Positions 1-46,644 of a stretch of DNA of 46,644 nt are shown here, piece after piece. Within the stretch, counting starts at the first letter, position 1; the number at the start of each line of letters is the position of its first letter. The stretch lies in NCBI GenBank assembly GCA_051532055.1, contig JAOPTX010000064.1, forward strand, positions 1-46,644, read 5' to 3'. This stretch comes from Fibrobacterales bacterium (lineage in GTDB: Bacteria; Fibrobacterota; Fibrobacteria; Fibrobacterales; JAOPTW01). The notes beneath the pieces were generated by a model, which worked only from the letters and a program-made list of their open reading frames with translations, was not told the DNA's origin and made no database searches. Both the position numbers and the translations under genes were made by a program.

Positions 1-39
1 ACTAAATATAATACTTGCAATATTCTTGTTTCTTAAAAT

Positions 40-70
40 AAAAAAAGCAGAGTAATAATACTCTGCTTTT
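40..70 (-). terminator. Rho-independent terminator downstream of korB
   Basis: Stem aaaagcagagta/tactctgctttt; the A-run on + gives a U-tail on the minus strand, about 20 nt after the korB stop. Confidence 0.8.
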
Positions 71-92
71 AATTTTTTGCTGAAAAATTGTT

Positions 93-1094
93 TTATTTAA
101 TTTCCCAGGTCTGGCCTTCATTGAGAAGTTCATCAAGAGTTCCAACACCAGTGTTGTCTTGAGCGTCTTTTATTTGACCATTGAGCATATCACCGTATGT
201 TGGTTTTTCAATACTTCTGAAAACACCGACAGGTACCGGAAATTCTGGATATTGAAATTGAGCAAGCATTCCAGAAATCACACCAGTCACATCATGAGTG
301 TTGTGAATGAGGATTTGATCTTTGTTTGCATCAGTAACATCAACCACCTTAGGTGTAAGTCCATCAAGAATAACGCCTTTAGCATTGTCTTCTCCAAAGA
401 GCATTGGCTTGCCATGCTCTAGATAGAGAAGTGTTTTTTCTCTAACAGATTTACTGGTGTAGTCGTTGTGAATACCTTTTTGATAGGTGATACAGTCAAC
501 ATAAAGTTCTACCATGGCAGTACCGCTAAATTCAGATGCTGCACGCATCACTTCAGCAAGGTGTTTTTTATCGTTATCAACAGAGCGCGCAACGAATGCA
601 CCATTTGCACCAAGGGCGGTAGCAACTGTGTTAATAGGATAATCAATCGACCCAGATGGTGAAGACCCTGTTACTGTCCCCATTTTAGAAGTCGGAGCAT
701 ATTGACCTTTGGTAAGACCATAGATACTGTTATTGAACATAAGTATCTTGAGGTCGTGGTTACGGCGTATAGCGTGGTAAAAGTGGTTGCCACCAATACT
801 CATTGCATCACCATCACCGGTAATAACCCATGTTTCTAGATCTGGGTTTGCTTCTTTTACACCAATCGCTGCTGCAGGAGCACGACCGTGAATAGTATGA
901 AACCCATACGTCCCCATGTAGTATGGAAAACGACTTGAACAACCAATACCCGAAATTACTGCTACGTTATGCGGTTGTTTTCCTTGACTTGCTAGCATGT
1001 CCTGAAACACGTTGAGTATCATGAAGTCACCACAACCAGGGCACCAACGTACTTTACAATCTGAAGCAAAATCTGCTTTTGTGAGCTCTGCCAT
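93..1094 (-). CDS. korB: 2-oxoacid:ferredoxin oxidoreductase beta subunit
   Basis: WCPGCG, SGIGCSSR, HTIHGR and the TPP motif GDGD...NN; start set at MAELTK (ATG 1094, GGAGG upstream). Confidence 0.93.
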   Translation of the reverse strand: MAELTKADFASDCKVRWCPGCGDFMILNVFQDMLASQGKQPHNVAVISGIGCSSRFPYYMGTYGFHTIHGRAPAAAIGVKEANPDLETWVITGDGDAMSIGGNHFYHAIRRNHDLKILMFNNSIYGLTKGQYAPTSKMGTVTGSSPSGSIDYPINTVATALGANGAFVARSVDNDKKHLAEVMRAASEFSGTAMVELYVDCITYQKGIHNDYTSKSVREKTLLYLEHGKPMLFGEDNAKGVILDGLTPKVVDVTDANKDQILIHNTHDVTGVISGMLAQFQYPEFPVPVGVFRSIEKPTYGDMLNGQIKDAQDNTGVGTLDELLNEGQTWEIK

Positions 1095-1095
1095 A

Positions 1096-2925
1096 TTAGT
1101 TGCCTCCAAGTTCTGCAGTTATGTGATCAACAATTTCTTTAATTGCAAAAGGTTGACCTTCAACTTTATTATATCCATCAACAGAGATGCCATAAGTGCC
1201 TTGAATAAGCTCTTTCATCTGACCGTTGTTGAGTTCACATACAGTAACTTTCTTAAATGCATTTAAGATGTCACTGAGGTTTTTAGGGAAAGGATTGATA
1301 TATTTGATGTCCATGTAGGCTACTTTTTTACCAGAAGCTCTAAGGTCCTCAACAGCAGATTCTACTGTACCCCATGTACCACCCCAAGAGATAACGAGAA
1401 TATCATCATCAATTGATCCAAGTATTCCTTGCTCTGGGATGTAGTTTGCAATATTTGCAATTTTATTTTTACGATGGTCGGTCATAATTTGGTGATTTTC
1501 TGCGCCTGTATTAACGGTACCTGTTCCATCTTGTTTTTCAAGTCCACCAATTCGGTGCATAAGACCTTCGGTGCCAGGGATTGCCCATGGGCGAACAAGA
1601 TCTTTATCACGAGAGTATGAAAGATAGTCTTCTGTATTTGCTGCTACATTTGGAAAGTCTAAATCAGGGAGATCAGAAGCCTTAGGGATTTTAAATGGCT
1701 CAGCACCAAATCCAATAAATCCATCAGTCAACAATACTACAGGAGTCATAAATTGCATAGCAAGACGTGAAGCCTCATAACCCATTTTAAAGCAGTCTGC
1801 TGGTGAATTAGCGGCTAGTACTACGAGTGGTGAATCACCGTTTCTTCCATACATTGCTTGAAGTAGATCCGATTGTTCTGTTTTAGTAGGAAGGCCTGTT
1901 GATGGACCACCGCGTTGTACATTTACAACAACAACAGGAAGCTCAGCAATAACAGCTAAGTTTAAACCTTCAGACTTAAGGCAAAGGCCCGGGCCTGAAG
2001 TTGTTGTTACAGCTAATGAACCTGCGTATGCAGCGCCAACTGCCGCTACCATTGAGGCGATTTCATCTTCCATTTGAAGTGTTTTTACACCGTATCGTTT
2101 CATTGCTGCAAGTGTGTAAAGGATTTCTGTTGCAGGGGTAATGGGGTATGAAGCGAGGAATACTTCTTTACCAGCCTTAAGGCCGGCAGCTGCAATTCCA
2201 ATACCTGTAGCTTCGTTACCAAAAACTTTTTTATAGGTACCTTTTGCAAGGTCAGCTGCAGGAACTTTATATGAATCTACAACGAGTTCTAAATTTTCTG
2301 CATAGGTCCAGCCAGCATTCATAACTGCAATGTTCGCAGCTGCAATATCAGGTTTTTTAGCAAATTTTTTGTTGAGCCAATTTTCAGTAAGTTTCATCTC
2401 TCGTTCATAGAGCCAGTAAACCATACCGAGCATGAAAAAGTTTTTACATCGTTTGGACTCTTTTGATGATAATCCTGAATTTTCAAGAGCACTCACTGTG
2501 AGAGCGGTAAAGTCATCTTTTATAATCCGCATACCATCAAGTGAACCATCTTCTAGTGGGTTAGTTTCATAACCAGCAAAGCCAAGATACTTTTTGCTAA
2601 ATCCGGAAACATCAACAAAAAGAAATCCGCCTTCTTTTAATTTATCACCATTTGTTTTCAGTGCAGCGGCATTAAACGCGACGAGACAGTCATACAAGTC
2701 CCCTGCTGTTTTTGCTTTTTTTGATGTAAAGTGTACTTGGTAAGCTGAAACTCCACCGAGTGAGCCACCTGGAGCACGAATATCTGCCGGAAAGTCCGGT
2801 TGGATTGATATTTCGTTACCAAGAGCAGCTGATGATTCAGCAAACTGAGAACCGATCACTTGTAACCCATCACCAGAATCTCCAGCGAAGCGAATTACAA
2901 TTGAATCTACAGATAATTTGGACAT
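1096..2925 (-). CDS. korA: 2-oxoacid:acceptor oxidoreductase alpha subunit with fused gamma domain
   Basis: AGDSGDG, YPITPA, QMEDEI, TSGPG, QRGGPSTGLPTK motifs; abuts the beta subunit. Confidence 0.93.
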   Translation of the reverse strand: MSKLSVDSIVIRFAGDSGDGLQVIGSQFAESSAALGNEISIQPDFPADIRAPGGSLGGVSAYQVHFTSKKAKTAGDLYDCLVAFNAAALKTNGDKLKEGGFLFVDVSGFSKKYLGFAGYETNPLEDGSLDGMRIIKDDFTALTVSALENSGLSSKESKRCKNFFMLGMVYWLYEREMKLTENWLNKKFAKKPDIAAANIAVMNAGWTYAENLELVVDSYKVPAADLAKGTYKKVFGNEATGIGIAAAGLKAGKEVFLASYPITPATEILYTLAAMKRYGVKTLQMEDEIASMVAAVGAAYAGSLAVTTTSGPGLCLKSEGLNLAVIAELPVVVVNVQRGGPSTGLPTKTEQSDLLQAMYGRNGDSPLVVLAANSPADCFKMGYEASRLAMQFMTPVVLLTDGFIGFGAEPFKIPKASDLPDLDFPNVAANTEDYLSYSRDKDLVRPWAIPGTEGLMHRIGGLEKQDGTGTVNTGAENHQIMTDHRKNKIANIANYIPEQGILGSIDDDILVISWGGTWGTVESAVEDLRASGKKVAYMDIKYINPFPKNLSDILNAFKKVTVCELNNGQMKELIQGTYGISVDGYNKVEGQPFAIKEIVDHITAELGGN

Positions 2926-3062
2926 AGAAACCTTATTTTTGAGTGATTTACTCTTAAATTCGAGTAGTCAATATAATAAAAACAACTCTGTAACCCTAGA
3001 GAAAATTGGATGATAGGTAAACTATGAATGTATTTATTTTAGGGTTAGAGCGTATGAGATGT

Positions 3063-3089
3063 AAAAAAAACCGAGCAGGGGAGGCTCGG
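3063..3089 (-). terminator. Rho-independent terminator after the NSS transporter
   Basis: ccgagc-N7-gctcgg hairpin followed by U8 on the minus strand. Confidence 0.8.
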
Positions 3090-3114
3090 CTTGATTTCCT
3101 ACTTTTGTGTACTA

Positions 3115-4887
3115 TTATGTTAACAGGTGTTCATCTTTATCAGTGTGATTTGGTCGAGGTTGTCTCCATATTCTATACGCAAGTATAATTGCTATGAAGA
3201 GCGTGAAAGCCAAAATACCCACTCCAAAGGTTTGCAATGCTGACTGAGGGTACCCACCATAGAGCATTTTTTTATCACTTACCACTATGAGTATTAAAAA
3301 GAGTACTGGAGTAATTTTTCGGAAAATGAATTTGACAGCTGAACTGGAGACCGGACCAATACGGGAAGAAAGTGCTTTAAACGTTTCGGTGTCTCCAACG
3401 AGGTAATAGGTGATTGCTTGAGCAAGAAGTGCGATAAAGAGGACTTCTCCAATTGAAGATCCACCAAGGGTAATTTCGAAATCAGCTTTAAATGCTTGAT
3501 ACAGTATTATTATGAGGATAGTAGGGGTGATATACTTAATGCAAATATCCCATGATTTTATGAGGCGCCTTCCCCCTACAGAGTTCACATAATTCCGAGC
3601 GACATACGCTTTTAAAACCCAACCTACCGCAATACACTCTAAAAGTCCACCGACAACTAATGCATAGTTATTTATGAAATGGTCAACAATGTCAAGTATA
3701 AATAGGCCTGCATTGGTGGTAAATATGAGACTCAAAATAAAACCAGATCCGCAGATTGCTGTGATAACTTTTCCACGACTCAATTGGAACTTATCGGTTA
3801 TTGAGCAAGCAAAGGCTTCGATTAATGATATGCCCGATGAAAGGCCCGCTAAAACGAGGGATAGAAAAAATACTATGCCGAAAAGTGAATTTGCAAAAGG
3901 AAGTTGGCTGATTGCTTCTGGATATGCAACAAATGCAAGTGAAGGACCTGATTTCACTACTTCAGTAATAGGGACTCCCTTTGCTTGCGCCATAAAGCCG
4001 AGAACACCAAAAACTGCGAATCCAGCAAATACTGAGTAGAGGCAATTGGTTATTGTTGTAGTGATTGCATTACCTACAATATCTGCCTTACGGGGGAGAT
4101 AACTTGCGTAGGTAATCATAATACCAAAACCTAGGGAGAGAGTAAAAAATATTTGACCAAAAGCAGCGATCCATACATTCCAGACTTTTTCATCATTGTA
4201 GTGGTTGAAGATATCTATTTTATCCCAATCAGGAGTGAGGTAGTGTTTAATACCTTCAGCTGCACCATCCAGGGTTACCGTCCAAACAACTAAGATAGTG
4301 GTAAGTAAAAATAGAAGTGGCATAAATACCAGGCAGGCTTTTTCTATACCGCGGTTTATTTCTTTAAAACAGATTGCCCATATTAAAACCCAAACAATAC
4401 TATTAGATATAATTATTGCGGGATTCATAGAGCCGAGGTCAAAAACACCATTCTCAAAAGGCTTCCCAGGGAGGCCTAGAAAATCATTAAAAAAGAAAGA
4501 TTGAGCATCACCTCCCCATGATATGGAGAAAGAGAAGACGAGGTAATTTAAACACCAGGCTATCACCACAGAGTAAAAGAGCATAATTCCGATGGTAGCA
4601 ACCGTTGGCATCCACCAGCCAATCCACTCAAGTTTTTTACTTATTCTACTAAATGCGAGGGGAGAGGCGCCTTGTTCCTTATGACCAATTGCATATTCGA
4701 GAACCATAAGAGGAATACCAGCAAAAATTATTGCGACAATATAGGGTATCAAAAAAGCTCCGCCCCCATTTTCGTAGGCCATATAGCTAAAGCGCCATAT
4801 GTTACCGAGGCCGACTGCCGATCCAACTGCGGCAAAAATAAAGCCCCATTTGCTTCCCCAAACTGCACGCCCATTTTGTTCTGCCAT
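3115..4887 (-). CDS. Sodium-dependent transporter, NSS/SNF family
   Basis: GSAVGLGNIWRF, NGGGAFLIPY, GQIFFTLS, GPSLAFVAYP; start MAEQ (ATG 4887) with AGGAGG upstream. Confidence 0.93.
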   Translation of the reverse strand: MAEQNGRAVWGSKWGFIFAAVGSAVGLGNIWRFSYMAYENGGGAFLIPYIVAIIFAGIPLMVLEYAIGHKEQGASPLAFSRISKKLEWIGWWMPTVATIGIMLFYSVVIAWCLNYLVFSFSISWGGDAQSFFFNDFLGLPGKPFENGVFDLGSMNPAIIISNSIVWVLIWAICFKEINRGIEKACLVFMPLLFLLTTILVVWTVTLDGAAEGIKHYLTPDWDKIDIFNHYNDEKVWNVWIAAFGQIFFTLSLGFGIMITYASYLPRKADIVGNAITTTITNCLYSVFAGFAVFGVLGFMAQAKGVPITEVVKSGPSLAFVAYPEAISQLPFANSLFGIVFFLSLVLAGLSSGISLIEAFACSITDKFQLSRGKVITAICGSGFILSLIFTTNAGLFILDIVDHFINNYALVVGGLLECIAVGWVLKAYVARNYVNSVGGRRLIKSWDICIKYITPTILIIILYQAFKADFEITLGGSSIGEVLFIALLAQAITYYLVGDTETFKALSSRIGPVSSSAVKFIFRKITPVLFLILIVVSDKKMLYGGYPQSALQTFGVGILAFTLFIAIILAYRIWRQPRPNHTDKDEHLLT

Positions 4888-5000
4888 TCGCTCTTCTCCT
4901 CCTAACTGAATGAAATAAATGTAATTAAGAACATTCATTAAAGAGGGTTGAATGATAAATTTTAAGGAGAAGCTAATAAAAAATACAATCCGATGGAAGC

Positions 5001-5792
5001 TTAGGATTCTGAAAAGGTAACAGTGTATCCAGTGAATTTTCGAATATTGATAACACCAGTGTCGAAAATAAGGTACTGACCTTTGATGCCTTTAAGGACC
5101 CCTTGAACCATTGGGTCTTTATCGAAATTGTGCGAAATAATTTTTTCTGGGTATGCTTCGACAGGATAATTGATTTCAATGGGTTCTGCATCCTGAATTA
5201 AAAACTGTTTAAATTCTTCTGGAACAAGCTTAAAAATTTTATCTCGTTCTGCTTTTAAGTCAAGCTCTGATACTTCATTTTTGAGCATCTTACGCCAATT
5301 TGTTTTATCTGCAATATACTTGGCAATAGCAATCTCTAATTTACCTGAATCGAGGCGCGTGGGTACTTCTGCTATTTCAATCGCTTGGACAGCACCTTGA
5401 TCCATCCAACGCGTCTTTTCTTTATGTCGGTGGGTAATGCCAACTTTTAGGCCAGATGAATTTGCGAGATATACTGTATGTCGGTTCATGCAATTCATGA
5501 GCCCCCATTCGGGTTGACGACAGGTACCTTTATGGTGATGACAGAGTTCTGGTTTTAAAATACAGATATCACAGGAGGCAAGTTTTTGCATACAACTGAA
5601 GCAGTGGCCCTGAGCAAAACTTTTTTTTGTTCGTGTGCCGCAAGAAGTACACGATATAATACCCGTAAAAGTAAGGGTAATAGTTTTACCAATGTATGGA
5701 TTGAGCTTAATAGTAGTATCACCTATTGGCAACCCGTATTCAATAGGGCTGGCAAAGGTGGTATGCATTTTTTTTAGAGTACCTGTTATCAT
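5001..5792 (-). CDS. DUF2797 domain-containing protein (Cys-rich)
   Basis: CxxCG..TKKSFAQGHCFSC, CDICILKPELCH, VYLANSSGLKVGIT, RWMDQGA, GIKGQYLIFD; probable start MITGTL. Confidence 0.85.
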   Translation of the reverse strand: MITGTLKKMHTTFASPIEYGLPIGDTTIKLNPYIGKTITLTFTGIISCTSCGTRTKKSFAQGHCFSCMQKLASCDICILKPELCHHHKGTCRQPEWGLMNCMNRHTVYLANSSGLKVGITHRHKEKTRWMDQGAVQAIEIAEVPTRLDSGKLEIAIAKYIADKTNWRKMLKNEVSELDLKAERDKIFKLVPEEFKQFLIQDAEPIEINYPVEAYPEKIISHNFDKDPMVQGVLKGIKGQYLIFDTGVINIRKFTGYTVTFSES

Positions 5793-5865
5793 AAGGCATA
5801 AAATAATAAACAAAGAGTTGCTTGTCTTTGCTCAAGACGAATAATTACACTCTTGAGATAAAGTA

Positions 5866-6015
5866 TTAATGTATATCTGTTTCATATAAGTCATAGAATA
5901 GATGGTATTTATACCGACTATCTGACTTCTTGGCTTCGGTATGAATCATATTAAGTCCAAGTGAAACCACAGCTAATAACGCAACCAGTATAATAAATAG
6001 GCAAGCAAGCATCAT
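5866..6015 (-). CDS. Small single-TM membrane protein (49 aa)
   Basis: GGAGG 5 nt upstream of ATG 6015; hydrophobic N-terminus LACLFIILVALLAVVSLGL and a polar tail. Confidence 0.55.
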   Translation of the reverse strand: MMLACLFIILVALLAVVSLGLNMIHTEAKKSDSRYKYHLFYDLYETDIH

Positions 6016-6248
6016 AGGAACCTCCCTCATTATATCCCTTTTATAGTTATCGGGTGTATGATATACTGAGTTGAGTACATTAGCCTCTGTTTTAAAATTG
6101 ATTTTATTCAATCTTAAACTAGGAAAAAATGCGTTCACCGAGGTTATTTGAACAATACGAGAATTAGAGGGTGAATGATGATTACCAGTAAATAATTCAC
6201 GGTAAGGTCCGCCAATAAAGTTAAATACATAATTTTTAAAAAGTTTAA

Positions 6249-6277
6249 TTGACTTTACTTAATTCCAATGATATCAT
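6249..6277 (+). promoter_or_regulatory. Sigma70-type promoter with extended -10
   Basis: TTGACT-N17-TATCAT with TGn; ATG 6284 follows 6 nt later. Confidence 0.65.
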
Positions 6278-6283
6278 ATAGTT

Positions 6284-6493
6284 ATGAAAAGGATATTAAG
6301 CATATTGCGGTTACTATTTTTTATTTCTTGCGTTGAAGTTATGGCGCTTAATAATTCCCGTTATGCTGCAGCTCACTCACATTTTTCTGATAAAGCAGAA
6401 GGGAGTACGCTCTATTTAATTGTTGGTGGTATTGGTTTTGTCATAATTATAGGCCTTTTCATAATACTCGGTTTAAAGTCTCGCAAAAAGTAA
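6284..6493 (+). CDS. Small membrane protein: signal peptide, C-terminal TM, basic tail
   Basis: MKRIL... signal-like start, TM LYLIVGGIGFVIIIGLFIILGL, KSRKK end; promoter directly upstream. Confidence 0.6.
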   Translation: MKRILSILRLLFFISCVEVMALNNSRYAAAHSHFSDKAEGSTLYLIVGGIGFVIIIGLFIILGLKSRKK

Positions 6494-6564
6494 GGGTAAA
6501 AAGATGTTGGACATTGTTAGTATTTTATCTAATTTAGCCCCGTAACCCCCTCAAATAAACGTAT

Positions 6565-7950
6565 ATGCATAGATCAAAAATTTCTTTTTTCTTATTGGTT
6601 CTCTTAATCTGCTCTGTACAGTCTAACTCTCCACAGCTGAGTACAATAAAAAAACTTTATACTATTACTGAACAGCGCATTGTATCGACTACTTATTCAG
6701 TGTTAAATGGTGATACGATTCTTTCTCAGGACACTTCGGTCACTCTTGATACATTGATTGTGAAAGATGAACATATTGTAGTAAAACCAGATTCGGATAC
6801 TTATACCGTTTCCAAAAAAATAGATGACATTATAAAAGGGATGACCGTTGAAGAAAAAGCGGGTCAACTTATAATAGTATATCATTCTAATTATCGGTTT
6901 CTTTCTGAACATAAGGTTGGTGCTGTTTTAATCATGCAAAATATGTTGAAAAAGCCCGGTAAGCTTATTGAGAATTTGAAATTTACTCAAGACAACATGC
7001 ATATTCCTCTTTTGGTAACTATAGATCAAGAGGGTGGACAAATTAATCGATTAAAAAAAGTGCCTGGATGGAAGAAGCTCCCTTCTGCTTTAGAGCTGAG
7101 CAAATGGGATGAAAAAACAATTGAGGAACATGCATACAAGGTCGGAGTAAAATTAAAAGAGATAGGAGTTAATACCAATTTAGCACCTGTCCTCGATCCG
7201 TCTCTCGATCAATTTGGCCTCGGGACTTTTATGCTCAAAACTAAACGTTCTTTTGGAGCTAACGCTGATTCGATCTACAATGCATCAACAGCATTTATGC
7301 AGGGAATGAATAGAGCGGGAATTCTTTGCGTAACAAAACACTACCCTGGATATGATGCAGAAGAAAATAGTGACCATGAAATAACGGTGAGTAATGCAGA
7401 TAGTCTCTTTATATATCAAAATATGAAGGTATTTAATAGGGCTATGGATCGTGCAAGTGGCGTTATGATTAATTCAATTCACTACCCTAACATGTGTAGT
7501 AAACCTGCAGTATTTTGTCCTGAAATTATAGACCAAGTACGGAGAGTGAATCCTCATAAAATTATTATGACTGATGACTTATGGGGGGCGTCTCTCAGAG
7601 GATATGTTAGTAAGAGTAAAAAGGTGCACCGCACTCGTTATGCTAAAAAAGATCTTGTTAAATTAGTTGAAATGCTCTTCATGGCTGGTAATGATATGTT
7701 GATGACTACATATCCTAAGACGGTCCCAGTAATTGTAGAGACTGTAGTTAAGATGGCAATGAGTGAGCCTAAATACATGGAGCAACTCAATATGTCTGTC
7801 AAGCGTATATTAGAAGCGAAAGAGTCTATCGGCTTACTGGATAGGGTAGAGTTGAAAGAGTGGCGCGCTCGATATAATGATATTCTAGAAAATAAAAGAG
7901 CAGAAGATGGTAAGTATCGCGCTCTTTTAACATCGGAACCAAGAGATTAA
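6565..7950 (+). CDS. Secreted glycoside hydrolase family 3 (beta-N-acetylhexosaminidase-like)
   Basis: EEKAGQL, IDQEGG, NLAPVLD, RSFG, KHYPG, TDDL; N-terminal signal peptide. Confidence 0.85.
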   Translation: MHRSKISFFLLVLLICSVQSNSPQLSTIKKLYTITEQRIVSTTYSVLNGDTILSQDTSVTLDTLIVKDEHIVVKPDSDTYTVSKKIDDIIKGMTVEEKAGQLIIVYHSNYRFLSEHKVGAVLIMQNMLKKPGKLIENLKFTQDNMHIPLLVTIDQEGGQINRLKKVPGWKKLPSALELSKWDEKTIEEHAYKVGVKLKEIGVNTNLAPVLDPSLDQFGLGTFMLKTKRSFGANADSIYNASTAFMQGMNRAGILCVTKHYPGYDAEENSDHEITVSNADSLFIYQNMKVFNRAMDRASGVMINSIHYPNMCSKPAVFCPEIIDQVRRVNPHKIIMTDDLWGASLRGYVSKSKKVHRTRYAKKDLVKLVEMLFMAGNDMLMTTYPKTVPVIVETVVKMAMSEPKYMEQLNMSVKRILEAKESIGLLDRVELKEWRARYNDILENKRAEDGKYRALLTSEPRD

Positions 7951-7980
7951 GAAAAGTATAAAGGGGAGAGGTGCTCTCCT

Positions 7981-8478
7981 TTATAGATTTCGATACGCTT
8001 CAAAAAATTCCACAAATCCATCTTTAGCAGTAGAATAACCACTTGTCGAAAATTCTCCATCAGCATAATTAATCTGCACGAATACTTCATCAGATTTTAT
8101 TAGTCTCTCCAAGAAGGGGAGTGTGATAATGTATGATTGAATGGTTTCGGAGCTTCCCGTACGGCTATTTACTTGACAGTGTATACTCTCTTTCTCTGGG
8201 AGTATAAAGTAGAGCTCCTCATCTAGAGTAATGGTGAGCGCATCATCTGTGTCAGAGTTGCAGCGGTTTGGGAGTATCGCATGAAGCATAAGCTCATTTG
8301 TTTCCGCAGATACTGTTGCGGATAGACTGAGTAGTGCTTCAGTATTTGGGAGCCAACCTGGCTGCATTGAAACTTTTGTTGTAAATCCTTGTTCATCTAT
8401 GGAAACAGTTTTTGGTTTAGTTGTAGAGCATGTTACTAATACCATTGATGCTATTGCTGTAATTATAACCTTTCTCAT
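7981..8478 (-). CDS. Hypothetical lipoprotein
   Basis: Signal peptide with lipobox-like LVTC; 165-aa ORF. Confidence 0.65.
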   Translation of the reverse strand: MRKVIITAIASMVLVTCSTTKPKTVSIDEQGFTTKVSMQPGWLPNTEALLSLSATVSAETNELMLHAILPNRCNSDTDDALTITLDEELYFILPEKESIHCQVNSRTGSSETIQSYIITLPFLERLIKSDEVFVQINYADGEFSTSGYSTAKDGFVEFFEAYRNL

Positions 8479-8752
8479 ATCCGTACCCGCCTTACGTTAT
8501 CTAGAGAACCCTGTCTCTTTAAAATAGTATAAACTATGTATACATGATACCAACTAATTGTCACAGAGACACTATATTTGAATCTTGGGTATATTTGATT
8601 GAGCTATTAGACCCATCGATTTGCACTATTTTAATTTTTTGAAAGCCAAACACAGAGAAACACCCAGTAATTCCACCCAATAATTAGTGTCATATAATAT
8701 ATATTATGTAAACCTGTGGGCGTATTGATGGTTTGTTTTTTGGGTTTGTGTC

Positions 8753-9019
8753 TTAGCGTTTGGGGTTGTAATTGTTCATTGCTACCAAAAGAATTGCGAA
8801 GAAGCTCATAATCATTGAGCCTACAATTACTTGTTCTTGGTGGTTGTAGTTGCGCTTGATGTATTTGGCATTTGACGTATCAACCTGAGTTGAATCATCA
8901 AATGAATAGGTATTGTATAGGTCGGTAGCGGAGTTCTCTTGGCTGTTAAAGCCTTGAGCGGAAAGCCCGGTGATGAAAACCAGGCTGCCTATAACAATTA
9001 TTTTACGCAATGAGTTCAT
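8753..9019 (-). CDS. Small membrane protein with signal peptide and C-terminal TM
   Basis: Overlaps the gatB stop by 17 nt; signal ...GLSAQ; TM VIVGSMIMSFFAILLVAM. Confidence 0.7.
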   Translation of the reverse strand: MNSLRKIIVIGSLVFITGLSAQGFNSQENSATDLYNTYSFDDSTQVDTSNAKYIKRNYNHQEQVIVGSMIMSFFAILLVAMNNYNPKR

Positions 9020-10445
9020 CCAAAATTTGATTAACCATGCCTGGGTTTGCTTTACCCTTAGACTGCTTCATGACTTGTCCTACAAAAAATCCTCGAAGCT
9101 TATCCTTACCTGATTTAAACTCGTCAAATTGACCTTGGTTCGCTTCAATAACAGTCATGACGATATCTTTGATTGCGCCTGTGTCAGTTACTTGTACGAG
9201 ATCTTTCTCTTTAATAATTACTTCAGGCATTTTTCCGGATACGATTATTTCTGCAAATACTGTTTTTGCAATTTTACCCGAAATTGTATTTTTATCAATA
9301 AGATTAATCATTTGAGCAAGGTGGTCAGGGGTAACGATGAAGGTATCTATCCCCTCTTTAGCTTCTCGTAACACTTCTGAGATAATCCAGTTTGCAGCTA
9401 ACTTATAGTTTGTTACTTGCTGTGCAACGGAGTCAAAGTAGTGTGCAACTAATTTGTCGGCAATAAGTACTTTGGCATCATAATCACCGAGGCCAAAATC
9501 TTTTTGATAGCGAACATATTTAGCCTCAGGAAGTTCAGGCATTTCATCACGCGCTTTTTGAATCATCTCTTCTGTAATCACGAGACGAACTAAATCAGGT
9601 TCAGGAAAATATTTATAATCTTCAGCATTTTCTTTAGAGCGGAGCATGAGCGTTTTGTTGTTTGCGTCATCCCAGCGTTTCGTACACTGCTCGACCTCTT
9701 TACCTTGAGAGAGTGTGATTTCTTGGAGTTCTATTTCGTAGTTCGATGCTTTCTCTAAGTTAGTAAAAGAATTGAGATTCTTAATTTCTGCTCGGATTCC
9801 TAGAGGGGCGTCTTCCCCTTTTCTAATAGAAACATTTGAGTCTGCACGCAAGTTCCCTTTTTCCATATCGGCATCAGAAACACCTGAGTATTCTAAAATT
9901 TGTTTGAGTTTTTCAAGATATTTAACAGCCTCTTTGGGAGATCGAAGGTCTGGTTCAGTAACAATTTCACACAGAGGTGTACCACAACGATTAGAGTCGA
10001 CATGAGTATCGTCTGCGGTTAGGTCGTGGGTTAATTTACTTGGGTCTTCTTCTAGGTGAATGCGATTAATTCTTATTCTCTTTGTGCTTCCGTCTTCTAG
10101 CTCTATATCGAGATGACCATTTTTACACACCGGCCTATCATAGATAGGAAGACCACCTGTTTGAGTGATCTGATATCCTTTAGGAAGGTCGGGATAGAAA
10201 TAGTTTTTTCGAGTCCACATTGGTTCTGGATCTATTTCACAATTGAGTGCTAGGCCAATTCTAATGGCAAGATTTATCGCTTCTTTATTGGGTATCGGAA
10301 GTGTGCCGGGCATACCAAGACAGACAGGACATACATGGGTATTCGGCTCTGCGCCAAATTCTCTTTTACAGGAGCAAAAAAGCTTTGTTTTAGTGTTTAA
10401 CTGTGTATGAACTTCTAGACCCATAACTGCTGTGTAGGCTGACAT
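9003..10445 (-). CDS. gatB: Asp/Glu-tRNA amidotransferase subunit B
   Basis: GLEVHTQL, TKLFC, RKNYFYPDLPKGYQITQ, EIVTEPD, YKYFPEPDL, GFFVGQVMK. Confidence 0.97.
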   Translation of the reverse strand: MSAYTAVMGLEVHTQLNTKTKLFCSCKREFGAEPNTHVCPVCLGMPGTLPIPNKEAINLAIRIGLALNCEIDPEPMWTRKNYFYPDLPKGYQITQTGGLPIYDRPVCKNGHLDIELEDGSTKRIRINRIHLEEDPSKLTHDLTADDTHVDSNRCGTPLCEIVTEPDLRSPKEAVKYLEKLKQILEYSGVSDADMEKGNLRADSNVSIRKGEDAPLGIRAEIKNLNSFTNLEKASNYEIELQEITLSQGKEVEQCTKRWDDANNKTLMLRSKENAEDYKYFPEPDLVRLVITEEMIQKARDEMPELPEAKYVRYQKDFGLGDYDAKVLIADKLVAHYFDSVAQQVTNYKLAANWIISEVLREAKEGIDTFIVTPDHLAQMINLIDKNTISGKIAKTVFAEIIVSGKMPEVIIKEKDLVQVTDTGAIKDIVMTVIEANQGQFDEFKSGKDKLRGFFVGQVMKQSKGKANPGMVNQILDELIA

Positions 10446-10573
10446 AGTGATAATCTCTTGAAAAGCGTTTAATTTGCTATAAAAATATTAAATAAACGCC
10501 GTTTTGAGCAGATTATCATGAAATAATAGAGTCTAGTATTTAAATTTGTCTCCATGAAAACAAAGAGGTATCC

Positions 10574-11290
10574 ATGGATAAGATAGAACTGCCCACCGGT
10601 TTAGAACACTACGAATTTGTTCGTTCTTTTGAGGCTTCCGAAAAAAATGATCACGTCTATGCTTTTGCACCTATTTTGTTAGAGGGGACTTTTACCCCTC
10701 AAATGACCAAAGATAACAAGCCTGACTGGCAAGAATGGAGTTGGGATACGGTTTTTTCCGATGATAAACCCATAGAGCTAGAGATTGGTTCGGGTAAAGG
10801 TGGCTTCATGATTGAGTATTCTCAGCTTAAGCCCGAAATAAATATCATGGGCTCTGAGTGGGACGGCACCTGGGCTAATTACAGCGCTGAACGTATTAGA
10901 AAAAACCACATCACTAATGCTGCTATGCTGAAAGGTGATGTCCTATTTTTCCTAAGAGATCGTGTACCTTCAAATTCCATTTCAGCCTTTCATATGTATT
11001 TTCCTGATCCATGGCCTAAGAAAAAGCATAACAAAAATCGAACTATGCTTAAACCAGAATTTTTGGAAAGTATTCAACGTACTGCGGTAGAGGGTGGGTG
11101 TCTTTTTTATTGGGGAACTGATCATCAAGAATATAACGAGCTTGCGCAAGAACATTTTGCAGCAACACCTTTTGTTGAGGTATTAGAACCAAACGCCGAA
11201 CCTACCTGTGGAATCATGACTAATTTTGAGAAAAAATATAGAGTTGAAGGGCGGCCGATATACCGCTCTGTTTTAAAAATTCATAAGTAA
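10574..11290 (+). CDS. trmB: tRNA (guanine-N7)-methyltransferase
   Basis: LEIGSGKG, FPDPWPKKKH, TDH, TNFEKKY. Confidence 0.92.
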   Translation: MDKIELPTGLEHYEFVRSFEASEKNDHVYAFAPILLEGTFTPQMTKDNKPDWQEWSWDTVFSDDKPIELEIGSGKGGFMIEYSQLKPEINIMGSEWDGTWANYSAERIRKNHITNAAMLKGDVLFFLRDRVPSNSISAFHMYFPDPWPKKKHNKNRTMLKPEFLESIQRTAVEGGCLFYWGTDHQEYNELAQEHFAATPFVEVLEPNAEPTCGIMTNFEKKYRVEGRPIYRSVLKIHK

Positions 11291-11303
11291 TTAGAGAATT
11301 TCC

Positions 11304-12125
11304 CTATTTTATATTCAACGAGAGGGAGCCAAGAAGTGAACGTATTCTGCTCCTCTTCTTTATGGTTTTAACCCTCTTGAGGACTGAAATATTTTTTCTG
11401 AGGGTTGTTGCGTGCCATTCAATCCATTTCGAGTAGAATTGATATTTTCTTTCTGCATCTTTAAATATTTTAGAATGCACAACACGGCGTCCAGTTGGAG
11501 TAATCGTTGGAGGTATTGCTATGTGGAGCATTTCATGATATATTACCCCTTTAATTGCATATGTTGGACAATTGGCATGATCATACCCCTTAGAGATAGA
11601 GATAAAATGATAGGGTTCTCCGTCTACCCCAATTTTAGTAGTATGGAAGGAAGTACCCCCTACCCTACTTGCCCAACCAATATCGGCACTCAGTGCTCCT
11701 GAAAAATACTCTGTATTGACTTCGTTAAAGAGGACTACAAGGTTATGGGTGGTACCTTGAGTAACTCGTTTTTTTCTTTTTCTTGTTGGGGAAGATTGGC
11801 CTTTTGATCTAAAGAGTTTTTCGAGCTCAAAAAATATTTCGCCTTCAATTGTACGTCTTTGAAGCGACTTTTTACCACCGCGTTTGTAACAGAGTAATGA
11901 CCATTCTTTAAACTTGTGCCTCAAACTCACTGGGCCTTGTTGAACTATCGCTGGCACTCTCACCAGGTAGTTATTCCCTTTCTGTATTCCTTTCCAGCTC
12001 TGTTTCATGCGGGCGGAATATTGAAACTCAATTCCTGTTGGTTCAATAGCATCAGTCAATGGTGTCTTTTTGGGTGGTTGATCAAAAAGAGATAATTGCG
12101 CGTTGATTTTAGAAAGCGTCTTCAT
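11304..12125 (-). CDS. SprT/YgjP-like zinc metallopeptidase domain protein
   Basis: FNEVNTEYF...W, VIYHEMLH zinc motif, downstream HSKIFK; very basic. Confidence 0.7.
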   Translation of the reverse strand: MKTLSKINAQLSLFDQPPKKTPLTDAIEPTGIEFQYSARMKQSWKGIQKGNNYLVRVPAIVQQGPVSLRHKFKEWSLLCYKRGGKKSLQRRTIEGEIFFELEKLFRSKGQSSPTRKRKKRVTQGTTHNLVVLFNEVNTEYFSGALSADIGWASRVGGTSFHTTKIGVDGEPYHFISISKGYDHANCPTYAIKGVIYHEMLHIAIPPTITPTGRRVVHSKIFKDAERKYQFYSKWIEWHATTLRKNISVLKRVKTIKKRSRIRSLLGSLSLNIK

Positions 12126-12864
12126 GAGTATTGAGCTCTATGAGTCCTGAGAAAAGTCCATTGGGCAAGTTGAGTGAGTCGAAGCATTCCGAGACTTGAC
12201 AGATGAGTTCTTCTGTTTGATCAGGAAGGTAGACAATAAAGTTTTTATTATCTTTGGTGTTTATCTTTTCTGATGTGCAAAATTGTTCGTGAGAAAGTGA
12301 TAAATACATACGGCAGGTTGTAGGCCGAATTGAGTAAACCCCACATGATCCTTCGCTATTATTGAAGGTGCATTTATAGTGTTTGGCAAAATAATGACCT
12401 AAAGCGTGTTCTTCGATGTTATCTATTTCTTTATCTGAAAGAGAGTCAAGGTCAATTGAGTCGCTGAGTGATCTATGAATAGTACTGAATGCAGCATGAT
12501 TTTCAAAACAACCAGTGATGTAATCGAGAAGTGTATCGTTTTCACGTAAATGAAAATAAAAATAGATGAGCTCAAATGGCTCAATTGTCATTGGGTAATG
12601 ATCACAGCAATTCGAACAAGCGGCTTTACAGGTGATGGGAGAATCTTGCTGTTTTATAATTTCATCAGTATATTGGTCAAAAAGAGAATGATACTTTTCA
12701 ATGAAAGGAAGGAGTGTTCCATAAAGAGATGGAACATGGGTAAAGTCCATACAATTGTCAGGAAATTTAGATTCCAAAAGATTGAGTAGTTCTTTTAATG
12801 TAGCGTTAAGCTTTAATTCAATCGATTTAAGCTTTTTAGTTGGTAAATGGGTCATATCAGGCAT
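12109..12864 (-). CDS. YkgJ family cysteine-cluster (Zn/Fe-chelating) protein
   Basis: CKAACSNCC ... CTF ... CGVYSIRPTTCR. Confidence 0.85.
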   Translation of the reverse strand: MPDMTHLPTKKLKSIELKLNATLKELLNLLESKFPDNCMDFTHVPSLYGTLLPFIEKYHSLFDQYTDEIIKQQDSPITCKAACSNCCDHYPMTIEPFELIYFYFHLRENDTLLDYITGCFENHAAFSTIHRSLSDSIDLDSLSDKEIDNIEEHALGHYFAKHYKCTFNNSEGSCGVYSIRPTTCRMYLSLSHEQFCTSEKINTKDNKNFIVYLPDQTEELICQVSECFDSLNLPNGLFSGLIELNTHEDAF

Positions 12865-12931
12865 GGTGTAAATGTAGTTATTGCATTATGAAAAATTAAA
12901 AATGAATAAATTTTATATTAGTTTGTCAAAG

Positions 12932-12947
12932 TGTGATATCTATCACG
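12932..12947. promoter_or_regulatory. CRP/FNR-family-like binding site
   Basis: TGTGA-N6-TCACG (9/10 match to TGTGA-N6-TCACA) in a divergent intergenic region. Confidence 0.45.
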
Positions 12948-13161
12948 TGTTTTTAAAGAAAACCAAGGTATATTTAGACGCTTTAAAGTGCTCACAAGTT
13001 GTGAACATTATTGAGGCTATTCTAGATATATACTCAGGTTTTCGGCCTAAAATTATGTAGAATTATACAAGTGACTGTTACTTTTTGTTTACATACCGCT
13101 ATTTAACAATGGTTAATGATATATTAAACTTTTTACAACTTTGCTTAACATGGGGAACCAA

Positions 13162-14058
13162 ATGAAAGTATATGTAATTTCGACTTTGATGAGTGTAATC
13201 TTATTAGCTTGTGCCGCTCCGTATGAACCAGAAAAGGATGAGGCAACCTCTATTGCTTCAGAAAGCTATTCTTATCCTGAATTTTCATGGTCGAGCGGCG
13301 ATGTACAGTATTCGGGGACAGGAAATGGTCCAATTGGTGATTACTCATCAGCTGAAGAATTTATGCCTAACGAAGAGATGGTCTCCTCGTCATCAGGCTA
13401 TGTTGTAGCATCCTATTTTAATCCTCCAGTTATACCAGGGATGAGTTCCTATGATGTGGCTTATATTGATTCGCTTCTTAAGGCAATAGGTGGAGAGTCA
13501 TCCTCAGATATAGAATTACCTACTTCATCACCAGTAGTTTCTCAGTCCTCAAATAATACAAGTGGAGGTGAGACGGTAACGACAGGCGACTCTAGTCAAA
13601 GTACTGGTGGTACTTCTGGTGGAACGACTACGGATCCATCGTCAAACACACAAACCCCAACTACTGGAGGTGACCCACAATCCCATTCAGGCACAAGCTC
13701 TGCAGATGGACTCCCCGGAGTAAGTAGTCTCTTTGATACCTATGCCGATCTTTTAAATACATTTAAAGACGACAACACTTACCTTAAATTAATGGAACAA
13801 GCATTTTTAGACGGTGATGATCAACTAGCCGAAACCGTTTATGAATATATGATGAAAGAGCCAGAATATTTAGAGCAGATGCAGGAATTACAATTGAATG
13901 TTCTTCAAGATACTGACTTGATAACAAGTGTTGCAAATGCTTACATACAGAATCCAGAAGCTATTGATGTCAGCAACATTCTAACCGAGCAAGGTATTAT
14001 TGATCCATTAGATCAATTCTTAATAACACAATACCTTAATGTTCTTTTGAAAAATTAG
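13162..14058 (+). CDS. Ser/Thr/Gly-rich lipoprotein with acidic helical C-terminal domain
   Basis: MKVYV...LLAC lipobox; low-complexity linker. Confidence 0.75.
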   Translation: MKVYVISTLMSVILLACAAPYEPEKDEATSIASESYSYPEFSWSSGDVQYSGTGNGPIGDYSSAEEFMPNEEMVSSSSGYVVASYFNPPVIPGMSSYDVAYIDSLLKAIGGESSSDIELPTSSPVVSQSSNNTSGGETVTTGDSSQSTGGTSGGTTTDPSSNTQTPTTGGDPQSHSGTSSADGLPGVSSLFDTYADLLNTFKDDNTYLKLMEQAFLDGDDQLAETVYEYMMKEPEYLEQMQELQLNVLQDTDLITSVANAYIQNPEAIDVSNILTEQGIIDPLDQFLITQYLNVLLKN

Positions 14059-14117
14059 TTACAAGCTGTTTCTTTATTGTTTTTGTCCTAAAAGAACTTC
14101 TAAAAATATCAATATTT

Positions 14118-14149
14118 GGGCTCCTATAGCAATATGGGAGCCCTTTTTT
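14118..14149 (+). terminator. Rho-independent terminator
   Basis: gggctcc...ggagccc followed by T6. Confidence 0.8.
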
Positions 14150-14189
14150 GATTTAACTCCATTTTTTTAAAATTTGACAGACTATACAG

Positions 14190-14227
14190 TTGAAATTGCC
14201 TCAAAGTTGTGATACAATAATTTCACA
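14190..14227 (+). promoter_or_regulatory. Sigma70 promoter with an inverted repeat straddling the -10
   Basis: TTGAAA-N17-TACAAT with TGn; TGTGA(14208-14212)-N10-TCACA(14223-14227). Confidence 0.55.
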
Positions 14228-14247
14228 TAATTATAGAGGCTCTCACG

Positions 14248-15627
14248 ATGAAACTATCCATTATACGAGTGTTTGCGATATTCGTATCTGCCGTTGCCCT
14301 GCTCCTAGGGTGTAATAACATCTTTAATCCTTCAGGGGAAGGAGATGTAGACGATTCTAGTACTGATGGTAAAATCAGTTATGTGAACACCCTTATCTAT
14401 GCTGAGAAATATGATGAGGCACTTTCTGAGATTAACAAAATATTAGCCAATGATTCTACTGTATCAGAGGCTTATTATTTAAAGTGTAAGGCCTTGGTAC
14501 GTAAAGACACTATCAACCTGCAGATCTTTGCTGATATTGGTATGATCTTTCTTGATGACCCAGTGGATGAATCTGCAACTGAAACTCCAAATAGCATAGA
14601 GTCTGTTACTAATAACCCTATTATTTCAGCTGCTAAAAAACTTGATTCAATTGTTACCGCAAAAGGGGTGTTTTTAGAGGTGATGGATTCTTTGGACCAT
14701 ATCATATCGGTTTGGACACCAAAAGATTCATTGACTCGGCTTTATAATCAAATGAATGCCCTTGAAAACCCACTCACGTATCAGGTTCCTGTACCAGAAG
14801 GTACCAATGCTCCAGATTCAGCATTGTATGTATTTATTCAAGGCTATAATAATGCAGATTCTCTGGCGACATTCCCTCGGTCCGATTTAAAAGAGAATTC
14901 AGGTCAGCTAAAGATCACGCGTCTTGTTTCTGATCAAATCACTAAATATTCAAAAGTTCTTGATTTGATTCCAGATATTGGGGATATTGAAAATCTTGTT
15001 GAAGGGGTCACGGCGGGTGAACTTGATATTAGTATTATAGGTGACATGGATTCTGCAGCAACAGATACTGCTTACAGAAACGAACTGAATGAAAAAATTG
15101 CAAATGCTCAAAACAGTATGGATCAATTGGATATTTCGAGTTTCCTTGGTGATTTTACGGGAGAAAGTGAAACGGGAACTGATGATACATTAACACAAGA
15201 TCAACAGAATGCAGATGTATCTGCTTTTGCTGACGTTCTCATCTTTTATAGAATCCAAGATCAAAAAGATAATGATGGTGATGGGTGTATAGACGAAGAG
15301 ATTCGTGATGATATTGATAATGATGGCGATGGCTTTGTTGATGAAGATGTGCGTCTTACAGATACAGATCTCTTTGATAATGACCAAAACGGTAGTATGG
15401 ATCTCTTGGATGGTAATGAGGGTATTGCAAGTGGTGACACGTCTCTTACATGGTTGGGCTATGTGTACGATTCAAATACTGAAACCTTGGATACTTTGTT
15501 TTGGGGCGATAGAGCAACAGACAAAGCCTTTAAAATTGAGGTAGCGCTCGATTCATTAAAAGAAATTCCACTTGAAACATTGCAGCTCCATATGGGTGGA
15601 TGTTGGAACAACTACACAACCAGGTAA
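14248..15627 (+). CDS. Lipoprotein with N-terminal TPR-like helices and C-terminal DNDGDG Ca-binding repeats
   Basis: LLLGC lipobox; YDEALSEINKILANDSTVSEAYYLK; DNDGDGCIDEE, DNDGDGFVDED, DNDQNG. Confidence 0.8.
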   Translation: MKLSIIRVFAIFVSAVALLLGCNNIFNPSGEGDVDDSSTDGKISYVNTLIYAEKYDEALSEINKILANDSTVSEAYYLKCKALVRKDTINLQIFADIGMIFLDDPVDESATETPNSIESVTNNPIISAAKKLDSIVTAKGVFLEVMDSLDHIISVWTPKDSLTRLYNQMNALENPLTYQVPVPEGTNAPDSALYVFIQGYNNADSLATFPRSDLKENSGQLKITRLVSDQITKYSKVLDLIPDIGDIENLVEGVTAGELDISIIGDMDSAATDTAYRNELNEKIANAQNSMDQLDISSFLGDFTGESETGTDDTLTQDQQNADVSAFADVLIFYRIQDQKDNDGDGCIDEEIRDDIDNDGDGFVDEDVRLTDTDLFDNDQNGSMDLLDGNEGIASGDTSLTWLGYVYDSNTETLDTLFWGDRATDKAFKIEVALDSLKEIPLETLQLHMGGCWNNYTTR

Positions 15628-15632
15628 TTACT

Positions 15633-16913
15633 ATGAATAAAAAAATTATATTAATCGTTTTAGCGATAAGTGTGAGCCTGGTATTCGCAAGAAAAGGCCC
15701 ACAAAAAAGAGCACTGAGGGCACTCAGTATGGGTAATGCTTTCGTTGCAGTTGCAGAAGATTACAATGCTGTGTATTATAATCCAGCAGGCCTCAATAAT
15801 ATGAATAAGTTGGGGAATTACGATAAAAGACCTGACCTTGGATATTATGCTGATAACTGGCTGGATTTTAGGCCCTTTACCCTTCGGATTTCAACATTCG
15901 ATGTACTTGGACTCTATGGTGACATCAAAGGATATTATGATAAGCATGGGGATACTTGGAGTGGGGTCAGTGGTGACGGTACCGAAAAAGAGAAACTTGC
16001 GACTGTAAGAGATGATGCTGGACTTATTAGTGACCTCTATTTTATTGATGGGATCCCTATGGGGCTCGGTATACAGATGTCATTAGTCGAAATGGCTTTT
16101 CATAATTTTGGAATTGGCATGTGGACATCACTTGATGGTTCGATGTATATAGATCCAGGAGTTATTGTCCCAGCAGCTGGGGTTAATCAAATTACTGCAC
16201 AGGCTGGCGCTCAAGTTGCTATGGCAGTAGAGTGGCCATGGCATCGAAACGTTTCGATTGGTATTGGCTTTAAAGCAATTGCTGAGCTTGTTCAAGAGCC
16301 CTTTAAACTGAGTATGGCAGAAGTCGACTTAAATAACCCAGGTGATTCCCCTGCAATGGATAGCTTAACAGAGCGCTTTAATCAGGTTATCGATGATGTT
16401 GGAAAGCTACAAGAAACTGTGGGATATGCTATCGATATTGGGGCAATGTATCAATTTAAGCGAACAATCCGTTTTGGCCTTGCTATTCAAGATATTTATT
16501 TTAGTGAGTTTAATGAGGAATCAGTCACCCCCGATGTAACTCTTGGTGTTGTATGGTCTCCACGAAAATTGCAAAAAAACACAGCCTACGCACGGAAAAT
16601 CAATCTTGCATGTGATTTAGAAGACGTTATTAATGCAGATCGTAGTTACAAGCCTTTAAGCAAAATAAATATTGGTGCTGAAATTGAGCAAGTATTGGTG
16701 GCAATACCGTCAGTCACTTTAGGGAGCAATTGGCGTGCATTAAAAGGTCGTCTAGCAGGGGGTTTTAAAGGTGGTTATTGGACTGCTGGTATTGGGCTAG
16801 AAGTTCTAAGATTTGTTGATATACAGGCCGCTTCGTGGGCAGATGAAGCAGGTTATTTTACCGGTCAAAAAGAGGATAGAAAATATGCTGTGGAATTTAG
16901 TGTAGGGTTTTAA
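15633..16913 (+). CDS. Outer-membrane beta-barrel, FadL/PorV/TraF-like
   Basis: RALSMGNAFVAVAEDYNAVYYNPAGL N-terminal motif; C-terminal beta-signal YAVEFSVGF; start MNKK. Confidence 0.8.
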   Translation: MNKKIILIVLAISVSLVFARKGPQKRALRALSMGNAFVAVAEDYNAVYYNPAGLNNMNKLGNYDKRPDLGYYADNWLDFRPFTLRISTFDVLGLYGDIKGYYDKHGDTWSGVSGDGTEKEKLATVRDDAGLISDLYFIDGIPMGLGIQMSLVEMAFHNFGIGMWTSLDGSMYIDPGVIVPAAGVNQITAQAGAQVAMAVEWPWHRNVSIGIGFKAIAELVQEPFKLSMAEVDLNNPGDSPAMDSLTERFNQVIDDVGKLQETVGYAIDIGAMYQFKRTIRFGLAIQDIYFSEFNEESVTPDVTLGVVWSPRKLQKNTAYARKINLACDLEDVINADRSYKPLSKINIGAEIEQVLVAIPSVTLGSNWRALKGRLAGGFKGGYWTAGIGLEVLRFVDIQAASWADEAGYFTGQKEDRKYAVEFSVGF

Positions 16914-16942
16914 TTCAACAGCAGCCCCTATTCTTATTGTTT

Positions 16943-16977
16943 AAAGCCAGAATTTTTAAAATTCTGGCTTTTTTTTT
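16943..16977 (+). terminator. Rho-independent terminator
   Basis: aaagccagaattt/aaattctggcttt followed by a long T-run. Confidence 0.85.
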
Positions 16978-17105
16978 GGAAAATTAAATTTTAAATCATT
17001 TACAGTTCTCACTTTTAAAACGCTGTACAACTGATTTTAAATTAACTAGTTTTGTATAATCATTTGTTTTACAAAGACTTATAACAGTTCTCCCACGGTG
17101 TAGTA

Positions 17106-17426
17106 ATGAGTAATGTTACAAAAAAAGATATAGTTGAAGAAATAGCGATGCGTACCGGTATGACTCAGGTTGATACTAAAATTGTGATTGAGTGTTTTTT
17201 AGATTCAATTGCAAACGCAATGGTGGGTAGAAACAATATTGAAATTCGAGGCTTTGGCCGGTTCAAAATCAAAGAGAAAAAAGCAAGAATTGCACGTAAT
17301 CCAAGAACAGGTGAACCTGTTCAGGTTGAAGCGGGTGTAAAACCAGTATTTGAAGCGAGTAAAGATCTCAAAAAATATCTAAACGAAAATGTTGTTGGTC
17401 TAGATCTTGAGGATGGTGCTGAGTAA
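17106..17426 (+). CDS. HU/IHF family DNA-binding protein (IHF-beta-like)
   Basis: TKKDIV, IEIRGFGRF, ARNPRTGE. Confidence 0.93.
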   Translation: MSNVTKKDIVEEIAMRTGMTQVDTKIVIECFLDSIANAMVGRNNIEIRGFGRFKIKEKKARIARNPRTGEPVQVEAGVKPVFEASKDLKKYLNENVVGLDLEDGAE

Positions 17427-17878
17427 TGGCACAAGCCCCAACCATTCAAAACCGAAAAGCACGACACGAGTTTTTTGTCCTAGAGACCTATGAAGTGGGT
17501 ATTGTTCTTACTGGAACCGAAGTTAAATCAATTCGACTTGGCAAAGTAGTTATTGGAGATTCCTATGTAGAAATTTCTTCTAAAATGGAGTTGTTTCTTA
17601 TTAACTCTAGTATTGAAGAGTACCTTCAGGGAAATCGTTACAATCACAACCCAATTCGTAAGCGTAAATTGTTGGCTCATAAGCATGAAATTGAGAAAAT
17701 GCATAAAGCCAAAGAACAAAAGGGCCTTACCATAATACCCTTAAAATTGTATTTTAAAAAAGGTAAAGTAAAGTTCGAAATTGGGGTCTGTCGGGGTAAA
17801 AATACTGTTGATAAACGCCAAACGTTAAAAGAGCGAGATCAAAAACGGGAAGCCCAGCGTGCTATTAAGCAGTATTAA
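17426..17878 (+). CDS. smpB: SsrA-binding protein
   Basis: NRKARHEF, GIVLTGTEVKSIR, RKRKLL, DKRQ. Confidence 0.97.
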   Translation: MAQAPTIQNRKARHEFFVLETYEVGIVLTGTEVKSIRLGKVVIGDSYVEISSKMELFLINSSIEEYLQGNRYNHNPIRKRKLLAHKHEIEKMHKAKEQKGLTIIPLKLYFKKGKVKFEIGVCRGKNTVDKRQTLKERDQKREAQRAIKQY

Positions 17879-19337
17879 ACAAATTTTATTACTTATTCTA
17901 ATTCTCAGTGGCACCTCTCTTTATGCTGGAACACTCATACAAACAGCTGACACAACATCCAAAGGTTATTCTTATAGAGACACAACTATTAATGGTGTCC
18001 CCTATTTTTCTTCAACTGCGATTATGCATACAGATAATTTTATTGCTCAAAAGTGGTTTCCTTTTAAGGAGAAGTTAGCATTAAAATCTGAAACTGGAAT
18101 TTTACAATTTACTCATAGTAGTCGATTCGTTCTTTTTGGGGATGATAGTCTTATTGTAGCCGATGAACCCCCGCTCTACGTTAATGATGAATTTTGGCTT
18201 CCACACTCAATAGTATCTATAATTAACCCATTTCTTAGAAATCAGTTATCATTCATTAATGATAGTACTCTTACATATGCAGGTGGTAAAGGGTTGCTAT
18301 CTCTTAATGTTGTTGAAAAAAGTAATGGAACCCTTGTTGAATTACAGTTTGCTCGAAGTTATAATTTTGACAAATGGTTTCACGCTCCTCATTATATCCT
18401 AAGGTTTATTGGCCTTGATATTGATCCGGCAATCTGGAAAAGATCGTTTAGCAAGGGATTGATCAAAAAAATCATTCCGGTAAAAGAGAGTGAGCTGGCT
18501 CAAATCACTTTTGAACTGCGTCCTAATTTAGATGAAATAGAATTACTTAAGAGTAAGGACAACAAGAAGTTACGTATATTGTTTCGGAAAAAGATTCAGG
18601 CGCCGGTTAAACAAGTAGCTCAAACACCTAAGAGAAAAATTAAAAATATTATTATCGATGCAGGCCACGGTGGCAAAGACCCTGGAGCACAAGGATTACG
18701 GTACAATGAGAAGGATATCGCATTAAAGGTTGCTAAAAAATTAGCCAAAACCCTTAAGAAAAAAGGGTTTAACCCAATATTGACACGTGAAAAAGATATC
18801 TATTTGACTTTAAAGGATCGCCCAGCATTTGCAACTAAACATGAGGGAGATATGTTTATTTCACTCCATTGCAATGCTATTGGTGGCACCCCTCGCAAGA
18901 AACAGCGGGTGCGTGGCTTTAAAATGTATATCCTGCGAGCTGCAAAATCTGAGGATGATAAAGCAATTGCCCGACGTGAGAATGCAGCTATTGAAGAGGT
19001 TTCAAACGGAAGTAAAAAAGAGATTAGCCCTGTAGAGTGGATTCTGCTCGAACACCAGCTCAATCTTTTTACTAAGGAAAGTGAACAACTTGCAGGCCAC
19101 TTAGTAGAGAGTTTTTCTGATAATCAAAGTGGTGTTAGGAAAATGGGGTACGGCGCAGGACAGGCTGGTTTTTATGTTCTTGTTGGGGCTTTTATGCCAG
19201 CGGTTTTGATTGAAATGGGGTTTATCTCTAACCCTAAAGAAGAAGTCTATATGGGTTCTAAAAGTGGGTCAAGTGAACTTGCTGAATCTATTTATCAAGC
19301 AATCCTGCAGTATAAAAAAGAGATCGAAAACCTTTAA
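17859..19337 (+). CDS. N-acetylmuramoyl-L-alanine amidase (Amidase_3) with N-terminal accessory domains
   Basis: IIIDAGHGGKDPGA, EKDIAL, FISLHCN, ARREN, LIEMGFISN; signal peptide. Confidence 0.92.
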   Translation: MLLSSIKQILLLILILSGTSLYAGTLIQTADTTSKGYSYRDTTINGVPYFSSTAIMHTDNFIAQKWFPFKEKLALKSETGILQFTHSSRFVLFGDDSLIVADEPPLYVNDEFWLPHSIVSIINPFLRNQLSFINDSTLTYAGGKGLLSLNVVEKSNGTLVELQFARSYNFDKWFHAPHYILRFIGLDIDPAIWKRSFSKGLIKKIIPVKESELAQITFELRPNLDEIELLKSKDNKKLRILFRKKIQAPVKQVAQTPKRKIKNIIIDAGHGGKDPGAQGLRYNEKDIALKVAKKLAKTLKKKGFNPILTREKDIYLTLKDRPAFATKHEGDMFISLHCNAIGGTPRKKQRVRGFKMYILRAAKSEDDKAIARRENAAIEEVSNGSKKEISPVEWILLEHQLNLFTKESEQLAGHLVESFSDNQSGVRKMGYGAGQAGFYVLVGAFMPAVLIEMGFISNPKEEVYMGSKSGSSELAESIYQAILQYKKEIENL

Positions 19338-19457
19338 GGGTGCTCTTATGTAATTGAAGGGTAATGAACAAGTCCTCCTTGGATCATTCAGTTCACAAAT
19401 ACCGTTAATTTTGCTCAAAAATTGTTATTTTTCTAAAAAAAACTAAAAGGTTATCGT

Positions 19458-20186
19458 ATGTCTGGACATTCCAAATGGGCTACCATTAAACGTAAGAAGG
19501 CTAAAACTGATTCTGCGCGGGCAGGACAATGGAATAAGTTAATTAAGGAAATCTCTGTAGCCGCCAAAATGGGTGGCGGGGATCCCGACTCAAACACACG
19601 TCTTCGCGCTGCTATTATTAAAGCAAAAGGGCAATCAATGCCTGCTAAAAATATTGAAAGTGCAATTAAAAAAGGACTGGGGAGTACCGATTCTGCAGCA
19701 ATGGACGAACTGATGTACGAGGGGTATGGACCAGAAGGTACCGCTATAATCGTAAAGTCGCTCACAGATAATAAGACACGAACAGTGGCAGATGTCCGAA
19801 ATTGTTTCAATAAAAATGGTGGAAACATGGGTGAACCTGGCTCTGTTTCTTGGGGGTTTGATAACAAGGGTGTTATCATAATCACTGAAGATAAAATAGG
19901 TGAAGAAGAGCTTTTTGATCTTATTATTGAGGCAGGAGGTGATGACCTTGTAGCTGAAGAAGGAATTTATGAAATTTCTACATCACCTGAAGATTTTCTC
20001 AATGTAATGAAAGCTATTGAAGAAAAAGGAATTGAAGTTGAGTCAGCTGAAATGTCTTATATCGCTCAAAACCCTGTGAAAGTAAGCCCACAAGTTGGGG
20101 CAAAATTGATGAAAATTGTTGATAAACTCGAAGACAATGAAGATGTACAAGATGTATATCATAATGCTGAGTTTGATGAAGAGTAA
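19458..20186 (+). CDS. yebC: YebC/PmpR family protein
   Basis: MSGHSKWATIK, YEGYGP, TDNKTRT, DVQDVYHN. Confidence 0.95.
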   Translation: MSGHSKWATIKRKKAKTDSARAGQWNKLIKEISVAAKMGGGDPDSNTRLRAAIIKAKGQSMPAKNIESAIKKGLGSTDSAAMDELMYEGYGPEGTAIIVKSLTDNKTRTVADVRNCFNKNGGNMGEPGSVSWGFDNKGVIIITEDKIGEEELFDLIIEAGGDDLVAEEGIYEISTSPEDFLNVMKAIEEKGIEVESAEMSYIAQNPVKVSPQVGAKLMKIVDKLEDNEDVQDVYHNAEFDEE

Positions 20187-20188
20187 TC

Positions 20189-20665
20189 GTGATTATCCTT
20201 GGAATTGATCCCGGCTCTCATACCACCGGTTACGCTTTTTTAAATAAAAATGGCTCAACGTTGTCGGTATTGGAGTATGGGGTGCTTAAAGCGAAGCCCA
20301 AGGATTCATTGATGGAGCGACTCCATACCATTGTGCCTGCACTTGAGTTATTGATTAAAGAATATTCCCCTTCCCTACTTGCTATGGAGGGGATTTTTTT
20401 TGCTAAAAATGCGAAGTCAGCTCTCATACTCGGTCATGTACGTGGGGCGATTATGGCTAAGTGCGGCGAATTTAATATGGATTATAGAGAGTTTGCTCCA
20501 AAGAGTGTTAAAATGACGGTGACTGGCCGGGGAGCCGCATCGAAAGAACAGGTGGGTGAAATGCTCAAGAGACTCCTTGGTCTTAAAAACGTTCCTCAAC
20601 CAATAGATGCATCTGATGCCCTAGCCGTAGCATGGACAGGTGCTTTAAACAAGGAAATTGTATGA
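20189..20665 (+). CDS. ruvC: Holliday junction resolvase
   Basis: ILGIDPG, EGIFF, GHVRG, DASDALAVA. Confidence 0.95.
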   Translation: MIILGIDPGSHTTGYAFLNKNGSTLSVLEYGVLKAKPKDSLMERLHTIVPALELLIKEYSPSLLAMEGIFFAKNAKSALILGHVRGAIMAKCGEFNMDYREFAPKSVKMTVTGRGAASKEQVGEMLKRLLGLKNVPQPIDASDALAVAWTGALNKEIV

Positions 20666-21243
20666 TAGAACATTTAACAGGTATACTTATTGACGCTGCG
20701 CCTACACACCTTGTTATTTCAGTGGGTGGAACCGGGTATGGCCTTGATGTCTCTCTGACTACTGGTTCTCATTATATTTCTGTGGGAGATACGGTATCTA
20801 TTTTTACTTATCTTCATGTAAAAGAAGATCAGCTTCACCTATTTGGCTTCTTTACTCGTCAGGAACGTGAAGTGTTTTTGGCACTCATTGGCATATCAGG
20901 TATAGGCCCAAAAATGGCACAACGAATTCTGTCTGAAACAACACCAGGTCAGCTGGCGCATATTGTTGCTGATGAAGATATTGTAGCGCTCAATAAATTC
21001 AAAGGGGTTGGTAAAAAAACTGCCTCACTCCTTTTAATACACTTGAAAACATCTTTTGCTAAAATGAATCTATTTGAAGAGCTTACCGCAATTGCATCGG
21101 TAGATAGCGAAGCTGTTATGGCACTGGTTGCACTCGGAGTGAAAGATAGTGCCGCTAAAAAAGCGATTGAAAGCGCAGCTAAGGTATTAGGAAAGAGTGC
21201 GACTATTCAACAACTTATTACAGAAGGTCTTAAACGGGTATGA
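20662..21243 (+). CDS. ruvA: Holliday junction branch migration protein
   Basis: LFGF, ISGIGPKMA, GVGKKTA; ATGA overlap with ruvC gives start 20662. Confidence 0.95.
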   Translation: MIEHLTGILIDAAPTHLVISVGGTGYGLDVSLTTGSHYISVGDTVSIFTYLHVKEDQLHLFGFFTRQEREVFLALIGISGIGPKMAQRILSETTPGQLAHIVADEDIVALNKFKGVGKKTASLLLIHLKTSFAKMNLFEELTAIASVDSEAVMALVALGVKDSAAKKAIESAAKVLGKSATIQQLITEGLKRV

Positions 21244-22271
21244 ATGAGAGAATAATTGCACCAGATCAATTGAGCAATGAGACGAATAATGATCTCTCCC
21301 TACGTCCCAGATCTATTGCAGATTTTGTTGGCCAAGAGGCCCTGAAAGAAAATTTACAAATTTCTATTACTGCAGCTAAACAACGTAATGAGGCCCTCGA
21401 TCATTCTCTTTTTGCGGGACCTCCAGGGCTTGGTAAAACAACGCTTGCAGGAATAATAGCACATGAAATGGATGCGGAGCTCCACGTTACATCGGGACCG
21501 GTACTAGACAAAGCATCTGATTTAGCGGGACTACTGACTAACTTAAATAGAGGTGATGTTCTTTTTATTGATGAAATTCATAGATTACCCCGTGTTGTAG
21601 AAGAGTACCTTTACTCAGCTATGGAAGACTTTCGTCTTGATATTATGCTCGAAAGCGGACCTGCAGCAAAGAGTGTAAACTTACCCCTTGAGCGATTTAC
21701 ATTAATTGGGGCAACTACTCGATCGGGCATGCTCACTTCCCCATTGCGGGACCGGTTTGGATTGAGCTTTAGAATGGAAATGTATACGAGCGATGAAATT
21801 GTACATATTCTTAAACGTTCAGCTTCTCTACTCAATATTGCTATAGAAGATAATGCAGCAGAAATTCTATCACGCTTATGCCGAGGAACTCCCCGTATTG
21901 CAAATAGAATTCTTCGGCGCTGTAGAGATGTAGCACAAGTGAAAGGCGATGGTGTTATTACAACCGATATTGCTCATAAAACGGTAGTAATGCTCGGAAT
22001 TGATTCGCGTGGTCTTGATGAAATGGATCGAAAAATTCTGCGGACCATCATTTCCAAATTTAATGGTGGACCAGTGGGTCTTACTACAATAGGTGCTGCG
22101 ATCGGTGAGGAAGCCGATACCCTCGAAGAGGTCTATGAGCCTTATCTCATACAACAGGGGTATATAAAACGGACTTCACGAGGTCGAGTTGCTACTAAAA
22201 ATGCCTTTTCGGTCTTAAATCTGGACGCTCTTTTTAAGGGGCTCGATGAGCAAGAAGACCTATTTAATTAG
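21240..22271 (+). CDS. ruvB: Holliday junction DNA helicase
   Basis: LRP, GPPGLGKTTLA, FIDEIHR, GATTR, RGTPRIA. Confidence 0.97.
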   Translation: MNERIIAPDQLSNETNNDLSLRPRSIADFVGQEALKENLQISITAAKQRNEALDHSLFAGPPGLGKTTLAGIIAHEMDAELHVTSGPVLDKASDLAGLLTNLNRGDVLFIDEIHRLPRVVEEYLYSAMEDFRLDIMLESGPAAKSVNLPLERFTLIGATTRSGMLTSPLRDRFGLSFRMEMYTSDEIVHILKRSASLLNIAIEDNAAEILSRLCRGTPRIANRILRRCRDVAQVKGDGVITTDIAHKTVVMLGIDSRGLDEMDRKILRTIISKFNGGPVGLTTIGAAIGEEADTLEEVYEPYLIQQGYIKRTSRGRVATKNAFSVLNLDALFKGLDEQEDLFN

Positions 22272-22274
22272 CTA

Positions 22275-22303
22275 TTGACTCATGGGTCATTAAATGATAT
22301 AAT
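22275..22303 (+). promoter_or_regulatory. Near-consensus sigma70 promoter
   Basis: TTGACT-N17-TATAAT with TGn. Confidence 0.7.
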
Positions 22304-22341
22304 CCTTTTGACTGCCGATATATTAAGGCACGAGGGTAATT

Positions 22342-22797
22342 ATGACATTAGCAGCTCGTTTAAAAGATGTTAACATTCTCCAGGATTTAGATGAACAAGA
22401 GTTGATCTATATCTCTGATATTTGTAAAGTTAAACACTTTGATTCTGGTCAAATAATATTTGAAGAAGGTTCCAATGGCGATGAACTCTATTTTATTTTA
22501 GATGGTTCAGTTGGTCTCGAAATTTCAAAATATGATGGATCAGGATTTAATAAATTTTGTACTCTTCCAACAAATGAAGTGGTTGGTGACTTGGCATTTA
22601 TCGATGGCGTATCTCGGAGCTCGAGGGCAGTATCTCTTGGGTTACAGGATATAGCATTTGTAGGGCGAGCTGACCTGTACCAATGTTTTGATAACAATCC
22701 ACGCGTTGGGTATCTTGTTATGAAACGACTCTGTGAGCTCATATCAAAGAGATTGCGCCTTACCAATAATATGGTTAAAAGTTCCTTAGATTTATAG
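22342..22797 (+). CDS. Stand-alone cyclic-nucleotide-binding domain protein
   Basis: IFEEGSNGDELYFILDGSV, GDLAFIDGVSRSSRA; no HTH. Confidence 0.88.
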   Translation: MTLAARLKDVNILQDLDEQELIYISDICKVKHFDSGQIIFEEGSNGDELYFILDGSVGLEISKYDGSGFNKFCTLPTNEVVGDLAFIDGVSRSSRAVSLGLQDIAFVGRADLYQCFDNNPRVGYLVMKRLCELISKRLRLTNNMVKSSLDL

Positions 22798-22987
22798 CAG
22801 CTATATAGTCCCTTCATACGTATATCTCACGCAATGATACACAAATAATAATGAGAAATAGGCTTACTCTATTTTTGATAATTATTATGAAAATAGTGAA
22901 AATTTAAATGTTGTTCCATTCTCTCTTATAGTTTTGACTAAATTGTTATGAGTAACAATCTCACACCATATAAAAACAGGAATTGAA

Positions 22988-24391
22988 ATGAAACCAGCTG
23001 ACGTAATTAAATTAGCCCAAGAAAATGATGTTAAATTTGTTGACCTTATGTTTGGTGATATGTTTGGATCACTGCAACATTTTACACTCCCTATTGGCGA
23101 CTTAAACGAAGACCTTTTTGTTGAGGGTGCAGCTTTTGATGGTTCATCTATTAGAGGATGGAAATCAATTGATAAATCTGATATGCTTATGATGCCCGAT
23201 CCTACCTCTGCATTCATTGATCCCTTCTCAAAATTTTCTACGGTATGCTTGTTCTGTACTATACTTGAACCTCGCACTGGAGCATACTACGATAGAGATC
23301 CTCGTTCAATCGCTGCTAAAGCCGTAGAATATCTTACTGGCCAAGGAATTGGTGATACTGCATTTTTTGGACCAGAACCAGAGTTTTTTATTTTTGATTC
23401 TGTTCGATTTGTTTCTGAGCCAAATTCAGCATTTTACGCTATTGAGTCTGAAGAGTCACCATGGTCAACTGCGGATGAAGGATCATTGGGACACACAATC
23501 CCATGGAAAGGTGGATACTCGCCGGTCTCCCCTAATGACGCCCTTGCTGATTTACGTTGTGAAATTGCACTTAATATGGAATCAATGGGGATTACTACTG
23601 AAGTACACCACCACGAAGTAGGCACCGCTGGACAGTGTGAAGTTGGAACTCGATTTGGAACTATTATTGCTGCAGCCGATCAAGTTCACAAGCTTAAGTA
23701 TGCTGTAAAAAATACCGCTGCGGCGTATGGAAAATCTGCGACATTTATGCCTAAACCACTCTTTGGGGATAATGGAAACGGTATGCATGTACACACATCT
23801 ATCCGTAAAGGCGATGTAAATATATTTGCAGGTGATGGTTATGCAAACATGTCACAAGAAGCACTCTGGGCTATTGGTGGGATCCTTAAACATGGCCGTT
23901 CTATTCAAGCTTTTACCAACCCATCAGTTAATTCATATAGAAGATTGGTTCCTGGATATGAAGCTCCTGTTACTCTTGCATACTCAGCAACGAATCGCTC
24001 TGCCTCTATTCGCATCCCTCATGTGAATGCAGATATTGCACGACGCTTTGAGTTTCGTTGTCCTGATGCATCTGGCTCGCCCTATCTTGCATTCTCTGCT
24101 ATTCTTATGGCGATGATTGATGGTATTAAAAATCAAATTGATCCAGGCGAAGCAATGGATAAAAACATATATGATCTTCCTGTTGAAGAGCTTGCAAAAA
24201 TGACTGCAACATGTGCTTCATTAGAAGAGGCTCTTACTGAACTCGAAGGAGATATGGCGTGGCTCGTAGCTGGTGATGTATTCACCGCTGATATGATTGA
24301 GGCTTATATTGAGTATAAACGTGAGAATGAAATTCTTCCAATGAAACTTCGCCCAAATCCCTTAGAATTTGAACTCTACTATAGCTGCTAA
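22988..24391 (+). CDS. glnA: Glutamine synthetase type I (adenylylatable, GSI-beta-like)
   Basis: FDGSSI, GPEPEFF, HHHEV, TFMPKP..GDNGNGMH, NSYRRLVPGYEAP; KNIYDLP carries the adenylylation-site Tyr. Confidence 0.97.
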   Translation: MKPADVIKLAQENDVKFVDLMFGDMFGSLQHFTLPIGDLNEDLFVEGAAFDGSSIRGWKSIDKSDMLMMPDPTSAFIDPFSKFSTVCLFCTILEPRTGAYYDRDPRSIAAKAVEYLTGQGIGDTAFFGPEPEFFIFDSVRFVSEPNSAFYAIESEESPWSTADEGSLGHTIPWKGGYSPVSPNDALADLRCEIALNMESMGITTEVHHHEVGTAGQCEVGTRFGTIIAAADQVHKLKYAVKNTAAAYGKSATFMPKPLFGDNGNGMHVHTSIRKGDVNIFAGDGYANMSQEALWAIGGILKHGRSIQAFTNPSVNSYRRLVPGYEAPVTLAYSATNRSASIRIPHVNADIARRFEFRCPDASGSPYLAFSAILMAMIDGIKNQIDPGEAMDKNIYDLPVEELAKMTATCASLEEALTELEGDMAWLVAGDVFTADMIEAYIEYKRENEILPMKLRPNPLEFELYYSC

Positions 24392-24414
24392 GAATAGGTA
24401 ATTTAAGAACATAG

Positions 24415-24446
24415 AACGACCATCTCATTAGAGATGGTCGTTTTTT
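24415..24446 (+). terminator. Rho-independent terminator after glnA
   Basis: aacgaccatctc-atta-gagatggtcgtt followed by a T-run. Confidence 0.85.
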
Positions 24447-24474
24447 ATTGAATAGCTTTATACTTATATGTTCA

Positions 24475-26328
24475 CTATTGTATAGGGATTGAAAGGGTAA
24501 ACTCGGCCCCCTTCCCTATTCCGGCACTATGAACCGTTAAATCACCATCCATTTCACGTGCATAGTTAGCACAAGAGTGAAGCCCAAAACCATGGCCATC
24601 TTCTTTAGTGGTAAATCCATGAGTAAATATTTGAGTTAAGTTCTTTGTATCGATTCCGATACCATTGTCTCTAATGCGTATCAGTAGAGAGCCTCCTGAT
24701 TGTTGACTAGTAAGGCTCAGAACTTTATACGAATCAGGAGAATGTTTAAGAGCGTCAATAGCATTATTTAGAATATTAATAAGGATATGAATAACCTTAC
24801 TTTTTTGAAGTTCTATGGTAGGGGTTTGCGCAAAAACAGTCTTAATTTCGATACCACACTCTTCAATAGTATTTGCTACAATATGGAGTACATCAAGTAA
24901 GATTTGGTCAATATGTGAGTTTTCGAGTAAATAGGCATGCTTAGCGTAGTCTTGTTGGCTTTTTATGACTTCAACTGTTGCTTTTGTTTTCTCTTTCATT
25001 CTATCGAGTTCAATACCTAACTGCTCAACTTTATCAGTGTACAATGAGTCAAGTTCTATGAGATATTGGAAAAGTTTATCACCTTGAGGCGAATCTATAA
25101 ATTGATGAAGTGTTCCCGCTCCCTTCTCTTTTTGAATGAGGTCATTCACTAAGTGGATTTTTGAAAAATCCCCATTGAGTATATTTTGTTCTATGAGTTC
25201 AGCAGAAATAAATACACTGGTAAGAATATTGCCGACATTGTGTAGTGCTCCCGTAGCTACTTCAGCCATACCTGCTTTATGAGCTTGTTGTACCAGTTCT
25301 TCTTGTGTGCTTAAGAGTTGTTTGGTTTTTTCATTTACTTTTATTTCGAGATTTCTTCGATATTCTTCAAGTTCTGTCTCATTATTTTTTCGATTATCTA
25401 TGTCTTGTATAATAGCCATGATTGCTTTTTTATTATGGAGGTCAATAATTTTGAGTGACACCAATGACCAAAATGGTGAGCCATCCATCCTTTTTGAGCG
25501 CCACTCAAGTTGCACTTCATCTTGATTTTTAAATTTGGATATGGTCTCAGACATTTTTTCTAAAGTATACCCTTCTTCGACCGCTGAAAAAGTATCAGAA
25601 CCTTCGGTCATAAATTGTTCTTTTGTGCAGCCAAACATCTTTAAAATAGACTGATTACAATCGATAACGTTATATGTTTCTGTCTCATGGATCATAATTC
25701 CGGTAGCAGAGGAATTGAAGAGTGCTTTATAATTTTGTTCTTGGTCTCGAGTAGTAAGATATGCTTGATTGAGGGTGTGAGTAATGAACCGTGTAATTGA
25801 AGCGACTATTATAAAAGAGACCGGTACTACGGTAATATCGACAATATCAGAGTGCTCACTCATCCGATTGGAAATCAGGTCTTTAAATTCCAAGATCCCA
25901 AGAATCAGTAAATACAATGAATTCAATCCAATGACTACAATAAATGAGGTACGAGAACAGAAAAGGCTTACACAGAGGAGGCCTATTGGAAATAAAATAA
26001 CTGCAGTGTCATGAATACCATCATTGAGAAATAGAGCAGTATCAATAATAGACAATAAAAAAAGTGATAAAAGAAATACAGCAATTCCGAAAAATCCCTT
26101 TGAATTGAGCCATCGCATTGTAAATAAAAACGGAAGAGTGATAGCTATAAGTAAAGATGTTGTCGAGGACAAATCGCCGTCTGATGCGGTTGCTGCCCAA
26201 ACTATAATAGAGCCTACAATGAGAATTTTTAAAAGGAGTTCAAGCCTGAAATGATTCAAAATCAGGTCTAAATTGGGATTGCCAAGTTTTCTAAATAAGG
26301 TGTCAATTTTTTGTAACATATGCTCCAT
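24475..26328 (-). CDS. Membrane-bound PAS-domain sensor histidine kinase
   Basis: About 6 TM, PAS/PAC (RMDGSPFW...IIQDI), H-box ALHNVGN, NILNNA, DNGIGI, FTTK..GHGFGL; start uncertain (26319-26352). Confidence 0.9.
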   Translation of the reverse strand: MEHMLQKIDTLFRKLGNPNLDLILNHFRLELLLKILIVGSIIVWAATASDGDLSSTTSLLIAITLPFLFTMRWLNSKGFFGIAVFLLSLFLLSIIDTALFLNDGIHDTAVILFPIGLLCVSLFCSRTSFIVVIGLNSLYLLILGILEFKDLISNRMSEHSDIVDITVVPVSFIIVASITRFITHTLNQAYLTTRDQEQNYKALFNSSATGIMIHETETYNVIDCNQSILKMFGCTKEQFMTEGSDTFSAVEEGYTLEKMSETISKFKNQDEVQLEWRSKRMDGSPFWSLVSLKIIDLHNKKAIMAIIQDIDNRKNNETELEEYRRNLEIKVNEKTKQLLSTQEELVQQAHKAGMAEVATGALHNVGNILTSVFISAELIEQNILNGDFSKIHLVNDLIQKEKGAGTLHQFIDSPQGDKLFQYLIELDSLYTDKVEQLGIELDRMKEKTKATVEVIKSQQDYAKHAYLLENSHIDQILLDVLHIVANTIEECGIEIKTVFAQTPTIELQKSKVIHILINILNNAIDALKHSPDSYKVLSLTSQQSGGSLLIRIRDNGIGIDTKNLTQIFTHGFTTKEDGHGFGLHSCANYAREMDGDLTVHSAGIGKGAEFTLSIPIQ

Positions 26329-26371
26329 ATAGTGTATCATTAAATAGAACAATAATCTAGAACAACTCTCT

Positions 26372-29300
26372 TTAGAAGTGCCTCAGTGGAAAAAGTTGGT
26401 TTGATATTTTAGTTATAACAATTCGAGTTTTTGTATAATCTTCAATGAAACGCTCTCTAATATGGTGCTTGTGTATATCCCGATAATTAAGTTTAAAGGC
26501 TATAAGCCTGAGTTCTTCATCTGATTCTGGTAAAAGATGCAGTTGCTGGAGACCATTTATTTGTAAGGTATGCTCTATTGCCCTTAAAAACGAGTAATGC
26601 TTAGAAAGTTCAACACATTCAGTATCAGTAATGATTGAATGTTGGCTCAGTAAAAAAAGAGCTTTTAGTGTGTTTCCTGTAACAATTTCAGGATTTTGTT
26701 TCCCATGAATAACTTGAAGACGTTGTACGTAGAATTCTATAGTACGAATTCCACCAGGACCATTTTTAACCTCTCGTTCTAACTGAGAATCTTTGGTGAG
26801 GCCATCAAGCACAATATATCTGAGTTTTTCCATACTCGATTGAATAGAAGAGATTCGTGATGGGTCAAAAAGGAACCCTTGAATCTCTTCGATGAGAACA
26901 GCTCCAGCAGAGATATTTCCGCAGAGTGGAGCAGCTTTTAACCAGATTTGTAGTTCCCATCCTTGAGCATCATCACTATAATAGTCAATATAATGATTGC
27001 GAGTTGCAATCATTGCCCCTTGTGACCCATAGGGCCTTAGGTTGGTATCAACCCTAAAGAGTTGTCCAAAGCGTGATGTTTCGTGTAGGGCCTTAATAAA
27101 TCGGTTGTTGACTTTTTCGAGCAACGTACGGTCATCTCTACTTAAGTGAGGATCAACGACAACAAAGAGAATATCTATATCGGATGAGTAGTTAAGTTCA
27201 TGCCCCCCAAGTTTGCCCATTGCGATAATTACTTGCCGATTGGATAAGTGTTGGTAGCCCATAGTTTTGAAAATATACTGATAGATTATGTTACATATGG
27301 CGTATGAAAGGTCGGATATCTCCGAGACAATTTGACCGAGAGAGGTGTTGAGATAGCTATCTCTTAATGAAATTCTGACATATTCGTCATTTCGGTACTT
27401 CCGGATACGGTTTAAGAATGCGTGATGATCTTTTTGATATTGAGCACATTTAGATTCAATATCCTTAGTAAACTGATCGTACGATTTTTTTACTTTCAAA
27501 TTCCCTGAATCAATTAATTTATGCAATATCGCTGGGTCATTAGCATAGGCATTCGCTAAAAAATCACTCTGAGCAAATATGTGAAGGACCATTTCAAGAT
27601 ATGAGGTATCATTTGAAATAGCTAAAATGAGCTGGTTTACATCCTCAGTAGTATTTTTTAAAAGGTATTCAATGTTTATCGAAATTTTTTCTGCAGCAGG
27701 AGAACGAATTAAATATTTCTCTATGAGGGCAAAAAAACTGAGGAGTAAAGGGGCCTGATCTTTATGCTCTTCGAGTATACGCTTGAGAATGGCGAGGGTT
27801 TTATTTTGGGTTGAGAGCTCTAAACGTTGTAAAATGAGCTCTATTTTCAGTGGACTCAGTTCTTCGGTAACGGCGTCAACAAGGCCAGGTAAATACTCTT
27901 CTGTGGTATAAACAGTGCTATTGAATATTGAATCATAAAAGAGGGCGTTGTTATGACGGTAATATTCTATATCACTCTGAAGCGTACTGTAATGAGATTC
28001 TATTTTCCGATATTTCATTCGACGTGACAAAAAAAGAAATTCAGAACTTTCCTCTGAAGGGAGTTCGAGATCTTTAGCATTACCTGAGACAATTCTTAAA
28101 TTATTAATAAGACGATGAAAAAATGAGTACCCATTAAAAAGTTTTTCATACAGCGCAGGAGAAATTAACTCTTTATTTAAGAGAATGGTCATCACACCAG
28201 GTATATTAGTATAACGGAGTTCGGGTATTGATTTTCCGTGAAATACTTGAAGGTATTGGATAGGATATTCAATATCTACCAATCCACCACGAGATAGTTT
28301 TGCATTAAAAAAATGATGATTTGTGAGATGTTGGATCTGTTTTTGTCTCAATTTGTAAAGTGGTTGACTCTCAATATGATAGCTTTCATAAAGAATACTA
28401 TCGCGTATGCTGAGTATCTCTTTTTGGAAGGAGTCATCACGGGCAACAATTCTGGCTTTGGTGAGGGCTAGTTTTTCATAAGAAAGTGTTGATTCCTTCT
28501 CGAGATAATACTCCTTCCATCGTCTAAGACTACAAGCAAGTGCGCCTTTTTCCCCATCAGGACGTAATCGAAGGTCAAGGTCAAACATTCCCTCTTTTTT
28601 GGCTTTATAGCTTCGGGTAAAAAGTTCTATCATTCTGTTGAAGAATTCTTGGTTGGAAGCTGGAGTCCGTCCTCCAAAACACTGTTGATTATCTTTGTAG
28701 ATAAATACCAGTTCGAGATCCGAAGCATACCCCATTTCAATAGAACCATATTTCCCGAGACCCATGAATGCATAGGGGCATGCCTGTTCGTTATAACGTG
28801 GTGAACCATAACGCTCTTTGGTTTTTTCGTAACAACAATCAAGCATCGATGAAATAATAACATCGGCGAGTTGAGATAACTTTTGAGAAAAGATAGAGAA
28901 ATTAACTCTATTAAGTATTTGATGTGAAAGTTCTAACCTAAGTAATTCATTGTCTTTAAATAGGTTGATGCGAGAAATCTTTACATCAAAGTCAAGATCC
29001 GCACTGAGAGTGTTCCCCAACTCCATAGTTAGGGTCTCTTTTGTTTTTACACGTTGTAATTCTTTAACGTTCTTAAATAGAGGAAGAAGGTTCTCTTGTT
29101 GGTTTTTGGCAAAATCCTCCCATACGCTGTTTCCTGAACCAAAGAGCTTGGCCATATGCTCAAGAATTTCTTCAGAATTATTTTTGAGATATTCAAAGTC
29201 ATTTTTATCGTCCTGCAGATATTTTTTGAGAAAAGAATAAAAGTTTTGAATGGAACCACTGTAGTCAGAGGCTTGAGGGAGATAGGTAAAAAACTGTTTG

Positions 29301-30082
29301 ATAAGGGCGACTGAAACCTTTATCTTTTGAAGTTCATTTTGCTGGTTGATGGCATGGTTGTTTTTATCGGTAAAGACAATAAGGTCATCTACGGTGTTAT
29401 GTTTAGTCTGCAAGACCACTGATTTAATAGTGAGTTGCAAAAGATTAAGTGCATAGGATAGTGTGTAGATGAAAAAAGGAGTATCTTGCCCCAATACCTT
29501 TAAGTAGGTGTTGGTATCGTCAAAGTCTATGCTAATGTCAAGAGGTTCCACGATAGGAGTCCTAGTGACTTCTGTATTAGTGATAAACTGTCCTACAAGG
29601 GTGTTTACCCGATGACGTACTGCAACCATGCCACTTTTTTTATAGAGTGCTAGAAAGTCATTTAAATGAAGAGATATAAGCTCTTGAATTACCTCTGGAG
29701 ATTGTGTTGTTGTAACTTGGAACCAATTAAATACTTTTGGTTTATCACGATAGAAATCTGTAGCTAAATTATCAGAACATGGACCATAGGTAAAACCTCG
29801 AGCGGATCCAATGTTGAACCCTGAAACGGCTAAAGTACCTGTGGCAATGGAAAAGAATCCTTGAAAATCATATGCTATGAGAGTGATTTCGACAGTACCA
29901 GGAATTGTTGTGTGTGTAGAACAGAGAAAAGGCTGGTTGGTTAGTTGGGTAAGAGCGGTAAGATGTTTCTTTATAGTAGAATCATCAAAAAAGGCAAAGT
30001 AATCACTTTGCAGGCGCTCCCAATGATGTATCCAGATGTCTCCGAATGTGCTCTGAAATGATTTAAATAGTGTGCTTCTCAT
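26372..30082 (-). CDS. glnE: Glutamine synthetase adenylyltransferase/adenylyl-removing enzyme with N-terminal GlnD-like ACT domains
   Basis: Two nucleotidyltransferase motifs (GLGKYG..EMGYASDLE; MGKLGGHELNYSSDID), two DxxLRP.G motifs, two GG..xIE motifs. Confidence 0.9.
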   Translation of the reverse strand: MRSTLFKSFQSTFGDIWIHHWERLQSDYFAFFDDSTIKKHLTALTQLTNQPFLCSTHTTIPGTVEITLIAYDFQGFFSIATGTLAVSGFNIGSARGFTYGPCSDNLATDFYRDKPKVFNWFQVTTTQSPEVIQELISLHLNDFLALYKKSGMVAVRHRVNTLVGQFITNTEVTRTPIVEPLDISIDFDDTNTYLKVLGQDTPFFIYTLSYALNLLQLTIKSVVLQTKHNTVDDLIVFTDKNNHAINQQNELQKIKVSVALIKQFFTYLPQASDYSGSIQNFYSFLKKYLQDDKNDFEYLKNNSEEILEHMAKLFGSGNSVWEDFAKNQQENLLPLFKNVKELQRVKTKETLTMELGNTLSADLDFDVKISRINLFKDNELLRLELSHQILNRVNFSIFSQKLSQLADVIISSMLDCCYEKTKERYGSPRYNEQACPYAFMGLGKYGSIEMGYASDLELVFIYKDNQQCFGGRTPASNQEFFNRMIELFTRSYKAKKEGMFDLDLRLRPDGEKGALACSLRRWKEYYLEKESTLSYEKLALTKARIVARDDSFQKEILSIRDSILYESYHIESQPLYKLRQKQIQHLTNHHFFNAKLSRGGLVDIEYPIQYLQVFHGKSIPELRYTNIPGVMTILLNKELISPALYEKLFNGYSFFHRLINNLRIVSGNAKDLELPSEESSEFLFLSRRMKYRKIESHYSTLQSDIEYYRHNNALFYDSIFNSTVYTTEEYLPGLVDAVTEELSPLKIELILQRLELSTQNKTLAILKRILEEHKDQAPLLLSFFALIEKYLIRSPAAEKISINIEYLLKNTTEDVNQLILAISNDTSYLEMVLHIFAQSDFLANAYANDPAILHKLIDSGNLKVKKSYDQFTKDIESKCAQYQKDHHAFLNRIRKYRNDEYVRISLRDSYLNTSLGQIVSEISDLSYAICNIIYQYIFKTMGYQHLSNRQVIIAMGKLGGHELNYSSDIDILFVVVDPHLSRDDRTLLEKVNNRFIKALHETSRFGQLFRVDTNLRPYGSQGAMIATRNHYIDYYSDDAQGWELQIWLKAAPLCGNISAGAVLIEEIQGFLFDPSRISSIQSSMEKLRYIVLDGLTKDSQLEREVKNGPGGIRTIEFYVQRLQVIHGKQNPEIVTGNTLKALFLLSQHSIITDTECVELSKHYSFLRAIEHTLQINGLQQLHLLPESDEELRLIAFKLNYRDIHKHHIRERFIEDYTKTRIVITKISNQLFPLRHF

Positions 30083-30100
30083 ATAGTATGATATATAAAC

Positions 30101-30130
30101 AAAAAAGCAGCCTCAGGAGGCTGCTTTTTT
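30101..30130. terminator. Bidirectional intrinsic terminator after the DsbA-family gene
   Basis: aaaaaagcagcctc-ag-gaggctgctttttt. Confidence 0.85.
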
Positions 30131-30149
30131 AATATGAAAGGCAGTTATT

Positions 30150-30851
30150 CTATTTATTAAGCATTTGTGCTATAACACCTAGAGACATCGCTTTGGTGTG
30201 CTTTTTACCATTGATGTAGAATGAAGGAGTTCCGCGAACGCCCACTGATGACCCAAGAGCCATATCTGCTTTTATAACAGCATTAGATGCTGCATTGAGA
30301 ACCATATCTTTTTTGAATTGCTCCATATTTAATCCAATTTTTTTAGCAACATCAATAAATGTAGCTTCAGAAAGGTTTTTGTATTGAGGAGCAAGAGCAT
30401 TTCTGTATTCAAAGAATTTACCTTGGTTATGAGCAGCCATTGACGCAGCATGCGCAGCAGGTGCTTTTTTGTGGAAACTGAGTGGAAAATGCTTGAAGAC
30501 AAGACGAACCTGTTCAGGATATTTTTCCATTATACGTTGTACTTGTTCTGTTGCACGTGCACAATATGGGCATTGAAAGTCAGAAAACTCAACGATGGTA
30601 ATTTTAGGATCTTTAGCTCCCATAACAGGGCTGGTTCCTTCAGGAATTACGTGAGCAGTCTCTTCTGCCATTTTTTGCTGTTTGATACTTGCAAGGCTTG
30701 CACCTTTGCTTTTCAAATACCATTTAATAAGCTCGAGCTCTTCTTGGATTTTAGCAACATCCCCATTAGATGAACTTTTTTTGTCCCCTTCAGCCTGACA
30801 AGCCATAATTGAGACGAGTATGATGGCTGCGCTAAATATGAGTTTTTTCAT
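30150..30851 (-). CDS. DsbA-family thioredoxin-fold lipoprotein
   Basis: IMAC lipobox, EFSDFQCPYC, KHFPL, GVRGTPSF; start MKKL. Confidence 0.9.
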   Translation of the reverse strand: MKKLIFSAAIILVSIMACQAEGDKKSSSNGDVAKIQEELELIKWYLKSKGASLASIKQQKMAEETAHVIPEGTSPVMGAKDPKITIVEFSDFQCPYCARATEQVQRIMEKYPEQVRLVFKHFPLSFHKKAPAAHAASMAAHNQGKFFEYRNALAPQYKNLSEATFIDVAKKIGLNMEQFKKDMVLNAASNAVIKADMALGSSVGVRGTPSFYINGKKHTKAMSLGVIAQMLNK

Positions 30852-31039
30852 TGTTGTACCTTTTAACATCCCTGCTTTTGGGGTGCGAATTATAAATTAT
30901 CCCTTTAATATAACAAGTTAGCACGTTTTTGAATAGCAAAAGTAGAGTTTTTTAGTATTTCACTTCACTTGTTCTTAGATCTAGAAATAGTTATATTTCG
31001 TAGAAAATAACCTAAATAACAAAGAAAAAGGAACAATCA

Positions 31040-32962
31040 ATGACAACTGCTGCTCCAGAAAAAATGGAATTTCAGACAGAAGTTAAACAACTTCTGAATC
31101 TCATGATACACTCTCTCTATTCACATAAAGAGATCTTCTTACGTGAGTTGATATCAAATTCGTCAGATGCTCTTGATAAAGTACGCTTTGAGTCACTTAC
31201 CAACAAAGACCTTCTTGGTGAAGACAGTGATTTGAAAATTTCTATCTCGCTTGATGAAGAAAAAAATATCATCACTATCGCTGATAACGGTATCGGTATG
31301 AATCACGATGATCTTATTGCAAATCTTGGTACTATTGCTCGTTCTGGCACTAAAGCTTTTATGGAAAATATCAGTGGTGATGACAAAAAAGATATGAGTC
31401 TTATTGGTCAATTTGGTGTAGGTTTTTACTCGCTCTTTATGGTTGCTTCACACGTTGAAGTACTGACTAAAAAAACTGATGAAGAAAAAGGTTGGTCGTG
31501 GAAGTCTGAAGGGACTGGTGAATTCACCATTGAAGAAGCTGAACGTGAGAGCCGTGGCACAAGCCTTATTATTCAACTCAAAGAAGAAGAGAAAGAGTAT
31601 GTAGGGACTTGGAAAGTAAAATCATTAGTTACTAAATATTCTGAATACGTAACCCACCCTATTGAGCTTACGTATCTTGAAACCGTACCTGCTGATGAAG
31701 AGAAAAAAGTTGAAGAGACGACTGAAATAAAAAAAGAAATTCTTAATGCTAAACCTGCATTATGGAGACGCCCTAAGAAAGAAGTTACTCAAGAGCAGTA
31801 TGATGAGTTCTATCAGCACGTTTCTAATGATTACAATAAGCCATTAACGCAATCTCATAATAAAGTTGAGGGTACACTTGAGTATGCTTCACTTCTTTTT
31901 GTTCCGGGTAAAGCTCCTTTTGATCTATATAATCAAGATTCAAAAACAGGTCTTAAACTCTATGTAAAGCGTATTTTCATCATGGATGAGTGTAAAGAAC
32001 TCGTGCCACCTTACCTTCGTTTTATTAAAGGTATAATTGACTCTGAAGATCTTCCACTGAATGTTTCTCGTGAGATTTTACAGTCAAATAAAGTTGTAGA
32101 TAATATCAAAAAACATGTAACTACTAAATCTCTTGCGATGTTAAAAGATTTAGCTGAAAACAAACCTGAAGAGTATCTCACTTTCTGGAAAGAAATGGGT
32201 AATGTGCTTAAAGAAGGTTTTTACATGAATTTCGAAAACTTAGATGAGCTTAAAGCACTGCTCCGTTTTCAATCAACTGACGGTTCATCTGAAAAAGATT
32301 ATACATCAATTACAGAGTATGTGAAACGTATGCGTGAGACTCAAGAGGATATATATTATATCACTGGTGAGTCGAGAAATGCCGTTGAATCAAGCCCTCA
32401 CTTGGAAATGTTCAAAGATAAAGGAATTGAAGTTCTCTATCTTGTTGATCCTATTGATGAATGGGTAACTCAGTCTCTCAGTGAATTTGATGGTAAAAAG
32501 TTGAAAAATATTACTAAAGGTGATATTGACCTCGACGATGATGAGACCAAAGAAGAGAATAAAAAAGCTGAAAAAGAAGCTAAATCAAAACTCAAAGGTA
32601 TCATCGAAGCGATACAAGCTAAACTTGATGCAGATATTAAAGAAGTGAGAATCTCTAAACGCTTAAAAGATTCTCCTTGTTGTTTGATTGCTGATGAAAA
32701 TGATATGGGCGCAAACATGGAACGCATCATGAAAATGAGCGGACAAGAACTCCCTAAGTCTAAGAAAATTATGGAGATAAACCCTGATCATAAAATATGG
32801 CAACATGTTGATACACTCTTTAAAGCTGATAAAAAAGATGCTACGGTTAATGAGTGGATTGAAGTGATGTACGATCAAGCCCTTCTTGCAGAAGGAACGG
32901 AGCTTAAAAGCCCTGGTGACTTCGTGAAGAAAATGAATGCCCTTCTTTCTAAAACTGTTTAG
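31040..32962 (+). CDS. htpG: Molecular chaperone Hsp90
   Basis: FQTEVKQLL, IFLRELISN, LGTIARSGT, IGQFGVGFYS, LPLNVSRE. Confidence 0.97.
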   Translation: MTTAAPEKMEFQTEVKQLLNLMIHSLYSHKEIFLRELISNSSDALDKVRFESLTNKDLLGEDSDLKISISLDEEKNIITIADNGIGMNHDDLIANLGTIARSGTKAFMENISGDDKKDMSLIGQFGVGFYSLFMVASHVEVLTKKTDEEKGWSWKSEGTGEFTIEEAERESRGTSLIIQLKEEEKEYVGTWKVKSLVTKYSEYVTHPIELTYLETVPADEEKKVEETTEIKKEILNAKPALWRRPKKEVTQEQYDEFYQHVSNDYNKPLTQSHNKVEGTLEYASLLFVPGKAPFDLYNQDSKTGLKLYVKRIFIMDECKELVPPYLRFIKGIIDSEDLPLNVSREILQSNKVVDNIKKHVTTKSLAMLKDLAENKPEEYLTFWKEMGNVLKEGFYMNFENLDELKALLRFQSTDGSSEKDYTSITEYVKRMRETQEDIYYITGESRNAVESSPHLEMFKDKGIEVLYLVDPIDEWVTQSLSEFDGKKLKNITKGDIDLDDDETKEENKKAEKEAKSKLKGIIEAIQAKLDADIKEVRISKRLKDSPCCLIADENDMGANMERIMKMSGQELPKSKKIMEINPDHKIWQHVDTLFKADKKDATVNEWIEVMYDQALLAEGTELKSPGDFVKKMNALLSKTV

Positions 32963-32984
32963 TTGATAGAAAGTTGATACAATT

Positions 32985-33019
32985 AAAAAAGGCTGTCTCT
33001 GATGAGGCAGCCTTTTTTT
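32985..33019 (+). terminator. Intrinsic terminator after htpG
   Basis: aaaaaaggctgtctc/gaggcagccttttttt. Confidence 0.85.
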
Positions 33020-33138
33020 GTTGAGCACAGTAAGTTCAACAAAAATATACCATTGTATCAATGAGCTCTTTAGAAAATTTCCACAAATCACAACAATATC
33101 TCTATATTTTATTAAGTACAAAATTAAGTAGGTTATTT

Positions 33139-33459
33139 ATGCAGAAACGAAGAGGAAGACCACCCCTCTCTCCTGAAGAGAAAATTCGCCGTCAAGAGCA
33201 AAAAGAAGAGCAGATTGGATATAATCTCCTCCTTCCCGTTCAGCTGCATGAAAGACTTAATACCAAAATATTTGATAGTGGTATTTCAAAAAAAGAGACT
33301 ATGGAGCGTCTTATTCAGGTTTATTTACATGGTGTATACGGCACCGTCCCTAAAGAGACGCGTGATTCTTTTTATGAAAAGGTCCAAAATAGCGGCCAAA
33401 CAGTAAGTCAAGCAATTGAAAAAGCGATAAAACTTTACCTAAAAGAGGATGCACCCTAA
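33139..33459 (+). CDS. Small DNA-binding protein: AT-hook plus two ribbon-helix-helix-like repeats
   Basis: KRRGRPP; two similar 36-aa beta-alpha-alpha units ending in YL; TAATG overlap with mraY; start MQKRR. Confidence 0.7.
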   Translation: MQKRRGRPPLSPEEKIRRQEQKEEQIGYNLLLPVQLHERLNTKIFDSGISKKETMERLIQVYLHGVYGTVPKETRDSFYEKVQNSGQTVSQAIEKAIKLYLKEDAP

Positions 33460-34583
33460 TGCTTAGTCAACTACTATATGAACTTACCAATATGAGTATT
33501 TTTGAAGGACGATTATTTCGGGTTGGTGCGGCAGCACTTTCTGCGATTATCATGGTAATGATATTTATGCCTCTGTATATCAAGTTTCTTCATAGGATCG
33601 ATGCAACCTCAGATTTTGATAAGACTTCGGAACAAAAATCACCACCAATTATGGGTGGGCTCTTATTGGTGATTGTTTCTATAATTTCATCGCTCTGTTT
33701 TGCACATCAAAATAGTTATGTGATTTCTACTCTCGCAATTTTAGCTGCATATGCAGGTGTGGGTGCATTAGATGATATTGCAAAGATTAAGAATAAAAGG
33801 CTCGTTTCGATGGGCAAGATTTCCCCTGCAGAATACCAAGATAAAGCTGATGGAATTTCGTCTACCCTCAGACTCTTTCTCTATTTTTTCTTTAGTTTTG
33901 TTGTAGCGGTATTTGCCTATAAATTTATTCCTGAGCTTAATGGCCACCTAACGGTTCCTTTTATGAAGGATGCAGACCTCTACCTTCCTAAATGGATATT
34001 TATCCCTTTTATGTCATTTTTTATTGCGGCTACGGCTAATGGCACAAACTTCACTGATGGTCTTGATTCACTTGTTTCGGTCCCTATTATGACTGCAATG
34101 ACGTTTATTGGTCTGGTAGCTTACATAAGTGGTAATTTCATATTTTCCCAGTATCTCCATTTAACATTCTTACCTGGTGTGGATGAACTGTTCCCTATTG
34201 CTGGTGCAATAATAGGTTCACTACTGGCGTACCTTTGGTTTAACTCACCACCCGCTCAGATCTATATGGGTGATGCTGGCTCTATTGGCTTTGGCGGTGC
34301 AATTGGTATAATGTTCATATTCATACAGGCAGAGCTCTTTTTACCAATTATCTGTTTCATCATATTGATAGAAGCGCTATCCGTAGTGATGCAAATCAGT
34401 TATTTTAAAATGACGCGTAAAAGGATCTTTTTATGCGCTCCTATTCATCACCATTTTCAAATAAAATGGAAAGATCAGTTTAAATCAAAGCCCCTTCTTA
34501 ATTCGAAGATTGTGTGGCGCTTTCATATAGTCTCTATAGTCATGTTGATTCTAGGACTCGTAATTTTCTTTAAGGCTCGTTAA
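33459..34583 (+). CDS. mraY: Phospho-N-acetylmuramoyl-pentapeptide transferase (divergent, outside a dcw cluster)
   Basis: PIMGG, LDD, NFTDGLD, FNSPPAQIYMGDAGS, APIHHHF. Confidence 0.85.
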   Translation: MLSQLLYELTNMSIFEGRLFRVGAAALSAIIMVMIFMPLYIKFLHRIDATSDFDKTSEQKSPPIMGGLLLVIVSIISSLCFAHQNSYVISTLAILAAYAGVGALDDIAKIKNKRLVSMGKISPAEYQDKADGISSTLRLFLYFFFSFVVAVFAYKFIPELNGHLTVPFMKDADLYLPKWIFIPFMSFFIAATANGTNFTDGLDSLVSVPIMTAMTFIGLVAYISGNFIFSQYLHLTFLPGVDELFPIAGAIIGSLLAYLWFNSPPAQIYMGDAGSIGFGGAIGIMFIFIQAELFLPIICFIILIEALSVVMQISYFKMTRKRIFLCAPIHHHFQIKWKDQFKSKPLLNSKIVWRFHIVSIVMLILGLVIFFKAR

Positions 34584-35953
34584 TGGAACATCTTACAAAA
34601 ATAGTATCACAATACAATCAAGAACATCTTGTCGCATTTTACAATGAGCTTTCTGAAGAAGAACAGCAAAAACTTGTTCAGCAAGTAGAAGAATTAGACT
34701 TTAAAAGAGTTATTAAAACTTTTAATGATAACGTTTCAAATCACGAAGAAGCCATTGACACTCTGGAGCCCTTACCTTTTAAATCTATTTCTGAAACTAC
34801 GAAAGAAGACCTTGAACTTTGGTTTTCGAAATCGCGAGATGCATTTTTAAAGGGAGAAGTTGCTGCGTTTTTGGTTGCCGGTGGACAGGGTTCACGGCTT
34901 GGATTTGATGGTCCTAAGGGGGCTTTTGATATGGGGCTTCCTAGTGGAAAAAGCCTTTTTCAGCTACAAGCTGAACGCTTATTGAATTTAGGTAAGAATT
35001 ATGGAAAAATAATACCCTGGTACATAATGACCAGTGAGTTGAATAATGAAGCAACAGTTCAGCATTTTAAAAAGTATGACTTTTTTGGCTACCCACTAAA
35101 AGACATACACTTTTTTAATCAAGGAATGATACCTGCTTTTAATGCGGAGGGTTCGATACTTCTCCAGAGCAAAAGTGAGTTGGCGCTCGTTCCTGATGGC
35201 AATGGTGGTTGTTTTGCTGCTCTTGAGCGTTCGGGAATGCTTGAAGACATGAAACAGCGGGGAGTAAAGCATATCTTCCTCTATGGTGTTGACAATGCCC
35301 TCGTTGAAGTATGTGATCCTGAGTATGTGGGGTTCTACCTCTCAGAAGGAAAAGAGGCCTCTGCAAAGGTTGTGAAAAAAGCATACCCTGATGAAAAGGT
35401 TGGCCTTTTTGCATTGAAGAACGGTAAACCAGGAGTTATTGAGTATTCAGATATTGATGATGAGACGCGGCAGAAAACTGATGATGCGGGAAATCTCGTG
35501 TATGATGGTGGTAATATTGCGGTACACATGATAACGGTTGCTGCAGTTGAACGGCTCCAAGAGAGACCACTCCCCTATCATACGGCATTTAAGAAAGTAT
35601 CCTATGTTGATACCAACGGGGCACTTATAAAGCCTGAGACTGAAAACGCTTATAAATTTGAACAGTTTATGTTTGATATTTTTGGAGATGTTGGTGAGCT
35701 CTCTCTTTTTGAGGTTGACCGAGCATGCGAATTTGCGCCTATTAAAAATGCTACAGGAAATGATTCTCCTGAAACTGCCAAAAAATTACTATTAGAGTTG
35801 CATACTCAGTGGTTGAAAGATGCGGGCCTCACCATTCATGACGATTGTTATTATGAAATTTCACCTCTCATCAGTAGTTATGGGGAAAACCTCAGTCAAC
35901 AAACTTTTGATGTGGGGCTTGAATCAGGACTCATTTATTCTGTGAATCGGTAG
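34583..35953 (+). CDS. UDPGP-family (eukaryote UAP1-like) UDP-N-acetylhexosamine pyrophosphorylase
   Basis: AGGQGSRLG..GPKG, KSLFQLQAE, WYIMTS, PDGNGG, VDN, EKVG, IEYS, KFEQFMFD, EFAPIKN. Confidence 0.9.
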   Translation: MEHLTKIVSQYNQEHLVAFYNELSEEEQQKLVQQVEELDFKRVIKTFNDNVSNHEEAIDTLEPLPFKSISETTKEDLELWFSKSRDAFLKGEVAAFLVAGGQGSRLGFDGPKGAFDMGLPSGKSLFQLQAERLLNLGKNYGKIIPWYIMTSELNNEATVQHFKKYDFFGYPLKDIHFFNQGMIPAFNAEGSILLQSKSELALVPDGNGGCFAALERSGMLEDMKQRGVKHIFLYGVDNALVEVCDPEYVGFYLSEGKEASAKVVKKAYPDEKVGLFALKNGKPGVIEYSDIDDETRQKTDDAGNLVYDGGNIAVHMITVAAVERLQERPLPYHTAFKKVSYVDTNGALIKPETENAYKFEQFMFDIFGDVGELSLFEVDRACEFAPIKNATGNDSPETAKKLLLELHTQWLKDAGLTIHDDCYYEISPLISSYGENLSQQTFDVGLESGLIYSVNR

Positions 35954-35955
35954 TA

Positions 35956-36774
35956 GTGCATTTAAAAATCATTATAATAGTGTTGAAATGTATGGTGCGG
36001 GTAGTAGTGATGCTACCCCTTCCTATACATTATCTCATTATCAGACTTCTCTTTGTATTTAAACAATCTCTTTTTCCAAGAGTCGTTCAAAGAATACAGT
36101 ATCGAATTTCAAGAGTACCAGGATTAAAACCTGACCTATGGAATATTTTTCGAAATAGCTGGTTTAACACCATTGCTATGACCCGGCATGCACTGAATCC
36201 ACGTTCAGTTGCCATTGACTTTTTTACAAAAAATGACAACACGTTACTGAGCGACAACCAGAATCATATTGTGTTTGGAATCCATAGCGGTGCTTTTGAG
36301 CTTATGCACCTTGCTCTCGCACATGCAAATAAGCCTGTATACGTTATCACTGAAATGGTACAAAACCCCCTTATACATGATTTGGTCGCAGCAATTCGAG
36401 GGAGGCGGAACCTGTATCACTTAACGCCAGAGCAATTTGTAAAAGAATATAGAACAATAGTATCACGACCATCAATTGTTGCCTTAGTTATTGATCAAGG
36501 GAGAGGTTCTCCTTCTGGGAGTGTGTGTATAGAACAATTAGAAGTTCCCTATTTTGCAAAGCTTATTCATAGACTTCATAATAAGGGGTTCTTAGTTCAT
36601 TCAATAAGTACGGTACCACAAACAGTAAAACGTCACTCGCTTATTATAAAATCGTTCAATGTCAATTTACATAAGTCACTTGTTGTATTTGTGGAAGGGA
36701 CTATTAAAAAGACAATCGTGATGAACCCAAATCAATGGATTTGGCATTACCCTCGATTTACTGAAAAAAATTAA
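35956..36774 (+). CDS. LpxL/HtrB-like lipid acyltransferase (divergent)
   Basis: HSGAFE (Hx4E), VIDQG, NPNQWIWHYPRF; N-terminal hydrophobic anchor. Confidence 0.75.
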   Translation: MHLKIIIIVLKCMVRVVVMLPLPIHYLIIRLLFVFKQSLFPRVVQRIQYRISRVPGLKPDLWNIFRNSWFNTIAMTRHALNPRSVAIDFFTKNDNTLLSDNQNHIVFGIHSGAFELMHLALAHANKPVYVITEMVQNPLIHDLVAAIRGRRNLYHLTPEQFVKEYRTIVSRPSIVALVIDQGRGSPSGSVCIEQLEVPYFAKLIHRLHNKGFLVHSISTVPQTVKRHSLIIKSFNVNLHKSLVVFVEGTIKKTIVMNPNQWIWHYPRFTEKN

Positions 36775-36778
36775 AACG

Positions 36779-38065
36779 TTATTCTTGATTCATGGAACGG
36801 TGAATTTTATCAAACGCTGAATCATTGAGTGCATTATTAAACTCACGATGAGATTTATAAGTGTACTCGAAATACCGTTCCCATAATTCATCAAATTCCA
36901 TACAGAGATAGATAAACACTTTGTCTTTCCATGGTTCTAATGCGGCAAATGCAGCGTCGTACATCTTGACACGAATTTCCTTGGTGTAGGTTATTTTGTT
37001 GTCAGGAGTTTCTTCTGTTGGCATTTGAAGCAGCTTTGACTTCGTATAGCTTTTTCTGAGCGTATCTTCTATTCCACGAATGAGCGTAATGGTTCCGACT
37101 GAGAACCAGAGTACTTCATCGGGAGTAAACATATCCATGATTGATTGTACTAAGTCGGTATACCCTTGCTCAAATCCTTGATAGTACATCATAGGGTGCA
37201 TATGAAAGCCGACCTTAATCCCTTTATCAGCAAGAGAGCGAGCGGCACCAAGACGTTTTTCAAGTGAGGCCGTCCCATGTTCTTCGTTGGATATGACTTC
37301 TTGAGGATTGATGGTAAAGCTTACACAGGTATTGGCAGGTATTTCATTTTCTAAAAGATATTTTATGTTATTTGATTTTGTTTTAAGTTCTAAAATGATG
37401 TTAGGGTACTGGGCAGACCATTCAAAAAGGTCTGTTAGTATGTTTCCCCTGTTTCCCCATAATAGAGAATCAGAACTATTACCTGTTCCAATGCGATAAG
37501 TCTCATTAGGATCTATATGGGTCTCAGCAAGTTTCTCTTTTAAATTTGTCGGTATGTAAATATCAGCAATTTCATAATTGTTTTGTAAAATACAGTAAGT
37601 ACAGGTCATTCCACAGTTTTCAACAACATTGAGTACTTTAAGGTCGCAGCAGACTCCGCATGATTTAGACGCTGCTGGGCAGGTTTGCAGAATGGAATCA
37701 GTAATTTCTTTATCGTGGTATTTATATCGAGGAGTGCGCTCTTTTTCGGTCTCGACTGAGTATTCACGGGGTTGTGCAAGATACTCTGTATAGGTGAGTC
37801 GAATCTGCTTGAAAATCCATGCACCTTGTTGCTTGGGTTGCATTTGTGATTTTTCTGTAAGACAGGTTTGAATGAGTTGTTCTAACTTCTCAAAAAATGA
37901 GTCAAAACCCCACATTTCTGCATCTATAATATATTGACCCATAATTTTTAATTGAGAATGGGTAAAGCGGAACTCATTCTCAAAACGCTGAAGGAGTAAA
38001 ATATACTCAGCTGATATTTTGTTATAAAGGTCCTTAGGAATCGCACTTGTAATTTTTTCTACCAT
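36779..38065 (-). CDS. Spore photoproduct lyase family radical SAM protein
   Basis: CGMTCTYC, ELKTKS, EEHGTASLEKRL.AA, GFHMHP, YLCME. Confidence 0.88.
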   Translation of the reverse strand: MVEKITSAIPKDLYNKISAEYILLLQRFENEFRFTHSQLKIMGQYIIDAEMWGFDSFFEKLEQLIQTCLTEKSQMQPKQQGAWIFKQIRLTYTEYLAQPREYSVETEKERTPRYKYHDKEITDSILQTCPAASKSCGVCCDLKVLNVVENCGMTCTYCILQNNYEIADIYIPTNLKEKLAETHIDPNETYRIGTGNSSDSLLWGNRGNILTDLFEWSAQYPNIILELKTKSNNIKYLLENEIPANTCVSFTINPQEVISNEEHGTASLEKRLGAARSLADKGIKVGFHMHPMMYYQGFEQGYTDLVQSIMDMFTPDEVLWFSVGTITLIRGIEDTLRKSYTKSKLLQMPTEETPDNKITYTKEIRVKMYDAAFAALEPWKDKVFIYLCMEFDELWERYFEYTYKSHREFNNALNDSAFDKIHRSMNQE

Positions 38066-38344
38066 GGCCCAAAGATAGCATTTTTTAACAGTTAGGTCTT
38101 GGGTAGAGGAGCAAATCTACATGGTTGTATTAATATGAAATACATAAGAGCTTAGGTCGTGGGTATTTAGAGGGTGATTTTTATGCTTAAAATAAGAATA
38201 GAGCCAACGATAAGCTGGAGTGCTATGATTTTATGAATTATTGATTGAAATATCACAAGAAACCCTTTTGAGTAGCACTCAATCAATGTATGTAATTCTG
38301 TTACATTTGACCGTGATGGTTGTCACACATGGCCCATTTTATAC

Positions 38345-38375
38345 AAAAAAATCCCTCTTTTGTATAAGAGGGATT
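38345..38375 (-). terminator. Terminator after the PEGA/FGE gene
   Basis: aatccctctt/aagagggatt stem; the A-run on + gives a U-tail on minus. Confidence 0.75.
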
Positions 38376-38406
38376 ATCATTAGGCTATATGTTTCTTGTA
38401 TTAGCG

Positions 38407-40794
38407 CTAGTATGTCGCTTCTTTTGGAGCTGATTTCTTTGGTTCAGGTGTTGGGTTCTTTTTGGGGCTCACCGGAGTCGTAGATTTTGTTTTATCGGTC
38501 TCTTGTTGTGCTTTTTGAACTTCAACGGGAGTGGCTGTTACTGTAGGTTCCGGTTTCGCTTCTGCAGAATCATTTTTAATGATCTGTTTTGCTGTAGCGT
38601 CTTGTAGCTCTTGTACTTTTTCTATGTTGGTCTTAGCAATTGGTTTACTTTTCGTTTTGGTGCTATCAGAAGTGCCTTTTTTAAGCGGTTTAGCCAGAGA
38701 GTCTTTTTTGATTTTATTCTCTTTCATTTTTTTGAGAAGCTCTTTCTTTTTCTCGAGAGCGCTCTTTTCTTTTGCTACAGGTAGTTTTTTCTGTTTGGAT
38801 TTGTCGATGCTCTCTTGCTCTTCAAAGAGTTCATCTGCGTATTTACGAGGTTTCTCGTGTTTATTCAATCGTTTTGTAATCTCTGCTTGAGTCAACACTT
38901 GTTGCGCCGGAAATACACATCTTAATCCGAGTGCATCACTCCAAAAGCGAGGGTCTTCATATTCATTCCAGTCATTTTTAAGATAACTCGGGTCATCTTT
39001 CCATGAGCCGCCTTTATATATTTGACTAAAGCCAAATGTTGCTCCTGTCGGGTCTTTGGCAGTTACAATATTTATAAAGAAATACGGATCAACATCGTCA
39101 GTCCATTCTGCAACATTTCCGTACATATCGTAGAGCCCCCATGCATTTGCCTTCTTGGATCCAATTTTGTGTGGCCCATATTCAGGGTGCTTTTTACCGA
39201 GATTCAGGCTGTTTGCATCATAGATAGCATAGGGTGAACCATCAACCGTTTCGGCCCCCCAGAAAAAGTAGCTCGATGTTCCTGAGCGAGCAGCGTATTC
39301 CCATTGTGCTTCAGTAGGAAGGTCTCCCCCAATATCTTCACAGAATTCTTTAGCCATATCCCAGTCAACATTATGGGCTGGAACGCTATCGTGCTTAAAG
39401 CTGTATTCATAGCGCTCATCATCATCTTCTGCCGTGCCTCGAATACGTTGATAATGACGTTGGGTAATTTCATAGGTATTAATAGCAAAAGGAGACATAA
39501 GTACATTGCGCCCTTTATAATCAAATCGCCCTCGCTGTATCTCAACTACATCCCCTCTGAGGCGTTGGAGATCACGTTTGAGGCGTTTTGCTGTTCGGTC
39601 ACGTTGTTTATCTTGTAAGTATTTTTGTTTGTTCGATGCGATCATATCCTTTTTAGCTTCAGAATTTGTGAGATCGTCGAAGTATTTTTTGACAATGGTA
39701 TTTTCCATAATATAGGGTGGAAGACTAAAATCTCCATCAACCGCATACTCTGCCCCATCAACAACTATAGCTATTTCTTTCAATATATAATAGCGAGATA
39801 CCGTAGCAGTAGCCGTTGTGATTTTGGCTGATTTATTTTGGTAGATTGCCTTGAGTACCACCCCTTTCTTAGGTGCTTTCTTAAGTGTTTTGCTTTTTGC
39901 GCTACTCAATCCATTAATGGCTACCGTATCTAACCCTTTAGGAAGAACCGCTATACCTTTAAATAATGCATCTATTCTTTTGTTCAAGGCTGAAAATTTA
40001 AATTTGAGACCGTATTTCCCAGTGGCTTTATCAAGGAGCTTAGATTTGAGACCATCAGGAATGAGGTACACTGTTCTATCCTCTTGTTCCAATGCAAAAA
40101 TGCGTTCTTTAAGTTTCAGCCTTAATGATTCAAACCCATCAATAGTTGTTCTGTAGGGTGCTGTAGATATTCTAAAGGTTGAGAGTTTTTCTTTTTCAAA
40201 CAGATCAGAATACACATCAAAGAGTTTAGTTTCTGCTGGTGGAAGTGAGTCGGGTTTTGCTATCGGCTTTGGATATTTAGATGAGTACTCTTTAAAGCGC
40301 CCTTCTAATTTGGAATGAAGATTAAGTAATGCAGTATTCAGTGTATCGAGCTTAATAGTCAGAGACTCTACGCTGTCCGTTTCAGTAATTTCAAAAGTAT
40401 TCTCTTTTGAATTGGTACCTTCGGGCGCTGGGAGTTCCGCTAATAGTACCGGAGGTTGGGATTGATTTTCTGAATCCATGCGGTAAACGATTGAATAATA
40501 CCCTTTCTTTTGAAGGGTGTAATGCGTTACCCCAGGAGTGATATCTGATAAACCACACGGGGTGGTACAGACTTCAACACCATTATTGAGTACTGTGACC
40601 CCTGCTGGTTCAGTGGTTATTGTAAGCTTTTTTAAGTCCACGGTATTGACTGGTTTAGTAGCAGTATTCGGAGAGGACTCCTTCACTGGAACGGTTGTGG
40701 CGGCAGGTGCTTGTGATGCATCTTGTGCAAATAGACTGATGTGGCTTATACCAACAGCTAGCACTAACGTTAAAAGAGTGGCGCTCGATTTCAT
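38407..40794 (-). CDS. Secreted PEGA plus formylglycine-generating-enzyme (FGE-sulfatase) domain protein
   Basis: Signal peptide; LTITTEPAG...TTP (PEGA); YEITQ, LPTEAQWEYAAR, NAWGLYDMYGNVAEW, GGSW, GLRC; Lys/Pro-rich tail. Confidence 0.88.
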   Translation of the reverse strand: MKSSATLLTLVLAVGISHISLFAQDASQAPAATTVPVKESSPNTATKPVNTVDLKKLTITTEPAGVTVLNNGVEVCTTPCGLSDITPGVTHYTLQKKGYYSIVYRMDSENQSQPPVLLAELPAPEGTNSKENTFEITETDSVESLTIKLDTLNTALLNLHSKLEGRFKEYSSKYPKPIAKPDSLPPAETKLFDVYSDLFEKEKLSTFRISTAPYRTTIDGFESLRLKLKERIFALEQEDRTVYLIPDGLKSKLLDKATGKYGLKFKFSALNKRIDALFKGIAVLPKGLDTVAINGLSSAKSKTLKKAPKKGVVLKAIYQNKSAKITTATATVSRYYILKEIAIVVDGAEYAVDGDFSLPPYIMENTIVKKYFDDLTNSEAKKDMIASNKQKYLQDKQRDRTAKRLKRDLQRLRGDVVEIQRGRFDYKGRNVLMSPFAINTYEITQRHYQRIRGTAEDDDERYEYSFKHDSVPAHNVDWDMAKEFCEDIGGDLPTEAQWEYAARSGTSSYFFWGAETVDGSPYAIYDANSLNLGKKHPEYGPHKIGSKKANAWGLYDMYGNVAEWTDDVDPYFFINIVTAKDPTGATFGFSQIYKGGSWKDDPSYLKNDWNEYEDPRFWSDALGLRCVFPAQQVLTQAEITKRLNKHEKPRKYADELFEEQESIDKSKQKKLPVAKEKSALEKKKELLKKMKENKIKKDSLAKPLKKGTSDSTKTKSKPIAKTNIEKVQELQDATAKQIIKNDSAEAKPEPTVTATPVEVQKAQQETDKTKSTTPVSPKKNPTPEPKKSAPKEATY

Positions 40795-40899
40795 ACTGGT
40801 TCCTTTTATGTATGAATTACAGACGATTTATTATCGCAATTTATCGAGCTAATTACCAGTGAAAAGTATGTAAAAGAGTTCTGTGGGCTAAATATGAAC

Positions 40900-40937
40900 A
40901 AAAAAAGCCTAGAGTAAGGCATAACTTACTCTAGGCT
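40900..40937 (-). terminator. Terminator after the ABC-F gene
   Basis: agcctagagtaag/cttactctaggct stem with a U-tail on minus. Confidence 0.85.
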
Positions 40938-40960
40938 GTAGATAGAATGAGAGAAAACGG

Positions 40961-42574
40961 TTATCGGTACAGTACCGCTTGTTTTTTCTGTATTTCTGCA
41001 TCAACAAGGTATTCACCATAATTGAGATAACTATCGATCATGCCCTTTGGGCCAAGTTCAATGATTCGTGTTGAGATAGTCTCAATGAATTCTCGGTCAC
41101 GTGAAGTAATCAAGAGTGTCCCTTTGTAGTTAATAAGGGAGTTATTTAGTGCGGTGATAGATTCAAGGTCAAGGTGGTCAGTCGGCTCATCAAAAAGGAG
41201 TACATTTCCCTGCTGAATCATCATACGAGAAAGCATACAACGTACTTTTTCACCACCTGACAATACATTACACTGTTTTTGTGATTCATGCCCCGAGAAA
41301 AGCATTTGACCCAGAAAACCACGAACATAACTTTCATCATCATCTGTTGAGTATTGACGAATCCAATCAACTAAGTTGAGGTCTGATTGGAAGAATTTAG
41401 TGTTATCATGAGGAAAGAGTATTGGTGTGGTAGTAATACCCCAACGGTACTCCCCTCCAGTAGGTTCGATTTCACCATCGAGTATTTGAAGAAGGCGTGA
41501 TATGGCTAATTTACTTTTAGAAGTAAAGGATATTTTATCACCTTTATTTACTGAAAAAGTAAGATCTTTAAAGAGTACTTCACCGTTTTCGCTATAGCTA
41601 AGGTTTTCAACATTAAGAATGTCTTTCCCGGCTTCTTTTTCGGTATTAAAGACAATATGCGGGTATTTACGACTCGATGGTTTGATTTCCTCGATGTTGA
41701 GTTTTTCAATCATTTTCTTACGGGATGAAGCCTGTTTAGATTTTGCAGCATTTGCACTAAAACGGCGAACAAATTCTTCGAGCTCTTTCTTTTTGTCTTC
41801 CATCTTTTTGTTACGGTCTTTAATTTGACCCAGTGCTAGTTGACTTGACTGATACCAAAATTCATAGTTACCCGTATACATCTGAATTTTTTTGAAGTCA
41901 ATATCTGCAGTATGGGTACACACCGCATTAAGAAAGTGACGGTCATGGGAAACAACAATAACAGTGTTGTCAAAATTGGCTAAAAACTCTTCGAGCCATT
42001 TAATAGAGAGTACGTCAAGATTATTGGTAGGTTCATCGAGTAACAGAATGTCTGGATCGCCAAATAAGGCCTGACAGAGTAAAATCCGAACTTTCATTTT
42101 CGCTTCTATGTCTACCATAGGCGTATTGTGGAGTGATTCTGGAATACCAATGCCCGAGAGCATATTTGCTGCATTTGACTCAGCATCCCAGCCATTAAGG
42201 TCGGCAAACTCGCCCTCGAGCTCACCAGCGCGAATACCATCTTCATCGCTAAAATCTTCTTTGGCATAGATGGCGTCTTTCTCTATAACAATATCGTAGA
42301 GTCTTTTATGGCCATAAAGCACTGTATTAAGTACAGTAAATTCATCAAATTCAAAGTGATCTTGTTTTAAAATGGCCATTCTAAGGCCGCCAGGAATATT
42401 AATACCCCCTGAACTTGGCTCAATATCACCAGACATGATTTTTAAAAAGGTTGATTTACCGGCACCATTTGCACCAATAAGCCCGTAACAATTTCCCGGA
42501 GTAAATTGGCAATTAACTCCTTCAAAAAGAAGTTGTGAACCAAATGAGAGTGATACATTATCTACCGTAATCAT
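40961..42574 (-). CDS. ybiT: ABC-F family ATP-binding protein (YbiT-like)
   Basis: CYGLIGANGAGKSTF, LLLDEPTNNLD, SHDRHFLN, RFSANAAKSKQA, LSGGEKVR; no TM; start MITVD. Confidence 0.88.
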   Translation of the reverse strand: MITVDNVSLSFGSQLLFEGVNCQFTPGNCYGLIGANGAGKSTFLKIMSGDIEPSSGGINIPGGLRMAILKQDHFEFDEFTVLNTVLYGHKRLYDIVIEKDAIYAKEDFSDEDGIRAGELEGEFADLNGWDAESNAANMLSGIGIPESLHNTPMVDIEAKMKVRILLCQALFGDPDILLLDEPTNNLDVLSIKWLEEFLANFDNTVIVVSHDRHFLNAVCTHTADIDFKKIQMYTGNYEFWYQSSQLALGQIKDRNKKMEDKKKELEEFVRRFSANAAKSKQASSRKKMIEKLNIEEIKPSSRKYPHIVFNTEKEAGKDILNVENLSYSENGEVLFKDLTFSVNKGDKISFTSKSKLAISRLLQILDGEIEPTGGEYRWGITTTPILFPHDNTKFFQSDLNLVDWIRQYSTDDDESYVRGFLGQMLFSGHESQKQCNVLSGGEKVRCMLSRMMIQQGNVLLFDEPTDHLDLESITALNNSLINYKGTLLITSRDREFIETISTRIIELGPKGMIDSYLNYGEYLVDAEIQKKQAVLYR

Positions 42575-42631
42575 ATACGTTACCTGCATTGAAATCTTAA
42601 TTTTGAACAAATTTAGTAAAAATAGACCTAT

Positions 42632-43693
42632 ATGGTTTTCAATTCCAAAATAGCACATCTAATAAAGGATTTTTTACCAAAGCGGTTGGCTATTAATGTT
42701 ATATTGACTTTAGACGAATTGCTGGAAACCGAAATGCCTCTCTATCATTTTGCTTCAAAACCGCTCTCAGTGTATCAAGACCTTTTTAGTTTTAACTCTT
42801 TAACGCCTGATTCTGTTATAGAAGACACTTCTAATAGTATGATTCTTGAGTTTACGCTTAAAAATGGTCTAGAGATACTTTCGATTCTCCCCTCTTTGAG
42901 CTATATCCCTGCAGACACTTTCAGTTTCCAATTTTCCATAACGGCTGAAGGATATGAGTTTTTCCTCGTGCCCTGTGGACTACCCCATGCGCCATTTGCC
43001 GAACGGTATAAAAACCAACCACGCTTTGAGCATATGTATACGGCAGTAGATATGCTTACTCTTACTGAGGGGCTTAAAGAAGATACCACTATTACACTGT
43101 ATCTTAATACCATGAAACAAATAGACTTAAGGAAGTTAAATGTGTTTGTTTCGCTTAAGGTAGCCCATGAAGCACTCGAATTATCTGAGTACTGTATGGA
43201 TGAGCAGACTATTGTTCCTTTGAGTCAAATGGGTTTTAATAGTGATATCAAAAACCGAATTTGTTCGCCCGTATCCACAGGAATGGTACTGAGTAATCGA
43301 TTAAATGATGTGGATATTACTCAGGTAATCCAGAATTCCTATAACGAAATTGAAGAAATATATGGCGTTTGGCCTCAGGCGATATATGCAGCCAATATGA
43401 CTAAATCAAATGGATTTGTAGGGCAACTTTCAACGTCTCAAGAATTAGAGGCGCTTTTGGAAAATGGTGAGCCATTTGTCGCTAGTATCCAACATAGTGG
43501 TGACTTAGAGGGTTCCCCTCTTACAGAAACGAAAGGACACCTAGTTGTTGTAACCGGTGTAGACGATGATGTAGTTCTCTGCAATGACCCCGCAGGTGCT
43601 CATGACTTAGATGTACCTCTTTCCTATGATCGAGATCAATTTTTTAAGGCTTGGGAACGAAGTGGCTATACTTTTTATGGATTTTTTAATTAG
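42632..43693 (+). CDS. Protein with C-terminal C39-like cysteine peptidase domain
   Basis: SQM...ICSPVS (Cys), GHLVVVTG (His), NDPA (Asp); the start may instead be 42734. Confidence 0.8.
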   Translation: MVFNSKIAHLIKDFLPKRLAINVILTLDELLETEMPLYHFASKPLSVYQDLFSFNSLTPDSVIEDTSNSMILEFTLKNGLEILSILPSLSYIPADTFSFQFSITAEGYEFFLVPCGLPHAPFAERYKNQPRFEHMYTAVDMLTLTEGLKEDTTITLYLNTMKQIDLRKLNVFVSLKVAHEALELSEYCMDEQTIVPLSQMGFNSDIKNRICSPVSTGMVLSNRLNDVDITQVIQNSYNEIEEIYGVWPQAIYAANMTKSNGFVGQLSTSQELEALLENGEPFVASIQHSGDLEGSPLTETKGHLVVVTGVDDDVVLCNDPAGAHDLDVPLSYDRDQFFKAWERSGYTFYGFFN

Positions 43694-43810
43694 AAGCATT
43701 ATTGTTGTTTTTAAAAATTCGATATTACGGCATACGCCATAGGCTACACCTCCACACGGTATGGAAATTTGTATATTTCCCCTCATTGTCCTTTATAGGT
43801 TTTGGAATTA

Positions 43811-44869
43811 ATGTTTGAATTAGTATTCGCACTCTCACTTTCAATTGTTGTATCTGCTTTTTGTTCTGTTTCAGAAGCCGCTTTTTATAGTGTTCCCGCA
43901 GCGTCAGTTGAGAGTATGCTCGATTCTGGACGTAAACGGTACCGATACCTAAAGCATATCAAATCTGATATTGAAAAGTATATTGCCTCGATTTTGATTA
44001 TAAACACTTTTGCAAATGCCTATGGTGTTTACCTCGCAACCCGTGCAGCTGAAAAGTTGTTTGATGAGGTTTATTTGCAGATGCTTCCTTGGGTCTTGGG
44101 TGGTCTTATTTTGATTTTTGCAGAGATGTACCCTAAAACACTGGGAGTTAATTATGCAAAAGAACTCGCCCCGTATTTGGGAATCCCCTTCTATTTTATC
44201 ACAAAACTTCTCACTCCTCTTATCTGGATCACTCGGCTTTTTACTCAAACGGTAACCAAAGAAAAAAATGAAGCCTATAGCTTAGATGAAATTCAGAGCA
44301 TGGCGTCGCTGAGTGCCACTGAAGGAAGTATTGATCGACAACAGGCCATGGTGATAGATAATATTTTGAGCATGGATAATGTGTATGCCCGTGATATTAT
44401 GACACCCCGTACCGTAATATATTCGTGCCATAAAGATGTTATTATTGAAGATTTGATTTCGGACGAAAAATCAATTCGCTACTCGCGCATTCCTATTTAT
44501 GATGAGACAGAAGAGCATATCATTGGTGATGTACTCCGAAGAGATATCTACGATTTTTATGCGAACAATAAAGGGAGACTCTCTCTGGGCGCAATTATGC
44601 GTACTATTATGTATGTCCCAGAAACAGCGAGGGTCTCACAACTTCTTAAAACATTTCTTTCACAAAAGCAACACATGCTCTGTGTCGTTGATGAATATGG
44701 TGGATTTGCTGGGGTTATCACTCTTGAAGATGTTATTGAAGAGATACTGGGCAGAGAAATTGTTGATGAATTTGATAAGACTGTTGACCTTCAAGCAGAG
44801 GCAAAACAGAAATCTGAGGCCCTAAAACAAGCTACAGAAAACCTTGAACGCAAAGGACGGGAGCAGTAA
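43811..44869 (+). CDS. CNNM/DUF21-CBS (CorC/HlyC-like) membrane protein
   Basis: SAFCSVSEAA, FAEMYPKT, DIMTPR, YSRIPIY, VVDEYGG..GVITLEDVIEEILG. Confidence 0.92.
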   Translation: MFELVFALSLSIVVSAFCSVSEAAFYSVPAASVESMLDSGRKRYRYLKHIKSDIEKYIASILIINTFANAYGVYLATRAAEKLFDEVYLQMLPWVLGGLILIFAEMYPKTLGVNYAKELAPYLGIPFYFITKLLTPLIWITRLFTQTVTKEKNEAYSLDEIQSMASLSATEGSIDRQQAMVIDNILSMDNVYARDIMTPRTVIYSCHKDVIIEDLISDEKSIRYSRIPIYDETEEHIIGDVLRRDIYDFYANNKGRLSLGAIMRTIMYVPETARVSQLLKTFLSQKQHMLCVVDEYGGFAGVITLEDVIEEILGREIVDEFDKTVDLQAEAKQKSEALKQATENLERKGREQ

Positions 44870-45108
44870 TGGAAATGATTAAACAGTGGTTTTTAACACT
44901 CACAACACGAAGTGCACTTACTTATTATCTTGCTCTTATAGGGATAAGTATTATTCTGGGCCTTATAAATAATGTTCGGGTCGATGATGCTAAATCAGTT
45001 ACTTGGTTTGGTGGGCAAGAAGTACTTGAAAAGCCTCCTGAATTTGGTGACGAGCTGGATGTAGAACCAACAGTAGAGCCGACAGTAAAGGAGATGCCGA
45101 ATGATTAA
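44869..45108 (+). CDS. Small membrane protein
   Basis: TAATG overlap upstream and overlap with the downstream gene; one TM and an acidic Pro-rich tail. Confidence 0.7.
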   Translation: MEMIKQWFLTLTTRSALTYYLALIGISIILGLINNVRVDDAKSVTWFGGQEVLEKPPEFGDELDVEPTVEPTVKEMPND

Positions 45109-45763
45109 AACTTCGATTTTGATGATTGGTGCCGCAATCCTTTTAGTATTCTCTGTATTAGAGATTGCCACTAATTCTGGATTTACAGAGCTCTATACTG
45201 ACGAACTATGGGATGCAGGGCTCGATTGGATTAAAGGATATTGGGTTGCTTTTATTGAATACTCTATTGCAGTCATTTTGGTTGCTATTGCCTATAGAGT
45301 AGGCGACCGTATTCTGTTTCATAAGTTTCTCGAAACCTTTGGTAGAGTTGGTATGGCTGCGATGTTCATCGGCGCTTCTATCTTTAAAGTTTCAAACCCG
45401 CTTGCCTTTGCAGAATTGACTGCTCAGTATCAAATGCTCCCTCAGTTTGCGATTAATATATTTTCACTGGTACTCCCGGTATTAGAGCTTATTGTGGGTA
45501 TACTTATTTTGGTGACCAATAGAACCCGTGAGAATAGTGCTCTTATATTAGCAATGATGCTCATGTTTATCGTTGCTCTTGTGTGGGCAGTCGGTAATGA
45601 ACTCGGCATAGCCTGTGGCTGTTTTGGTGATAGTGTAGAGGGTGCGATGGATACCAGTGAAGCTTGGGTTGCCCTTTTTCGTGACATACTTTTACTCCCT
45701 GTTTTGATATATCTCGCTGCTCGTCCTGTTAATAACTATGTGTGGAATGTATGGAAAAAGTAA
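45101..45763 (+). CDS. MauE/DoxX family redox-associated membrane protein
   Basis: R...A.MFIGAS..K, Y.MLP, LPVLELIVG, ACGCFG, RD. Confidence 0.88.
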   Translation: MIKTSILMIGAAILLVFSVLEIATNSGFTELYTDELWDAGLDWIKGYWVAFIEYSIAVILVAIAYRVGDRILFHKFLETFGRVGMAAMFIGASIFKVSNPLAFAELTAQYQMLPQFAINIFSLVLPVLELIVGILILVTNRTRENSALILAMMLMFIVALVWAVGNELGIACGCFGDSVEGAMDTSEAWVALFRDILLLPVLIYLAARPVNNYVWNVWKK

Positions 45764-46191
45764 TTGACCTAACCCCTATTCGTGAGCTCATCACAAAGAA
45801 AGTACAGCCCGACGGACTCGTTTTTGATCTTTGTATTCAGAAGACAACCTTTGATGATTATCGAAATATTTATAATGGATTTGTACAGTCTGAGTATCAA
45901 TTGGTTTACTACCGTGACTTAGAAGACGAAAAGCTCCCTGATGAGTTTGTGACTATAACGGATGATGTCGATGCCAATCATAATATTCAGGTTGAATTTG
46001 GGTTCGGGACCTTTAGTTGGTTACTGTATAATGAGACCACTATCACGTTTGAGCTTGATTCTGAGGAGTTTGACGGTAGTGATGAGGTTGAGGAAATTAT
46101 TTCTTTTATGCGTTTTTTGAATAAGGTTACGGGTAAGGCCGTGGGTTTTTATTTGGAAGATGGTTTGAAGCCGTTGGTTGAGTTGGGGTAG
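45751..46191 (+). CDS. Acidic hypothetical protein
   Basis: Overlaps the MauE-family stop; about 146-aa ORF. Confidence 0.7.
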   Translation: MEKVIDLTPIRELITKKVQPDGLVFDLCIQKTTFDDYRNIYNGFVQSEYQLVYYRDLEDEKLPDEFVTITDDVDANHNIQVEFGFGTFSWLLYNETTITFELDSEEFDGSDEVEEIISFMRFLNKVTGKAVGFYLEDGLKPLVELG

Positions 46192-46285
46192 TTTTTAAGT
46201 TTTCACGTTGATTTCTTTCTTTATATTTTGATTTTCTTTGAGGGTTATATTTCTATTTCCCTTTTCTTTTTTTAATAGAGTTCCC

Positions 46286-46347
46286 GGGGCATTCCGCCCC
46301 AGACCCCGACTCAAGAGTACGCCGAAGCGCGCACTCTTAAGGATCTC
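46286..46347 (+). repeat. GC-rich REP-like double-hairpin element
   Basis: GGGGC-attcc-GCCCC-aga-CCCC then AAGAGT...ACTCTT stem, in an AT-rich intergenic region. Confidence 0.55.
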
Positions 46348-46644
46348 GCGCTTTTCCTGGCGGAAGGCCTTAACACATAGCTATTGCTTTATTGGCTCGG
46401 AAAAATGGAATTTTTCCTTTGGTTGCGTGGGGTTTAGTAGCGGTGATATTGGTTTAGGGGATCAACGCGGATGTGTTTGTTGTGTGCTTCGCACTTAGGG
46501 TTCGGGGGCAGGATTCTGGCAAATTTGTAAAACTCCCTGAAGAGATTGTGAACGTTTATGTTAATGCATTTGCCACTATATTTGCAAGTTCTGCACGATA
46601 AAACGGTTTGTGTATAGATCCTGAAATTCCCTGCTCTGTTAACA

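Follow-up and report, generated by a model that had tools for sequence, protein, structure and literature searches.

Can an enzyme that modifies glutamine synthetase (GS) carry a glutamine sensor of its own? GlnD, PII, GlnE and GS form the textbook bicyclic covalent-modification cascade of nitrogen control. The question is raised by a gene on the reverse strand of contig JAOPTX010000064.1 from a Fibrobacterales bacterium, which we analysed in a window of 46,644 nucleotides. A first-pass annotation of this sequence proposed that the product, here called the long GlnE, starts with a double-ACT sensor like that of GlnD, collapsing the cascade into one protein. The interval it singled out, 29300-30082, encodes aa 1-261 of the long GlnE, and the three stretches on which the proposal was built are all present in the 1236-aa translation: WERLQSDYF...IKKH at aa 21-40, VEITLIAYDFQG...ARGFT at aa 64-98 and TYLKVLGQDTPFF...VDDLIVFTD at aa 192-239. 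Table 1 gives the features of the gene and of a GS gene found nearby.

Table 1. Features of the long GlnE gene and of the nearby glnA gene (positions in the window; AT, adenylyltransferase; AR, adenylyl-removing)
Feature	Position	Strand	Details	Basis
Whole gene, long permuted GlnE	26372..30082	-	1236 aa; linker - ACT1 - ACT2 - AT half - AR half	Open reading frame and translation, Pfam, NCBIfam profiles
Linker	29936..30082	-	aa 1-49, four short helices; homologue of the linker joining HD and ACT1 in GlnD (E. coli GlnD ~651-700)	AF2 helices 2-49, hhalign from residue 651
ACT1 unit	29573..29935	-	aa 50-170; strands 52-60, 63-71, 90-98, 116-124; helices 76-86, 129-169	AF2, fold matches
ACT2 unit	29273..29542	-	aa 181-270; strands 181-187, 192-199, 218-227, 230-238; helices 204-214, 248-270	AF2; VIA-align to single ACT domains, 180-263
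AT-type half	27815..29242	-	aa 281-756; D455 and E457 codons 28712-28720	NCBIfam GlnE profiles, tree, motif conservation
AR-type half	26375..27742	-	aa 781-1236; D968 and D970 codons 27173-27181	NCBIfam GlnE profiles, tree, motif conservation
glnA, type I glutamine synthetase (GS-I), presumed substrate	22988..24391	+	Y395 codon 24170-24172	Pfam Gln-synt_N and Gln-synt_C; E. coli GS alignment

Most of the long GlnE resembles the 946-aa GlnE of E. coli, whose AR and AT domains correspond to PDB structures 1V4A and 3K7D. Both proteins consist of two homologous halves in which a PF03710 domain (in the long GlnE at aa ~309-557, E = 1.3e-41, and ~830-1058, E = 5.4e-42) is followed by a PF08335 domain (aa ~580-710 and 1098-1231), and the two E. 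coli structures are recovered in a PDB sequence search (1v4a, E = 2.4e-39; 3k7d, E = 7.8e-26). However, unlike E. coli GlnE, the long GlnE scores under all the GlnE equivalog cut-offs (396.2 against 625 for PRK14109, 381.6 against 487 for PRK11072 and 341.1 against 724 for PRK14108).

Which half is which? Pairwise phmmer comparison of each half with the E. coli AR (1-440) and AT (449-946) regions did not discriminate between the two (105.8 vs 93.5 and 107.4 vs 95.2 bits), so we based the assignment on profiles and on a tree. The first half aligns with AT positions 547-873, 544-933 and 598-967 of three NCBIfam GlnE profiles, and the second half with AR positions 24-417, 24-448 and 184-499 of the same profiles. 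In a tree of 130 halves, the E. coli AT half forms a clade with 54 first halves and with 10 second halves of a related form, AR-ACT-ACT-AT (support 0.957), and the second half of the long GlnE is placed on the same side as the E. coli AR half. AT and AR are assigned in this tree from a single canonical anchor, E. coli GlnE, because a word-index homologue search with that protein had nothing but enterobacterial proteins of 88% identity or more among its best 120 matches. Read from profiles and tree, the halves run AT then AR, the reverse of the E. coli order, as the first-pass annotation had supposed in calling the arrangement permuted.

The catalytic carboxylates of the two enzymes can be aligned, D455/E457 with E. 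coli D701/D703 and D968/D970 with D173/D175, and all four residues are invariant in 36 of 36 sequences. The AT halves linked to ACT domains have a DxE motif (64/64, that is 54/54 and 10/10), unlike the E. coli AT half, which has DxD; AR halves have DxD in 64 of 64 cases, including 54/54 in the ACT-ACT-AT-AR form. The long GlnE is, by prediction, a GlnE-type GS adenylyltransferase/adenylyl-removing enzyme with both carboxylate pairs intact. As in E. coli, there is a GS-I that has the target tyrosine: the glnA product is 55% identical to E. coli GS, and its Y395, in the motif NIYDLP, aligns with the tyrosine of E. coli NLYDLP. The glnA gene lies two genes, or 2 kb, away from the long GlnE gene. 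Such linkage is no general trait, since among six genomes checked the genes adjoin only in the present one (G000) and in its congener G001.

Could the enzyme nevertheless act on a target other than GS-I, such as PII or a GS-III-like protein, and be, in function, part GlnD and part GlnE? The scores under the GlnE cut-offs and the DxE motif would be compatible with this, as would the GS-III-like gene that adjoins the long GlnE homologue in genome G080. However, both halves match GlnE profiles (E = 1e-53 to 1e-85) far better than the GlnD nucleotidyltransferase (1e-5 or weaker), the protein has no HD domain, the acceptor Tyr51 occurs in none of the six PII proteins of this genome, and the acceptor tyrosine of GS-I is kept. 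We regard a different target as very improbable.

What do the ~280 additional N-terminal residues, absent from E. coli GlnE, represent? The profile search that the first-pass annotation had suggested points to GlnD. Residues ~19-258 align with positions 622-844 of 850 in the GlnD profile TIGR01693 (E = 1.1e-17 with the whole protein as query, 5.2e-13 with aa 1-260 alone) and with positions 695-919 of 940 in PRK05092 (E = 1.2e-18). These equivalog profiles are matched solely at their C-terminal end and in no other part; at 63.6 bits, the score falls short of the 519.4 set as the cut-off for a full-length GlnD, and the nucleotidyltransferase and HD domains of GlnD are absent from the long GlnE in this search. 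What the two proteins share is the GlnD-type C-terminal linker followed by two ACT domains. The relationship is also found in the other direction: a profile built from the N-termini of 24 homologues aligns with residues 651-871 of the 890 of E. coli GlnD (hhalign probability 96.4%, E = 1.4e-9) and matches the C-terminal ~250 aa of nine out of nine GlnD proteins (E = 6e-29 to 3e-14). At the level of sequence, the match of the N-terminus to GlnD and of the remainder to GlnE is beyond chance.

No Pfam ACT model matches the N-terminus of the long GlnE itself at E ≤ 0.01 (the sole match is GDH_ACT1, E = 0.08), and a PDB sequence search with aa 1-260 returned nothing meaningful (best E = 0.99). Among the 24 aligned homologous N-termini, 11 match PF01842 (best E = 2.9e-8), eight match PF13291 and four match a plant ACR9 ACT model. 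The GlnE-borne modules also form a group of their own: a tree sets 65 of these ACT pairs apart from nine ACT pairs of GlnD. None of the best 150 exhaustive matches has the GlnD architecture, and every one of them that carries a nucleotidyltransferase half scores as GlnE-type.

Structure prediction agrees with the profile and hhalign results in placing a GlnD-like linker-ACT1-ACT2 module in the N-terminal ~270 aa. An ACT fold had been expected here, and the AF2 model (pLDDT 90.9, pTM 0.88) has a helical linker and two beta-alpha-beta-beta-alpha units. Its best VIA-align match is the tandem-ACT aspartate kinase 3l76 (Z 12.6, rmsd 4.8, 158 residues aligned), with IlvA regulatory domains (Z 8.8 and 8.7) and CASTOR1/2 (Z 7.3-7.9) among the other matches; a plant ACT-like single domain is matched at Z 7.7, with 77 of its 79 residues aligned at rmsd 2.0. 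Foldseek is in agreement with these tandem-ACT fold matches. A complex prediction between aa 1-280 and aa 281-780, run without controls, scored 0.03 (mark 0.32), which speaks neither for nor against contact.

Is this module still at work, or is it a relic with a purely structural role, stabilising a permuted enzyme that is regulated by PII alone or not at all? The drift of its own sequence under the Pfam ACT thresholds could be taken as a sign of the latter. However, the homologue alignment shows D200 and F204 of ACT2 to be invariant, inside a DTPFF motif, T201 and D233 to be near-invariant, and D72, G82, I91, G94 and T98 of ACT1 to be near-invariant as well. Since, besides D200 and F204, 14 columns reach 90% conservation or more in a family whose pairwise identity is about 26%, the sensor appears to be under selection. 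The confident fold and the retention of the module in both domain arrangements described below further argue against a relic, which we consider quite improbable.

A misassembly or gene-fusion artefact can be rejected: the architecture occurs in 58 long proteins (the present one included), and a homologue 81% identical exists on an independent contig. These 58 ACT-ACT-AT-AR proteins come from 70 near-full-length proteins examined, and 11 others of the 70 have the order AR-ACT-ACT-AT, the very form that the first-pass annotation had postulated as an ancestor. Examples of the latter are P0069 (source name, an Anaerolineales MAG) and P0095 (a Calditrichota MAG); taxon names of the long GlnE proteins were taken from 20 protein clusters. 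In both arrangements a GlnD-type ACT pair immediately precedes an AT half of the DxE type, and the AT halves cluster with support 1.0. They differ in the position of the AR half, which precedes the ACT pair in AR-ACT-ACT-AT, so that the module is internal, whereas in the present protein it follows the AT half and the module is N-terminal. In the ACT tree, the modules of the two forms are sister groups, which singles out neither arrangement as the ancestor. As judged from domain order and trees, the two arrangements are related via circular permutation. We found no description of a GlnE with a GlnD-type ACT pair in a literature search; the ACT-bearing permuted GlnE seems to be a real variant of a known enzyme, and one that seems undescribed.

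Has the fusion replaced the cascade? The gene content of the present genome would be compatible with a cascade collapsed into a single protein: no GlnD was found in it (94% complete) or in its congener, and Tyr51, the uridylylation site, is found in none of its six PII genes, so that the GlnD and PII-UMP partners of E. coli GlnE are both lacking. In the phylum sample, 23 of the 37 genomes with a long GlnE keep a full-length GlnD; the fusion is thus not, as a rule, a simple substitute for GlnD. GlnB-type PII keeps Tyr51 in three checked phylum genomes with GlnD, and Tyr51 is absent from PII in two phylum genomes without it. Six PII genes remain in the present genome, so PII may still contribute input.

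How could such an enzyme work? We think it rather probable that the ACT-ACT-AT-AR GlnE uses a putative glutamine-reading ACT pair to steer the choice between AT and AR activities. The ACT region of GlnD is reported to bind glutamine, and by analogy the ACT pair would bind glutamine or a closely related amino acid indicative of nitrogen status. When occupied, it would favour the neighbouring AT site, AMP would be added to GS and GS turned down; when empty, it would favour the AR site, and AMP would be taken off GS by phosphorolysis. E. coli GlnE receives this glutamine signal partly via GlnD and PII-UMP, and because the present genome presumably cannot make PII-UMP, the fused sensor would supply the signal instead. 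Unmodified PII may still report on 2-oxoglutarate and energy status. Glutamine sensing by an enzyme that acts on GS would in principle have a precedent, since the canonical E. coli ATase already shows a direct response to this amino acid.

Is glutamine necessarily the ligand? The ACT pair might sense or dock something else: another amino acid, a metabolite related to 2-oxoglutarate, a partner subunit in oligomerisation, or PII or GS through a docking surface. In that case the pair would adjust GlnE activity but carry no information on glutamine. ACT domains have many different ligands, and the best fold matches are ACT pairs that sense lysine/threonine, isoleucine or arginine; the 23 genomes, out of 37, in which the module occurs together with GlnD suggest a non-redundant signal, and six PII genes are kept. 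We know of no GlnD structure with glutamine to which the pocket could be compared. Against a different ligand, the sequences closest to the module beyond its own family belong to GlnD C-termini and not to other ACT families, and the substrate of the enzyme, GS, is what makes glutamine. Some members also match the model of the plant ACR family, which PMC12702975 describes as GlnD-like. On this evidence another ligand or function appears unlikely, and steering by glutamine remains the reading we prefer.

GlnD-related ACT units are also encountered outside bacteria. PMC11190351 and PMC3173338 report such a unit, attached to a metabolic enzyme or acting on one and conferring or linked to a glutamine response, for the Chlamydomonas alpha-amylase AMA2 and plant ACR11; PMC11190351 cites Zhang et al. 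2010 on GlnD domains. The likeness to the long GlnE is drawn from these published descriptions, and both cases differ from it in being eukaryotic and in having unrelated catalytic domains.

Since the long GlnE proteins score under the NCBI cut-offs and some carry the source name 'hypothetical protein', inventories of nitrogen regulation in Fibrobacterota, Calditrichota and Chloroflexota MAGs can miss them. To our knowledge, neither glutamine reading by the GlnD ACT region nor the glutamine site on GlnE has yet been defined structurally, and a GlnD-type ACT pair fused to an AT half would offer a compact in vitro test system for ACT-mediated glutamine sensing. With two permuted layouts, and genomes with and without GlnD, the family also allows the evolution of cascade shortening and rewiring to be studied. 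For Fibrobacterota lineages that have lost both GlnD and PII Tyr51, the present one among them, we tentatively raise the possibility that the ACT pair of GlnE is the sole GlnD-type glutamine sensor, directly driving adenylylation and de-adenylylation of GS. If this were true, one protein, made from a GlnD sensor and a circularly permuted GlnE, would replace the GlnD/PII-UMP arm of the bicyclic cascade.

The N-terminus of the glnE product is homologous to the C-terminal part of GlnD, the PII uridylyltransferase. With the whole protein as query, the GlnD equivalogs of NCBIfam align by their C-terminal end only: positions 622-844 of 850 in TIGR01693 match aa 19-257 (E 1.1e-17), and positions 695-919 of 940 in PRK05092 match aa 20-258 (E 1.2e-18). 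The GlnD-profile match persists when aa 1-260 are scanned alone (E 5.2e-13). No Pfam ACT model reaches the N-terminus of the window protein, where the sole match is GDH_ACT1 at E 0.08; among 24 aligned homologous N-termini, PF01842 matches 11 (best E 2.9e-8), ACT_4 eight and the plant ACR9 ACT model four. The profile of these 24 sequences aligns to residues 651-871 of the 890 of E. coli GlnD (hhalign probability 96.4%, E 1.4e-9) and finds the last ~250 residues in all nine of the GlnD proteins it was run against, namely that of E. coli and eight of the window's phylum.

AlphaFold2, run on an alignment of the N-termini, gave a confident model (mean pLDDT 90.9, pTM 0.88), in which aa 2-49 form four short helices and the rest folds as two beta-alpha-beta-beta-alpha units, one at aa 52-169 and one at 181-270. 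A structural search of this model against all representatives ranks tandem-ACT regulatory modules highest. The aspartate kinase 3l76 of Synechocystis reaches Z 12.6 (rmsd 4.8, 158 aligned), the regulatory domains of threonine deaminase reach Z 8.8 and 8.7, and CASTOR1/2 Z 7.3-7.9; an isolated ACT-like domain from a plant matches over 77 of its 79 residues (Z 7.7, rmsd 2.0). Foldseek matches an ACT-bearing large glutamate dehydrogenase and aspartate kinase regulatory subunits. The first-pass annotation had placed a GlnD-like double-ACT sensor at 29300-30082 (aa 1-261), and these coordinates are correct, since the three stretches it quoted lie at aa 21-40, 64-98 and 192-239. The resemblance to GlnD that it noted is borne out by the GlnD profiles, hhalign and the predicted fold. 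As the model and the structural searches both give a tandem ACT, its observation is confirmed: two ACT-like units are predicted over aa 55-255, where it had expected them.

Pfam finds both PF03710 (GlnE) and PF08335 (GlnD_UR_UTase) twice in the protein. In separate scans with three full-length GlnE profiles, the best stretch for aa 261-780 falls each time on the adenylyltransferase (AT) part (547-873, 544-933 and 598-967), and that for aa 781-1236 each time on the adenylyl-removing (AR) part (24-417, 24-448 and 184-499). Scoring each half pairwise against those of E. coli GlnE did not tell AT from AR, and we therefore built a tree of 130 halves, taken from 54 proteins with the layout of the window protein (ACT-NT-NT, NT being a nucleotidyltransferase half), 10 proteins of the inserted form (NT-ACT-NT) and E. 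coli GlnE; proteins below 1100 aa, any with a half below 350 aa and the two in which the search had divided the second half were left out. One clade unites the E. coli AT half with 54/54 ACT-NT-NT first halves and 10/10 inserted-form second halves (SH-like support 0.957, or 1.0 for the clade minus E. coli), and the E. coli AR half, from the single canonical anchor, groups with the inserted-form first halves on the opposite side of the tree. The profile stretches and this singly anchored tree give the order linker-ACT-ACT-AT-AR, in which the canonical AR-AT arrangement is permuted.

The alignments show no sign of damage to either active site: D455/E457 align with E. coli D701/D703 and D968/D970 with D173/D175, and both pairs are invariant in 36/36 full-length relatives. 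Asp-x-Glu occurs in every ACT-linked AT half (54/54 ACT-NT-NT, 10/10 inserted), and Asp-x-Asp in 64/64 AR halves as well as in the AT and AR halves of E. coli; Asp-x-Glu is a derived character that ACT-AT modules have in common. Compared with the curated GlnE family, the window protein scores below the cut-offs, has its domain order reversed and carries an extra sensor. It would nevertheless work like a GlnE.

When 1.84 billion representatives were searched exhaustively with HMMER, 293 proteins matched aa 1-280 at E <= 0.001, 132 of them at E <= 1e-10. Architectures were scored in 151 proteins, the query and the best 150 of the 293, and none of those 150 has the GlnD architecture. At least 1100 aa are present in 70 of the 151, of which 58 are ACT-NT-NT (56 clean, two with a split second half) and 11 are NT-ACT-NT; the AR-ACT-ACT-AT form that the first-pass annotation had postulated as an ancestor thus exists. 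The remaining long match, P0028 (1795 aa), was rejected as spurious: query aa 91-141 match it in 20 stretches, profiles find no ACT or NT domain in it, and it is probably a repetitive, compositional match. The 81 shorter proteins (42 ACT-NT, 31 ACT alone, six NT-ACT, two ACT-NT-NT) are probably in many cases cut by contig ends. The 42 ACT-NT proteins, among them P0009, P0013 and P0016, combine the ACT pair with a single nucleotidyltransferase half; a contig end may have truncated some of these genes, while others may encode real ACT-AT enzymes of half the size.

Source labels place an 81%-identical relative and another member, both named 'hypothetical protein', in Fibrobacterales and Fibrobacteria MAGs, and labelled inserted-form proteins in Anaerolineales and Calditrichota. 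Source names exist for few members, some of which are called glutamine synthetase adenylyltransferase. One assembly holds P0155, a 1387-aa E. coli-like GlnE also carrying PF01928 and PF05235; because ygiF lies directly upstream of glnE in E. coli K-12, we read it as probably a read-through or gene-call fusion of neighbours.

In a tree of ACT regions, nine GlnD sequences stand apart from 65/65 GlnE-borne pairs (support 0.84 or 0.97, by label placement after re-rooting). The inserted-form pairs are monophyletic (n=11, support 0.876), and the N-terminal ones weakly so (n=54, support 0.524). This fits one capture of a GlnD-type module and then one permutation, the ACT tree allowing either order of the layouts.

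Genes at the glnE locus (window coordinates)
Feature	Position	Strand	Evidence
Stand-alone cyclic-nucleotide-binding domain protein, 151 aa	22342-22797	+	PF00027, E 1.3e-11
Type I glutamine synthetase (glnA), convergent on the glnE/kinase group	22988-24391	+	
Membrane-anchored PAS histidine kinase (PAS_9, HATPase_c), one flank of glnE	24475-26352	-	Pfam
glnE, single frame, 1236 aa	26372-30082	-	ORF/translation
DsbA-like thioredoxin, other flank of glnE	30150-30869	-	

Only 19 bases separate the stop of glnE from the start of the histidine kinase gene, which has the same orientation and is probably co-transcribed with it; no response regulator was seen adjoining the kinase gene. The cyclic-nucleotide-binding domain gene immediately precedes glnA, in the same orientation.

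The first-pass annotation had suggested looking for glnD and glnB in the genome. In the 5.17-Mb assembly (94.4% complete) GlnD was not found, the only match of its profile being the N-terminus of glnE itself, and there are six PII-family genes (contigs C94, C8, C109 and C15, loci L002-L007), one GlnE only, one GS-I and one GS-III-like gene. At the position of Tyr51, the residue uridylylated in E. coli GlnB, none of the six PII proteins has a tyrosine. Two of their genes adjoin on C109, one with a short and one with a long-insert T-loop, a pair that we take to resemble NifI1/NifI2. The GS-I shares 55% identity with E. coli GS, including the tyrosine that receives AMP (NIYDLP vs NLYDLP).

Across the phylum, GlnE is present in 37 of 201 sampled genomes. 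A single open frame, 1164-1427 aa long, holds both halves in 29 of them, and contig ends or frame breaks divide the gene in the other eight; a complete gene of canonical length (about 950 aa) was found in none of the 37. Full-length GlnD (E 3e-100 or better) accompanies GlnE in 23/37 genomes (22/36 without G195, flagged unpublished), and no GlnD was found in the other 14, the window's genome and its congener included, where the best profile match is E 4.7e-13 or weaker at 77-98% completeness. GlnB-type PII keeps Tyr51 in three GlnD-bearing genomes and lacks it in two GlnD-less ones. The GlnD counts and the Tyr51 pattern thus define two regimes, with and without GlnD and Tyr51, and ACT-GlnE occurs in both. 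In G080, a relative from the phylum, a GS-III-like gene (749-aa frame; C78:4302-4862, -) lies directly downstream of the long glnE (6123-9383, -), and contig C121 of G132 carries two PII genes at 3-5 kb from its glnE.

Searches of full-text literature made up largely of journals outside subscription found no paper that links ACT domains to GlnE (glutamine synthetase adenylyltransferase) and nothing relevant on GlnE and Fibrobacter, which suggests that a GlnE with an ACT pair is undescribed in that literature. What is shown for the ACT-GlnE is its homology, fold, intact sites, recurrence and context. By analogy with the ACT region of GlnD, reported to bind glutamine (Zhang et al. 2010, as cited in PMC11190351), the ligand of its ACT pair would be glutamine; an algal amylase is described as activated by glutamine via a GlnD-like ACT domain (PMC11190351). 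Canonical GS-ATase is presented as two homologous halves with a central regulatory domain, steered by PII and PII-UMP (PMC12409994). Given that the AT half is in every case the direct neighbour of the ACT pair, we propose that glutamine bound to the ACT pair would favour adenylylation and disfavour AMP removal; in the GlnD-less genome of the window, this signal would stand in for PII-UMP. Glutamine also acts on the ATase of E. coli itself, and actinobacterial GlnE is not known to need PII. If both hold, direct sensing would be a difference of degree and not a new principle.

Follow-up and report, generated by a model that had tools for sequence, protein, structure and literature searches.

A GlnE-family gene from a Fibrobacterales bacterium with reversed catalytic halves and an N-terminal GlnD-type ACT pair

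Gene content and domain order at the locus

The window, which is the whole 46,644-nt stretch of contig JAOPTX010000064.1 analysed here (Fibrobacterales bacterium, assembly GCA_051532055.1), carries on its minus strand a GlnE-family open reading frame (ORF; 26372-30082), and no other GlnE-family gene was found in the source genome. A glnA gene lies 2 kb downstream of it in convergent orientation with a PAS histidine kinase gene in between, and this order is kept in the same-genus genome. The original prediction gave the gene the span 26372-29000; the ORF starts at 30082, so that about 1.1 kb, or approximately 360 N-terminal residues, had been omitted. The features are listed below, with AT and AR denoting adenylyl-transferring and adenylyl-removing halves, respectively.

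26372-30082, minus strand: permuted glnE ORF, 1236 aa, in the order ACT-ACT, putative helical remnant, AT-type half, AR-type half
29288-30037, minus strand: GlnD-type C-terminal module (aa ~16-265), with pre-ACT helices and ACT domains at aa ~63-150 and 182-266
29051-29287, minus strand: helical segment that follows ACT2 (aa ~266-344) and shares homology with the helices preceding the AR catalytic core
27944-29050, minus strand: AT-type nucleotidyltransferase half (aa 345-713), with G451, D455-x-E457, D503, R507, E536, K595 and E605
27893-27943, minus strand: short new AT-to-AR junction (aa ~714-730), joining the C- and N-termini of the AR-ACT-ACT-AT form
26387-27892, minus strand: AR-type half (aa ~731-1232), with N964, D968-x-D970, R1010, D1012, R1113, E1170 and Q1174
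22988-24391, plus strand: glnA, type I glutamine synthetase (GS; TIGR00653, 603 bits), the likely substrate

A Pfam scan of the ORF detected two stretches each of PF03710 (GlnE) and PF08335 (GlnD_UR_UTase), corresponding to two homologous nucleotidyltransferase domains that are each followed by a helical domain, a composition shared with canonical GlnE (E. coli glnE, 946 aa; PF03710 x2, PF08335 x2). An AF2 model of aa 37-1236 (pLDDT 86.1, pTM 0.75) had the same fold, with the E. coli GlnE domains 1v4a and 3k7d as the only Foldseek matches below E 1e-10 (E 2e-16 and 3e-15). The ORF differs from canonical GlnE in its reversed halves, its N-terminal GlnD-type ACT pair, the DxE of its AT half and its length of 1236 aa. 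Instead of the canonical order of AR half, central regulatory region and AT half, it reads ACT-ACT, AT, AR, and its scores were below the curated cut-offs of all three canonical models: PRK11072 (396 against 625 bits), PRK14108 (382 against 487 bits) and PRK14109 (341 against 724 bits).

The ACT pair, which was missing from the original prediction, is contained in the omitted N-terminal residues and was detected by profile searches as well as by HHalign. In NCBIfam, aa 19-258 matched GlnD models in their C-terminal part, including positions 622-844 of TIGR01693 (E 1.1e-12). HHalign aligned aa 16-265 to the C-terminal 260 residues of six GlnD proteins over 211 columns (probability 99.8), the alignment taking in the helices that precede ACT1. 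For aa 16-350, an AF2 model (pLDDT 86.5, pTM 0.83) had its top fold match in the ACT region of aspartate kinase (Z 12.4, rmsd 4.2, 165 aligned), followed by that of threonine dehydratase (Z 9.4, rmsd 3.0, 135 aligned). The ORF therefore has the pre-ACT helices and tandem ACT domains of the GlnD C-terminus in common with GlnD (TIGR01693), whereas its pair is N-terminal, ahead of a GlnE-type AT half. No HD domain was found in the Pfam scan of the ORF, nor was a GlnD-type uridylyltransferase domain, the best TIGR01693 stretch being only 622-844 and the full-model score 64 bits against a cut-off of 519. The helices after the ACT pair gave no significant match when compared directly with the central region of E. 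coli alone, so it is from a profile comparison, in which they matched the helices preceding the AR core (probability 94.3, 91 columns), that we infer a putative remnant of the central R region. The gene belongs to the GlnE family of enzymes that switch glutamine synthetase off and on, with its halves reversed and a GlnD-like sensor module in front.

The adjacent GlnA is a type I GS with the target tyrosine, a link in common with canonical GlnE. In an alignment with translated E. coli GlnA (55% identity; MDKNIYDLP loop), its Tyr395 (nt 24170-24172) corresponds to Tyr398. In 20 of the 33 GlnE-bearing genomes of the class, as counted from listed coordinates, glnA lies beside glnE on the same contig, and the tyrosine was kept in all nine GlnA proteins found beside ACT-bearing glnE loci. 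RNA contigs overlap glnA and three pieces of glnE, an overlap that is not a measure of expression level or of a transcript.

Identity of the catalytic halves

All six motifs named in the original prediction were found in the one minus-strand ORF. The first half contains EMGYASDLE (aa 449-457, nt 28712-28738), FDLDLRLRPDG (aa 500-510) and FNAKLSRGG..QYL (aa 592-611), and the second half contains MGKLGGHELNYSSDID (aa 955-970, nt 27173-27220), FRVDTNLRPYG (aa 1009-1019) and VKNGPGG..IHG (aa 1105-1127). Scanned alone, aa 340-725 matched the C-terminal part of PRK11072 (590-917 of 946), PRK14108 (613-937 of 986) and PRK14109 (639-967 of 1010), and aa 726-1236 matched the N-terminal part of the same models (24-417, 23-448 and 184-499, respectively). 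PDB titles give 3k7d as the C-terminal adenylylation domain and 1v4a as the N-terminal domain of E. coli GlnE, and sections of a recent study describe the N-terminal domain as adenylyl-removing and the C-terminal domain as adenylyl-transferring (10.64898/2026.09.02.748916). The closest PDB sequence match of the AR-type half was 1v4a.

Pairwise scores against E. coli alone failed to separate the halves, the first half scoring 104 bits to AR and 90 bits to AT. Since these scores were uninformative, we built trees of the halves, using FastTree for 138 halves from 23 canonical, 14 AR-first, 25 permuted and 7 split systems, and a quick mixture-model analysis in IQ-TREE for a 42-row subset. In the IQ-TREE tree, a single branch with a support of 95 grouped the first half with eight of the ten canonical C-terminal halves, including the E. 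coli AT half, and the second half with all ten canonical N-terminal halves; the two remaining canonical C halves (Actinomycetota and Armatimonadota) were placed on the N side. AU tests on the 42 rows rejected the unpermuted grouping, in which first halves join N halves (p 8.7e-30), but did not reject the permuted one, in which second halves do so (p 0.66). The unpermuted grouping was also rejected in a 30-row run without 12 of the rows (p 4e-44). Furthermore, the columns of E. coli N169, R221, R324, E381 and Q385, which show 100% conservation across the 23 canonical N halves, have their counterparts in the second half (N964, R1010, R1113, E1170 and Q1174) and none in the first half, which carries Gly451 like Gly697 of the E. 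coli AT half. Profile mapping, trees, AU tests and diagnostic residues agree that the ORF contains one AT-type half followed by one AR-type half; the order originally proposed thus withstood the half trees that had been suggested as its check.

An assembly artefact, or mislabelled halves in what would be an ordinary AR-AT GlnE plus one additional N-terminal domain, would account for this order in another way. The ambiguous scores against the single E. coli sequence are consistent with mislabelling, as are the few canonical C halves (Actinomycetota, Armatimonadota) that join N halves in free trees and make the half trees noisy. Against it stand both AU runs, which rejected the unpermuted grouping, and the five near-invariant N-half residues, all of them in the second half. 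The identical order in independent genomes argues against both chance and misassembly at the junction, the latter being the outcome that was originally named as fatal to the proposal. In two other genomes of the order, the gene is colinear and stop-free, with 82% (same genus) and 38% identity (3 of 41 genomes matched). Three sequencing runs were found, two of them from the probable source sample and all as contigs; the run holding the DNA is a marine metagenome. The contigs of the probable source sample, which are non-independent and include no listed piece spanning the whole gene, showed no joint inside it; a similarly non-independent RNA contig from that sample covers 27754-28054, across the AT-AR junction, without differences. 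We consider an artefact or mislabelling extremely improbable and the permutation virtually certain.

Distribution and origin of the ACT-bearing architectures

A survey of domain order among the best 120 of 534 homologues revealed 46 proteins with the order ACT-AT-AR and 74 with AR-ACT-ACT-AT, which bears out the permuted order beyond the source genome. In the 46 permuted homologues, the AT and AR profile ends are separated by 73-91 aa, and approximately 60-70 of these residues correspond to the natural start of the AR half. A survey of named genomes, covering 72 loci from the best 80 of at least 609 matches, showed full permuted genes at 11 loci (Spirochaetota, 7; Fibrobacterota, 2; Lentisphaerae, 1; Planctomycetota, 1) and partial ones at 2, AR-ACT-ACT-AT genes at 14 (Planctomycetota and Chloroflexota), two divergent genes, ACT-ACT-AT and AR, at 14 (Nitrospirota, Nitrospirales), an ACT-ACT-AT gene alone at a contig end at 1, and canonical GlnE at 30. 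Two permuted homologues bear Thermodesulfobacteriota names. A candidate fourth architecture, seen in two Nitrospirota frames of ~1300 aa, was rejected, as each is a canonical gene preceded by an open frame.

A profile of the ACT region matched 424 cluster representatives at E <= 1e-30; the best 150 of these comprised 46 permuted, 40 AR-first and 26 free-standing ACT-ACT-AT proteins together with 38 fragments or unclassified sequences. The same profile matched 26 of 251 Spirochaetota genomes, some of them with the AR-first form. PF03710 was present in 49 of 251 genomes of the source phylum. Of the 30 phylum loci listed, 28 had AT then AR in one frame, one had the same order with a frame break, one was cut by a contig end and none was canonical. 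Genome G195, whose data are unpublished, is included in these 30 loci, in the 33 genomes of the class and in the 45 GlnE-bearing genomes of the phylum described below; its removal takes one from both numerator and denominator of each count and changes nothing.

The permuted design is real and common to several bacterial phyla. The AR-ACT-ACT-AT proteins of Planctomycetota, Chloroflexota and some Spirochaetota and the divergent gene pair of Nitrospirales (ACT-ACT-AT and AR) consist of the same three blocks, with Gly/DxE in one half and Asn/DxD in the other, and differ only in block order and linkage. The enzyme is therefore permuted as proposed, but relative to a three-block AR-ACT-ACT-AT parent and not to the E. 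coli-type one that had been assumed. Database names of ACT-bearing GlnE proteins are generic (glutamine synthetase adenylyltransferase, ACT domain-containing protein). Our literature search, which lay outside subscription journals and supplements so that a prior mention is possible, found no published work on permuted, AR-first or split ACT-bearing GlnE. The only match for GlnE with circular permutation uses the term, in the text available, for a KEN domain, and the string 'permut' is absent from the parts examined of 10.64898/2026.09.02.748916.

Phylogenetic analysis of the modules placed all permuted proteins on one side of a branch both in the ACT-ACT-AT tree (46 rows, 97) and in the AR tree (69 rows, 88), with the same two permuted subgroups in each, a pattern that fits a single origin after which the blocks were inherited together. 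In a FastTree of 117 rows, one branch (98) separated all 56 permuted rows and six free-standing rows from all 32 AR-first rows and 23 free-standing rows; these trees are unrooted, and the free-standing rows were contig-checked in Nitrospirales only, so that others may be truncated genes. Split AR halves grouped weakly with canonical ones in free trees, although the AU test did not reject a clade of split and permuted AR halves (p 0.74). The Nitrospirales split genes were considered as a direct intermediate to the permuted form, which the AR tree is compatible with and the module trees do not support.

The favoured origin is an ACT-ACT-AT module, often free, to which an AR half was added on either side. 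Such a module would have formed once, persisted as a free gene in several lineages and acquired an AR half on its N-terminal side (AR-ACT-ACT-AT) or its C-terminal side (the permuted form). As regards origin only, the permuted gene might instead have arisen by tandem duplication of AR-ACT-ACT-AT and loss of both ends, with no fission or re-fusion. Permuted AR halves do neighbour most AR-first AR halves, with weak support (90; 64 in the 69-row AR tree), and the Nitrospirales ACT-ACT-AT proteins lie on the AR-first side and are not sister to the permuted form, both points in favour of duplication. However, free-standing ACT-ACT-AT proteins are common (26 of 150) and scattered on both sides of the tree, and the permuted N-terminus matches the start of the split form, which makes duplication and deletion a somewhat unlikely route compared with the assembly of free modules.

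Active sites, ligand sensing and regulatory meaning

The AT-type half has DxE instead of DxD, as originally noted, at D455-x-E457; the canonical trait of DxD in both halves is therefore absent from the ORF. DxD was present in 23 of 23 canonical C halves, whereas all 46 ACT-linked halves sampled had DxE. Across 120 of 120 proteins in both block orders, the ACT-linked half combined Gly with DxE and the other half Asn with DxD, so that DxE belongs to the ACT-bearing subfamily and not to the permutation. Within the ACT-linked halves, the columns of G443, K444, S454, D455, D503, R507, E536, K595 and E605 are 96-100% conserved. KNTase and LinB, which are of the same fold family and gave weak fold matches to the ORF model, bind Mg2+ in active enzymes through Asp50/Glu52 and Asp40/Glu42, respectively, according to passages of PMC4631478. 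They differ in having small-molecule substrates and a single catalytic domain, and serve as a precedent for an active DxE only. From this precedent and the conservation of the catalytic columns, the DxE half is probably active.

Alternatively, the DxE half might be degenerate or retargeted, either as an inactive scaffold or towards another target such as a PII protein, leaving only the DxD half to act on GS. A fixed change at a metal ligand could be read in this way, as could the long branch on which the ACT-linked halves lie and the fact that the module bears the sensor of GlnD, which itself acts on PII. Yet the remaining active-site columns are as conserved as stated above and Asp-x-Glu binds Mg2+ in KNTase and LinB; moreover, Nitrospirales keep the module as its own gene beside glnA, and the PII proteins of the source genome are without Tyr51. 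We regard degeneration or retargeting as improbable and an active DxE half as the better reading.

Adenylylation of GS is a textbook cascade, in which the switching model has the N-terminal AR half signalling via the central region to the C-terminal AT half. Since the blocks of the ACT-bearing subfamily are found in two orders and also in trans, switching there probably does not depend on the covalent AR-R-AT order. The ACT pair probably matters more than block order for regulation. Judged by its sequence, the protein works like GlnE yet fails the canonical architecture, and its predicted chemistry is not new. We propose, as a reasonably likely reading, that the protein is a bifunctional switch for GS adenylylation and that its ACT pair senses glutamine directly and not via uridylylated PII. 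Both halves would be active, as their conserved catalytic residues suggest, and the enzyme would adenylylate and de-adenylylate the neighbouring GlnA. Under nitrogen excess, glutamine bound to the ACT pair would turn the adjacent AT half on and GS off; when glutamine drops, the AR half would prevail.

No GlnD was found in the source genome by HMM and tblastn searches, although, at 94% completeness, a glnD might have escaped detection. Tyr51 (E. coli position) is absent from all six of its PII-family proteins, and three of its PII genes are amt-linked. The genome also has a nifH-like sequence. Across the phylum, GlnD was present in 31 and not found in 14 of the 45 GlnE-bearing genomes (GlnE at E < 1e-20). 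In a screen of 34 genomes from the named-genome survey, for which completeness was not given, GlnD was present in 3 of 11 with the permuted form (two of which are shared with the phylum sample), 7 of 11 with the AR-first form and 10 of 12 with the split form. It was present in all seven Planctomycetota with the AR-first form and in the same 10 of 12 Nitrospirales with the split form, and was not found in eight of the nine permuted-form genomes outside the source phylum. The idea that the ACT pair replaced GlnD was rejected as a general rule, given the co-occurrence in 31 of 45 phylum genomes, 7 of 7 Planctomycetota and 10 of 12 Nitrospirales; the ACT pair thus does not simply replace GlnD. PII-dependent switching may be different here, as originally suggested, and the failure to find GlnD or Tyr51 in the source genome lends this some support.

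The glutamine response of GlnD requires its ACT domains, according to a passage of PMC11190351 that cites Zhang 2010. Canonical AT halves sense glutamine without ACT domains (10.64898/2026.09.02.748916), and GlnE control varies among phyla. Given this unaided sensing, the ligand of the ACT pair may be a different one. The same permuted enzyme could then carry the pair as a binder of another metabolite or amino acid, or as a docking or structural module, with control exerted through the AT glutamine site and unmodified PII (2-oxoglutarate). This would suit the unaided sensing and phylum-dependent regulation just cited, the GlnD found in most sampled genomes with ACT-bearing GlnE and the three amt-linked PII genes of the source genome. 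The pair is also less conserved than the catalytic halves, with about half the score in many planctomycete homologues. By contrast, it is specifically the GlnD C-terminal module including the preceding helices, it stays linked to the AT half in each of the three architectures, and the enzyme is kept in several lineages where GlnD was not found. We consider a role of the pair other than glutamine sensing unlikely, and prefer direct sensing of glutamine. A broader formulation, offered more tentatively, is that of a self-contained, ligand-gated AMPylase in one protein, with the glutamine sensor of GlnD grafted onto a domain that adenylylates GS, which would bypass the two-cycle GlnD-PII-GlnE cascade in at least seven phyla, whether its AR partner comes before it, after it or from another gene.

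This natural series, with its blocks in two orders or spread over two genes, allows a direct test of whether the covalent order is important. Should the AT half be gated by the ACT pair, this would explain fast GS shut-off without GlnD or a uridylylatable PII, for which the probably marine source genome of the class Fibrobacteria, several Spirochaetota and Anaerolineae are candidates. Such gating would make the protein a compact glutamine-gated GS switch, and would offer a simpler system for locating the glutamine site of GlnD-type ACT pairs.

Genes surrounding glnE and glnA

The space between the permuted glnE gene and glnA, the type I glutamine synthetase gene, is occupied by a histidine kinase gene, and each of the two is directly preceded by a further gene. 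These neighbours in the window are as follows.

22342-22797 (+), stand-alone cNMP-binding protein, directly upstream of glnA
24475-26352 (-), membrane PAS histidine kinase, between glnE and glnA
30150-30869 (-), DsbA-like thioredoxin, directly upstream of glnE

Only 19 nt separate the glnE stop codon from the start of the kinase gene, which is retained in the same-genus genome, as are the genes for the cNMP-binding protein and the DsbA-like thioredoxin. The kinase gene may be co-transcribed with glnE and have a nitrogen-related role.

Variation in GlnE form and sequence

Among the Nitrospirota, 14 loci (among L058-L081 and L123) carried a split GlnE, encoded by divergent ACT-ACT-AT (adenylyl-transfer) and AR (adenylyl-removing) genes, with glnA, PII, or glnD close by in several of them, and many other members of the phylum carried a canonical GlnE of approximately 1050 aa.

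The AT-type half was more divergent in one Fibrobacterota genus group (L026, L027, L032, L036, L038, and L061), with GAGSD or GSGSD replacing GYASD and with lower profile scores; glnA in this group was frequently located on a different contig from glnE. Frame breaks split an otherwise permuted gene at L023 (genome G086) and an AR-first gene at L131 (genome G503), and either assembly error or a real split could account for them. Loci L054 and L040 shared an identical 671-aa frame with identical domain coordinates; the record title reads Bifidobacteriales, yet the genome falls in the window's class (Fibrobacteria), suggesting that the title is mislabelled.

Trees of the halves placed the C-terminal halves of canonical-order GlnE from Actinomycetota and Armatimonadota (L107, L108, L116, and L091) with N-terminal halves; in Actinomycetota, the C-terminal half clustered with the N-terminal half of the same protein. 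This grouping could be an artefact of the trees, or it could stem from gene conversion or re-duplication. The C-terminal half of the canonical-order Planctomycetota enzymes (L087, L098, L101, L110, L111, L117, L121, and L124) carried Asn (E-x-N-Y-H-S-D) at the position occupied by Gly in the E. coli AT half; therefore, Gly alone is not a universal AT marker.

Family-level absence and other nitrogen genes

In f4, a large family of the window's order, GlnE had no match in 113 genomes and type I glnA had almost no strong match (4/144, below the cut-off); enzyme and substrate are therefore jointly absent from the genomes searched.

The window's own genome (G000) contained three amt-PII gene pairs plus a fourth amt on contigs C8 and C94 (L008-L010), and its PII proteins all lacked Tyr51 of E. 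coli PII. A second, divergent GS-family frame (762 aa) lay on C8, approximately 3 kb from one amt. A nifH-like sequence was found at two contig ends (L139, L140, L011, and L012).

G000:C14:2-622, nifH-like sequence
G000:C109:6178-7234, nifH-like sequence

The C109 piece is followed by two tandem PII-family genes, which resemble the NifI pair, and the organism may fix nitrogen.
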